NCBI RefSeq assembly: GCF_003918875.1
Contig: NW_025765293.1
Location: forward strand, 62,001 to 126,000
Source: Haliotis rubra
Taxonomy: Eukaryota
Direction: 5' to 3'
DNA: 64,000 nucleotides
Shown here: piece after piece, positions 1 to 64,000 of the stretch
How the letters are laid out: each line of letters begins with the position of its first letter
Numbering within the stretch: the stretch's first letter is position 1
The notes under the pieces: generated by a model
Seen by the model: only the letters and a program-made list of their open reading frames with translations
Database searches by the model: none
What the model was told of the DNA's origin: nothing
Program-made: the position numbers and the translations under genes

Positions 1-2
1 AA

Positions 3-2592
3 ATACTGGACCTAGACATATCTTCCGACCCCATCGAACTTCCGGGTGAAATACAAGTTGCTTTCAAGGTTGTGAACCTGCAAAGAGCCGAGTCACCCAT
101 CAAGGTATCATGTCAGCATTTGTGAATGAAAGGACTATTAGAAATACACCCATGTCGTTCCATGTGCAAGATAGATACATAAATCCTGTTAAATCACTTC
201 TTCCCGGCAATTTATAATGGCCCCTCTTACTCTCAGATAGAACAAGGTTGCAGCGAAAAAGATTTTAATGATGTGTTTGCACGTATATAAAGTCATACAT
301 TAAAAGGTAGGTTGGTGTGTGACTCCTTGTCGTACTCCACTTTCACTGTGTGAGCCCACTGAGATACCACGATCCAGTTTTACAGTGAGTCACTTCGGCA
401 GTATGTTAGCTATTTTTAAGAAATACAGTTCGCTCTACCACCATGTATAGTGTAATAAAGCACACTTTCGCCCTGAACTATTATAGTTTAAGCATGAGGG
501 CGCTTACGTCCGAGTACTTTAACGTTATACTAGATCAGGGCGAAAGTGTGCTTTATCACACTATACATAGTACTAGAGCGAACAGTATATTATTTTCCTA
601 AGATGCCAAATTTAATACTGACCGACGATAAATCTAAGACAGAAAACAATCAGAAAAGCTACAGTTTCGGTAACCTACATTAACAATCCCCGTTCAGAGC
701 TTACTGACACGCTGTTCTATTGACGTTTCCGTATATTAAAAGAAGTGTGAGGGCGAAAGCTTCAACCACTAGGCTACCGTATGTTGAAAGAATTGATATG
801 GGTGAAAATAGAATGTCTTGCATGTTTTCTCCCCAGACCGACGAAACCCTGTGGAAGAAGGTCATGGGCATGTCGATAGAAGCACCAAGCAGGCACAACA
901 TGGGTTCATGTAGCTACAGAGACTTCTGTGGGTTGCTGGAACGAATCCCGTGTCCACAAGCTTTCAGAAAAAACAAAATACCCTGCAAGTGTCCCTTCCC
1001 AGTTGTAAGTGTTGATTGCATTTTCAACATATTCTTTACAACGCATATGTTTCTAGAACAACTGTGTAGAGTGAAGTATAAAAGTATATTTCCACAAACT
1101 GTTACACTGGAGTCGGGCGGGGCATCAACAATACACTAAACGCCAAACGAAACGTTACCCTCCTTCCTCAATGACGGAGGTACCTATCTTCAGCTAGCGT
1201 TGTGATGCGTGGACGTCCACTTGTTGGTCTGTGGACGGTGACCCTAGTCTGTCTGAATAAGTCTTATAATCCTTATACGGTGGTATCCGAGGGCATTGGC
1301 AACAGCATTGTAAGTCGACCCAATCGGCACCGCCCCAATGGCTCTTTTACTCCCTCCAGCTGTTAATCGTGGCATATTTCTCGTATCAGATCATCTTGGC
1401 TCTCTTTGTACCCTATAGGACCATTCTACATGTGAAATCGATGTAAATACTGCTTGAATATTGCTGCGTTTTGGCGATTGATATTGCTATGTGTAAACAA
1501 AAAAATGGAAAAATGTTACTTTGCAAGGAAAAATGTTAACAAAGATAATTTTAGATGTTCCTAAACATGTTTTCACAATATCAAAGACACGTTTTACTTG
1601 TTTTCACGAATGTAAAACAGCAGAAAATGTTTTAAAAGACTGAAATCATAGGAATGATTATTTTACAATTTTTCACACTCTGCAACAGTTGTTTCTTGGT
1701 TAGTAGCAGAATTGTATTTCAACCTTTCTTTTGGATATCAAAATCCTTATTATTGGTTTATTTCGGTATTGACGAATATAGGACAATATAACATCTTCTG
1801 AAAAAGATGCATTTCACCTAAATATGAATGCATTTGAGAATTTATTTTCGTGCTTTGCATTAAACTGTGTTGTTGAGCTTTCTTGTAAGCTAAAACCTAA
1901 AACATCTTCGATAGTTTTTCAGTAATTCATAAAGGTAGGAGGGTAACCTTTCTTTTGGCGTCTAGTGTAGGTTCACAAATTGCACTCATATCAACCAGGG
2001 TCTTCGGTGTGAGCGAACACTCTAACCACAAGGCTACCCCACCGCCCCCGTTAAATTGGATGATAAAACCAACAAGAAACCCATTTCGTGATTATTTAGA
2101 CAGTTCAATTTGATATCCTGACCCAGGCAGCTACTCTCGATGAGTGAGGGAGTGATTGAGTGAGTATGGTTTAACGCCGCTTTGAGCAATATTCCAGCAA
2201 TATCACGGCGGGGGACTCCAGAAATGGGCTTTACACATTGTACCCATGTGGGGATTCGAACATGGGTCTTGAGGGTTAATATTGAACGCTTTATAAACCA
2301 CTAGGCTACCCCACCGCCCCGTACTATTTGGTAGTGACTCATACATGCAGACTTACGAAATCGTACAGTATACTCATCTCTTCTCATTATGGAATGGGTT
2401 TTGTCTCCTTTTCGTTACATATCACATCCAGTTTCGTTTTTATTTCCATTTGTATTTCAGGGAAACTACACACTTCCAACCACTAAGTTTGAAGTCAACC
2501 TGTCCACGGTTCCAAGTGGAGACTACCGCATAAGGATCAAGATGGGCTCCTCAACTCAAACTTGCTACGAGATATACTTTTCAGTTGACTGA
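3..2592 (+). CDS. GM2A: GM2 ganglioside activator-like (ML-domain lipid-binding) protein, 3' part; exons 3-104, 837-1004, 2461-2592 (5' exons upstream of window)
   Basis: Spliced translation with GT-AG phase-0 introns: ILDLDISSDPIELPGEIQVAFKVVNLQRAESPIK/TDETLWKKVMGMSIEAPSRHNMGSCSYRDFCGLLERIPCPQAFRKNKIPCKCPFPV/GNYTLPTTKFEVNLSTVPSGDYRIRIKMGSSTQTCYEIYFSVD*. It matches GM2A motifs (DPI..PG, GSC...FC..L, CP......PC.CPF..G.Y.LP, G.YRI). AATAAA at 2974-2979. Confidence 0.88.
423..588. mobile_element. Foldback/MITE-like palindromic element in GM2A-like intron
   Basis: Arm atacagttcgctcta...aaagcacactttcgccctga pairs imperfectly with tcagggcgaaagtgtgcttt...tagagcgaacagtat; arms about 65 bp. Confidence 0.7.
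1134..1967 (-). mobile_element. Internally deleted Tc1/mariner element with TIRs and TA flanks
   Basis: TA-cactaaacgccaaacgaaacgttaccctcc ... ggagggtaacctttcttttggcgtctagtg-TA inverted termini. Minus strand from about 1375 reads MPRLTAGGSKRAIG...VANALG...RPTSGRPRITTLAEDRYLR, a Tc1 transposase N-terminal HTH/GRPR region. Confidence 0.8.
2143..2320 (-). mobile_element. tRNA-derived SINE family A copy
   Basis: Reverse complement has the ggggcggtgggtagcctagtggtt head, B-box-like gttcgaatcc, and gctggaatattgct...(ctca)n tail. Other copies near 7582-7892, 7678-7842, 13676-13808, 18417-18565, 47873-48010, 48384-48546, 48738-48905. Confidence 0.85.
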
Positions 2593-2596
2593 TCCA

Positions 2597-2714
2597 GGGC
2601 CTCATTTCACAAATCACTAAGGTGATCGTAAGTCACTAATGTAACCTTAGTGCAATGTTAAAGAATGGGAGTTAAGGTTAACCTTAGTAAAGCTTCCTTC
2701 GTGAAAGGAGCCCC
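2597..2714. mobile_element. Short MITE (Harbinger-like termini) in the GM2A-like 3' UTR
   Basis: gggcctcatttcac ... gtgaaaggagcccc imperfect TIRs starting 5 bp after the stop codon. Confidence 0.55.
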
Positions 2715-3249
2715 ATTACGACAGCTCGATCACCCAACAATTAATTCAAGCTTTGATATCTGATTCCTCGTAATATGTGTTAAAGAAGGCGTGCACGTAG
2801 TAAGCGTAAGATATAACAATTGTTGCAGCGTCCTATGTACTTTCTCTCGTTAGCTTCAATCTATATTGTCAGTGTGACCGAGCCTCTGTCATGTTATAAG
2901 TCTTGTACTACTGATGCAAACACCAACGTCCATTGCATCACATTGAAATTCTTGCACTATTTGAATGTCACTCAATAAAACACGCAGAATACAAATGTGG
3001 TCTGTTTGTTGATATTTTAAGTTATTCCTATGACATTTGTTCATATACCATCACATTATTCTTATCGCTTCAAAAATCCAAGAATTCATATTTTTAGCAA
3101 TTATACTGCGAATAATAGTTTTTAATATAAAACATTAAATGAGTGTCTTTTGCATTGTAAGTATGTTAGGAATAAAATATGTATTGTGTGATTCTACCGC
3201 ACTGATTTGTACATGCTAGTAAGTAATATGTAGTATTTGAATTTTTTTA

Positions 3250-3510
3250 GATCCGGGTTACAATTAGTCTTCAACAACCCATACTTGTAAGAGAAGGGTA
3301 GTCAGGTTTGCTGATTTGCTTGGTGCATGCCATCCTGTCCCAAATGCGCAGATCAATGCTCATGATATTAATCACTGGATTGCCTGATCCAGACTGGAAT
3401 ATTTACACGCCTCCGTCAAATAGTTGGAATATTGGTGAGTACGACGTTAAATGTACGAACGAGAGAGCAAACAACAAACGAGCAAACGAGCAGGCCATCA
3501 AACAAACAAG
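3250..3510 (+). mobile_element. SINE family B copy (ggattgtctggtccagac core, (aaac)n tail)
   Basis: The same roughly 250-bp sequence recurs near 12225-12330, 12700-12920, 17068-17280, 23195-23330(-), 28110-28345(-), 42980-43145, 49282-49510, 58430-58585 and 60343-60560. It shares the gctggaatattgct 3' tail with family A. Confidence 0.8.
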
Positions 3511-3526
3511 CAATCTTTAATATCGT

Positions 3527-6500
3527 TGTTGAGCTATGACGTTTATCATCTACTCTGTAAACACAGGGAACCATGTTGAGCTATGACGTTTATCATCTAC
3601 TCTGTAAACACAGGGAACCATGTTGAGCTATGACGTTTATCATCTACTCTGTAAACACAGGGAACCATGTTGAGCTATGACGTTTATCATCTACTCTGTA
3701 AACACAGGGAACCATGTTGAGCTATGACGTTTATCATCTACTCTGTAAACACAGGGAACCATGTTGAGCTATGACGTTTATCATCTACTCTGTAAACACA
3801 GGGAACCATGTTGAGCTATGACGTTTATCATCTACTCTGTAAACACAGGGAACCATGTTGAGCTATGACGTTTATCATCTACTCTGTAAACACAGGGAAC
3901 CATGTTGAGCTATGACGTTTATCATCTACTCTGTAAACACAGGGAACCATGTTGAGCTATGACGTTTATCATCTACTCTGTAAACACAGGGAACCATGTT
4001 GAGCTATGACGTTTATCATCTACTCTGTAAACACAGGGAACCATGTTGAGCTATGACGTTTATCATCTACTCTGTAAACACAGGGAACCATGTTGAGCTA
4101 TGACGTTTATCATCTACTCTGTAAACACAGGGAACCATGTTGAGCTATGACGTTTATCATCTACTCTGTAAACACAGGGAACCATGTTGAGCTATGACGT
4201 TTATCATCTACTCTGTAAACACAGGGAACCTTGTTGAGCTATGACGTTTATCATCTACTCTGTAAACACAGGGAACCATGTTGAGCTATGACGTTTATCA
4301 TCTACTCTGTAAACACAGGGAACCATGTTGAGCTATGACGTTTATCATCTACTCTGTAAACACAGGGGACCATGTTGGGCTATGACGTTTATCATCTACT
4401 CTGTAAACACAGGGAACCATGTTGAGCTATGACGTTTATCATCTACTCTGTAAACACAGGGAACCATGTTGAGCTATGACGTTTATCATCTACTCTGTAA
4501 ACACAGGGAACCATGTTGAGCTATGACGTTTATCATCTACTCTGTAAACACAGGGAACCATGTTGAGCTATGACGTTTATCATCTACTCTGTAAACACAG
4601 GGAACCATGTTGAGCTATGACGTTTATCATCTACCCTGTAAACACAGGGAACCATGTTGAGCTATGACGTTTATCATCTACTCTGTAAACACAGGGAACC
4701 TTGTTGAGCTATGACGTTTATCATCTACTCTGTAAACACAGGGAACCATTTTGAGCTATGACGTTTATCATCTACTCTGTAAACACAGGGAGCCATGTTG
4801 AGCTATGACGTTTATCATCTACTAGGTAAACACAGGGAACCATGTTGAGCTATGACGTTTATCATCTACTCTGTAAACACAGGGAACCATGTTGAGCTAT
4901 GACGTTTATCATCTACTCCGTAAACACAGGGAACCATGTTGAGCTATGACGTTTATCATCTACTCTGTAAACACAGGGAACCATGTTGAGCTATGACGTT
5001 TATCATCTACTCTGTAAACACAGGGAACCATGTTGAGCTATGACGTTTATCATCTACTCTGTAAACACAGAGAACCATGTTGAGCTATGACGTTTATCAT
5101 CTACTCTGTAAACACAGGGAACCATGTTGAGCTAAGACGTTTATCATCTACTAGGTAAACACAGGGAACCATGTTGAGCTATGACGTTTATCATCTACTC
5201 TGTAAACACAGGGAACCTTGTTGAGCTATGACGTTTACCATCTACTCCGTAAACACAGGGAACCATGTTGAGCTATGACGTTTATCATCTACTCTGTAAA
5301 CACAGTGAACCATGTTGAGCTATGACGTTTATCATCTACTCTGTAAACACAGGGAGCCATGTTGAGCTATGACGTTTATCATCTACTCCGTAAACACAGG
5401 GAACCATGTTGAGCTATGACGTTTATATCTACTCTGTAAACACAGGGAACCATGTTGGGCTATGACGTTTATCATCTACTCTGTAAACACAGGGAACCAT
5501 GTTGAGCTATGACGTTTATCATCTACTCTGTAAACACAGGGAACCATGTTGGGCTATGACGTTTATCATCTACTCTGTAAACACAGGGAACCATGTTGAG
5601 CTATGACGTTTATCATCTACTCTCTAAACACAGGGAACCATGTTGAGCTATGACGTTTATCATCTACTCTGTAAACACAGGGAACCATGTTGAGCTATGA
5701 CGTTTATCATCTACTCTGTAAACACAGGGAACCATGTTGAGCTATGACGTTTATCATCTACTCTGTAAACACAGGGAACCATGTTGAGCTATGACGTTTA
5801 TCATCTACTCCGTAAACACAGGGAACCATGTTGAGCTATGACGTTTATCATCTACTCTGTAAACACAGGGAACTATGTTGAGCTATGACGTTTATCATCT
5901 ACTCTGTAAACACAGGGAACCATGTTGGGCTATGACGTTTATCATCTACTCTGTAAACACAGGGAACCATGTTGAGCTATGACGTTTATCATCTACTCTG
6001 TAAACACAGGGAACTATGTTGAGCTATGACGTTTATCATCTACTCTGTAAACACAGGGAACTATGTTGGGCTATGACGTTTATCATCTACTCTGTAAACA
6101 CAGGGAACCATGCTGAGCTATGACGTTTATCATCTACTCTGTAAACACAGGGAACCATGTTGAGCTATGACGTTTATCATCTACTCTGTAAACACAGGGA
6201 ACCATGTTGAGCTATGACGTTTATCATCTACTCTGTAAACACAGGGAACCATGTTGAGCTATGACGTTTATCATCTACTCTGTAAACACACAGGGAACCA
6301 TGTTGAGCTATGACGTTTATCATCTACTCTGTAAACACAGGGAACCATGTTGAGCTATGACGTTTATCATCTACTCTGTAAACACAGAGAACCATGTTGA
6401 GCTATGACGTTTATCATCTACTCTGTAAACACAGGGAACCATGTTGAGCTATGACGTTTATCATCTACTCTGTAAACACAGGGAACCATGTTGAGCTATG

Positions 6501-6959
6501 ACGTTTATCATCTACTCTGTAAACACAGGGAACCATGTTGAGCTATGACGTTTATCATCTACTCTGTAAACACAGGGAACCATGTTGAGCTATGACGTTT
6601 ATCATCTACTCTCTGTAAACACAGGGAACCATGTTGAGCTATGACGTTTATCATCTACTCTGTAAACACAGGGAACCATGTTGAGCTATGACGTTTATCA
6701 TCTACTCTGTAAACACAGGGAACCATGTTGAGCTATGGCGTTTATCATCTACTCTGTAAACACAGGGAACCATGTTGAGCTATGACGTTTATCATCTACC
6801 CTGTAAACACAGGGAACCATGTTGAGCTATGACGTTTATCATCTACTCTGTAAACACAGGGAACCATGTTGAGCTATGACGTTTATCATCTACTCTGTAA
6901 ACACAGGGAACCTTGTTGAGCTATGACGTTTATCATCTACTCTGTAAACACAGGGAACC
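3527..6959. repeat. 47-bp tandem satellite, about 73 near-identical copies
   Basis: Unit tgttgagctatgacgtttatcatctactctgtaaacacagggaacca repeated head-to-tail with sporadic single-base variants and no spacers. Confidence 0.98.
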
Positions 6960-7677
6960 GTTCATGCCAACTTTGGCACGACAGCATCATATCGGCAAAG
7001 TCAACAACAATCTCGAGCTGCGTCTTGCGATTCACTTCAAATAGCTACTCCTTTCAGGAAGTTCAGCTGGATGATAGTAATTAGCAAATTGATTTCAAAT
7101 TACATTAATGCTTTCTCCAGGTACAATTTGTGTTCATGCTTGTGAAAGACAGGTTCATAGCGTCAATTATTTACACCACCAAACACGTTTTTTTCAAAGT
7201 GATTAACGTGAAAACCCAACCCAACATGGACTATGTAATTTCATCTCAGTACAACACCAGGAATATTAAAACGCAACGAATGAATAGTTCAAACATGTAG
7301 ACAATCGCATTCCGGTGTTTGGCTGAAACAATGCCACTGTCGTGTTAAATATCAAATGACTCTGAAACACAGATGATATTTGTAGTTGTTTGTTTCATGA
7401 AGGGCCTCGTGTGGTGGACATGATGATAGCACTGGGGAGGGACCACACTGTACAGCGACTGAAACACACACTCCACATCCTCACTCACACATGACAGCTG
7501 TCACTCATGTGTCACCCAGGTGATATCTACTAGGCGCCACAACACACGGTTTCAGGCCAAGCGAATTCCCAACTGTTGCAATACGTAATATTCCAGCAAT
7601 ATCCCGACGTAGGACACCAGAAATAGGCTTCGTCCATTGTATGCATGTAGGAAATGGAACTTGGTTCTTTGGTGTGA

Positions 7678-7842
7678 GGGACGGTGGGGTAGCGTAGTGG
7701 TTAAAGCGTTCGTTCGTCACGCCGAATACCCAGGTTCGATTCCCCACATGGGTACAATATGTAAAGCCCATATCTGGTGTCCCCTGTCGTGATATAGCTG
7801 GAACATTGCTAAAAGCGGCGTAAAACTAAACTCACTCACTCA
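7678..7842 (+). mobile_element. Full-length SINE A nested inside an older antisense SINE A (about 7582-7892)
   Basis: 11-bp target duplication ctttggtgtga at 7667-7677 and 7843-7853. The flanks join into a continuous minus-strand copy. Confidence 0.9.
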
Positions 7843-8489
7843 CTTTGGTGTGACGAGAAAACACTTTAACCTCTAGGCTTCCCCACCACCCCTCGCTTTA
7901 AAGAACTTGCCTCGGTCATCATTGAGATGTATGTGTAATTTGATCCTGTGAATGCATAAATGTATTGTATTTGCAGTTAAACTAGGCTGAGTGAAAGACT
8001 GAATGCAAGAGGTGAAACAGTGAATGTCATTTGCATATTTGATGAATAAAATATATATACTGAAATAAATCATTTGTGATCAAGTTTAATATATTTCTGT
8101 CTTTGAGAAAATAAATATTTGAACTTTTGAAACGTTAACTGAGAATAACAATATTGTAAATGTTACAGGGCAAGTCTGATAGTATGGTATTATATACTAT
8201 CACCATCGGCGGATGCAGGGTGTGTGTGTGTGTGTGTGTGTTGAACCCCCTGATCCCCCTCCTTTCAAAATTCCGGGATCCGCCCATGATCATCACAGTA
8301 CATATACCAGAGATGACAGAATACTTGGGTTAGAAAGTCAATCAATATCCAAATACTTAAACCACCGTTTTTCTGTAAAGAATTGATCATGGGAAATAAC
8401 AAACCGTTTTTATGAATGATTCATATGCTCAGAGAAAAACTGTAAAGTAATTGATCATGGGTATATGTACAGTACTTTTCTCCATCGTC

Positions 8490-9370
8490 CCTGGAGCCTC
8501 CATACATATTGACTCCAAAAACATGTTGGAGCCTCAATACATATCCCCTCTGCCCCTCAGTACATGTTGGCCCCCAAAAACATGTTGGCGCCTCAATACA
8601 CATTGGCTTCTCAAAACATGTTGGAGCCTCAATACACATTGGCTTCTCAAAACATGGTGGAGCCTCAATACACGTTGGCTACATGTTGCCCTCTCAAAAC
8701 ATGTTGGCGCCTCAATACACGTTGGTCTCTCAAAACATGTTGGCGCCTCAATACACGTTGGTCTCTCAAAACATGTTGGCGCCTCAATACATGTTGCCCT
8801 CTCAAAACATGTTGGCGCCTCAATACACGTTCGTCTCTCAAAACATGTTGACGCCTCAATACACATTGGCTTCTCAAAACATGTTGGAGCCTCAAAACAT
8901 GTTGGCTACATGTTGCCCTCTCAAAACATGTTGACGCCTGAATACACGTTGGTCTCGCAACACATGTCGGAGCCTCAATACACATTGGCTTCTCAAAACA
9001 TGTTGGAGCCTCAATACATGTTGGTCTCTCAAAACATGGGTTAGAGTTCCTTACGTACCCCCCATCTAATGTTTTCAATAAATACAAAGATACACAAGTA
9101 ATGAAAAGTACCTTATAAAATAGGCGGAACTCTTTCCAAAACATGTTTGCACCTCAAGACATGTTGGAGCCTCAATACACCTTGGAGCCTCAACACATGT
9201 TGTAGACTCAATACACGTTGGCTACATGTTGGCCTCTCAAAACATGTTGGAGCCTCAATACATGTTGGCTACATGTTGGCCTCTCAAACGTGTTGGCGTC
9301 TCAATATATGTTAACCTCTAAAAACATGTTGGCGTCTCAATACATGTTAGCCCATCAGTACATGCTGCCC
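8490..9370. repeat. Degenerate 36-bp minisatellite built from two roughly 18-bp subunits
   Basis: Unit gcctcaatacacgttggtctctcaaaacatgttggc, interrupted at about 9040-9135. It explains the overlapping repetitive ORFs here. Confidence 0.9.
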
Positions 9371-9541
9371 TCTTCAATACATTCCCTACACCACACGAGC
9401 TGGTAGTGTGAGATTGCTGCTGAAAAGTAGATGTTGATATGTAATAAATACACGAAGATGTCCTGCTGTGTTAGATTATACCCAAAGCCAACTTTACATC
9501 GACACTTCATATGCAAGCCACTGTTATTAACTAATTGTATA

Positions 9542-9706
9542 TATACTCATGGAAACAAATAAGGCAACACCTGAAAGTACATATGTTCCTTTATTCTTTT
9601 CCAGGTTTCTTCACAAGGTATGTATTGCACTGTGGGTGAAATTCTGGAAATAAATAAAGGAACACTTATACTTTCATGTGTTCCCTTATTAGTTTCCATG
9701 AGTATA
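9542..9706. mobile_element. Palindromic MITE-like element
   Basis: tatactcatggaaac.aataagg.aacac.tgaaagta...tgttcctttatt pairs with aataaaggaaca...tactttca.gtgtt.ccttatt.gtttccatgagtata. Confidence 0.75.
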
Positions 9707-10039
9707 ATTTCTTTTGCTCTTCTCATGTTATTTTTATTTCCCTACAAAATACAGAGACGTTATATATGTATACAAGCATAATAGAAGCGTAATAGTGCAC
9801 TAGTTTATTTTACAAGTCTTGGTCTTACATTGTACATTTCTTCAAATCATAAACGCTCTGATATAATCAATGTCACTAACAAATTTCACATTCATAATTT
9901 GATGTTGTAAAGCGTGTTTATGCCATAGACATCAGGCTCCACATAATGTGTACAGTATGGCTGGACTGACAGTGTCACCAACAAATTTCACGTTCATAAT
10001 TTGTTCTTTTAAAGCGTGTCTATGACCCCCAGGATACAC

Positions 10040-10305
10040 ATTATGTGTACAGTATGGCTGGACTCCGTGTCCTCTACGTTAACAATGTGTACAGTATGGC
10101 TGGACAAAGTGTCCTCTACGTTAACAATGTGTACAGTATGGCTGGACTCAGTGTCCTCTACGTTAACAATGTGTACAGTATGGCTGGACTCAGTGTCCTC
10201 TACGTTAACAATGTGTACAGTATGGCTGGACTCAGTGTCCTCTACGTTAATAATGTGTACAGTATGGCTGGACATCCCTGTGTCCTCTACGTTAATAATG
10301 TGTAG
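10040..10305. repeat. 42-bp minisatellite, about 6 copies
   Basis: Unit aatgtgtacagtatggctggactcagtgtcctctacgttaac. It grows out of the end of a roughly 100-bp direct repeat at 9870-10065. Confidence 0.92.
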
Positions 10306-10499
10306 AAAGCTATTATAATATAAACATTTCAAGTCCTGACAGCAACACGATGAGGAGATTAGTAGTAATCAGGGAGGAGCATCTTGCTTTGACAGGGTAT
10401 AGACTAGTGCCTATCTGTCTGTCTGAAGTACCGTTATCATAAAATAACCAGAACTTTCTTCTCTGCCATGTTTATGACGCTGTCCACAACGCTTTGTGT

Positions 10500-11545
10500 T
10501 GACCATGGGCGCCGGTGTCATAAGATGGCATCTTGACAGTGTCTTATAACTAGAGCTTTCTTCTGCCCCGTCATGTTGATATCGTTGGTACATATCTCTA
10601 TGTGTTCCTACTCACCACCATGGCCGCCGGTGTCATAACATGGCATCATGACATTGTCTTATAACTAAAACTTTCTCCTTCCCCGTCATGTTGATATCGT
10701 TGGTACATATGTCCGTGTGTTTCTACTCACGACATGGCCGCCGGTGTCATAACATGGCATCATGACATTGTCTTATAACTAGAGCTTTCTCCTTCCCCGT
10801 CATGTTGATATCGTTGGTACATATGTCCGTGTGTTCCTACTCACGACATGGCCGCCGGTGTCATAACATGGTATCATGACAGTGTCTTATAACTAGAGCT
10901 TTCTTCTCCCCCGTCATGTTGATATCGCTGGTACATATCTCCGTGTCTTCCTACTCACCACCATGGCCGCGGTGTCATAACATGGCATCATGACAGTGTC
11001 TTATAACTAGAGCTTTCTTCTCCCCGTCATGTTGATATCGTTGGTACATATCTCTGTGTGTTCCTACTCACGACATGGCCGCCGGTGTCATAACATGGCA
11101 TCATGACAGTGTCTTATAACTAGAGCTTTCTTCTCCCCGTCATGTTGATATCGTTGGTACATATCTCCGTGTGTTCCTACTCACCACCATGGCCGCCGGT
11201 GTCATAACATGGCATCATGACAGTGTCTTATAACTAGAGCTTTCTTCTCCCCGTCATGTTGATATCGTTGGTACATATCTCCGTGTGTTCCTACTCACCA
11301 CCATGGCCGCCGGTGTCATAACATGGCATCATGACAGTGTCTTATAACTAGAGCTTTCTTCTCCCCCGTCATGTTGATATCGTTGGTACATATCTCCGTG
11401 TGTTCCTACTCACCACCATGGCCGCCGGTGTCATAACATGGCATCATGACAGTGTCTTATAACTAGAGCTTTCTTCTCGCCCGTCATGTTGATACATACG
11501 TATCTGGGTGTGATCATACTCACCACCATGCCCGCCTTTAGCATG
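10500..11545. repeat. Roughly 120-bp minisatellite (8-9 copies) abutting the stop codon of TRIM gene A
   Basis: Unit ccatggccgccggtgtcataacatggcatcatgacagtgtcttataactagagctttcttctccccgtcatgttgatatcgttggtacatatctccgtgtgttcctactcacca. Confidence 0.95.
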
Positions 11546-12425
11546 CCACATCACGACAGCGCCTTGACAATCATGGCTTTCTTTTCCTCCGTCATGTTGA
11601 TGTCGCTGCCCACCACAAGTCTCATGCTGACAGTGACGACAGGTGCGCTATACACCCCGAACATCGGCCACAGTGGTTGACTGGAGTCTACATTGTCTAA
11701 TGTCGACATCACCTTGTTCTCCTTCACATCAATGAAGACAATCTTCTTCCTGGCGTCATCATAGACAACACCGTAGTGTAGTGTGTGTGATGCCCCTGCT
11801 GTGTTGGGGATGGTGTCAGGTAGATGTAACACTTCCTTTCCCTCCTTCCTGATTTTCCTGCATATCCCTTCATGAGTAGTACACTGGCCGACGGTCAAAC
11901 TGTAGGCATGGGGTACTACGGGCTACAAAGTGAGTCATGTCCATCTCTCCCTCAGCACAGACACCAACCTCCAGGATGAGCCAGTTCCCCGTGAGTGTTT
12001 TGTCCAGTCCGACCCTGGTCTCCGTCTCCCAGTACTGGGGACAATCAGCCAAGGGGAGGGGGATAGTGCTGCATGTGCCCCAGTAGTTCGTCAGTCTCCC
12101 TTTCCCTGCAGACCTGGTGTCAGACTTGCTGTTGATCAAGTCCCCCTCTGTGTTGATGTGGATGCGGTCAAGGTTAATTTTATCTGCGTCATACTTCAGA
12201 TGTATACCTACAACACATAAACGTGGATGAGATGCTCATGTTGTCAATCACTGGGTTGTCTGAATAATTTCAAACCGCCGTCACAAATCTGGAATATTGC
12301 TGAATGCAACGTTAAACAACAAACAAACGAGTAAAAGATAATCTTAAGAACAAAATGATAAAAAATACAACAACGTGAAGGTCAGTTTTGATCACTGATT
12401 GTTATGTACAGGCCATAAAACTACC

Positions 12426-12500
12426 GTATCCCGTGATGGGATTCAAACCATGGACCTTTTGATTGGAAGTCGGATGGCTCGTCCCCATGGCCACAGGAAG
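12426..12500 (-). pseudogene. Degenerate tRNA-like sequence (tRNA-Arg-like pattern)
   Basis: Reverse complement tcctgtggcc...ccgacttccaatcaaaaggtccatggtttgaatcccatcacggga keeps A/B-box-like and anticodon-arm spacing but pairs poorly. Confidence 0.35.
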
Positions 12501-14599
12501 CTGACAAAGCGAAAATGTCATATGTATATCATTTCACGCCCTGTCACATAAACATCGTATCTACTGAGTGTAACATTCTGAAAGAAGGTACAATAAGTGA
12601 CCAGTCCAGCAAACACTAATCAGGTGTCACCGATTCAGAAGACAAATTCTCTCTAGGATGATGTTGCTGTATCCCAAATATAGTCAGCATTGACATCGGG
12701 ATCAGAATTTGTGTTCAGCAAACTATGCTTGTCGTAAGAGAAAACTAACGGAATCGGGTGGTCAGGCTCGCTTGGTTGCCACATGTCATCGTATCACAAT
12801 TGCGTAGATGGATGCTCATGCTGTCCATCACTGGATTGTCTGGTCCAGACTCGAGTATTTGCAGACCGCCGCCATATAGCTGGAATATTGCCGATTGCGC
12901 CGTTAACCAACCAACAAACAAACACTTTGTACGTCGATCATTAGCCAAACAGTTGTTCCAAAACATTCTACTACAGAATACACTGGGTGGCTAATGTAGC
13001 CAAGCCCCCCAAATCACCTCCATGATGTGACAATAGGTTCGGAGGCTGTAGTGTAAGCATAGATGGTAAATGGGTAGATTATGAACGTACACTTCAGCAC
13101 CATCGACTTGTCCAAGGCGTCTGGTTTCAGCAGGTGAACATCGCATTCATTGAGCAGCCCTGCAACATCAACATTGCCATCACTTTGATAAAACAACGTT
13201 TTTATATCTTGTAGTGAATGTCAACAATAAAGGCAATACACAGGCCAAGATTTTAGTGTTTAAACCTGGACTCAGTTATCTGAACGAAGAAAGTAAAGGA
13301 ACAAAGGTGACTGGATTTTACCAAGCATGAAATGGGTGGTTTCTGAGGCTCTCTTCACGATGTTTTCGTTCTCATCGATGCTCTGAAAAGATAACCCTTA
13401 ATCAGACATTATTGTCTGTAAGTATGTATGTCGGGACATATGGGGAGGTAGGTGATAGGTATGTACAAATATCTAAATATTTTAAACTTAACTCGGAAAA
13501 GAACATACAATGTACCGAATATGCCGTATATTTTATCTACTGGCACAGCGATGTTTCTGGATTGCTTTACAATGGTCTGACAACCTTATAACGGCCTACG
13601 ATGTGTAGTCACTATAAAAGTGTTATCTATAAATTGTGCCCTCTTCGTTGTCAACGAATACCTCCAAAATAACTGAATGAGTAAGTCAGTGAGTTTAGCT
13701 TTACACATTTTTTAGCAATATTCCAGCAATATCACGACGGGGACACCAGAAATGGGCTTCACACATTGTGCCCATGTGGGGAATCGAACCCGGGTCTCCT
13801 GCGTGACCCAAAATAACTGAAGTTACCTTGTACCTCTTTTTAATAAAGTGAATGTTTAAAAAGCATATCAGTCTCAGATTGTTAATTCTGATATAGCTTG
13901 CATGTATTTCGATTTTGGTTTTGTCTCAGTCAGTGATCCTCTTCTGTTTTCCAATGTGCTGAATGAATGAATGAATGAATGAATGAATGAAGGAATAATT
14001 TTCACTTAACCCCGCATCAGCAATATTACAGCTATTCGCGGCGAGCGATGTGCTGTAGACATTAGATAGGTAATTATGGACATGTACTTCTGAAAACGGA
14101 TTCAAAATGTTTTAGATCGTTGTCTTACATTTTAATTGGTTCTAGTACATGTAATACTTTGTAGTCATACATACTATCTCATACGCTCTTCTTTAGCGGT
14201 TATGGTGCATTATATTATTTTAATTACCAAACTCACGTTCTTATATTTGATTTCCATCTCAGCTATGAAGTCATGTTCAGTTTGAGTTTCCTTGTCTGAA
14301 ACAACACCATGATGTAAATACACCCTTAAGAATGAATGAATAATTGGTGCTTTACGCCCCATCAGCGATAATGGGACATCCATAAGAAATCTCGACTGTA
14401 AAATTCCAACATATTATGAGCAAGTGTTACTGTTTATAAAGTGCGTGTTTTTTAAGTATCTAATACAACTCGGCTGACTAGACAATGGCATTGTGTCAAT
14501 AACTACCGGTGCTTTAAGTATAATATTAGTTGTTTTTCGAGCAAAAACTCGAGTTGCTGAGAATGATGTGTCACATGTTATATTTGGGATTACACTTTC

Positions 14600-14930
14600 T
14601 CCGTAAAGTACAAATTCTAGTACTTTTTGTTAGGCCGTGATTTGAACCCACACTCTCAGAGTCAGGCACCCGATCACATAAAGTCAGCGATCTAACCTAC
14701 TCAGCCAACGCGGTTTCCATAGAAATGGAAGTCTGACAACTGGTAGACTACATCATGTACTTTGTGTATCCCTCTGACAAATGTGAATTGACACCGCCCA
14801 CATGGCCGACAGCTATAAATAGACAATGTCAGTTTGAAGGACGCTTCTTAGTAAATTACGGATTCTAGACCCAAAACAGTCATAGAATCTGTAATTTACT
14901 GAGAACGTGTAGTCCCAAATACAACATAAC
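14600..14930. repeat. Interspersed repeat containing an antisense tRNA-like segment
   Basis: aagtctgacaactggtag...ccctctgacaaatgtgaattgac core also at about 18590-18870 and 50870-51200. Reverse complement ggctgagtaggttag...gtgggttcaaatc is tRNA-like. Confidence 0.6.
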
Positions 14931-16206
14931 ACTATAGAACGCTGTTCCATTTCTACACGCAATAAAAAATCAACTCTGATCACTTTCTAAATGGCATTGT
15001 GTATCCATAAGAATAGTGCATCTGTAAGCACTATAGAACGCTGTTCCACTCCTACACGCAATAAAAAAGAACGTGCAATCATATCTCATATAAATACCTC
15101 TTGCATATTGTTTTTCCATGTCCTTGGTCACGACAGCCCCAAATCGTGATATGTTTGATTTCAGCTTTGACAAGCCGTTGGTGTTAAAGACAGCTGCTGC
15201 GGGTATGTCCTGTGTTTGAGTCTCAACAGTGTCAAGGAAAGCCCGAGTTGCCTCCCTTACAGAACTCTCCAACTCCAGGAGGTCTGATTGTGAGGCATAC
15301 GTGAGAACCTTGGTGACGTAGTCTAAAACCTCAGAGCATTTCTTCGAAGCTTCTTCACATGTGTTTAGCTGAGTACGGAGACTTGTCTTGGTCGCCTTCG
15401 TCTGACCTTCAAGATCAGTCAGAAGTTCCTTCTCTCGTTGGTCAAGTTGTGATCGCAGAGTTCTAAAAGTATGGCCAATATTTTCTTTCAACGTGTTGTG
15501 CGTTGTATCTGTGATTTCGGTCCCTCGTCTGATATTCTGAATGTTGGACTGTTGGCGAGCTTGTAAGGTTGCCAGCTCAGTTTTGTGTTGGTCCAGCTGT
15601 TTGAGGATACTTTCAGCTACCACATCTAACTTCTCAACTTCATGATCTGCGTGATCTTCAAATCTGCATCTTCCACAAATCAAAATGTTGCATCTCCGAT
15701 CAAAAAGATAAAGAGAGTCAGGGCTGTGGATACTGCAAGGGGTTGGAATGTTTGAGACAGCTGGTTTAAAGTCGCTGAGGTTTTGAAGTACATGTTTTCT
15801 GGTAAGTTTGAAGTTGCTGTGCATATTCTGGCAGTATTCACAGAGGAGCTCTTCACACTCCCGACACCAACACACAGCCTGGTTGCCGTCATCTTCGTGT
15901 GTACAGAGAAGCTCTGTGGGGCGATGTTTGACTGTCAGATGGAATATTTCTTCTGTCTCACTGCATCCTTCTGGAGGCTTGTGTCTGTGAGGTTGACCTC
16001 CGTCTGACAAGTAGAGCATGATATCACACCACCAGCTGCAGATGTCACACGTCTCTCACACACAGCGTGTAGACAGGGCAGTAGGTAGGGGGCGGGGCCT
16101 TTGAGGACAAACTGCTGATGACAGACAGAGCACTTTGGGAAGATGTCCATTCTGAAAGACAGTAGACTTTAATGAGTGATCTCTGTGATATTTCCCAGTA
16201 AGATTA

Positions 16207-16348
16207 CAGAATACCGGATACCTTCCGCCATCTTTGAAAGCACGCGAGTTTACTTTTGGTTAGGGTGAGGGTAAGGTTTAGGGTAATGTTTAGCGTTAGG
16301 GTGACGTGACACTAAACAGTATGGCTGGTAGGTATCCGATATTCTGTA
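16207..16348. mobile_element. MITE with TIRs enclosing degenerate (TTAGGG)n
   Basis: tacagaataccggataccttccgccat / atggctggtaggtatccgatattctgta inverted pair around ggttagggtgagggtaaggtttagggt. Confidence 0.75.
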
Positions 16349-17419
16349 GGTGTACCTATTTCCCTTTATGGTGACATGGGTAGTTTGCAAACCAACATAA
16401 AGTTGTCACCCAAAGAATAGTTAACAAGCATCTCAATGTTTAATTTACACCGAACGTCAAATCGCTTATTGGGACCCAAGACATTTTTGTCCACAGTAGA
16501 AAGCTTTTAAAATCCTCCTTTCTGTCAGAAACTAGAAATATTCGGACCCTGCCAATATCTGTCGTGTTCATTTGCACAATTTCTTTTGTTTCACACAATC
16601 CTAAACACTGGTTTGTAATCTGTAGTTACACCAATCATTATTTCACGTACTCGTCTACAGATAGATTTCGCGGAGACGCAGCCGTAAAATATCCGTTTTT
16701 ATCAAAGGAGGTTATGGTGACATGCAAGGCCTGATCGATAAATTTCTTTCACTTATATTTCACATCCATTGAGGAATGTACCTTAACTCCTACCTTACAT
16801 TTTGTAAAAGCTTATACCTGATGTTTTGCCAGACAGTTTAACCATTTTATCTGTCCCAACATTGCATTGTACGTTTGTCCAACTATTTCAAATAAGATAT
16901 GTCACTGTGTCCTCACCACAATGTGTTGTTGAGTTAGACTCTGTTTAGACTAACATCTAGTCTCTGGCATTAACACATTTTGCATGAAAATGGTTTTATA
17001 TTTATGTTCATAAAATATAATAAAAATGTCCAGAGACGCATTGCACTTATAGATAGCAACAACTCGTAAAGATTCGGGTTAGAATTGATTTTCAGCAACC
17101 CACGTTTGCTGCACGAGGCGACTAACGGGATCGGCTGGTCAGGCTCGCTGACACATATCATCCGATCCAAATAGATAGTCATGATGTTGTACACTGGATT
17201 GTCTGGTCCAGACTCAGTTTATTAACAGACCCGCGCCATAAAGCTGGAATATCACTGAGGGCAACGTTACACAACAACCCCAGCCAAAACAACAACAATA
17301 ACAACCAACCAACCAAACAAACAAACATAATCCCAAAACAACAAACAACAAAGCCCATACAAACAAACAACTCCCCATCCCCCACCGAAAAAACACAAAA
17401 AACACAACACAAAAAACAA

Positions 17420-17462
<43 letters not shown>

Positions 17463-18120
17463 CAATGAACAACAGCAAAAAGTAATACATTGCAACACGC
17501 ACGCGCATGCACGTGTGGCTATTATGACCGAACTTATGTCAGTTCATTTGTGTTGTTCAGTGAGAGGCCAGGCAGAAATTTAAAACAGAAATCTCACCCT
17601 GAGTATCATTTTACCAGCCCACCTCCATGTGACCTATGTCCCCGAAATACTGGGCGACGCGCGGCATATCAACGTTATCGCCTCAGCATAGTGAGAGATC
17701 CACACACATTCTTTTAACTGCAGCATATACCATTGCAGGGCAGTATTTTCACCGCGACCACAATAACTATTCTACAATAATCGATCTTTTCCGTGCTTTA
17801 GACATCTTTGCAGAGCAAGCTGGTACGATTTTTTACACAACGTACTTTTAAACTAACACTACACGGTAGAGGCTTGTCTGTGCACGATGTGACACAAAAC
17901 ACTGTGTCATGACGTGTAGGACTTTGCCATCATCGTAAGACGAAAGTAGAAATTTGTTGTTGTTACGTAACACAAATAACCACGATGTAAACTGTACAAA
18001 TATTGTATTTGTACCACAAGCAGTAACAACGTGGCCTCGTGACATATACTAGCAAATGTTTGACCAGACAGATAACCGTGTACTGGCCTGCGAGATGAGA
18101 GACAGTTACAACACACCTAC

Positions 18121-18185
18121 CTGGACAAATAACTTCCTTCTCCTGTGGTACAAAGGTCACTTCCGGCAGATGACACGTGACTCAC
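18121..18185 (-). promoter_or_regulatory. Putative non-coding first exon and promoter of TRIM gene A
   Basis: Strong donor CAG|gtaggt ending at 18121. ETS-type CCGGAAGTG at 18158-18166 and E-box CACGTG at 18174-18179. The gene A ATG sits 1 nt after a splice acceptor (exon starts 16151), so an upstream exon is expected. Confidence 0.45.
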
Positions 18186-18976
18186 ATACTTGAAGTGTAA
18201 TCTATCTAGTGCATGTTTACAGTGTAACTGCCTGACTACATATCAGCGCTGTTCATGTGTAGAGACACATGATAACAGGTGGGGGTATTGGGGCGTATAT
18301 CTGGTGAATGAAACAGCGTGTCTAATGTGTGTGTATCGTTCATCGTTATGTGCAAACAAACAGGTATAAAAGGTACTCAATATGACCATTTCCCCAACCA
18401 TCTTGTTCCCACACAAGGGGGCGGTGGGGTAGCCTAGGGGTTAAAGCGTTCGGTCCTTACTCTGAAGACCCGGGCACGATTCCTCATATAGGTACAATGT
18501 GTGAAGCCCATTCCTAGTGTCCCCCGCGTGATATTGCTGAAAAATTGCTAAAAGCTCACTCACTCAATAATCACTCGCTTAGATTCCCGGCATTAGGTTT
18601 ACTACAGAAAGTCCTTAAACATCCAAATTCACCCGGGATTGGGTAGTGAGGTACCTAATGACCAACACACAAAGGCAGCCATCTAACCCGCTCACAAAAA
18701 GTCTGACAACTGGTAGTCTAGACCACGGACTTTGTGTAACCCTCTGACAAGTGTAAATTGGCATGGCTACTGCGGCCGAAAACTATGAATAGCCATTGCC
18801 ATTTAGAAAGTTGGTCAAAAGTACTAGAATCTGTCCTTTACGGAAAACGTGTAATCCTATACATAACATGTGTAACATGAAAATGCATTGTGCACGTGAA
18901 CACCTTTGCTCCGTACTTTAAACTGGTGTTGAGGAAAACTGACATGGCCATTAACAAGCACAATAAGGGCCCCCCT

Positions 18977-19150
18977 GTGAGGTGAGGTGAGGTGAAATTG
19001 GGTTTAACGTCGTACTTGAGAATATTTCGCTCATATGACGACGTGCATGCGTGTGTATGTGTATGTGCGGCTGCTTGTACTAGCCCAGACTGAAGCTGGT
19101 TTTATAGTGCTAGCCCACTGAGATACCATGTTGCAGTGAAGCATGAATAC
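18977..19150 (-). mobile_element. 5'-truncated SINE family C copy
   Basis: Nearly identical to 28524-28700, including the (cctca)n tail. Confidence 0.85.
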
Positions 19151-20039
19151 CCGATCCGTGAAGATCCGTGATCCCAGTAATGTGTATTTAAAGCAAATGT
19201 TAAAGGCCAAACTTTGCAAAAGAGATTGTACACGTGGATCTTCATCGCATTTAGTGCCTTAGTCTTCCAGCATGTTTACCCACGATAGCTTGAAGCGAGG
19301 AACGCGTAAATACCAACAGCAATCATAATGGATGTAGTCAGCTTTCCACAAAATGCAGATGCAATCGTACCTAACAGACACAGACAGACAGACAGACAGA
19401 CAGAGGGGAGGCTCCGCAGCTGGATTAGGATCAAGTATTGGATGGACTTGGTCGATTGCGTGTGTATACGGCAGGGGTCTCTGGACCGGACACGATAAAG
19501 CACAAGTGGCCATGGAACAGCATAAATGAAATAAATAACAACAAAGATCAAATGTGCACAGCTGGTTCCACAAACACAGGCCTGAAATGATAGCTCTGGC
19601 AGACGGCTCAAATTTGAATGTCATAAAAGCTTAAGAGAGTTGAGAGTGTTGATATGGCCTGGTCCAACCAGACCGAGTTTTGGTTCATACCTCAAAGGAG
19701 ATTTAGGCTAAAAGTAAGCATGGCTTCATACGGGCATGCTTCCGAGGTGAAGTATATTATTCGTCGTCACAAACCTGGTGCATTCCCAGAAGTGTGGCAT
19801 AGAGAAGCTAGGTGTTGGTGCACAATGACTTGGCTTGTCATCACATTGCACAGCGTTACAATGTCCGTGTTACTGAACTACTTACATGTAGATGCCAGCA
19901 TACATGGGAATGATGGCACCACTACTTAGACTGTCCTAAGTACCACACAAATACCCCGTCGAATCCCACCACATAACAAAGGCATCTCATACTATCACTG
20001 TGGCCCTGGTAAAACACATGTTAGGAATATAGTTGTATC

Positions 20040-20530
20040 CATGGGGACGCGCAAGCGGGTGTCCAGAACTAACTTATGTTTGGTCACTTTACCCCTTGTT
20101 GAGGTTGAGTTTGAGGTTGAGGGTGAGGTTTAGGGTTAAGGGTTAGGGTTAGGGTTAGGGTTAGGGTGAGGGTGAGGGTGAGGGTGAGGGTGAGGTGAGG
20201 GTCAGGGTTAGGGTTAGTGTTATGGATAGGTTCAGGTTCAAGTTCAGTTAGGGTTAGGTTGAGGTTTGAGTTTAGGGGTTAGGGGTTGGGTTTAGGTTGA
20301 GGTTTGAGCTAGTATTAGGTTGAGGTTTGAGTTTAGGTTATGGTGAGGTTGACATTGAGGTTAGGGTTATGTTGAGGTTGAGGATTAGGGTTGGAATTCG
20401 GGGGTCATGGTTATGGTTAGGGTTAGAGCTGACGTTAGGGTTAGAATTAAGTTTAGGTTTGTGATTCGGTGCCAGGCTTAGGGTTAGGGTTAGGGTTAGG
20501 AGTTTTGGGCTGTACGGGCTTACGCGGCAT
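20040..20530. repeat. Interstitial degenerate telomere-like tract (TTAGGG/TGAGGG variants), possibly inside a MITE
   Basis: About 400 bp of ggttag/ggtgag/ggttga units. Flanks cgcgcaagcgg..tccagaac and gttttgggc..ggcttacgcg are weakly inverted. Confidence 0.8.
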
Positions 20531-22309
20531 TTAAATATCTACCGGCCGGCCGCTAACATGAGTCAAATCAACCGAGTAGACTGCCATATTAGGAAACTTC
20601 TTGAAACCATAAAATCAAGTATATTTCATCTCCTCTCTTGTCCATCTGGCTTCCACTCTTCCTTTTTTGCAATCATAACCAATCACTCCGTACACCAATC
20701 TACTCCGCTCAAATCACTAATTAGTTATTAACACATTTAGGAGTGAAGTATACAGAGAATGGTCGCCGCACTTGGCATATTAATCTTTTAAATTATTTAA
20801 TTCTGACTGAAGCAAATAGACATGTGAGATTCAAAAGCTAATAACATCTGCTGTAAGTGTTGTGGGCATTATCAGTAACATTTCCTACAACCTTACAAGT
20901 GGAAAATAACAGGCATATAGATGCACACTGACCCTGCCTAACTCAGAACATCATGTCCCTCTCTCTTCCAGGGTGTCTGACCAGAGTTCTGCTGTCCTCA
21001 CCTCGTGAAACATGGTCCAGCCTCACTGCCCACATATTTTAAAACTTAATTTCCACAACGTCATTGATAGATAGCGCATAGTAGTTATAGTAGTCAAATA
21101 GCATAACGTTTCTGTAATACCAATACATCTTCTAGTAAATCTGCATTTGTCTCCAAATCCAAAACGTGTTAATCCCACCATAATCAGTACGTCCCACACA
21201 GCTCAGTAGCATCTCTAGTTGCAAGTATAGCACACCCTGTACCAGGTCAGTCAAAAGAAACAGTCCTTGTAATGGTTACATTACAGGCAGTGCCGGCCCG
21301 AAGGCAAACTAATAAAGTCCAGTCACTGTGAGACACATTACAAGTGACGGAGCTATAGGAGAACAGCTGCTGTGGTGTGGTGCTGGCTGACGGAGGTTAG
21401 ATGTTAGAGAACGGGCGCTTTGTCGGCAGACTGAACTTACTGAACGGAAGTGTTTGTTCACATTTCAAAATGCACCCTTAGCTACAGCCATGCCCTGTCA
21501 CTCATGGTAGGTCGGAATGCCGGCCAAAGCTTTTGCCTGTATTTATTGTATTTACGTTACGTTGCTGTAGTAACATATACAATAATATTTATATATATTT
21601 TGGTTCACACTACATACCTTGGTCACTCCTTTCAGTAATGCTGTAATTAGAACAAATGTTCGTTCGTTCCTTCGTTCGTTCGTTCGTTCGTTCGTGCGTG
21701 CGTGAGGGGGGATAGGGTGGGGTGGGAGGGAGGGTAGTTAGACTCTTGGGCTGAAAGCAAGCAAAGATGCTCGAGTTGGGTCACAAGCTACACAGGCTAG
21801 ATATACAGTTAGTATGTCATATCGACCCTGAAACAAATGCAGCCATGAAAGTCTCACAAGTCTATATTAGCACCAAATGAATCTAGAGGGAGGGGTTGTG
21901 GAAACGGGTGAAAATGAACTGTGCAAATCCCCACCCCCACCCCATTTTCTCAAAAGCTGTATCCACCCCTGAGCACAGTTTTAGTTCAGGGAAGAGAGTT
22001 TTGGGGTTCCTTGTATTATAATTTATAAATCAGGAACTGTTCTTTCCCTTTCCAGTATTTTCATTTCACACTCTATTTGTCGGTCGAGGAAATACTATAT
22101 AATCCATGTCAACTTGTCGGTCATGTACACACAGGAGAACAGGCAATATGAAATGGCGAAATCGACGCAGACGTGTTTCCCGTCGACCTTAGGGTAATCA
22201 CCAAAGTATGAAGTGGCTGTATTTTGACATGTGATATGTGACAAGGTGCACCGTTCAAGCATGATAATTCCACTCAATCGTGTCTTGCTTTCGCACGGCT
22301 CTGGTAACG

Positions 22310-23000
22310 CGTTAGACTGATCTACTACGTCATATATGTAAGTGTGTACTGTAGACTGACCTACTACGTCATGTATGTAAATGTGTACTGTAGACTGACC
22401 CACTACGTCATGTATGTAAGTGTGTACTGTAGACTGACCCACTACGTCATGTATGTAAGTGTGTACTGTAGACTGACCCACTACGTCATGTATGTAAGTG
22501 TGTACTGTAGACTGATCTACTACGTCATATATGTAAGTGTGTACTGTAGACTGACCTACTACGTCATGTATGTAAGTGTGTACTGTAGACTGACCCACTA
22601 CGTCATGTATGTTAGTATGTACTGTAGACTGACCCACTACGTCATGTATGTAAGTGTGTACTGTAGACTGACCCACTACGTCATGTATGTAAGTATTTAC
22701 TGTAGACTGACCTACTGCGACATGTATGTAAGTGTGTACTGTAGACTGACCTAATGCGTCATGTATGTAAGTGTGTACTGTAGACTGACCCACTACGTCA
22801 TGTATGTAAGTGTGTACTGTAGACTGAACTACTACGTCATGTACGTGAGTATGTACTGTAGACTGACCCACTACGTCATGTATGTAAGTGTGTACTGTAG
22901 ACTGACCCACTACGTCATGTATGTAAGTGTGTACTGTAGACTGACCTACTACTTCATGTACGTGAGTATGTACTGTAGACTGACCCACTATACCATGTAT
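22310..23000. repeat. 39-bp minisatellite, about 17 copies
   Basis: Unit gtaagtgtgtactgtagactgacccactacgtcatgtat. It generates the HDVVGQSTVHTYI repeat ORF. Confidence 0.95.
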
Positions 23001-23329
23001 GTGTCCTCTGTGAAAATAAATTTTGGAATGGAGTGAAACTAACACCGAAAATAAAGGAATAAACTATATTAGGACATAATATAAGGTATAACCAGAAGGC
23101 AAAGTCATCAATATCCCCCGCAGTTGCAAAATACTCTTCATGAATATGTCAGTTGGTTATGACTAGGTTAGATGTTTTGGCGCGTACATCAGTAGGTGAG
23201 TGAGTGAGTGATATTCCAGGTACATGGCGGCGGTCTGTAAATAATCGAATCTGGACCAGACAATCCAGTGACCAACAGCATCAGCATCGATCTACGCAAC
23301 TGGGATACAATGAGAAGTGTCGACCAAGT

Positions 23330-23640
23330 CAGTGACTATATTACAAATTGTAAAGAGAATACTGAAAGGTTTTAAAGTTCCGCATCAGAAAAGAGCACTA
23401 CCAGTAATTCAGTCGAAGTCAAATTTGTTGCCATGGAAACGCAAAATATATTTTATTGTGAAATCCAAAATTGCCAACAGGCACCAGTTCACCACCAGAC
23501 CAAACTATGTAGCTATTGTAATGAAGCAACATTGAACGGTTGTAAAGTTCTGCTCCGGGAAAGACAAATGTGCACGGACGGACGGACGGACGGACGGGGT
23601 CCATTTTAAACCCTCGCAAAACGCGTTGCGGAGGAAAAAA
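23330..23640 (+). mobile_element. Helentron/HINE(pearl)-type non-autonomous element fragment
   Basis: (ggac)n microsatellite followed by a 3' stem-loop cctcgcaaaacgcgttgcggagg and an A-run, the usual 3' layout of these elements. Confidence 0.45.
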
Positions 23641-24746
23641 ACAGCCATTATGAGTTTGTCATACGTATAATTATGCATCGAACAGCATAATTATATTCTG
23701 ACTGGGATATTTTGACATGATATAATAATGACGGACAGAGACACAGACAGACAGACAGTGTTTTATTTTGTATAAAGGTCCCAAGACCCATGGTACAAAG
23801 TCTGTTTGTTTGCAGCTTGCATAGGGAAAGGAAGTGGCAGTTACAGTAACATGCAGTAGGAAAATACACGTTACAGATCAGTTTACAATTATTACATGAA
23901 CATCTGGAGATATGCGGAAACGTCTTAAGTAAATGTTAATGACCATGTTTAAAGTATCATTAATTAATTCTCATTTCATGATACACGACGTGCACTTCAT
24001 CTTCAATAGCATAATTGTGATTGCATAGAATAATTTCATCAATGTAAGTGGTAAAACTGCTTGGAACTAACTATATACGTTGTTAACAGCCCTTTATATT
24101 GAAAATCTATGTTAAATAGAACATATTTTTCCACAGGTAAATTTAGATTTTGTTTAGATATATAAATGGCAATCAAGTTACATATATAGATCCTATGTAG
24201 TTCCAGAAAAAACTGTTACTGAACCTCTCAACAGTTTTACTTCCGGGTCAGCTACAGCTGACATAAAACTAAAGGCAGCAACACCAAAACTAAATCGATA
24301 AAGCAAAAAGTAGAACATATTTGTCACAGGTCCGCCAAGATGTTGTGATATTTATAAACTCAAAAGAATCTAGAGATCACTACTCTCCTAGAAAGAACAG
24401 TATTTTCTAACTTCTCGGCGGACTTAGATAGAATATATTTGAATCACCTAGTTCACATAATTCAGGCAACACCAAAACCTAATCGATAAAGCAAATTTAC
24501 AACAGAATTGTTCAGGTGGACGATTTCCCTGTGCACGGTAAACAGCAAAACCTGTCAGGATTGATACCAATGTTTATTCCAATGCATATTAAATAACATC
24601 AGCTAATACCTAGCATATCTTACACAATGAACATCAGACATGTCATCATATACATACAATATAGAAATATAGAAAGTCAATGCATGCATTTATCAGATAA
24701 GTCAACCAGTCCACATGGCACCGCAAAGTAGTTGAATACAAACAGT

Positions 24747-25463
24747 TCGTCGCCTGAAAACCAGAGTGTACTAAGTCACAAAAACCTATTTTCGAGAAAT
24801 TCGATATTGAAGTTTAGGACAACAATATCTTCTTCACTTTTCAATCGAATTCTTTCAAATTTTGCACATGCATGTGACATGTTAAACAGGATCAGAAGAT
24901 ATCAAATTATATGCTCAATCTATTGAAATAAATAAGAAATTAACGAAAAATGATTGGAGATAGAACACTTGACCAAAGAAAATCGTGATTTTTCTCAAAA
25001 CCAAAGTGTTCTAGTGTCAAAAAACACAGCTAAAACTCAGCTTTATTATTATTATATCAATATCTGATTGTTATTTCCTTTTTACCAGGATGTATTTTTG
25101 TCGTTTAAACCTGTTTTTCTTTCATAAGGACTATATTTAATTAGATAAAGCAGAAATAAGAACAGAGTTAAAATGTTCCATTTCCATGATGACAATCACT
25201 TCAAAATTGGTAAATCTCAATGTCACGTGATCAAATTGTGCTTGCCCATTGGTCAATTGACAACTTAAAACACTCGAAAATTAACAACATGTGATTTCCA
25301 TGGAGATAGAACAAAGTTTCTGTTTGAAAAAAACACTTTCAAAGCTAGATAACACTGTAAACAGTTGCTAGAGTAATAAATTATGCTCTAAAACCTACCC
25401 TGAGCATACTAACTCTAATTTTGTCAAAAGTGGACTTAGAACACTCTGGTTTTCAGGCGACGA
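24747..25463. mobile_element. Non-autonomous DNA transposon (about 717 bp) with roughly 30-bp TIRs
   Basis: tcgtcgcctgaaaaccagagtgtactaagtc at left; gacttagaacactctggttttcaggcgacga at right; AT-rich non-coding interior. Confidence 0.85.
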
Positions 25464-28400
25464 GTTCTCTAAAGCGGGATTCTGGTGATAATTTTTCCCC
25501 TGGTTAAGCCTTGTAATTTACTGGAGGAGTGGACAGATCTGTGACACACAATGGGGTTGGACTTTAGGTGTTGTATATCAACTCATGTCATATTGACCAA
25601 AAATAAAGCCTGGTATTAACATTGGCGTGGAACTCTAAGACTGGCATATCCATCTCTACACACCCCATTGTCAGAGGTAGACCCAGTGTTTCACGACAGT
25701 AACTCACACACAACTTTCAATTTTCAATGTTGTAAATGTACATCGGGGGCCATGTTGTAATGAGCTCTGTGACATGGTAGGATTGTACATTACACATTAT
25801 TTGTGTAGATACATGGACCAAGGAAAACCACAAAGTAAACCCTCTGTGGGGAATTTAAATTATTTCCAAACACAACAGGACTGATTAGAATATAGACACA
25901 GACAGTTTCGTAACTACATTTCTCTCCTGACACAAGTACCATGACGCATTTAAACTAGGACATTCTATGTCCGCTTCAATCACTTTCATTGTCTAACTGA
26001 ACTGACATCAACATGTCAATCTCACAGCTACAAATATTATATTTCAATCTCTAGCCTCCACATATGGGTATTTATATTATTTATTTCACAGAAGAAAAAC
26101 AAAATATGTCAAGATATTCATGACTTGAAACAACTTTTTACTCAACCATCAACTCAGTTGTTAGTTGTGACATGTCCCAGAAATGTATGAAATGTTTCAT
26201 AAACTAATCAGTTATAACATAATAATAATCATAACAATAATCCTGTGTGGATGTAAAATGCTGCTAGTACACAAATGAAAACTGTCCTGTAGAAAACCGA
26301 CATATTTAGCTAACCTAGTTACATTGTTGTACACAACATACAACACATGAACAGGTAACTTCTATGTCCGCTTCTTTCAGTTCTGTTGTATTGAATTTGT
26401 CTGATAAAGTTGATGTGTGATATTTACAAGTTTACACTGGGTCATGTGTAGTTTATTTCTTAGGCCAGGACTTCATTAATGAGTGATTTCTTGATGTCAG
26501 ACATGAGGATCTCCTCCCAACTGACCACCTTCATGTTTACTGTGCAGCCACTGAAAGGATGGACAGCAAACACAGGGAGAAGATCCTCCTTGAACTCCAC
26601 ATCAACTTTCCCTAAAACAGCCGACCTGTCTACGTCAATAAATCCTATTCTACCCCTCCCGACATCCAACACAACGCCATAGTGGAGGGTGGCCTGTGTA
26701 CCGGGTTTGTTAGACATTGTGTTTCTGTAACACTTCCCCCGCTCCCCCGCCAGACACACCTTGGTACAGAGACTCCCCCGGTGTGTGTCACAGCTCACTA
26801 CACTGACACACCAGGAGCGGGGCTGGTAACAAACACACCACCCACTGTCTACCTGGCTCTCCTCCCCCATACCCACCTCCAGGACAGGCCACCCCAACAC
26901 TCCATCCACCACACCCACCCTGGTGTGGGTCTCCCAGTATCGTGTTGTGTGGGGGACATAGGTGACACTAGAGGGGGATGGAGGAAGGGGGATGGGGGTG
27001 GAGCTACACGTGTGCCCATCAATGCCTGTAGACTGCCACTGTCCGTGTGTTGTGTGGCGGGCCGCGAGTTGGCCAGCTCCCCGTCTGTAGTAACATGGCA
27101 GTAGTCTGTGTTGACTCGACCAGCGTCCAGTTGGAGTTTAGGACCTGGAAATATACAATTGTTATTTTACTGAGTTTAGCAACTGTATTTCCTACAATAT
27201 ATCATTGTATTGTTTGTTCCGTGTCGGTGATTCCAAAACAGCGCACTACATGTTCGGCTGCCATTTTCGTCCGTCTGTAAATACAGCGATACCCGTGCCC
27301 TAGATAGTAATAATAACGATATGATACTATCCAGATGGGTATTTAAATTGTTTGTCATACATTTCTACATGCATTGGTAAACAAATAAACACTGGTTTAA
27401 ATATTTTTTTCACCCAGCTGAGTTTGACCTATTTTGTTGTGACGGCGGTCAGAAATAGACACTACTGCTGCCTAATTAAGGGATTATTTCAACATCATTT
27501 CACTATAAATCTATAACCATAGGTATTCTAAACTCATATCACACAAAATAGTAAAGAGTGAGACAGATAGTATTGCTGTTTGCCGATATTTTTACATTTG
27601 AGTGTTTAACAGACAGAACGTGAACCGGTAACTTCTACGTCCGCTTCAATCACTGAACACAGTTTCACGACACTCGCTGTGTGGGGAAGGTAATTGTCCG
27701 GTCGTGTGTGTTGATTAAGATACGTATTTGTGAATGGTATGGATAATAAACGATTTAATTAAATATATATAAATACTGCAGCATAGCAATAATCAATACA
27801 TTTTAAGTTAAACACACATATACATATTTCACCCTGCAGACTGAAGAAAACTGCAGATTCAAAATTGATCTAGTTTGGGGGCGTTTGTCCGTAAGAGTTG
27901 AATTGAAACAATTTTTAGACAAGGTCAGTATATAACCATTTCCAATCTATTTACTGGTTCTGCAGTTCTCTTATAACATCATATACTAAAGCAGCATGTT
28001 TGGGCACAATTTATCCTTCTTTGGACCACTGAAACTACTGATTTTGAAAATAACGAAATGGTTAAAATGAGGTCTTATAAATGATGCACATTCACATCTG
28101 TTGGGTGGTGGCTGGTTGGTTTGTTGCTTAACGCCGCACTCGGCAATATTCCAGCTCTATGGCGGTCTTTAAATATTCGAGTCTGGACTAGACACTCTAG
28201 TGATGAACAGCATGAGCATCGATCTACACAACTGGGATACGACGACATGTGTCAACGACGTCAGCGAGCCTGACCACCCCATTCCGTCAGCCGCCCCTTA
28301 CGACAAGCATAGATTACCGAAGACCAATTCAAAGCCGGATCTTCACAGGTGTGGGGCGGTGGTGCAGACGAGTAAATGCGTGAAGAGTTCCCTCGTCAAG

Positions 28401-28529
28401 GCGGTGGCCGGACCACCAGATTCAAACTGCTGAAATCCGGATCTTCACCAGCTCGGGTAGGAAAGGCTCGCGGATGCTTTGCAAGGAGTGTTAAGGGTCA
28501 GTCAGGTCACTCTTGCATCCAACAGTGAG

Positions 28530-28890
28530 GTGAGGTGAGGTAAGGTGAAATTGGGTTTAACGTCGTGCTTGAGAATATTTCGCTCATATGACGACGTGCA
28601 TGCGTGTGTATGTGTATGTGCGGCTTCTTGTACTAGCCCAGACGGAAGCTGTTTTTATAGTGCTAACCCACTGAGATACCATGTTGCAGTGAAGCATGAA
28701 TACCCCACTAAGACACATAATACTGACTCCGAGCCGACCAGTCCTTGATGTACCCATTAATGCCGAGCGCCAGGCAGGGACCAACAAGTACCATATTTTA
28801 ACGTCTTTTGGTATGACGAGGTCGGGGATCGAAACCGCGACCTTCCGCTCTCCGGGCGGACGCTCTAACCACTACACCACGGAGGCGGTC
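28530..28890 (-). mobile_element. Full-length tRNA-derived SINE family C with 15-bp TSD
   Basis: Head gaccgcctccgtggtgtagtggttagagcg...ggtttcgatcc (A/B boxes). Central gtcataccaaaagacgttaaaatatggtac...ccctgcctggcgctcggcatt resembles the Meta-SINE core as I recall it. TSD gcatccaacagtgag at 28515-28529 and 28891-28905. Confidence 0.9.
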
Positions 28891-31800
28891 GCATCCAACA
28901 GTGAGTGAAAAGGGCACATCCACAAGAAATCTATCTGGAGCAGAATCTAAATATATTTCATTCAAAATGTTTGAGAAAGAGTGAGTATAATCCCATCACA
29001 AAAAACGTAACATTGTTCTACACGATAATTATAACAGACAAAGGGACAGTATTAATGTGCCTGGATATGAACGTCATAGAAGCGGACAAGAACTATTATT
29101 ATATTATTATTACAATGTTAAAAGGTCATCATTTCTCCTGGCTTCATCGGATTTTGTGAGATCCAACCCGTTATTGGCCTTCATTTGGCGAGTAACCAGT
29201 CAGGGATGCCCCAAAATATATCAGTGATAATCATGATTATGATATAACAAATGTGATATCGGATATATCAAGACCTTTTTCGAGTGAGTTATCTATCATC
29301 ATGAAACCCCCCCAAAAATTATGTCTGATATAGGATTGTGTGAAGTGCACGAAACTACATGATGCGTCATTAATGAAGTTGGGTGTCGAGCTACAATCTC
29401 CAACAGAGGTCTGTATTTCATAGTATACTCGTGATGATTGAAATTTACTTACAGATGATGAAATTAACACTGCGGTCCGGTCTTATGACGTGCAATGTGA
29501 CATAGCCTGTTAAAGAAGAGGTTAAAACATCACAATGACACATTTGTTTCTGAACATAGATAAGATATGAAATAATTGTTACATGATATTTCGTCAGTGG
29601 GTTGTGGTTCAACCGCCTTTACATATTTTAAGTCATACCATAGAGCGTCGAGGTGATGTGGTTATGGCATAAGTTGATGGAAGTCATCACAGATAATTGT
29701 TGTAACATCAACAACAGTGTGATGCACAGACTGGAATCGTCAACTTAAATGAATTAAACAGTTCAAGCATGCAGTTGTTGAAAACTCTATTTTCGTTTTA
29801 AGCTGATACACGTTTCACAGACATGTGTAATTAGGTTTTGGAACATCAGGAATGCCTGTTTTCTTGCCTTTGTGACAAAATGTGAAATTCCATGTTTTCC
29901 AAGTCTAAATTAAACAGCAGTTACTAAACTGCATCATGAATCTGTGGTTTTGTAGGTATGAATATTTATTGAATAACTAGTTCTGTTATGGGAACTCAAT
30001 TGAAATGTAAAACCCGATCGTCTCTGCTGAAAGAGATTTCATTGGGTCCTCAAGACAAAATGTTATGAACGGCTTGATGAAGATCAATGAGGGTACCTGT
30101 TCGCGAACAGAGAGAGCGGGTTATGTCCTACTGGTAGAACGAAAATAAACCAGATTGTACATACCTTGAAACGTAATACCACGTGGATTTGTCTCGCCGG
30201 GGATGAATGCTGCGGTTATGAGCTGAAAGTAAAGGTGTACACTACTCATGCATTAAGACAGAAAATTGTGTGTGTATAACCTTATTCGGTTGACTTTCAT
30301 CCATATCATGTACCATATCATGAGTTTATCCAGGTTCATGCCAAATATACTTGTGACTGAGATTGGGAGTTATGACCTAATTACCTACATGTTACGAGGA
30401 CATGAACTCATTTGAAATGATGGAATGACCTCTCAATCGACCGTGACGTCCCTTGCGACAAGAAGTGAGTACTGATGAAACCCAGAATCCTCATAGGAAT
30501 ATTGGACGTACATTTGTGACAATGCCATGCACTTCTTGTGATGTTAGCTGTTCAGGTTCCTGTGATCTCGCCATTCTGCTGTCTGATCCTTTGAGTTCTG
30601 TTCACAGAAGAAAAAATATGTTTGTATTGTATTTGATACAAGGATGTGATTGTTGGTGTTTACAGAAGATTACGTCAATAAAACGTAACATTAGGTCGGT
30701 AGAAAACACATTTACATTTTCAGTTAATGATGATTTAAGCACTTGGTTATTATATACTGTAAGGTTTGAAAGTTGCTTGTGTTATTTGCTGTGTAGTCCT
30801 CCACCATGGTGGTGTAATGTACCTGGGATGATGCTATGTATCATCTGTCGGAGTTGTTGCCACCGCCCTTCATGCATCTGAAACAACAACAACACTTGCA
30901 TTAAACGGTTCAGCAGAATATGTGTGTGTACATATTTGCATCTGTCTATCCATCAACCACAAACACATACACACACTCACGCACACACACAGTTGGACGC
31001 ACGCAAGCACACACACACACACACTCATGCACTTACATACATAAACACAAACGCGCGCAGGCACATGCGCGCACACATATATACAAACATGGATACATGT
31101 GTGGATAATTGGAGACTATATTTACTGTAACGTGACATCATACCATGATGGTTTCTCGTTCTCTCCTTATCGTCGTCAGCAGATCTGAAATAGAATACAG
31201 ACCAGACCAATATAAAATGATGTTGATGGTTAATTGTCTCTTTACAGCTTATATTCACAATTAAATCAGTTGAAAGTATTATATTTCTTTGCATACGTGA
31301 AACATAAATATAGCTTAGTAACAAGTATTCTGTTTTATGTAAAACTATTCAAACTGACTGAATCATAAACGCAAAGGTCCAGTTCAATTAGTCAAACGAG
31401 ACAAGGGTCCATATCCGTTAGTAGTATCTAAACGTAAACTGTCTTGATTTATATTCACCTTGTGAAGTAGGCTGATAATCTGGAATATGATCCATGTTGA
31501 GACTGGAGGCGAGACCACCAAATGTGTCGATAAGTTCCTCCAGGGCTCTCTGGCCTTGAAAGGTAAGAAGGATTCTTGTGTCTTGTGTGTCATCTTCTGA
31601 AAGCTCCCTCTTCATATTTTCATGACATTTCGTCTGGAGTACATCTGTGAGAGTAATGAGCTCCTCTCGTCTTGTAGATTCAAGTGTTCTCTGGGTGTAG
31701 TCTATCGCCGATACTATTGAAGTATGGACGTCATGTAAAGTGTCAAGTTTCTCTTCAACCATTTCGTTTGGGGCTTGGAGACTCATTTGAAGTTCTTCCA

Positions 31801-34800
31801 TGAGTTGTTTCTGTCGATGAAGGAACTTTGCAGCAACACTTTTGCAAACTGCCATGATGTCCTCTTTCAGCTTTCTCTGCGTCTCTGCCAGTTGATTTTG
31901 GTGACTGGTGACACTTCCCATCCTGTCAGTGACATCTTTCAGTTTATGCTGCTGCTTCTGTACTTGCTGCTCTAGCTGACCCTTTGCTACGTCATAGGCC
32001 TGATTGAGGTCTTCATTCTGGTGATCCTTGTGGGCCCCATGCACACATATAAGACAGACAGCTTTCTTACACGTGTGGTCATACAGCTGCAGTTTGTTGT
32101 CAGGGTGGTCACTGCAATTACCTTCCTCAGCCACAGCTTCATGGAGATATTCTCTGTCTGGTTGATGTCACTCGTCCAATGGTTTTGATTCGGTTTCAGT
32201 TTGTCATGCATGTTATGACAGTCGGAACAGAGGCGTACATTACATTCGTGACAGAACATCACAGCCGGTGTAGCATGATCTTCTTCGGTGTAGTTGCATT
32301 TCTTCCCTTTGTCAACATTTTCAGAGTAGGCAGCTTCATTTCGTCTGACATGATCTACTGTTGTCTGTTCCATGGTGACCTCGCGGCCACAGGAAGGACA
32401 GTGGATGCATTCCTCTTCCATTCCTGTCTGTGAAGCTCGGTAATCAAGGCATGGCTTACAGGCAGAATGAAGGCATGGAAGAAGACGAAGCTGACTCTCA
32501 TCACAGCAGGACTCAGTCGAAAACTGGCACACTGTCTCAGTGGAACCTAACAGCATAAAAATAACACAAAATGTAGTTAGACATTCACAATTTTGTTGTA
32601 ATTAATGTTATGGTTTGGTTAACTTTTCGTGAGGTTTTTACTCACCTTACTCAAAAACTACATTTACATTGATTGAATGATGGATTATTGGCCTACCATA
32701 GTGAATTTTGAATTATTAGTTAACGATTAAAAACAAAGTTGTCAATATAAGCTATCACTGTGTCCAGACACAATTACATCTTAACTGTCAAGGGTGTAAG
32801 GCGACTAATTGGAACAGCCACCTTGCCATGCAAATGTGCCAAATTGGAAAACGATTGTAGTTTTTTTAAAATGTGGCCAAACACGGCCCTCGAAAGTTTT
32901 CTGCTAGACTGTAAATATACATGACGGATTCTTGGTCTTAATGTACCTGCACGTTGGATTTGCTCTGTATTGTCCACCCTGTCTGAGACTGTGACCTTGA
33001 ACACCCACTAGAGCATCGTATGCCTCCTGTTTCTTCCCGCAGTGTCTGAAACGACAGATATCGCTGCATCTCATTTGTAGTTTTATTATTATGCTGTGCA
33101 TGTAATTGTTCCTCTTTGTTTCAGACGTTGTCCAGATTACGACTTACAACACATAGCATTACATCTACCCACCTTCTCCACGTTCTCACATTTTGCTTGA
33201 GACTGCTGCAACTCATCATTTGACTTTGACAATGCTGTCTTCACTGAAAAGACAAAGATGCGAGGATTGAACCTGATATCAGTTTGTCACATTCCAGAAA
33301 TTGATTGTCATGTTTTATTGTAAATGTAGTCATCATATCTTTCCCCAAATATGACAAACAGCAATATTACAGGCATCACCATCGACGCTGACAAATTAAA
33401 CTATGTTTTCGAAATGGCGAATATAAATTATGTTAAACAATATTTACTGTATTATTTCACGAAATAAGGTTAATTATGACATCACAGTAAAGGTGACATC
33501 CAATTTCATCACAGATAATCGGTATCGACATAAGAACGATTAGGTTTGACATCGTCATCGATGTATTCTTCTGTCAGCATATTCATGGACAGAAAATTTC
33601 TATTCACAAAAGCCAAGTCAGTTTGACTGTCATGTGGGTTGACTGTCATCATCCCACTCCATGACTCTAACGATCCCAAAAAGATCATGGTCAAGAATAG
33701 TTGATGTGGTGACATTCTCGCTAACGTTTTACTGCCAGCGGTAAAAACCCAGGCAAAATCGTAATTTGTCGGTAAACATTTCACGTAATTCACGCACAGG
33801 CCGTCTCTGGTGTTGCCTGGCCCCGTCGATCTACACTCTGCACCTCCATCATTCCCACAATTCGTGATTTTGTCTGGTCATATCTCTGAGGTGCCTGCCT
33901 GCATTTTGCGATTGTGAGTTACTCCATGGTCGCACACATTTTGGCTTCTGTGTGCACATTCTTCTGTTGCTGCGTTCAGATGCAATAATTGATAAGGTAA
34001 ATATATATCTCAAATATATGTACATCCAGGTCATTAGTTCTCCCATTAGTTTGTTGGTAATATATGTTATAAAAAATAGGTATCAGCTTACGAGCTTCAA
34101 TTTGTACGTTCTTTCCTTCTATCTCTGACATGTGTTCATCACTTTCTTTCTTCATTCTTTCCTCCAGTTCAGCATGGTCAATGTTGTTTTGTTCAATATG
34201 TTGCTCAAGTCCTTCTATTGCCTGAAAACAAACGTGAACGCCCAGTAAACAAGTATATAACGACATCTTGTAAACAAACGATCTGACATTTTATCACATT
34301 AACACGTCTTATATAAGTTTCAAAGTAGCTGAAAGATTACGTTTTAAGATTAGTACCGTTGGGAAACACTAAATGCCAGTGCAGTAATCGTCTGATCAAA
34401 CTATTCACAAGAGAAACGTCATTAAACAAGATAAGAATACAAGATTGCAATGCATAATCACAACTTACAGATTTCAAGTCAGCTATCTCTCCATCTTTTT
34501 TAGCAAGTTCCTTTTTGTACTGAGCTTCCAGTTTGTCCTTGTTAACATAGACGAGATCTGTGTTACCTAAAAATATAACAGTTTCCTTTTTGAAGAAAAT
34601 GGTGTCACAAGATTTATCATATGAAGCGCACAGGGGAATATTCTGAGGCAGTTTTCATTCGATTAACTTAAATATATTATTGTGAAAGGCATTCTTAATT
34701 GCCACTAATATCGAAGGCACATCTTGGAGAAGATTGTAGTGCCACAATTTGACAACCATCATGCGCTCACAAGGCCGGTTTACACGAGAACACATGTCCC

Positions 34801-35418
34801 CAGAGAAGTGCAGTGATGGATTTCCCTACTTCTGGAGACAATAACAACTCCTCCATGGCCAACACAAAGTCAAGACCTGAATCATTTCAGGACGCTGTGT
34901 ACTTCAGAGAGCTGCACTGTACAGAATCTTGCTGATCAGGAACAAGCGCTCGACGAAGTGAAACAGACCGTGTCTGATTCTGTCTGTGAGAAGACATTTC
35001 AATCAGTCATCCCAGTGAGTAGTGGCTTCACATCATACTGACATTATCGCCTCTTTTAGTAGCTTCAACCAGCGACTTTTGAATACTGCTTGATTCAGCC
35101 ATTGAGGATGATGGGCGGGTACAAATGAGGCCCAGGGCAGGAAAACAGACTGGCATGAAACTGTCATTCTGTTAGAGTTGACTGCTGTCGCCTTGACAGA
35201 AGGCCTGTGACATTTGTAATCTCTTGGTACATAAAGTGAAGCGTCGCCATAATAACAGCTACTGCCAGTATTTATATATTTATGGTATATATTTATGTAT
35301 ATATACAGTTTTAACATTCTTACTTTACTAGGTTCACTTGGCAAATCCATGTCTTTGATGCCTAGATTTTTAGCAATATTTGTACGCACTTCTAGAAACC
35401 CTTGGAAGGTTTGCCTAC

Positions 35419-35693
35419 CTGCTTCTGTTGAGATTTTATCAAGTCTTTCCTTGATGAAAGGCTGTGTAGTGTCGAGGACAGCACAGAGCGTCTTGTAACC
35501 TTCTACTCCCTTCTTTTTAAGCGTCTCCAACACCAGCTCACATTTCTCTGTCCCTAGCTTGTCTACACCTATGATAGTCTGTCTGTGTGAAGATACATTT
35601 CTCATACAAGGCATCCAACACAGGGTCGACCTGAAGGTTCTCCTTCAAAAATGTGTGTGTCTTCTGAAGGACAGCAACGTGGGAAAGGTCCAT
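35419..35693 (-). CDS. CARD (caspase recruitment domain) exon of gene B, with one frameshift near 35553
   Basis: Acceptor ttatag at 35720-35721, ATG at 35693, CARD-like hydrophobic pattern (L..NL.VDPVLDAL....IFT..D...; C..VL..L.KKG..GY..LC.VL...QP.I...L), phase-1 donor G|gtaggc. Confidence 0.8.
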
Positions 35694-35959
35694 TCTGTTA
35701 TGTCAGGTGGTATAAATATCTATAACAGCAAAATCACACGTTATCAATAAGAGGTATGTTTATTGTCTTCTATATTTAGTATTTATGAAATATAGGGATT
35801 TATAATGAGTTTCGAGGTGGTATAATGCAAACATATCAGCCACAAAAAGAAACTGTACATTGTTACAGTATCTCTAAATTTGAAAACATAACAACGGTTT
35901 TCACGTAAACTGTAATGGGTGGATATAGAGATCATAAAAGGAATGCAGAACAGCATGTT

Positions 35960-36660
35960 TAAAGTTTTCTTGGGGATATGGAATTGGTACGCCACAGATG
36001 CCACTTCATTTCATTGCAAACATTCTTTATAGGGGAGAGATCGTGAATGTGCGGGCCAAGGCAGTACTTGAACATTGTGCTGTTGAAGAAATGCCACAAC
36101 AACCCTATCCGTGTGAGGACAGGCATTGTCATGTTTGGATGTCAATCCTGGGTTATGAAGTTAATTAAATTGCCACTGGTTCGAGAATCTGATGTCTGTA
36201 GCCCACATCAGTCAAATTGTCCTAACAACTAAACGTATTCTCTGACGTGCATTTATCTCATCCAAAATCACGGAACCAGCACTAATAGCGATTCCTCTCC
36301 TTGACATTGTCTTGCCCAAATACTACCCACGACGCTGGTAGACACGTTGACGTCAGTCACTACGGGAACAGTTAAATGTGGACTTGTCTGTAAAACCAAC
36401 AGTCCTCCATCACAAATAAGGTACACGGAGATGATTTTGACAAGCCTTTGGCTCTTCTCTCGATGTCGTCGTATCAGGATAGGTCGTATGGCGGGACGAC
36501 GTGGTTGCATCCCATAATGACGTTGAAGCTTTCCCTGACTTTGTCGCCGAGTCCAAGAATGGTCTGAGCAGTAGTAACAGTGGTGAACACTGCATTCTGG
36601 GATATGATAATCACCCACATCCATCTGTCATGTTTTAGCGCCGTGGCGCGTGTTTCCATG
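35960..36660 (-). mobile_element. Decayed Tc1-family transposase
   Basis: Frameshifted minus-strand pieces: HYGMQPRRPAIRPILIRRHR, CQNHLR..WRTVGFTDKSTF, YRHQILEPV, HDNACPHTDRVVVAFLQQHNVQVLPWPAHS.DLSPI. These are DD34E-type motifs. Confidence 0.85.
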
Positions 36661-36964
36661 CCGAAACCACTGACATCTAGAAACGAAGCACTTGTATATC
36701 TCTTTAATTTGGTTCTCTAAATACTTTGTTTTCACGGATATTTGTGTGCATATGTAGTTCCAATGTAAACTAAAGGGCAAAAGAAACGATACCAAGGGAG
36801 CTTTAACTGTTACTTTGACGAACCACACAATATCATGTATATAAGCGAAACAGATGTGTTGTCAATATAAATGTCACATGGCATTCACTGCACAAGTGAG
36901 GTGATACATGCCCAGTATGAGGTCACACCACAATGAATATGACAATCATGAGAATATAAACTTA

Positions 36965-37170
36965 TCAGTATCTCGAATGTCCACCACAGGCATCAACACA
37001 GGGGCCCAGGTCTACATCGTGCTAGGAATGTCAAACTCTTGGTAACGAGCAGAGATATTCTTCGTTACAGCGTGAAGAGCCTGGAAAAGCTGCTGTCTGT
37101 TTTTGGGCATCACAGGTCTTGCACGAAATTTTGAATCCAAATGATCCCAAAGATGCTCAGGTGGTGACTT
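36965..37170 (-). mobile_element. Tc1 transposase C-terminal fragment
   Basis: SPPEHLWDHLDSKFRARPVMPKNRQQLFQAL matches the Tc1 SPIEH(L/V)WD.L...VR.R...P.N..QL..AL region. Confidence 0.75.
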
Positions 37171-38861
37171 GCAGGTGACAATGCAGGTTAGTGTGCCTGT
37201 GTGTGCGTGCGTGCGGGCATGCGTGCCGAAAGAAAACCACATCAGCTGGAAGTAATTAGAAATATTTTATGTAGCTGCACCTTAAGTCATATTTCCCTAC
37301 CCCTTTTCGTTACAGCTCCTTATAAACACACGAACACAAATAGTGAACCTAATATCCATCATGGCTAGCTACTGTCTTGAATACATTCAAGGATTCGAAC
37401 ATTAATCTGCCATCCTAGTTTTTAAATAAGTCTACAAAACTAGACGTCCATGTGACCAAGAATCCTTACAGTACAGTTCTGGTTCTTACGAAGTAATGAT
37501 TTAATGTATTGTACTGTATATTAAGACGTAATAACAACATTATCCAGGTATCTGGTAATTTCCCTCAGAACGCAATATATTTGTTTCGACGCAATTGTTT
37601 AAGGTTCCTGTGAACTAGACCACATATGCTTCACATAAATCCCTACTCTGGGAATAACCTTGATATGACACAAGAAAAAAACACCACACAACCCAAAATG
37701 TCCACTGCCATGTTGAACAATGAATCAAACCTGGAACATCAGGACAAGGGGCACGCCGCATATCTAACTCATCTGTTCAAAGTATGAACGCCTGTTCAGC
37801 CAGATACTGTTGAAAATAAGTCAGTGTTCAGTTAGGTGAAATTCGAATAGATCGATATTGAGAAAAAACGAGAATTTGTGGTCAGTCCAGTCCGCATGAT
37901 AAACGGTGTTAAGAATGCTGTCTGACGACATACATAATGCGTGCAGCTTTTAATACTGTGTGAAGTCAAATTAAGTTCATAGTGTTCTCACTGCTACTGC
38001 AATCACAAAAAGTTATGCATGTGTCAATTGAATGTGGAGGCGAACAAGGAGATGGTCTATAATGGTAGGTACATGTATATAATGTCAGAAACAGAAACGA
38101 CACCCAGACATACACTTTGATTCAATTCTTTCAAACCACAATTTGTTTATAAAAATATTACTTTTTACTTATACAAATGTCCATACAGTGTATCTGTATT
38201 GTACATTGACAATTTCAAAGCTTACTGGTGATATTGCTATATCTAAAATTAGGCATAACTTAGATAACATATCACTGGAAACACCTTACCCGCAGATAGA
38301 TACAAGACTCGCGAGGAAAGACCAGCGCCTTGAGCATGCACTAGTATCATGGATAAGTGCGCTATATAAATATCCTATAATCATATTAAATAATGGCAGA
38401 AGACCCATGTAGCAACCATGTTTTCAGGGACATATTACGCAATGCGTCAGCCTTCATGTGCGCTCATCGTTGGCTCGTAGTGAACTCAACATGTAAGCTG
38501 TGTGGGCATATGTAAGGTAGTGTCGCTTAACAGTAAACCCAGTTTAAGCGCTGTATCAACAAATGAGCTTGTTTACATGTTGTTTTATTTAAGGAACCGG
38601 GGGTAAGAGGATGTGTACAGACTGTGAGTGATTCCGTACAATTACCCTCTATTTACAACATATAGCTCATACCGGATCCATACACAGAGGGAATTGCCCA
38701 AGCCATATGACGATCTGCCCTCACTGTTCACAAGGACTGTAGCTTCACCAGTTAACGAAAATAAATAAAAAAGAATAACTCAACTGGGTCCTACCTGATC
38801 TATGTCTGTCGTGCGCTTGTAGGTCCTCTCAGTTAAAGTCGTCCTCGGGTAGACTGCTTTC

Positions 38862-39470
38862 TCCAGAATAGTGACAGACGGTGCTTGTCAGTCAGGCCCT
38901 CTGGTCCTCTGTGTCCAGCCAGAATAATGACAGACAGTGTTTGTCAATCAGCCCCTCTGGTCCTCTGTGTCCAGCCAGAATAATGACAGACAGTGTTTGT
39001 CAATCAGCCCCTCTGGTCCTCTGTGTCAAGCCAGAATAATGACAGACGGTGTTTGTCAATCAGCCCTCTGGTCCTCTGTGTCCAGCCAGAATAATGACAG
39101 ACGGTGTTTGTCAATCAGCCCCACTGGTCCTCTGTGTCCAGCCAGAATAATGACAGACGGTGTTTGTCAATCAGCCCCACTGTTCCTCTGTGTCCAGCCA
39201 GAATAATGACAGACGGTGTTTGTCAATCAGCCCCTCCGGTCCTCTGTGTCCAGCCAGAATAATGACAGACGGTGTTTGTCAATCAGCCCCACTGTTCCTC
39301 TGTGTCCAGCCAGAATAATGACTCGGTGTTTGTCAATCAGCCCCTCCCCTCTGTGTCCAGCCAGAATAATGACAGACGGTGTTTGTCAATCAGCCCCACT
39401 GTTCCTCTGTGTCCAGCCAGAATAATGACAGACGGTGTTTGTCAATCAGCCCCTCCGGTCCTCTGTGCCC
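38862..39470. repeat. 56-bp minisatellite, about 11 copies
   Basis: Unit ccagaataatgacagacggtgtttgtcaatcagccccactggtcctctgtgtccag. Confidence 0.95.
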
Positions 39471-41574
39471 AGAATGAAATGTGCTATATGAAAGAGGCGA
39501 CTAGAATTCACAGTACACAAACAGCCAAAGTACACGTCTCGTGATCACTAACGTAACACCCCATTCCTGGGCAATCGATGGTCTACGTGCAGCCCGACAG
39601 CACGTTCAGGTTAGAATTGTTTACGACAGCAAAGGTAGGTCAGCCGTATCAATATGACATGCAGTTGGATAGTATGTCAAGTCTAGTGATTGTTTTGTGC
39701 AGTCGTCATGACTCGCTGGCTTTGACAGGCAATGTGTTCTTAACAACCGATATGACCCTGTGATCTATAGTCTAATGTTTAGCTTCTTCACTGGTAATTA
39801 TCACTGTACTATAGCCAGCATGCATTGACTAACAAGACATGTCCACACACTGAAATTACTGACTGAGGCATGGTGGTTGAGAGAAGAGTAAAAGGATTGG
39901 GTTTAATGCTGTTTTGAAAACTTATTCATGATCATTTATATCACAGCATGTCAAATAGTGAGGTATGAAAGACTGAAATGGTTCGTCCTATAACTTTAAT
40001 GACAATCCGATAGCCTGACTAACATAACCAGCACAATGAAACACACGGTAAGTTTGTCCAAACAGAGTTGAGTCAGACTGTTTTCCTCAGGACGGACTAG
40101 CTGAATACATCCTTAATGCAATAAATGCATTGTCCGAACAATATCTCTTACTTGTTATTTGTATACTCATCAAGGAAAAACGTTGTCGAAGGAACTAACA
40201 TTTTGATATCTGTACATTTGATGTCCTTAGTAGACTGGGAGTGGGGTGGGGTAGGGTGGGGGTTGTGTGGGGTGTGGTTAGGGATGAAGGGTAGGTAGGG
40301 GGGTCAGCACGTGCTACATAACTGTAGACGGGATGACAGCAAACATGGAGTCTTCTCGGGTTAACATCATGTGTAAGTCTGACTCGCTCATGACACAAAT
40401 CTTGCTGTGGGAATTGCCCGTGACACCGCTGATAATCACATGTTCACAACTACGGGTACATGTTTTTCATGTTTTGGGCCATATCCAGCTAATATAATAT
40501 ATATTAAATTTTGGGAACGTTAAGCAAGCTGGAACTCCCGATTTCATCTAATATTGCCTCATGTTATGCTAATTTCCCAACACACAGGAACTTTTGAAAT
40601 AAGACGTTTCCACCTTTTCAATACATTATGCTATTTAAGACCCAATATTTCCGATGCATGCAGCAAAATAGGTGCAATTTTAACTTGTTTGAGTGGCATT
40701 TTAGAAGTTGAGAGGTACAATATAGAACAAGTTTTATGGATAACAACTTCTTTATTTCGTGAGTGCGACGTTTCGATAGAGATTCTTGTACCGTTGTCAA
40801 GCAAGAGTGATACATGAAGTGTAGGAGCTGCATATATATACTGTATATAACAATAAAACAACATAATAGACAAAGGAAACAACATAATTGCCATGATTGG
40901 CTAAGCAGTAAGCTGATGAAACCAGTGAGTACACAAAGTGAATGGAAGCCAGAGATGTAGTTACAATGAGATGTCAAATAAAGAGTGACGTTACATTGTA
41001 AACTCCGAAACGTGACTAATAACTAAAAGGTAAGTGATGGTGTCATTTTTTTATTTAGAAATGAAATGTTTGTTACATCGTTACTTCCTATTTCAGATGA
41101 CTCTCAGGTTTTTAGTGTTTGGTGATTGTATGCATCCTCTTTCACTCCCCAGGTGGGATACGAGTCCCATGATATTTGAAAAGTAGCATGAAAACTTCAC
41201 AAGTAATATTGTACGAATATCCTGGTAACGAACATTTCAGTAACAAATTTCATATTCTGGCAAATCAAGCAGTAAGTTACCATTAAAACACACAAGTTTT
41301 GACTATTGTTTTTCTTTTCCATGTGGCATACTTTCTAAAGTATGCTCTAAATGTACCTTCTACGCATGGAATATATTCTATAGTATGACCAGAAATTATT
41401 GAGAATGTTAGGAATATGTTTAATTGGATTTCTAGTATAAACAACCTTGACCAGCTATCAAGTGCTTGGTTTCATTCAAGAGAGACAACTCCGTTAATGC
41501 TTTAACATTAGTTTGTGAAGAGTTATCCCCTTTGTTTACTTGCTAGCAGACGACATTTATAGGTGATCCTCAGT

Positions 41575-42322
41575 ATGGATGATTTAGAGAAGAGGAAGTT
41601 GATTTTAGAGTATTATAACAAGGACATCAGATCAGCTAAAGTGATTTCAAGTAGAACAGGCATCCCGTTGTCCACTGTTTATCGTATTTTGAAAAATATT
41701 GCAAATGGATATGGCATTGAGCACCAGGGAGGCGCAGGTAGGCCCAGAAAAGTGACTGTCGTTGACAGGAGGCGGCTTGGTATTCTTGTTTCTTAAAACA
41801 AACGAAGGAGTTTAGAAAACTTAAGGCTGGATATGATTGATAGCTGCATGCAATGGGTTGGCAGAAAAGTCGAGGAATTCCATCACCGATCATGAAACCT
41901 GAACAAAAGGAGCGAAGTTTGAACTGGTGCTTACAGCATAGAAATTTTAACTGGGACAATGTGATTTTCTCAGATGAAAGTTCTGTGTGGCTGTTTCCTA
42001 ATACACTGAAATTCTGCACCAAACAAACTGAAAAACCTTTGTATCAGCGCCCAAAGTACAGTCCGAAACTTAACGTGTGGGGTGGCATATCTGTGTTAGG
42101 GGCAACGCCCCTCTGTGTATTTGAAAGGAATATGAACAGTGAGCAGTACACAGATATTTTCGAGGGACTTTTACTTCCATCTGCTCATGTGTTCTATGGA
42201 AATCTTGGATTTTCCAGCAGGAGAACGACCCAAAACATCGTTCAAAGCATTCACAGGCCTGGTTTCGGACCCAAAATATGACATTATTAGATCGGCAAAA
42301 CTATAGCCCTGACCTAAATCCT
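41575..42322 (+). mobile_element. Tc1/mariner transposase pseudogene, 3'-truncated
   Basis: MDDLEKRKLILEYY...IPLSTVYRILK...GAGRPRK (HTH plus GRPR), NVIFSDES, LNVWGGIS, MNSEQY, FQQENDPKH, YSPDLNP, then breaks. Frameshifts lie between the pieces. Confidence 0.9.
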
Positions 42323-43699
42323 AAATGTCTGTGCCTGAGTGTTGAATATTTAGTAAAAGGTTCTCTAATGCTTGTACTTCATGAAAAGTAATGCAATTTA
42401 CCGAACATGAAATATTTTTTTCCCACGAGTTTCCACTGGCAATTGTACATTTTAACTGAGAATGGCTGTATAGAACAAACTTTATGGATATTGGGTTTGA
42501 CAAACACAACAAGGCATACAACCGCTGACGCATGAGAACAATCAAATAGCAACATAAACACCGGCTAAGAAAAAACCCCATACACTTTGCCTTTATGTAT
42601 ATCAAGTAGCGTAAATGGGTATAGTTAGACGGCATTGTGCAATCTCGATTGGCAGTGTGCCAAGGCATATTTCAATAGCGATTATACTACCGTGATAGGA
42701 CGCTATTGTCCTATCAAAACCTACAGTCAAGACATGCTCTTGTCGTGTATTGTTAATATGAGCCAAATCTTACACTGCTCATCAAAGTGTTTGTGTTTAA
42801 AAAACTTCCTTGTTGAATGTTTCTGAATTACACTTCCCTGTTTCACCTTCTTTTGTATATGTTCCTTGGATAAAGTTTGTCTATTATCCTTGTTAACCAT
42901 TGATTTGTTCTGGTTATGTAAATAAATAGTAGTTTTCTTATTTATTACAGCGATAAAGAATCATTTCCTCAAATTCATACTTGGTTGACACATGTCATCG
43001 GTTCCCAGTTGTGCAGATCGATGCTCATGCTGTTGATCACTGGATTGTCTGGTCCAGATTCGATTATTTACAGACCGCCGCCATATAGCTGGAATATTGC
43101 TGAGTGCGGCGTAAAACTAAACTCACTCACTCACTCACTCACTCAAATTCATATACACTAAGGATGAAGGATAACCTAGTTCAAACCATATATCAACACT
43201 GATGCCATTATACCGCGCCCTGCTGATCTATTCTCCATTTCGTTCGCAACGCGTGGAAAAAAACAAATGAAACGATTATAACACAGATATATACATTTCA
43301 GGTCAAGTTCCTACACCCCGTCCTCAATCGACCCAGCACAAAACTGCACCTATTACATACGCACTGTTACTTGATACACACAGCATAACGAACATAGAAT
43401 ACATCACATTCATACGTATACTTGATACACTCTTCACCAGGACACAGAATTGTTATGTCGATACAAAAACTCGTTACGTTTGCCACACCCATAGTGGATA
43501 TCACTTGTCGCATGCATACTTCAACCAGACAGTAGTGTAGGCCCACATCAGCCAGCAAATTGGCTATATCTTATGCTCATCCATACTTGTTTTAGACAGT
43601 ACACGTGACCTATCACAGACAGGGATTAGCCTGAAACATCAGACACATGATCGATCACATGCAGGAACTACCACATGCTCACTCATACCAGCAACTCAC

Positions 43700-46600
43700 A
43701 ATGTAGCCAACTAACCACATGCTAGTACATCCACGCTATCATCTGACGTACTCCACATCTGACCCCCATCAGACCAATCACAAGCTAGTACATCCACGCT
43801 ATCATCTGACGTACCCCACACCCCCATCAGACCAATCACAAGCTAGTACATCCACGCTATCGTCTGACGTACTCTACACCAGCCCCTCATCAGACCAATC
43901 ACATGCTTGTACATCCACGCTATCATATGACGCACGCCAACCAGCCCCCATCAGACCAATCACATGCTAGTACATACACGCTATCATCTGACGTACTCCA
44001 CACCAGCCCCCTCATCAGACCAAATCACCAATCACATACTAGTACATACACGCTATCATCTGACGTACTCCACACCAGCCCCCCTCATCAGACCAATCAC
44101 ATGCTAGTACATACACGCTATCATCTGACGTACTCCACACCAGCCGCCCTCATCAGACCAATCACATGCTAGTACATCCACGCTATCATCTGACGTACTC
44201 CACACCAGCCCCCTCATCAGACCAATCACATGCTAGTACATACACGCTATCATCTGACGCACTCCACGCTCATCAGCCCCAATCACATGCTAGTACATCC
44301 ACGCTATCATCTGACGTACCAATCCACAGCCCCCTCATCAGACCAATCACAAACTAGTACATACACTCAGTCATCTGACGTACTCCACCAGCCCCTCATA
44401 AGACCAATCACAAGCTAGTACATCCACGCTATCATCTGACGTACTCCACACCAGCCCCTCATCAGACCAATCACATGCTAGTACATCCACGCTATCATCT
44501 GACGTAATCCACACCAGCCCCCTCATCAGACCAATCACAAGCTAGTACATACACGCTATCATCTGACGTACTCCACACCAGCCTCCCTCATCAGACCAAT
44601 CACATGCTAGTACATACACGCTATCATCTGACGTACTCCACACCAGCCCCTCATCAGACCAATCACATGCTAGTACATACACGCTATCATCTGACGTACT
44701 CCACACCAGCCCCTCATCAGACCAATCACATGCTAGTACATCCACGCTATCATCTGACGTACTCCACACCAGCCCCTCATCAGACCAATCACATGCTAGT
44801 ACATACACGCTATCATCTGACGTACTCCACACCAGCCCCTCATCAGACCAATCACATGCTAGTACATCCACGCTATCATCTGACGTACTCCACACCAGCC
44901 CCCTTCATCAGACCAATCACATGCTAGTACATACACGCTATCATCTGACGTACTTTACACCAGCCCCCCTCATCAGACCAATCACATGCTAGTACATCCA
45001 CGCTATCATCTGACGTACTCCACACCAGCCCCCTTCATCAGACCAATCACATGCTAGTAAATACACGCTATCATCTGACGTACTTTACACCAGCCCTCAT
45101 CAGACCAATCACATGCTAGTACATACATCATCTGACGTACTCCACACCAGCCCCTCATCAGACCAATCACATGCTAGTACATACACGCTATCATCTGACG
45201 TACTTTACACCAGCCCCCTCATCAGACCAATCACATGCTAGTACATCCACGCTATCATCTGACGTACTCCACACCAGCCCCCCTCATCAGACCAATCACA
45301 TGCTAGTAAATACACGCTATCATCTGACGTACTCCACACCAGCCCCCTCATCAGACCAATCACATGCTAGTACATACACACGCTATCATCTGACGTACTC
45401 CACACCAGCCCCCTCATCAGACCAATCACATGCTAGTACATACACGCTATCATCTGACGTACTCCACACCAGCCCCCCTCATAAGACCAATCACATGCTA
45501 GTAAATACACGCTATCATCTGACGTACTCCACACCAACGCCCCTCATCAGACCAATCACAAGCTAGTACATCCACGCTATCATCTGACGTACTCCACACC
45601 GGCCCCCTTCATCAGACCTATCACATGCTAGTAAATACACGCTATCATCTGACGTACTTTACACCAGCCCCCCTCATCAGACCAATCACATGCTAGTACA
45701 TCCGCGCTATCATCTGTGCTCTACACCAGCCCCTTCATCAGACCAATCACATGCTAGTAAATACACGCTATCATCTGACGTACTTTACACCAGCCCCCCT
45801 CATCAGACCAATCACATGCTAGTACATCCACGCTATCATCTGACGTACTCCACACCGGCCCCCTTCATCAGACCAATCACATGCTAGTAAATACACGCTA
45901 TCATCTGACGTACTTTACCAGCCCTCCCATCAGACCAATCACATGCTGGTACATACACGCTATCATCTGACGTACTCCACACCAGCCCCCTCAGACCAAT
46001 CACCTAGTACATACACGCTATCATCTGACGTACTCCACACCAGCCTCCCCCATCAGACCAATCACATGCTAGTACATACACGCTATCATCTGACGTACTC
46101 CACACATCAGACCAATCACATGCTAGTACATACACGCTCATCAATCACATGCTAGACATACACGCTTTCATCTGACACTCCACACCAGCCCCCATCAGAC
46201 CAATCATGCTAGTACCACGCTATCGTCTGACGTACACACCAGCCCCCTCATCGCCAATCACATGCTAGTACATACACGCTTTCATCTGACGTACCTACAC
46301 CAGCCCCCTTCATCAGACCAATCACATGCTAGTACATACACGCTATCATCTGACGTACTTTACACCAGCCCCTCATCAGACCAATCACATGCTAGTACAT
46401 ACACGCTATCATCACACCAGCCCCTCATAAGACCAATCACACACATACACGCTATCATCTGACGTACTAGCCCCCTCATCAGACCAATCACATGCTAGTA
46501 CATACACGCTATCATCTGACGTACTCCACACCAGCCCCCCTCATCAGACCAATCACATGCTAGTAAATACACGCTATCATCTGACGTACTCCACACCAGC

Positions 46601-46750
46601 CCCCTCATCAGACCAATCACATGCTAGTAAATACACTCTATCATCTGACGTACTCCACACCAGCCCCCCTCATCAGACCAATCACATGCTAGTACATCCA
46701 CGCTATCATCTGACGTACTCGACACCAGCTCCCCTCATCAGACCAATCCT
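43700..46750. repeat. Roughly 63-bp minisatellite, about 48 copies, degenerating toward the right end
   Basis: Unit catcagaccaatcacatgctagtacatacacgctatcatctgacgtactccacaccagcccct with a variable C-run. Confidence 0.97.
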
Positions 46751-47005
46751 CAGAAACCTTACCTGATACCATGATTTTACACAGAGATGCCTCGGTCTCC
46801 CCTTCCCTAGCCTTGCTCCAAGGCTGTACTGAATGCTAAACCCATGGATATATACTTTTGTTTATAATGCTATCCTTCGAAGAAGCAAGTCAAGATAAGC
46901 GATATTAATATTATTTAAACTATAAATTTTATACCTTAGAGACATGTGCAAGTCTATTCCTTCCCATTCTTTCTTTCTCTCTCGCTCTCTCTCTCTCAAT
47001 GTATC

Positions 47006-47208
47006 NNNNNNNNNNNNNNNNNNNNNNNNNNNNNNNNNNNNNNNNNNNNNNNNNNNNNNNNNNNNNNNNNNNNNNNNNNNNNNNNNNNNNNNNNNNNNNN
47101 NNNNNNNNNNNNNNNNNNNNNNNNNNNNNNNNNNNNNNNNNNNNNNNNNNNNNNNNNNNNNNNNNNNNNNNNNNNNNNNNNNNNNNNNNNNNNNNNNNNN
47201 NNNNNNNN
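47006..47208. other. Assembly gap (203 N)
   Basis: Run of n characters, shortly after a (ct)n tract. Confidence 1.
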
Positions 47209-49689
47209 ATACTTACCTCATATGACCAAACTGTACAGCAGACACCACACTTGATTCTACATATACATGCCTCGGTTGACCAACCCCTCACAAGGAAGCA
47301 CAAATGATCCAAGCCTTAGTATCGACTTTCCGGATCACAAACACGACTTTGTGCAAGCATACCCTGAACTGTTCAACACAATTCTGGTTGACAGTTTAGT
47401 GGCGCAATCCTGTGTTTCACTAATTTCATTGACACAATTATCATTCTAAAACACATATCTCCCACGAGACGAGATAACACCATGGCCATGTTAGAAACCA
47501 ATACACGCACACACGCACACAAGCACATGTTATTCATACATCAAGACAGCAGGTTCCATCAATGAGAGATCCCGTCTCATACCTGAACTGCGAAATCGTT
47601 TCAACATTCACATGCGATCCCAATTAAATGCAATATTTTGTATCATAAGGTGAATATTCCCTGTCTCAATGTGTTCAATATCGATGTTGTGTTCATGCTG
47701 TAAACGTCCTTGTTCAGTGCTTCTCATATCCCTTTCCTTCTCTGTTGTATATTCCTTGTTAAATGGGCCGTGCTTGTTTTTATATCGTTGTTCACATCCG
47801 ATGAGCTCTGGTTTTAAGTAATTAGCTTATTCAAGCGCTAATGAAACGTTTTTTCCAAATCCATATACCGGATGAGTGAGTGGGAGAGTATGGTTTTACG
47901 TCGCTTTTATCAATATTTCCAGCAATACCACACCAGAAATCGGTTTCACACACTGAACCATGTAGGGAATCGAACCCGGGTCTTCGTCATGACGAGCTAA
48001 CGCTTTAACCAAACCCATACACACTGGATGCTGCCGCTAAGGAAGGATGACTTCTATACATATACCAACTTTGATAGCAGTATAGTCCACATGTTTACCT
48101 ATTATTTATGCTTTAAAATAATATTTCTTATGAGTATATTAAGGTTTTGTTTGTTACATTTATATGTAGGTTTTAATTTCCCGAAGCTATTTTTCAAAAC
48201 GGTATCGTGTGGATATTATTTCACTGCTTTTGACAATATTCCAGAAATACAAGAACGGACAACATCTGTGTGATTATGAATTAAAGCAAAATACGTAGGA
48301 ATCACAGAGATGTTACTCTACAAGTTTCATGGTCTTTTATGAAAGACACAGAACGAAGAGCCGTAATAGCCTCTTATCACTGGTAGCGGTCTGAAAGTCT
48401 AGTGGTTAAAGCATTCACTCGTCATGCCGAAGACCTGGGTTCGACTCCCCACATGGGTACAATGTCTGAAGCTCATTTCTGGTGTTCCCCGGCGTGATAT
48501 TGCTTCAATATTGCCTAAAGCGGCGTGAAATTCAACTCACTCACTCTTATCACTGTGTCGTATGAGAGCGTTGCTTGATTCGGGAGCAGGGTGCAGTTAT
48601 AGAACAAACACGCTGGGATACAGTAGATCGTCAGCACTAACAAGACGGGTTTTTCTGATACGAAACTGACAATGACCAACATGAACTGAATTGCTGGTAT
48701 CTTAGGACAATTGTACTTATTAACATGGAATGTACTAGAGTGAGTAAGTGAGTTAAGTTTTACGACGTTTTTAGCAATATTCCAGCAATATCACGGTGGG
48801 GGACACCGGAAATGGGCTTCGCACATTGTACCCATGTAGGGAAATGAAACAAGGTCTTTGGCGTGACAAGCGGACGCTTTAACCACTAGGATAACCCACC
48901 GACCGAAATGTACTGAAGGGAATAACCATTAACGCAGTGTTTTGACACGAACCTTCCCAGTTCAAGTATGAAACCGAAAGGCGCCGGACAAGAATGTGCA
49001 AATCATGATGAAACCGCTCCTGCACGTTTGATGAAATGTTTATGCCTGTTTAAGTCTTCAACTACTGCTCGACGTTGGGGGCACAAGCTCTACAGTAAAC
49101 CACGTTTATAACGAACTACTATTTTGGTCCCGGCCACTAAATTTGATATTCCATCAATTCTGAAAAGTCCTGTCAAAAATAAAACTTGGATTAGACACAC
49201 TGGTGGCGGTCAGCTTAAAAATGGTTCCTGCCTTTTAGACAGGATAACAAACAGTGAGGTGACATATTACTCAAGAACCCTGAAGATCCGGGATAGAATT
49301 GGTCTTCACCAAACCTGTGTTCGTCGTAATGGGATTGAGTGGTCAGACTGGCCGACTTGGTTGACACATGTCATCGCATTCCTATTTCGGACATCGATGC
49401 TCTTGCAAACGACCACTGGATTGTCTGGTCCGGACTCGATTATTTACAAACGGTTGCTGGAATATTGCCGATTGCAGCATTAAACAGAAAACAAACAAAC
49501 AAACAAACAAACATGTTACTAAGACTGGATCCTTGTACGTCGATGTCTAACAGATGTTCCATAATGAACATTCTAATATGAATACTTTTGGTGGTTAAGG
49601 TAGCCAAACGCCACAAATCGCCTCCATGATGTGACAATAAGTTCGGAGGCTGTAGGTTAAGCATACATGGTAATGGGTAGATTATGAAC

Positions 49690-51612
49690 ATACACTTCAG
49701 CACCATCGACTTGTCCACGACGCCTGGTGTCAGCAGGTGAACATCCTTCATCATTCCTGCAACATCAACATTGTTATAACTATGATAGTACAACATTGTT
49801 ATATCTTGTAGTGAATGTCACTAATAAGGCTCGTCACGATATGACTGAAATATTGCCGACGTGACTGTAAATCTTAACTCACTCACTCAATAATAAGGCC
49901 AACAGACAAGCCACTACTTTTGTGTTAGAACTTAGAATCAGTTATCTAAACGATGAAAATAAAGGAGTGAAAGGGACTTGAGTTTACCGATCAGGAAATC
50001 GATGGTTTCTGAGGCTTTCTTCTCGATGTTTTCTTTCTCTTCGACGCCATAATCGTAAATTATTATATGTAAGTATGTATGTCGGGACATATGGAGAGGT
50101 GATAGGTAGGTGACTGGTAGGCAAAAAGAATATAAAATAATAATGTTGAGAATAAAACTGACAAAGGGCACACGATGTACCGAATAGAACTTATTGTCTA
50201 CTGCCATAGCGATGTTCCTTGATACCCATACAATGGTCTCACAACGTTATAGGGCATATGGCGTGTAGCTATAATGCTTTATTAAATAAATTGTTATCCA
50301 CTGTGCCCACTTTGTCGTCAACGAACACCTCTAAAATATCTGATACTACCATGCACTTCTGTTTGATAAAGTGAATGTTTATAAGTCATGTCAGGCTGTT
50401 AATTCTAGTTTTTAGCTTGCAAGTATTTCGATTTTGTTTTTGTCTCAGTCAATGTTCCTCTTCAGTTTTGCGATGTGCTGAAAACTTTGGACAGATAATT
50501 ATGGCCATGTACTTCTGGAAACGGATTTAAATGTTTTAGATCGTTGTCTTACATTGTAATTGGTTTTAGTACATTTAATACTTTGTAGTCATACCTATTC
50601 TCTCATACGCTCTTCTTTAGGGTTATGGTACATTATATTATTTTATTTACCAAGCACAGGTTCTTAAGTTTGGTTTCTATGTCAGCCACGGTGTCATCTT
50701 CAGTTTGTGCTTCCTTGTATAAAACAACGCAATGATGTAAGTAAAAGCGTCAAAATCCGTTATACATCAACAAGAAATCTCGATTGTAAAATTCCCAATA
50801 TGTTATGAGCAAGTGTTTATAAATTGTGTGTATGCTAGGTATTTAATGTGTAACGTGTTTCATTTGGGATTACACTTTCTGAGTAAAGTTCAAATTTTGT
50901 TAGGTTGAGTCCATCCGTGATTTTTAAACCAAAACTCTCAGAGTCAGGCACCTAATCACATAAAGTCTGCAATCTAACCCACTCAGCCATCGCCGTTTCC
51001 ATAAAAATGGAAGTCTGACAACTACCTTGTGTACCCCCGGACAAATGTAAATTGACATGGTTTCCAAGGCCGAAGGCTATGAATACACAATGCCATTTTG
51101 AAAGTAGTCCAATGAAAGATTTGGGATGTCACTTCTTAGTTTTCTAGATTCAACCCCAAACAGTTCTAGAATCATCTGCAATTCACTGAGAAATTGTAAT
51201 TCCAAAATATAACACTATGGAAATATAATTGTAATCCAATATAAAACACTAGGGAAAGGTGTGTAGTAACAAGAATATTGTGTCTGTAAACACTATCATG
51301 GAACGGTGTTCCAGTTCCACATGGGCACGAAACGAATAAATACCTTTTGCATGTTCTTCTTTATCAATTTCTTTGGTCAAGATGGCACAAAATCACAAAA
51401 TCACGATGTATTTCAGCTTTGACAGGTCGTTGGTGTTAAAGACAGCTGCAGGTATGTCGAGTGGGTGAGTCTCCTTCGTCAGACCTTTCAATATCCGCCA
51501 GGAGCTCCTTCTTTCGCTGATCAAGTTGTGCTCGCAGTGATTTGAAAGTATGGCCAATATTTTTTTCCCACATATTGTGCTTTGTGTCTGTTATTTCGGT
51601 CCCTTGTCTGCT
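49690..51612 (-). pseudogene. TRIM gene C: truncated duplicate of gene A (partial coiled-coil exon plus small exons; no RING/Bbox or SPRY exon adjacent)
   Basis: Collinear with about 12950-15535 including introns: RQGTEITDTKHNMWEKNIGHTFKSLRAQLDQRKKELLADI; GVEEKENIEKKASETIDFLIG; GMMKDVHLLTPGVVDKSMVLK. It has an internal deletion of roughly 180 bp in the big exon and altered splice sites. Confidence 0.85.
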
Positions 51613-51619
51613 ATTTGAA

Positions 51620-51790
51620 CAATCTCTGGCCACATCAACAAGAACCAAAACCATGCCATAATGTGTGAAGCCACCAAAGTCCTAGCTACCAGCAACAACA
51701 ACTGGCGTCAAAGGAAACTGTAAGAGGCCATATACATCAGGAGACCCCGACCGTGACCAGGGAACAAATCTACCTAGAGCTTGGGACTTA
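51620..51790 (+). mobile_element. Penelope-like element remnant (GIY-YIG endonuclease C-terminus)
   Basis: HAIMCEATKVLATSNNNWRQRKL*EAIYIRR...RDQGTNLPRAWD resembles the H.IDW..TKIL..E.NW..RK..EAI.I......NRD.G..LP..W motif of Penelope endonucleases. Confidence 0.65.
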
Positions 51791-51915
51791 TTATTGATGG
51801 CTTCGATTTGTTTCCATATTTTTCCTTTCCCTTGTTAAATACCCCCATTGTTACCTCATCACACATGTCTGGGCCGAAAGAATGTCTGTTGTGTGGAGTG
51901 TCTCTTCTGGGATAT

Positions 51916-52691
51916 TGTAACTGAAAGATTTAATTTTTCCGGATTGCGATCCACATTTTTTATGCCCAAGGGGGCAAGGGAGGTAACTCCAAAAGTGGGA
52001 ACTGCGGTTTGCCATGTGCTTCGCGGTGGTGAAGTTGACAACAAGATGTGTAGACAGTTTGATGGGTTTACAAATTTTGTAAGTATAATTTTGTAGTTAC
52101 AAATCATGTAGTACGCAACATATATGTATTACAGTTACATAATACACTTAAACATGTTAAATTAAGCCATAAATGTGCAGTTATTTCCAAGTTAGGAACA
52201 CGTGGGTTGGCCTAAAATAGTGTCACGTTTTATGTTATTTTGACTGTTATAAGTGAACAGTATCCTCATGTTTTGGGTTTTTGGAAGTGTAGGAATTTCT
52301 GTTGTTCTTGCAGAAACAATTTCACACCTTGTCATGACTTTATTAATCACAATTTTCCATGTTTAACGTGTTGCATTACACAAGTATTTGTAATGTTTGT
52401 TTCTGGCAACTAAAGCCAAAGTAAGTGTATTTCATTCACAAAAACATCATCCGAGGATACTTTATTTACCGAGTAACATTTATTCTGTAACTTGGAGGAA
52501 TATTTTTCAGTGGTATTTAGTACTGTGAAGTTAGTAGAAAACATTTCCATCATGTTTTAGCTTGAACACGACAACCGGCAATATGGAGGAATGCAAGAAG
52601 CAATGAACACTGCTGTGTATATAATCATGATAAAAAGGAAGTAAAACGTCGTGTACAAGAATGAACAAACCTTGTTGTTATGTCTACAACA
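51916..52691 (+). repeat. 5' LTR (776 bp)
   Basis: tgtaactgaaag...tctacaaca, a direct repeat of 58684-59451. Confidence 0.97.
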
Positions 52692-52922
52692 AAAGTTCAA
52701 GAAAATTTGAACTAACATAGTTATCGAGAGATACAGAAGTTATTGTCAAGATGTCTTTGAATGACTCCTACAAGTCAGATGTCACTGATGGTGAATTAGA
52801 TAAAGATGAGAGAGAAACAGACAGAAACAGAAAATATGATATGAATGTAAAAAAATACAACTGTAAATCCAGAAGATTCTGTTAGTCAGGTTTCTGCATC
52901 AAGTCAACTTTCCGCAAAATCA

Positions 52923-54593
52923 TTGATTGCTAGAGTTGCTGCTAAGAAGGCTGCACTAGGTGTTCGTGCTGATGCATTGAGAAGAACACAAGAGCTTAAA
53001 CGCCGTCAAATGGAGCTTGAAGAATTACAAGAAACACTCAAATTGGAGACAGATATTGCAGCGATAGAAGCTGAAGAGTGTGTATATATGGCAGCCTATG
53101 GAAGTGATACTTTGTCAACAGGTAAACGTCGTATGTTACCTCATGAAATGCAACAGGGGTTTCAACGCACACCTGAAAGGACTGATACTTTGGAAGAGAA
53201 GGTAGAAAATGGTAATCAGCCACCAAATCCTAATGATAATGAGGCTTCAGATGAGAAGACGGATTCAGATAGATGGAGTCATGCAGCATTATTAAATGTA
53301 ATTCATGAACAAGATCAGCAGATAAGAGCTCTCCAGCTGCAGCAGCAAAACAGTGTTTCATCTCATGCAGGTGTTTTACCAAGGTATGAGATTACAGATC
53401 GTTTGGATAAAGTGGACCTTGTCGATAAGCATGATGAGTCAGATATTCATCACAGTGATGGCCAATTTCTATCGATGCAGAAGCAAATGCTTAACTTACT
53501 TCAGTTACCTAAAACAGAGCTAATGACATTTGATGGAGATCCATTGAAATACTGGATGTTTGTACGTTCCTTCGAGAACAGTTTTGGAGATGCATATGTC
53601 AATAATAGTGTCAAGTTGAATCGCCTGCTACAGTATTGCACTGGGAAGGCTTTGTCAGTCATTGAATGTTGTGCAGTAATGGAACCTAAAGCTGGGTACT
53701 TGGAAGCAAGGAGACTTTTAAGTGAGCGTTTTGGAAATCAGTTTGTCATATCAAAGGCCCTGGTACAGAAGGTTACTGAGAGACCCTGTTTGAGATATGG
53801 AGATAGTGCAGAACTGCGACGATATGCAGACAACATCAGGAGTTGTGTTGTCACTTTAACAACCATGGGTCGCCTCAATGAAATTGATAATCAGATGTGG
53901 ATGGGAAAGATAATGGAAAAGTTACCACCTTTTCTTCAAGGAAGATGGCAGAGAGAAGCTGTTGGTGTTCTGAAGGCAACTGGCTATTACCCTGACATTG
54001 CTCACCTGGCTGGATTCATAGAGACTGCTGCGGAGGAGGCGAATGATCCTGTGTTCGGAACAATCAACTTTTCTAGAGATGTCAAAATGAATACAAAGTT
54101 GAATTCAAAGAGGAATTCTGCATCTAACTTTAATATTCAAACCAAAGCTGGCTACAAAGGATATGGAGGGCAAACACAGTTTGGAAGAAAGAAATTACCT
54201 GCTTGCAAGTATTGTACTGGTGACCATGCCATATACACTTGTACACAGTTCAAACAGATGAGTCCAGAAAAACGGCATGAGTTTGTTACTGAGAAACATT
54301 TGTGCTATAACTGTTTTTCTAATCAACATATGTCATACAACTGTTTACATCCAAGCAAATGTGGTGTGGATGGATTTAAACGTAAGCATTCAAGACTTTT
54401 GCACTTTACAGGAAGCCAGCGGAGTCGGGCTAATGATGCTGAAAAGAAATATCAGGAAATATCTACACAAACAACAGTCCAGTCTCTTCACAATTCAGTG
54501 TGTGGGGTTAATGGGGCCGGGATGAGCAGGATAGCTCTTCCCATTGTACCAGTTACAATTAAAGGCTGTGAAAGTAGCTGCATCAGGACTTGA
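52923..54593 (+). CDS. gag: BEL/Pao Gag (DUF1759-like region plus triple zinc knuckle), disrupted at the 5' end and at the protease junction
   Basis: LPKTELMTFDGDPLKYWMFVRSF, KLNRLLQYCTGKA, LSERFGN; CKYCTGDHAIYTC, CYNCFSNQHMSYNC, CGVDGFKRKHSRLLH. Confidence 0.9.
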   Translation: MIARVAAKKAALGVRADALRRTQELKRRQMELEELQETLKLETDIAAIEAEECVYMAAYGSDTLSTGKRRMLPHEMQQGFQRTPERTDTLEEKVENGNQPPNPNDNEASDEKTDSDRWSHAALLNVIHEQDQQIRALQLQQQNSVSSHAGVLPRYEITDRLDKVDLVDKHDESDIHHSDGQFLSMQKQMLNLLQLPKTELMTFDGDPLKYWMFVRSFENSFGDAYVNNSVKLNRLLQYCTGKALSVIECCAVMEPKAGYLEARRLLSERFGNQFVISKALVQKVTERPCLRYGDSAELRRYADNIRSCVVTLTTMGRLNEIDNQMWMGKIMEKLPPFLQGRWQREAVGVLKATGYYPDIAHLAGFIETAAEEANDPVFGTINFSRDVKMNTKLNSKRNSASNFNIQTKAGYKGYGGQTQFGRKKLPACKYCTGDHAIYTCTQFKQMSPEKRHEFVTEKHLCYNCFSNQHMSYNCLHPSKCGVDGFKRKHSRLLHFTGSQRSRANDAEKKYQEISTQTTVQSLHNSVCGVNGAGMSRIALPIVPVTIKGCESSCIRT

Positions 54594-57500
54594 CCCAGGA
54601 AGCACAAATTCTTTCTGTACACAGGACATAGTTAAACAACTTGGCCTTCAAGGTAGTAGAACAACTTTATCACTGACCACACTCACTAGTGATAACTCAA
54701 AATCTGACACTACTATGGTAAATTTGGATGTTGCTGACTTGAGTGGTAAGCACTGGATAAAGATGCATCATGTTTTTGTGATTCCTGAAATTCCAGTTTT
54801 TTTCAAACAGTATGGCATCTCAAAGAGACTTAGACAAATGGCCACATTTGAAAGATATCAGTCTGCATGAACTGGAAGGGGCTAAGGTAGATCTTCTTAT
54901 TGGACAGGACAATCCCTCAGCGCTGGCACCAATTGACATTTGTAGAGGTGGTTTGGATGAACCCTATGCTTCAAGAACGATGTTAGGCTGGGTGGTAAAT
55001 GGACCATTGGAGCATGGCAGCCCATGTGCAGTAACATCTCATTATGTCCAAGCTGTGCCAAACGATTGTGAGTTACAGTCTTTAGTGGAGAAATTTTGGA
55101 AAGTGGATTCATATGGACTGGATAGTGAAACTACTATGTCTGTGAATGATCAGAAAGTTATCAACACGTGGCACCAAAGTGTGGAAATTGATCATGGACA
55201 TTACAAGATGGACATTCCATTCAAGTCTGATAATCCAGAATTGCCGAACAATTTTGCTTTTTTTTCCTATTGGAAAGGGGGATATGCAGAAAAGGTGCCT
55301 GATAATGAAATCATTACAGGAGATAAGCCAGTATGGTACATTCCACATCATGCAGTAGTTACTCCTCAGAAACCTGACAAACTAAGAATTGTGTTTGATT
55401 GTTCTGCACAGTGTGCAGGTACAAGTATAAATACTGAAGTCCTACAAGGACCTGATCTTACCAACAAACTGATTGGTGTACTTCTGAGATTTCAGCAACA
55501 CAAGGTGGCTTTTATGGGAGACATAGAAGCTATGTTTCATCAAGTGAAGGTTAGTGAGAAGCATAAGGATGCACTGAGATTTTTGTGGTGGCCTAATATG
55601 GACAGAACTAAACCACCTCAGGTGTATAGAATGACTGTACATTTGTTTGGTGGGGTATGGAGCCCAAGTTGTGCTTCGTATGCTGTTAGACGAACAGCGG
55701 AGGACAATGCTAATGACTTTGATCAGGAAACAGTTCAAACAGTGCAGGAAAATGTGTATGTAGATGACTGTTTAAAGTCAGTGCCAGCAGAAAATGAAGC
55801 CATTCGACTCATTAAGCAACTCTGTGAGCTACTGTCAAAGGGAGGCTTTAGGATGACTAAGTGGATCAGTAACAATAGAACTGTGTTGGATTCAATTCCT
55901 AGTGAAGAGAGAGCAAAAGAAATAAAGAACATTGACTTGGCTAGTGACTTTCTACCTCAAGAGCGAGCTCTTGGAGTAAAGTGGAGTACAGAATATGACA
56001 CACTCGGGTTTCGAACTACCAATAAATCTAAACCAGCTACCAAGAGAGGGTTAATGAGCATTATTGGTTCAGTGTACGATCCTTTTGGATTCATCTGCCC
56101 TGTTGTCCTCAAGGCAAAAATCATCTTTCAAAGTGAATGTCGATTACATAAACAATGGGATGACCCACTGGAACAAGACAATGCCCAGAAATGGTCTGCT
56201 TGGCTTGAGAAATTGCCATTGATTGAAACTTTTGTGGTTGACCGATGTTTAATCCCCTCAGGGTTTGAAAACTTCAAGTGTGATATGCATCATTTTGCTG
56301 ATGCGTCATTGGTGGGATATGGCACAGTGTCCTATCTACGAATAGTCAACAATGAAGGACAGATACATTGCGCTTTTGTGATGGGAAAATCTCGACTTGC
56401 GCCTTTGAAGCAAATGACAGTACCTCGTCTTGAATTATCTGCTGCTTTGATGGCAGTTAGAATTGATCAAATGTTACGCAGAGAACTGAGGTTGGAAATT
56501 GGGGAGTCCATTTTCTGGTCTGATAGTATGACAGTTTTACATTATATCAAGAGTAAGTCCCTGCGGTACAAAACCTTCGTGGCAAATCGAGTGAGTGCTA
56601 TTCATTCAGGTTCTTCACCGGACAGTTGGCGATATGTTAGATCAGACATGAATATAGCTGATGATGCATCCCGTGGCTTAGATGCTGATGAAATTCTTCA
56701 TCGTGATCAATGGATTCATGGTCCAAGTTTCTTATGGCAAGAGGAGCACAGATGGCCAGTGATGCCTGAAATATTACATGTATCAGAGAGTTCTTTAGAA
56801 ATTAAGAACACAGTAGAATCTTTTGTACAAATGAATACAACTGTGTGTGGTATGGACAGATTACTGGAGAGATTCTCATCATGGCTGAAACTGAAGAAAG
56901 CCACAGCGTGGCTTCTGAGATTCAAACAGTGGCTGCTTCAGAGATCAAAGGGAACGGAATTTACATCAGCTGTTTATCAGAAACATTTGACTGTACAAGA
57001 ACTGAAGACTGCAGAAGTTCAGCTTGTAAAGCATTTACAGAGATGTCATTTTCATGAGGAAATAGATTGTCGGAAAAGAGGTGAACAAGTAAAGAAATCT
57101 AGTCCACTCTACAAACTTGATCCAGTCTTGAATTGTCTTGGTGTTTTGTGTGTTGGAGGTCGTTTGGGTAACGCCCCTATTCCAGAAGAATCTAAACACC
57201 CTATGATCATTCCAAAGAATCATCATGTTGGGATTCTCATATCGTCTCACTACCATGAGGTCCTTGGACATTCAGGGCGAGAACATGTTTTGTCTCACAT
57301 GCGGCAACAGTTGTGGCTTATCAATGCACGTACCACAATTAACAAGATACTGCGAAAATGTGTCCATTGTCGACGACATCAAAGTATTCAGAGCTCACAG
57401 CAAATGGCAACTTTACCCAAAGAAAGGGTAACTCCTCACAAACCGCCATTTACTTATGTTGGGGTTGATTGTTTTGGCCCATTTCTTGTAAAAAGGGGCA

Positions 57501-58342
57501 GAAGTTTGGTAAAGCGATATGGATGTTTGTTCACATTCCTGACAGTGAGAGCAATACACATTGAGAAACTTGATTCTATGGAAACAGATTCCTTCATCAA
57601 TGCCTTGACAAGATTTGAGGCACGTCGAGGAAAACCAGAGATTATTAGATCAGATAATGGGACAAACTTCAAAGGGGCAAATCAAGAACTTAAACAAGCT
57701 ATTCAGGAGTTGAATCAAAGTAAGATCTACAATTCTATGCTGGATAGAGACATACAGTGGATCTTCAATCCACCCACAGCCTCGCACATGGGGGGTGCGT
57801 GGGAAAGGCAGATTCGCACGGTGCGCAAAGTTCTGTCTGCTCTACTTAACAAACAGAATGGCCTCAGTGATGAAGGTCTCAATACATTATTTTGTGAAGC
57901 TGAATCTGTCATCAATAGTCGGCCAATAACTGTTGTGTCAGATAGTGTGAATGATTGTGAGCCACTTACTCCAAATCACCTACTTCTATTGCGCTCAAAC
58001 ATATCATTACCACCGGGTAAATTTCGAAAGGAAGATGTTTATGGTCGAATGTGGAGACATGTACAGTTCTTTTCTGATACTTTTTGGAGACGGTGGATAA
58101 AAGAGTATCTACCTACTTTGCAGTTGCGCCAGAAGTGGTTAAAACCCAGTGAGAACTTGAGTGTCGGAGACATTGTGTTAGTGATGGAAGAAAACACACC
58201 TCGAAAGATATGGCCTTTGGCTAGGGTCACAAGGACATTTCCTGGAAAGGACAGGTTGGTGAGATCTGTGGAAGTGAAGTTGAGGGGTTCACTGTTGTTG
58301 AGACCCATTCACAAACTTTGTCTGTTGGAACATGTTGAATGA
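54590..58342 (+). CDS. pol: BEL/Pao Pol (protease, RT, RNase H, integrase), frameshifted near 54590 and 54800, with an apparent deletion before RT
   Basis: LDPGST (PR); WYIPHHAV, KLRIVFDCSA, GDIEAMFHQV, YVDD (RT); HHFADAS, FWSDS (RH); H..GHSG...CVHC, GVDCFGP, SDNGTNF, GGAWER (IN). Confidence 0.95.
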
Positions 58343-58683
58343 ACTATTGCAGAGATTCTGTGATTGAACTATGACAGTAAGACTAATTTTGTTTCATCAA
58401 ATGAGGACTTTGGGTCCCGTTTTGTTTTGATCTTCTGTTGCCCATGCTTGTTGGCAGGGTCATTGATGCATATGACTGTTGCTTGGGTGATTGCTCGTGA
58501 TGTCAACCACTGGAGTGTCTGTACCTGACTTGATTTCGCCGATAGCTGTCGCATAGCTGAAATATTGCTGAACATGGCGCAAAACAGGGACTTTTGAATG
58601 AAGCTTATGATTTGAAGTGTTTTCATGATTTAAAGAGATAAATGTTTGCTTTTAGATTTTGCTGCACATTTAGGGGCCGGGAA

Positions 58684-59451
58684 TGTAACTGAAAGATTTA
58701 ATTTTTCCGGATTGCGATCCACATTTTTTATGCCCAAGGGGGCAAGGGAGGTAACTCCAAAAGTGGGAACTGCGGTTTGCCATGTGCTTCGCGGTGGTGA
58801 AGTTGACAACAAGATGTGTAGACAGTTTGATGGGTTTACAAATTTTGTAAGTATAATTTTGTAGTTACAAATCATGTAGTACGCAACATATATGTATTAC
58901 AGTTACATAATACACTTAAACATGTTAAATTAAGCCATAAATGTGCAGTTATTTCCAAGTTAGGAACACGTGGGTTGGCCTAAAATAGTGTCACGTTTTA
59001 TGTTATTTTGACTGTTATAAGTGAACAGTATCCTCATGTTTTGGGTTTTTGGAAGTGTAGGTTGTTCTTGCAGAAACAATTTCACACCTTGTCATGACTT
59101 TATTAATCACAATTTTCCATGTTTAACGTGTTGCATTACACAAGTATTTGTAATGTTTGTTTCTGGCAACTAAAGCCAAAGTAAGTGTATTTCATTCACA
59201 AAAACATCATCCGAGGATACTTTATTTACCGAGTAACATTTATTCTGTAACTTGGAGGAATATTTTTCAGTGGTATTTAGTACTGTGAAGTTAGTAGAAA
59301 ACATTTCCATCATGTTTTAGCTTGAACACGACAACCGGCAATATGGAGGAATGCAAGAAGCAATGAACACTGCGGTGTATATAATCATGATAAAAAGGAA
59401 GTAAAACGTCGTGTACAAGAATGAACAAACCTTGTTGTTATGTCTACAACA
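58684..59451 (+). repeat. 3' LTR (768 bp)
   Basis: By eye it differs from the 5' LTR by an 8-bp indel and one substitution (gctgtg/gcggtg). Confidence 0.97.
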
Positions 59452-62400
59452 GATATGTCGTGATAAACGTATATCTCCAAATGTGTTGATAATGTTTGTC
59501 TAAGAAATTCAATCGTTACCTTATCACACTGTTCATTCCCTGTTCAACTATCAATGTGACCATACTCGCATGTAAGTTAACAGTAGTATAATGTGTGAAA
59601 TATTCCACGACTCAAGACCACGCGATGCTCGAAATCCAATGATTTTTCAACATGCGAAATAAGAATTGCGAAGCAAGTTGTATAATGATTTTTTAAAATG
59701 CGTTTTCTTAAGTATTACGGTTTCTCCGATAGTAATGACGTGCTTTTTTCAACATATATCTTTATGGCCAACTGACACAATTTTATTTAGAAACAATGTA
59801 GAAAAAACCTTCAACTTCAGTAATAAATAGTGGGCAAAAAGGAATACTTACTAGGTAATGGGCAATGTAGTAGCAAAACGTATTACACGTCCATTGCTTA
59901 CCATCAATCTCATATTCAAATCATTCGTGAACCTCTGCGTCATAACTATGGCTCTAACTGGTATTATCCTGTACCTTACATCATTTTGTATCATTATATA
60001 TTGTGTTCATAACAGTTGTTGCCACTTTACTGTCACCACGTCCATATCAGTTCAACTTTAAAAACACTTCCCCGTACTTTAATATATGCCTCTGTACGTC
60101 ACACTAAAACCAACACCTAAACGTCGCTTCTAATTTCGATAGACGGCGTTCATCCATCTTACCCTTATTCACCTGCTGCTTGCCTGATGCATATAAATGG
60201 CGTACTGTTGCATTTCAAATATTACAACTCATTGCACGTGGGTTCTATAGCCTGCAACATTGCCACACCACCATGCGGTATTTGAGCGGCTGGATCTTAT
60301 CATAATACCTGAGAAATTATCGACCCAACTCGAATACCCGTAAAGATCCGTGTTAGAATTGGTCTTCAACAACCCACGCTTGTCGTTAGAGGCGACTAAC
60401 AGGACGGGTGGCCAGGCTCGCTGACATGGTTGACACATGTCACTGTAACCCAATTGCATGGGTTGATCAGTGGATTGTCTGGTCCAGACCCGACGCTATA
60501 CACACCGACGCTTTATGTTTGCCACATTCGATGGGTGCAGTGGTAAACAATAAACAATCAAACAAAACAGACCCATCCCGAACCTACCCACGAGTCGGTC
60601 ATCTAAGGATGTTAAATGTGTAAATCAACACATGCTTAATGTGTACAAACTGAATGGATATCCTTTTCAGTCCTTTCAAGTTTGTCTCCAAAAAAGTGTA
60701 CACATATATACGAGAAAAGAATTGATTCTTCTGCAAGTAATATTTGTATGACCTTAGATCCGTGTGTGACTTTGATAGACACAGTTACTGAAATGCATAG
60801 GGACCATACTAATACAAATGCTTACACGTGATATGGTGTCCTATTTCAGAAGATCACCCACTGATAATCTTATTGAACATGGTTTCCTTAGAGCAGGTTA
60901 GCTGATGAACAAGATCACATAGATACTATTGGTCAAACAAGACATTTCCTGAAGACTTCCAACACATGCACATGCTAAGCTGTCACCCATGTCAACATGT
61001 AAGCTTTTCAATTTATCCCCAGTTATCTTCTTATGAAACTGTTGGACAATGATGGCGTGTTACATTGTTACGCCTACTAAATCTGAAAACCTCGGCGTTG
61101 GTCTATATCAGTGGCAACATCTATAATCTATATAAGTTATGCGTTGTTCTGTCTAAGAACTCACTGTATATGGTATTGAACATGCTGCACTTAAAGGACA
61201 TCGATACATTCAGTCACGCAAGAGGTTTCAACACAGCTACGTAATGTAAGTCCTAGTTCATAGTATGGTGATCTACCTTCAGTTATTGGCGATCTTTATC
61301 CCGTGTTTTAAATTGTATTGTCTTCTTTGATTAAAATGTTTTAGTTTTACAGGCTAGTTTTATATTCATATTTGTGATACTCTAGTATTATTACTGTCAT
61401 TCGCAGACAGGTTTTACTTTTCAAAATGTTTTCATTATTTATTGTATAATTTGTTTTCGTCACGATATGGCTGAGATATTGCCGATGTGACGTTAGAGAT
61501 TAAGTCACTCACTCACTCAACACAGCACAGCTACATAACGCGCCATGTACATGCACACAAAGTCATTTTATTATCGCCGATATTAATCGCGGTGTACTTT
61601 CAACATGAGTAGTTTCTGCTTTGAGAGGCATTTTAGAATTTGTAAAGATGAAGAAAAACCAAGTTCTATGGATAGTTAACTTCTTCATTGCAATGAGTGC
61701 AACGTTTCGGTGGCGGTACTTAACACTATCACTAACTAACTTGTGGGAACCAACTGCAAACTTTATTCAGATGGATTGTACGAGGATCACGCATCAAATT
61801 GCTAAAAAGCATGTACAAATATCGTTCATGTGAACACCCGCGTTTGTTAAGAATTCGCCAATTTTCACCGATTTTTTATCATTTACTGAACTCATGACAC
61901 AAACGTGGAAGGGCAATAATCGGGATACGAACGTTCTGCTGACTTTGAAACCCGCACCACTTTGCTGTTGGTGACGGTGTCTTTTAAGGTGTTTCAGCCA
62001 GCTCCGCCCTTGTCACATGTCCCGATGCAATAGTTCTGATTCGTTTATAGTTACGCCACCCATGGTCACATGTCGTAACTCCTGACCGGAGAGCTTCTCA
62101 GTGATTCACAGTCAACTATTACTTTAAGAGTCCTTTGCATTCTGGCACAAGTATTTGCCTGCCACGCCACACACATGATCGATCACATGCAGGACCTACC
62201 ACATGCTCACCCATACCTGCTGCCGCCAGTTAGCGATCTAATCACATATTAGTTAATGCACACTCTCATGCGACGTACCCCATAGCAGGCCTCACGCCAG
62301 TCCAATCACTGAGTCCTCAGTTGCCATATTTAATACTAGACACATCAAACATGACATATATGTCTCAGTTCAGTCGCCCCTTTCCATTCCGACATCCCCC

Positions 62401-63055
62401 CCCCCACACACACACACACACATACACACACCTGTCTCTCCTCTCCAGCAAAAATGATCTCTCATATACGCACCATTGTCTCCACTTCCCGGATCACAAA
62501 CATAACCTCATGCATGCATACCCTGAATTTTGTTCAAGTCAATTCTGTTTAGTCGTGTAAGCGTGTGCACCAATTTCAATGATATTAACCTATTTTTCCC
62601 ATCTGTTCTATATGCTTCTAGAGTAACAGAGATTTCTTTTGAATATTGGACAGCGTTTTGTTTCTTGCATTAATATGTTGGTTTTAATTTCCCGACGATT
62701 CAGAACGATGTAGAGTGAGTATCATTTCGAGCATCTCTCGACAATATCCAGAAATACCAGAACGGACAACATCAGAGATGGTCTACAAACACTGCTTCCC
62801 ATTTGGATACTCTAATGCGATAACACCTTAACACTGGACTATAACAAGATACTTTTTTGAGCTAGTTTCAAATGCAGATATTTAATGGGTTTCAGCTAAT
62901 GCATTATTTTAGACTTATCTACAACAGGTAGTTAAGTATATTGTTTATTAGGCCGATGGACGTAGCATACGGAACACAACCAAAATACATCGAAAAAGGT
63001 GTATTAATTTCAGCTTTAATTTCAATTTTATCCTTCCTCGCTCGATCCGACTCAC

Positions 63056-63266
63056 CGCGTACCAGATTATACATACGATCTATCAGATACATGCCTCAGT
63101 GTCTAACCCCGTACCAGATTATACATACGATCTATCAGATAAATGCCTCAGTGTCTAACCCCGTACCAGATTATACATACGATTTATCAGATACATGCCT
63201 CAGTGTCTAACCCCGTACCAGATTATACTTACGATTTATCAGATACATGCCTCAGTGTCTAACCCC
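63056..63266. repeat. 52-bp tandem repeat, about 4 copies
   Basis: Unit ccgtaccagattatacatacgatctatcagatacatgcctcagtgtctaacc. Confidence 0.93.
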
Positions 63267-63289
63267 TTACATTTTCTGTCTCAATAAAT

Positions 63290-64000
63290 GAATGAATCGT
63301 ATCGCTTAGGAGTCAGGCAAGGTTGCATCTTAAGCCCTTTTCTATAAATGAATTAGCAACCCAAATCCAAGAAACCTGTTCCAACTGTATCCAATCACAT
63401 CCAGATATTAATGCAAATATTCCTGTTACTATTTGACATTATATTGCTTTCAATTAACAATTGAAGGTCTACAAAGAGAGATTATTGAATTAGAGAATTA
63501 CTGTGATAAATGGAAACTAACTGTAAACCAGGCTAAAACAAAGATAATTGTTTTTAAAATTGGAGGTAAACTAACCAATAATGAAAAATGGCTCTACAAG
63601 GGAAATCGACTGGACACAACCACTTGGCAGAAATACTTAGGTGTGCATTTTACAAATCATCATCATGGGCATTACACACATCACAGGCATCTATACAAGC
63701 AAAGGAAATATAAATAGGTATTACAAAATATATACATATTTTAGGCGACTTGTTTCGCAATTTATTTCAAAATATTTGACGCCAAAATGTATCAAATTTT
63801 GCTATATGGTGTAGAAGTATGAGGTTTTAAAACTTTAATGCTAAGGAAAAAATCTATTTGTATGCTTGCAGGAAATTTCATGGTGTAAAAACTGTCACGT
63901 CAACTTGTATGGTTTACGGAGAATGTGGAAGATATTCATTGTACATAGATTCAGATGTAAAGATTATTAGATACTGGTTAAACTTTCTACCAATGCCTTC
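63290..64000 (+). mobile_element. Decayed non-LTR retrotransposon reverse transcriptase (runs off window)
   Basis: GVRQGCILSP, INEL, LLLF.DI.LL, GLQREIIELENYCDKWKLTVNQAKTKIIVF, KYLGVHF, ILLYGVEV*G, VYGECGRY, with many frameshifts and stops. Confidence 0.9.

Follow-up and report, generated by a model that had tools for sequence, protein, structure and literature searches.

Does a CARD-coding exon that precedes a set of TRIM exons in an abalone genome belong to the same gene, and what would the resulting protein do? We addressed this question on the minus strand of a 64,000-nucleotide stretch of Haliotis rubra DNA (contig NW_025765293.1, positions 62,001 to 126,000; hereafter the window). An earlier note, made from the letters of the window, had described a CARD-TRIM-SPRY fusion gene, and all of its exon pieces were found where it had placed them, on the minus strand (Table 1). 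The region 30400-36300 was mapped with the reads of three RNA runs and one DNA-type run (X5).

Table 1. Exons of the CARD-TRIM gene in the window, with the splice joints seen in RNA
Feature	Position	Strand	Remarks
Leader exon, non-coding	38797..38915	-	Donor after 38797 (GATCAG/gtagga)
Exon 1	35419..35719	-	Short 5'UTR, ATG 35693, CARD; donor after 35419, end phase 1
Exon 2 (98 nt)	34469..34566	-	Begins coiled-coil linker 1; end phase 0; joints 34563>35416 and 34220>34468 with CT..AC ends in three RNA runs, splice sites in sequence
Exon 3 (130 nt)	34092..34221	-	Coiled-coil linker 1; end phase 1; joints 34220>34468 and 33243>34092 in three RNA runs
Exon 4 (71 nt)	33173..33243	-	Coiled-coil linker 1; end phase 0; joint 33243>34092 in three RNA runs, 33031>33173 in X2 and X3
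Exon 5	32947..33045	-	99 nt in window, 100 nt in transcripts; end phase 1
Exon 6	31459..32546	-	Variant RING, B-box1, B-box2, putative coiled coil; entry phase 1; joint 32544>32945 in three RNA runs
Exon 7 (41 nt), spacer	31144..31184	-	Joints 31184>31459 and 30877>31144 in three RNA runs
Exon 8 (55 nt), spacer	30823..30877	-	Joints 30877>31144 and 30597>30823 in three RNA runs
Exon 9 (86 nt), spacer	30512..30597	-	Joint 30597>30823; loose end 30512 runs on into exon 10
Exon 10 (58 nt)	30165..30222	-	End phase 1
Last exon	26460..27191	-	B30.2/PRYSPRY; stop codon 26462-26460; AATAAA at 26457

GT..AG joints connected the leader exon, the CARD exon, exons 2 to 5, the exon that carries the RING, B-boxes and coiled coil (RBCC) and exons 7 to 10 in one chain. 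Nearly all of these joints were present in three RNA runs, the leader being seen in X3 only and the joint between exons 4 and 5 being clean in X2 and X3; none of them was detected in X5, and the RNA depth across the introns of the mapped region was 0. The junctions 35419>34566 and 32947>32546, both predicted by the earlier note, were each found in RNA contigs of three runs and were absent from the DNA-type run. The leader was recognised in an RNA contig of X3 that passes from ~35721 to 119 letters matching the window from 38797. The portion seen contains no ATG and its 5' end is undefined, the sequence entering a 56-bp tandem array. At the other end of the chain, the loose-end letters at 30512 (140 in X2) corresponded to the start of exon 10 (LITAAFIPGE). 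The last exon lies outside the observed chain of joints, which extends from the leader to exon 10, and was placed by tblastn frames and a Pfam SPRY match (1.5e-4), with its acceptor at 27191 or 27144; 0.23-0.24 of its sampled words were present in four RNA runs, about the same as in the DNA runs. The earlier note had contrasted the RING exon, without an ATG after its acceptor, with gene A (about 11554-16160), in which the ATG does directly follow the acceptor. In the CARD-TRIM gene (gene B) an ATG in frame is found in the intron, 10 nt before the exon 6 acceptor, but the RNA depth there was 0. Two transposase-looking ORFs gave no Pfam match.

With the indels of the reads included, exons 1 to 6 formed a single open frame that matched the orthologues. 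The earlier note had counted at least four frame breaks in this copy. Breaks at 35555, at 33030-32984, near 32128, near 27010 and possibly near 27147 are present in the assembly letters, but the reads contradict the first three of these groups. In exon 1 the window has one extra base at 35555, which breaks the frame and was missing in all contigs of all four runs. Exon 5 shows three single-base differences at short homopolymers (33030, 32998, 32984); frame-restoring versions were found in each of the three RNA runs, and translating the version of the reads recovers the frame of the orthologues (..EEQEAYDALVGVPRSQSPDR..). Only 31-54% of the summed depth at these sites came from the frame-restoring version in the DNA-type run, so the window version may exist as an allele or a paralogue. 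Exon 6 is one base short in the window near 32128, and the contigs across 32092-32205 in all three RNA runs carried one additional letter. The last exon shifts frame near 27010, within a Pro/Ser tract rich in C, and 183 codons are open afterwards. Since the indels of the reads give one open frame from CARD to RING, at least five of the window breaks are assembly errors or a rare allele, and most of them probably are consensus errors of the assembly, or one null allele.

The link between CARD and RING consists of a chain of short overlapping contigs, none of which covers both domains, as would also be the case if the CARD/coiled-coil exons and the TRIM exons were two adjoining genes whose connection came only from read-through splicing now and then or from the assembly of contigs. 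A merged tandem model among those of H. rufescens (P0002) and RefSeq isoforms lacking the CARD (P0159, P0003) point in the same direction. However, the same joints of exons 2 to 6 were found repeatedly among the RNA runs, their phases agree and the frame across them is open. Exon 5 is followed by neither a stop codon nor a terminal exon, exon 6 had no reported joint other than that from exon 5, and the RNA depth just upstream of exon 6 was 0. The exon order is moreover the same in three paralogue lineages whose B-box2/coiled-coil parts are only 24-27% identical. Splicing, phase and reading frame together ruled out two separate genes, and we consider the read-through reading highly improbable. 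As the earlier note had proposed, and as the orthologous abalone gene models also indicate, the gene is spliced into one message, with the CARD ahead of a complete RING/B-box/coiled-coil/B30.2 protein. It appears somewhat unlikely that six or seven small indels make the window copy of this gene a true pseudogene or a null allele, and that the other allele or a nearly identical paralogue supplied the clean transcripts. Such a reading is consistent with the breaks in the window letters, with the mixed exon 5 sites in the DNA-type run, with a frame shift of H. rufescens LOC124127912 in the same last-exon tract, with a B30.2 dN/dS of about 0.9 and with the existence of a paralogous transcript outside the window (loose end at 32943). 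Against it, the additional base at 35555 is found in no contig of any of the four runs, and several RNA contigs differ from the window elsewhere by at most one letter (0-1 over 136-306 nt). The damage consists entirely of 1-2-nt indels, the placeable ones in short homopolymers or the C-rich tract, with no nonsense substitution in any correct frame and an open frame persisting past the shift in the last exon. Indels relative to the DNA run were about equally frequent in introns, as expected for consensus errors. Returning to the reading of most breaks as probable consensus errors, such small indels would make the gene miscalled as a pseudogene in this assembly.

The N-terminal domain was identified as a CARD by Pfam and by fold. 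The first half of the window CARD (residues 1-51) matched the Pfam CARD model (PF00619) with an E value of 6.6e-5 and 23.3 bits, the gathering score being 23.9 bits; the second half alone gave no Pfam match, and the two halves together tile the CARD alignment of the family end to end. The gathering score was passed, with 34-48 bits, by P0152 (XP_048246607.1; CARD at 8-85, 2.3e-8, followed by Pfam B-boxes), P0010 (XP_046346938.2; 1.4e-8), P0012 (XP_048246814.1; 2.6e-10), P0002 and P0178. We examined the fold on an AF2 model of P0152:1-100, which is 70-73% identical to the window halves. This model (pLDDT 80) is a six-helix bundle with a broken first helix (5-11/13-19, 22-31, 37-45, 48-62, 64-77, 79-91), and the best 50 Foldseek matches in the PDB were all CARDs, with TM of 0.7-0.8. 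The CARD profile matched RAIDD, Apaf-1 and CARD8 with E values of 2.4e-7 to 2e-5, BIRC2 with 0.0043 and CARD9 with 0.0098 (a partial match). By profile and fold the best matches were the recruiting CARDs of RAIDD, Apaf-1, CARD8 and caspase-9. A derivation of the CARD-coiled-coil module from CARD9/CARMA was not adopted, the profile matches being weak and partial.

The RING is internal in this protein, not N-terminal. Its first zinc pair reads CQFS, as had been noticed, a variant that the orthologues retain. Of the eight canonical C3HC4 positions seven are present; Ser stands in place of the second ligand, as it does in four orthologues (P0152 has Thr there), and a conserved Cys lies 7-8 residues past the first Cys. 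Pfam RING models did not match the window RING or its subfamily, while the paralogue P0012 has a RING with CxxC and a weak zf-RING_2 match. Ubiquitin-ligase activity of the CARD-TRIM protein is therefore uncertain, because the second ligand of the first zinc site is missing. B-box2 of the window reached 25.2 bits against the zf-B_box cut-off of 24.1 (E 1.8e-5); B-box1, which lies in the right place, stayed below the cut-off (ANCHR-like B-box 20.7 bits, 4.5e-4; zf-B_box 19.1 bits). The B-boxes of orthologues gave up to 52 bits. The coiled coil that would follow the B-boxes is putative: only weak Pfam matches to coiled-coil families were found, at residues about 40-150 of the piece, and residues about 235-930 of P0012 aligned to mollusc TRIM clusters in the Atlas structure rows with TM of 0.3-0.5.

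The SPRY-like C-terminal exon proved to encode a B30.2/PRYSPRY fold, as judged from an AF2 model of an orthologue. The Pfam SPRY gathering score (26.3) was reached neither by the window piece (21-22 bits, E 1.5e-4) nor by P0003 (17.8 bits); two relatives have a precomputed PF00622 match, and the family profile matched only B30.2 chains in the PDB, weakly (MID1 9.5e-4). The model of P0003:570-809, which is 69% identical to the window piece, had a pLDDT of 89 and a pTM of 0.88. Its Foldseek matches in the PDB were dominated by the B30.2/PRYSPRY domains of TRIM7, TRIM65, TRIM25, MID1 and BTN3A1 (E 2.5e-9 to 7e-8, TM by target 0.65-0.81).

The earlier note knew of no described protein with this architecture. 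RefSeq already holds automatic, uncharacterised predictions of it from H. rufescens, H. rubra, H. asinina and H. cracherodii, intact from CARD through coiled coil, RING, two B-boxes and coiled coil to B30.2 in at least three divergent paralogue lineages; no published description was found in the literature, genome-wide mollusc TRIM surveys included. In RefSeq these relatives go under 'uncharacterized protein' or under a wrong name (PML-like, early endosome antigen 1-like). The proteins closest to the window gene are all from Haliotis. The RefSeq predictions P0152, P0010 and P0012 and their relatives have the same architecture and exon order as the window gene. The gene of P0152 is collinear with the window gene, with 76-81% nucleotide identity in exons; the window gene is collinear with H. 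rufescens LOC124127912. In P0178 of H. rubra the same CARD-coiled-coil module is joined straight to B30.2, without RBCC. Word-index protein searches, of limited sensitivity, with full P0012, with its CARD (full-length candidates) and with the P0007 B30.2 returned only Haliotis, and among the 198 matches of an exhaustive phmmer search with the B-box2/coiled-coil piece the CARD-bearing ones were four representatives, all Haliotis. No large cluster with both a CARD and a B-box was seen in the Atlas, a search likewise of limited sensitivity. Judged from these sequence searches, the CARD-first domain order has so far been found in abalone only. In a tree, nine of the ten CARD-bearing rows fell in one well-supported clade. 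The dN/dS values (NG86) were 0.22 for the CARD, 0.39 for RING-B-box1, 0.33 for B-box2-coiled coil and 0.90 for B30.2, the last rising to 1.37 between two H. rufescens tandem copies. Thus, the CARD and RBCC are under purifying selection, and the rate of B30.2 is close to neutral or above it; a B30.2 dN/dS near 1 fits relaxed constraint as well as diversifying selection. Taken as a whole, the locus rather probably represents a transcribed, lineage-specific abalone TRIM subfamily, in which a CARD and a ~125-residue coiled coil were put by exon addition before the variant RING, two B-boxes, coiled coil and B30.2, with a putative role as a sensor-adaptor.

Similar domain orders occur in several known systems. 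Pyrin (MEFV/TRIM20) has an N-terminal death-fold domain followed by B-box, coiled coil and C-terminal B30.2, and a search by language-model features placed a 'putative Pyrin' cluster in third rank (score 0.81), which is no more than a lead. Pyrin carries an N-terminal PYRIN domain and no RING, whereas the abalone protein has a CARD, by profile and fold, a RING-like finger with two B-boxes and an extra coiled coil of ~125 residues between the death fold and the RING. Any likeness to pyrin would thus be convergent, because kinship runs only through shared domain families and the family is abalone-only. By analogy, the common logic would likely be the coupling of ligand or state sensing to death-fold polymerisation, and the CARD-TRIM protein may work like pyrin without being a member. 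Class IV TRIMs (TRIM5alpha, TRIM21, TRIM25, TRIM7, TRIM65, MID1) share the order RING, B-box, coiled coil, B30.2 and a fast-evolving B30.2, which the C-terminal model matches with E of about 1e-9 and TM by target of 0.7-0.8; they lack the N-terminal extension of CARD and coiled coil, have CxxC in place of CQFS, and differ from the abalone domain in that its Pfam SPRY score is below cut-off. In cIAP1/cIAP2 (BIR-UBA-CARD-RING) CARD and RING are likewise in one polypeptide, and the CARD controls RING activity. The abalone protein is instead CARD-first, with RBCC and B30.2, and Pfam scans of the window pieces and orthologues detected no UBA and no BIR, the domain that marks the IAP type. In CARD9 and CARD11/CARMA1 a coiled coil directly follows the CARD, and the fold matches include the CARDs of CARMA1 and CARD9; these proteins are without RING, B-box and B30.2, and the abalone CARD is closer in profile to RAIDD, Apaf-1 and CARD8.

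The CARD-TRIM protein could act as a cytosolic innate-immune sensor-adaptor. The fast-evolving B30.2 would bind a pathogen-derived or altered-self ligand, and the RBCC part would form dimers and higher-order assemblies; this would bring the N-terminal CARDs together for CARD-CARD assembly with a CARD-bearing caspase or adaptor, following pyrin-like logic with a CARD in place of the PYD. By analogy with pyrin, such a function as a sensor that clusters CARDs is plausible. A more specific reading, which we hold to be rather doubtful, is an independently built single-chain inflammasome-type sensor of abalone: B30.2 would detect a pathogen or danger cue, the TRIM scaffold would oligomerise and a CARD filament would activate a CARD-caspase. 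Such a sensor would be the protostome equivalent of pyrin, created by exon shuffling and later diversified into several paralogue lineages. Quite unlikely, in our estimate, is an output of ubiquitination instead of caspase or adaptor recruitment, with the CARD serving as an internal regulator, as in cIAP1, that keeps the RING/RBCC inactive until a signal arrives. CARD and RING in one E3 are an already known pairing, the cIAP1 CARD is among both the fold matches (3t6p) and the profile matches (BIRC2, above), and in CARD9, too, the coiled coil of the protein restrains its CARD (6n2m, among the fold matches). However, a RING that is one canonical ligand short and has no Pfam match makes a ligase-centred function less secure, the joining of the CARD-coiled-coil module to B30.2 without RBCC in P0178 argues for a RING-independent role of the CARD, and the best CARD matches are recruiting CARDs.

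Animal innate immunity draws on TRIM-B30.2 proteins and on death-fold adaptors as two of its main building sets. To our knowledge, vertebrate pyrin is the only other protein to join them, and it does so with a PYD and has no RING. Abalone CARD-TRIM genes are now labelled 'uncharacterized', 'PML-like' or 'early endosome antigen 1-like', and the present results bear on their annotation. If a mollusc has a conserved and expressed family of CARD-first TRIMs, the wiring of a sensor to a death fold would have arisen more than once. Molluscs, as far as we know, are without clear NLRP/ASC equivalents, and the CARD-first TRIMs would offer a simple system in which to ask whether caspases of protostomes are activated through CARDs in an inflammasome-like manner.

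Logan contigs from three RNA runs (X1–X3) and from a further run, X5, were aligned to window 30400–36300. X5 behaved as DNA, with introns covered and spliced joints absent. Nearly every joint of gene B, the CARD-TRIM gene, recurred in each of the three RNA runs, and X5 showed none of them; the E1>E2 and E5>E6 joints, for which the earlier note had sought RNA support, were among the recurring ones. The RNA joints nearly all had CT..AC ends on the plus strand, that is GT..AG on the minus strand, where all parts of gene B lie; the exception, 33031>33173, reflects an alignment interrupted by an indel, with 13 letters remaining in the gap. Intron RNA depth was zero, also immediately 5' of the RING exon, and therefore there was no sign of a transcript starting there despite an in-frame ATG 10 nt ahead of the acceptor. 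Overlapping RNA contigs formed a chain of CARD-E2-E3, E2-E3-E4-E5 and E5-E6. The presence of the CARD and RING exons on a single RNA molecule is strongly implied, short of proven since no one contig carries both. The aligned contigs did not reach the junction of the last exon, whose words had about equal shares in four same-organism RNA runs and in DNA runs.

Features of gene B in window coordinates (E1, CARD exon; E2–E5, linker; E6, RING/B-box1/B-box2/coiled-coil exon; E7–E10, small exons)
Feature	Position	Strand	Evidence
Non-coding leader exon, GT donor	38797	minus	loose end upstream of CARD exon matches window there
CARD start	35693	minus	stop-free segment; Pfam CARD E 6.6e-5 on first 51 residues
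RING-like/B-box1 and B-box2/coiled-coil segments	one large exon, two frames	minus	stop-free segments; Pfam
Terminal SPRY-like segment		minus	Pfam SPRY match below threshold
E1>E2	35419>34566	minus	RNA contigs
E2>E3	34469>34221	minus	RNA contigs
E3>E4	34092>33243	minus	RNA contigs
E4>E5	33173>about 33045	minus	RNA contigs
E5>E6	32947>32546	minus	RNA contigs
E6>E7	31459>31184	minus	RNA contigs
E7>E8	31144>30877	minus	RNA contigs
E8>E9	30823>30597	minus	RNA contigs
E9>E10	loose end after 30512	minus	loose-end letters equal exon 30222-30165
Window +1 base	35555		extra base missing in every contig, all four runs
Window +1 base (A run)	33030 (exon 5)		reads' version in 3/3 RNA runs (X2/X3: as broken E4>E5 joint)
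Window -1 base (G on plus strand)	32998 (exon 5)		reads' version in all RNA contigs
Window -1 base (G, plus strand)	32984/32986 (exon 5)		reads' version in all X1, X2, most X3 depth
Window -1 base	within 32092-32205		RNA contigs one letter longer there

Eleven copies of a 56-bp unit (93% matches, window 38863–39472) lie directly upstream of the leader exon and overlap it, placing the transcription start of gene B in or beside this array. Two short ORFs (36011–36160, minus; 41853–42281, plus) looked by eye like possible Tc1/mariner transposase remnants (e.g. ..DNACPHT..LPWPA.S..), with no Pfam match at E 0.01; one such ORF is intronic, in intron 1, and lies some 300 bp upstream of the exon for the CARD.

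The frame breaks described in the earlier note are present in the letters of the window, but the reads carry frame-restoring letters at 35555, in exon 5 and within 32092–32205. Applying the placed differences gave an uninterrupted frame that begins at the CARD ATG, spans the four linker exons and runs on into the RING, and the corrected E5/E6 boundary read like that of the orthologues; the joint chain and this one open frame support the proposed linkage of the CARD/coiled-coil exons to the RING exon. X5 was mixed at the exon-5 sites, with frame-restoring letters in 31–54% of summed depth, and therefore the window's version of exon 5 may be an allele or belong to a paralogue. A further frame change lies near 27010 in the last exon, within a C-rich Pro/Ser tract, with a possible second one near 27147 unless acceptor 27144 is used. 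Since the damage consists of small indels only (the placed ones in short runs or the C-rich tract), no nonsense substitution occurs in any correct frame and 183 codons are still open past the last frame shift, we consider consensus errors or a very recent null allele likelier than an old pseudogene.

In the H. rufescens counterpart of gene B, LOC124127912 (locus L001, 21162–21838), the last exon likewise shifts frame within the C-rich Pro/Ser tract, truncating the RefSeq protein XP_048246607.1 (P0152); the B30.2 frame is then open for 185 codons, with 85% identity to the neighbouring copy. An error-prone tract common to the two genes, or real frameshifts arising repeatedly, could be the cause.

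Besides its Pfam match, the N-terminal CARD recognized from the sequence was borne out by its family profile, which matched RAIDD (2.4e-7), Apaf-1 and CARD8 in the PDB, and by an AF2 model of an orthologue (pLDDT 80, first helix split) whose 50 best structural matches were all CARDs. For the SPRY-like exon, Pfam SPRY stayed under the cut-off and the family profile matched B30.2 chains only, weakly; the AF2 model of an orthologue (pLDDT 89, pTM 0.88) matched the B30.2 domains of TRIM7, TRIM65, TRIM25 and MID1 at E about 1e-9, so that the predicted fold agrees with the first reading. In the large exon, zf-B_box scored 25.2 bits (cut-off 24.1) in the Pfam scan. The CQFS pointed out in the first RING zinc pair is indeed in the window and kept in close orthologues; the pair reads CQFT in P0152 and CxxC in P0012 (XP_048246814.1, Haliotis) and the CARD-less gene-A type. 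A conserved Cys 7–8 residues past the first RING Cys might substitute. The linker (104 residues, no proline, with E, K, Q, L and A abundant) has a composition consistent with a coiled coil.

Gene A, a second TRIM on the minus strand (about 11554–16160), has no CARD, and its ATG directly follows the acceptor, as had been observed. Its RING has the canonical CxxC (MDIFPKCSVCHQQF...) of the type of database proteins P0176 and P0171, and its B30.2 is of the same divergent kind as that of gene B (36–41% identity). Genes A and B thus make up a small TRIM cluster within the window, drawn from two different subfamilies.

With the B-box2/coiled-coil piece as query, exhaustive phmmer searching returned 198 proteins, of which the top 14 scored far above general TRIM background. 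The named proteins among these 14 were all Haliotis RefSeq predictions; the other four (P0006, P0008, P0009, P0013) were three unnamed entries and one further Haliotis fragment. The relatives that the earlier note suggested seeking elsewhere were found as CARD-first TRIM predictions in Haliotis RefSeq. P0152 (H. rufescens, 774 aa) has the CARD at its start (2.3e-8), then B-boxes, and its gene is collinear with gene B exon by exon at 76–81% nucleotide identity. P0010 (XP_046346938.2, 867 aa) and P0012 (946 aa; orthologues in H. rubra, H. asinina and H. cracherodii) have the same order at just 24–27% identity in the query region. In the RBCC-B30.2 tree, a supported clade of 16 contained 9 of the 10 CARD-bearing rows; its other members were partly truncated models and one pair of CARD-less TRIMs. 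By its B30.2, P0178 (H. rubra XP, 424 aa), with a CARD, a short coiled coil and a B30.2 and no RBCC (RING, B-boxes), fell among the CARD-less TRIMs, implying that the CARD module was shuffled a second time, separately, and suggesting that the CARD-CC module was shuffled more than once.

P0002 and its isoforms (H. rufescens LOC124139557, RefSeq models of 1159–1253 aa) have an internal CARD at about 240–420 and begin in the coiled-coil/spacer part of an upstream tandem copy; they are probably merged models or read-through of tandem paralogues. A loose end in X3 at window 32943 joined an exon-5-like exon to another RING exon (..RECANFQL..), like the second copy in the H. rubra protein P0001. This RING exon is absent from the window, and therefore at least one additional paralogue is expressed from another part of the genome.

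Pairwise NG86 against H. rufescens, giving rough numbers for such short regions, yielded dN/dS of 0.22 for the CARD, 0.39 for RING-B-box1, 0.33 for B-box2-coiled coil and 0.90 for the B30.2, the last being 1.37 between the two H. rufescens tandem copies. In pathogen-facing TRIMs, signalling and scaffold regions are conserved and the recognition region evolves fast, and the pattern of gene B is like theirs; relaxed constraint on the B30.2 would fit this pattern as well. Along the gene, dS against L001 was 0.9 in the CARD, 0.44–0.51 in the RBCC exon and 0.24–0.28 in the B30.2, a strong drop for which last-exon gene conversion between paralogues, or simply short-region noise, could account.

No paper on CARD-first TRIMs was found in the literature, and protein cluster searches gave no large cluster with the CARD and TRIM combination. 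The initial impression that no such protein had been described agrees with this literature result, but the architecture already exists as unstudied automatic predictions. The main rival reading of its function, by analogy with cIAP1, makes the CARD regulatory. The joining of CARD straight to B30.2 in P0178 suggests a CARD role independent of the RING. The best-supported reading is that the CARD-TRIM protein, an architecture so far restricted to abalones, is a putative sensor-adaptor whose B30.2 binding and TRIM assembly would cluster the CARDs, which would then recruit a CARD partner.
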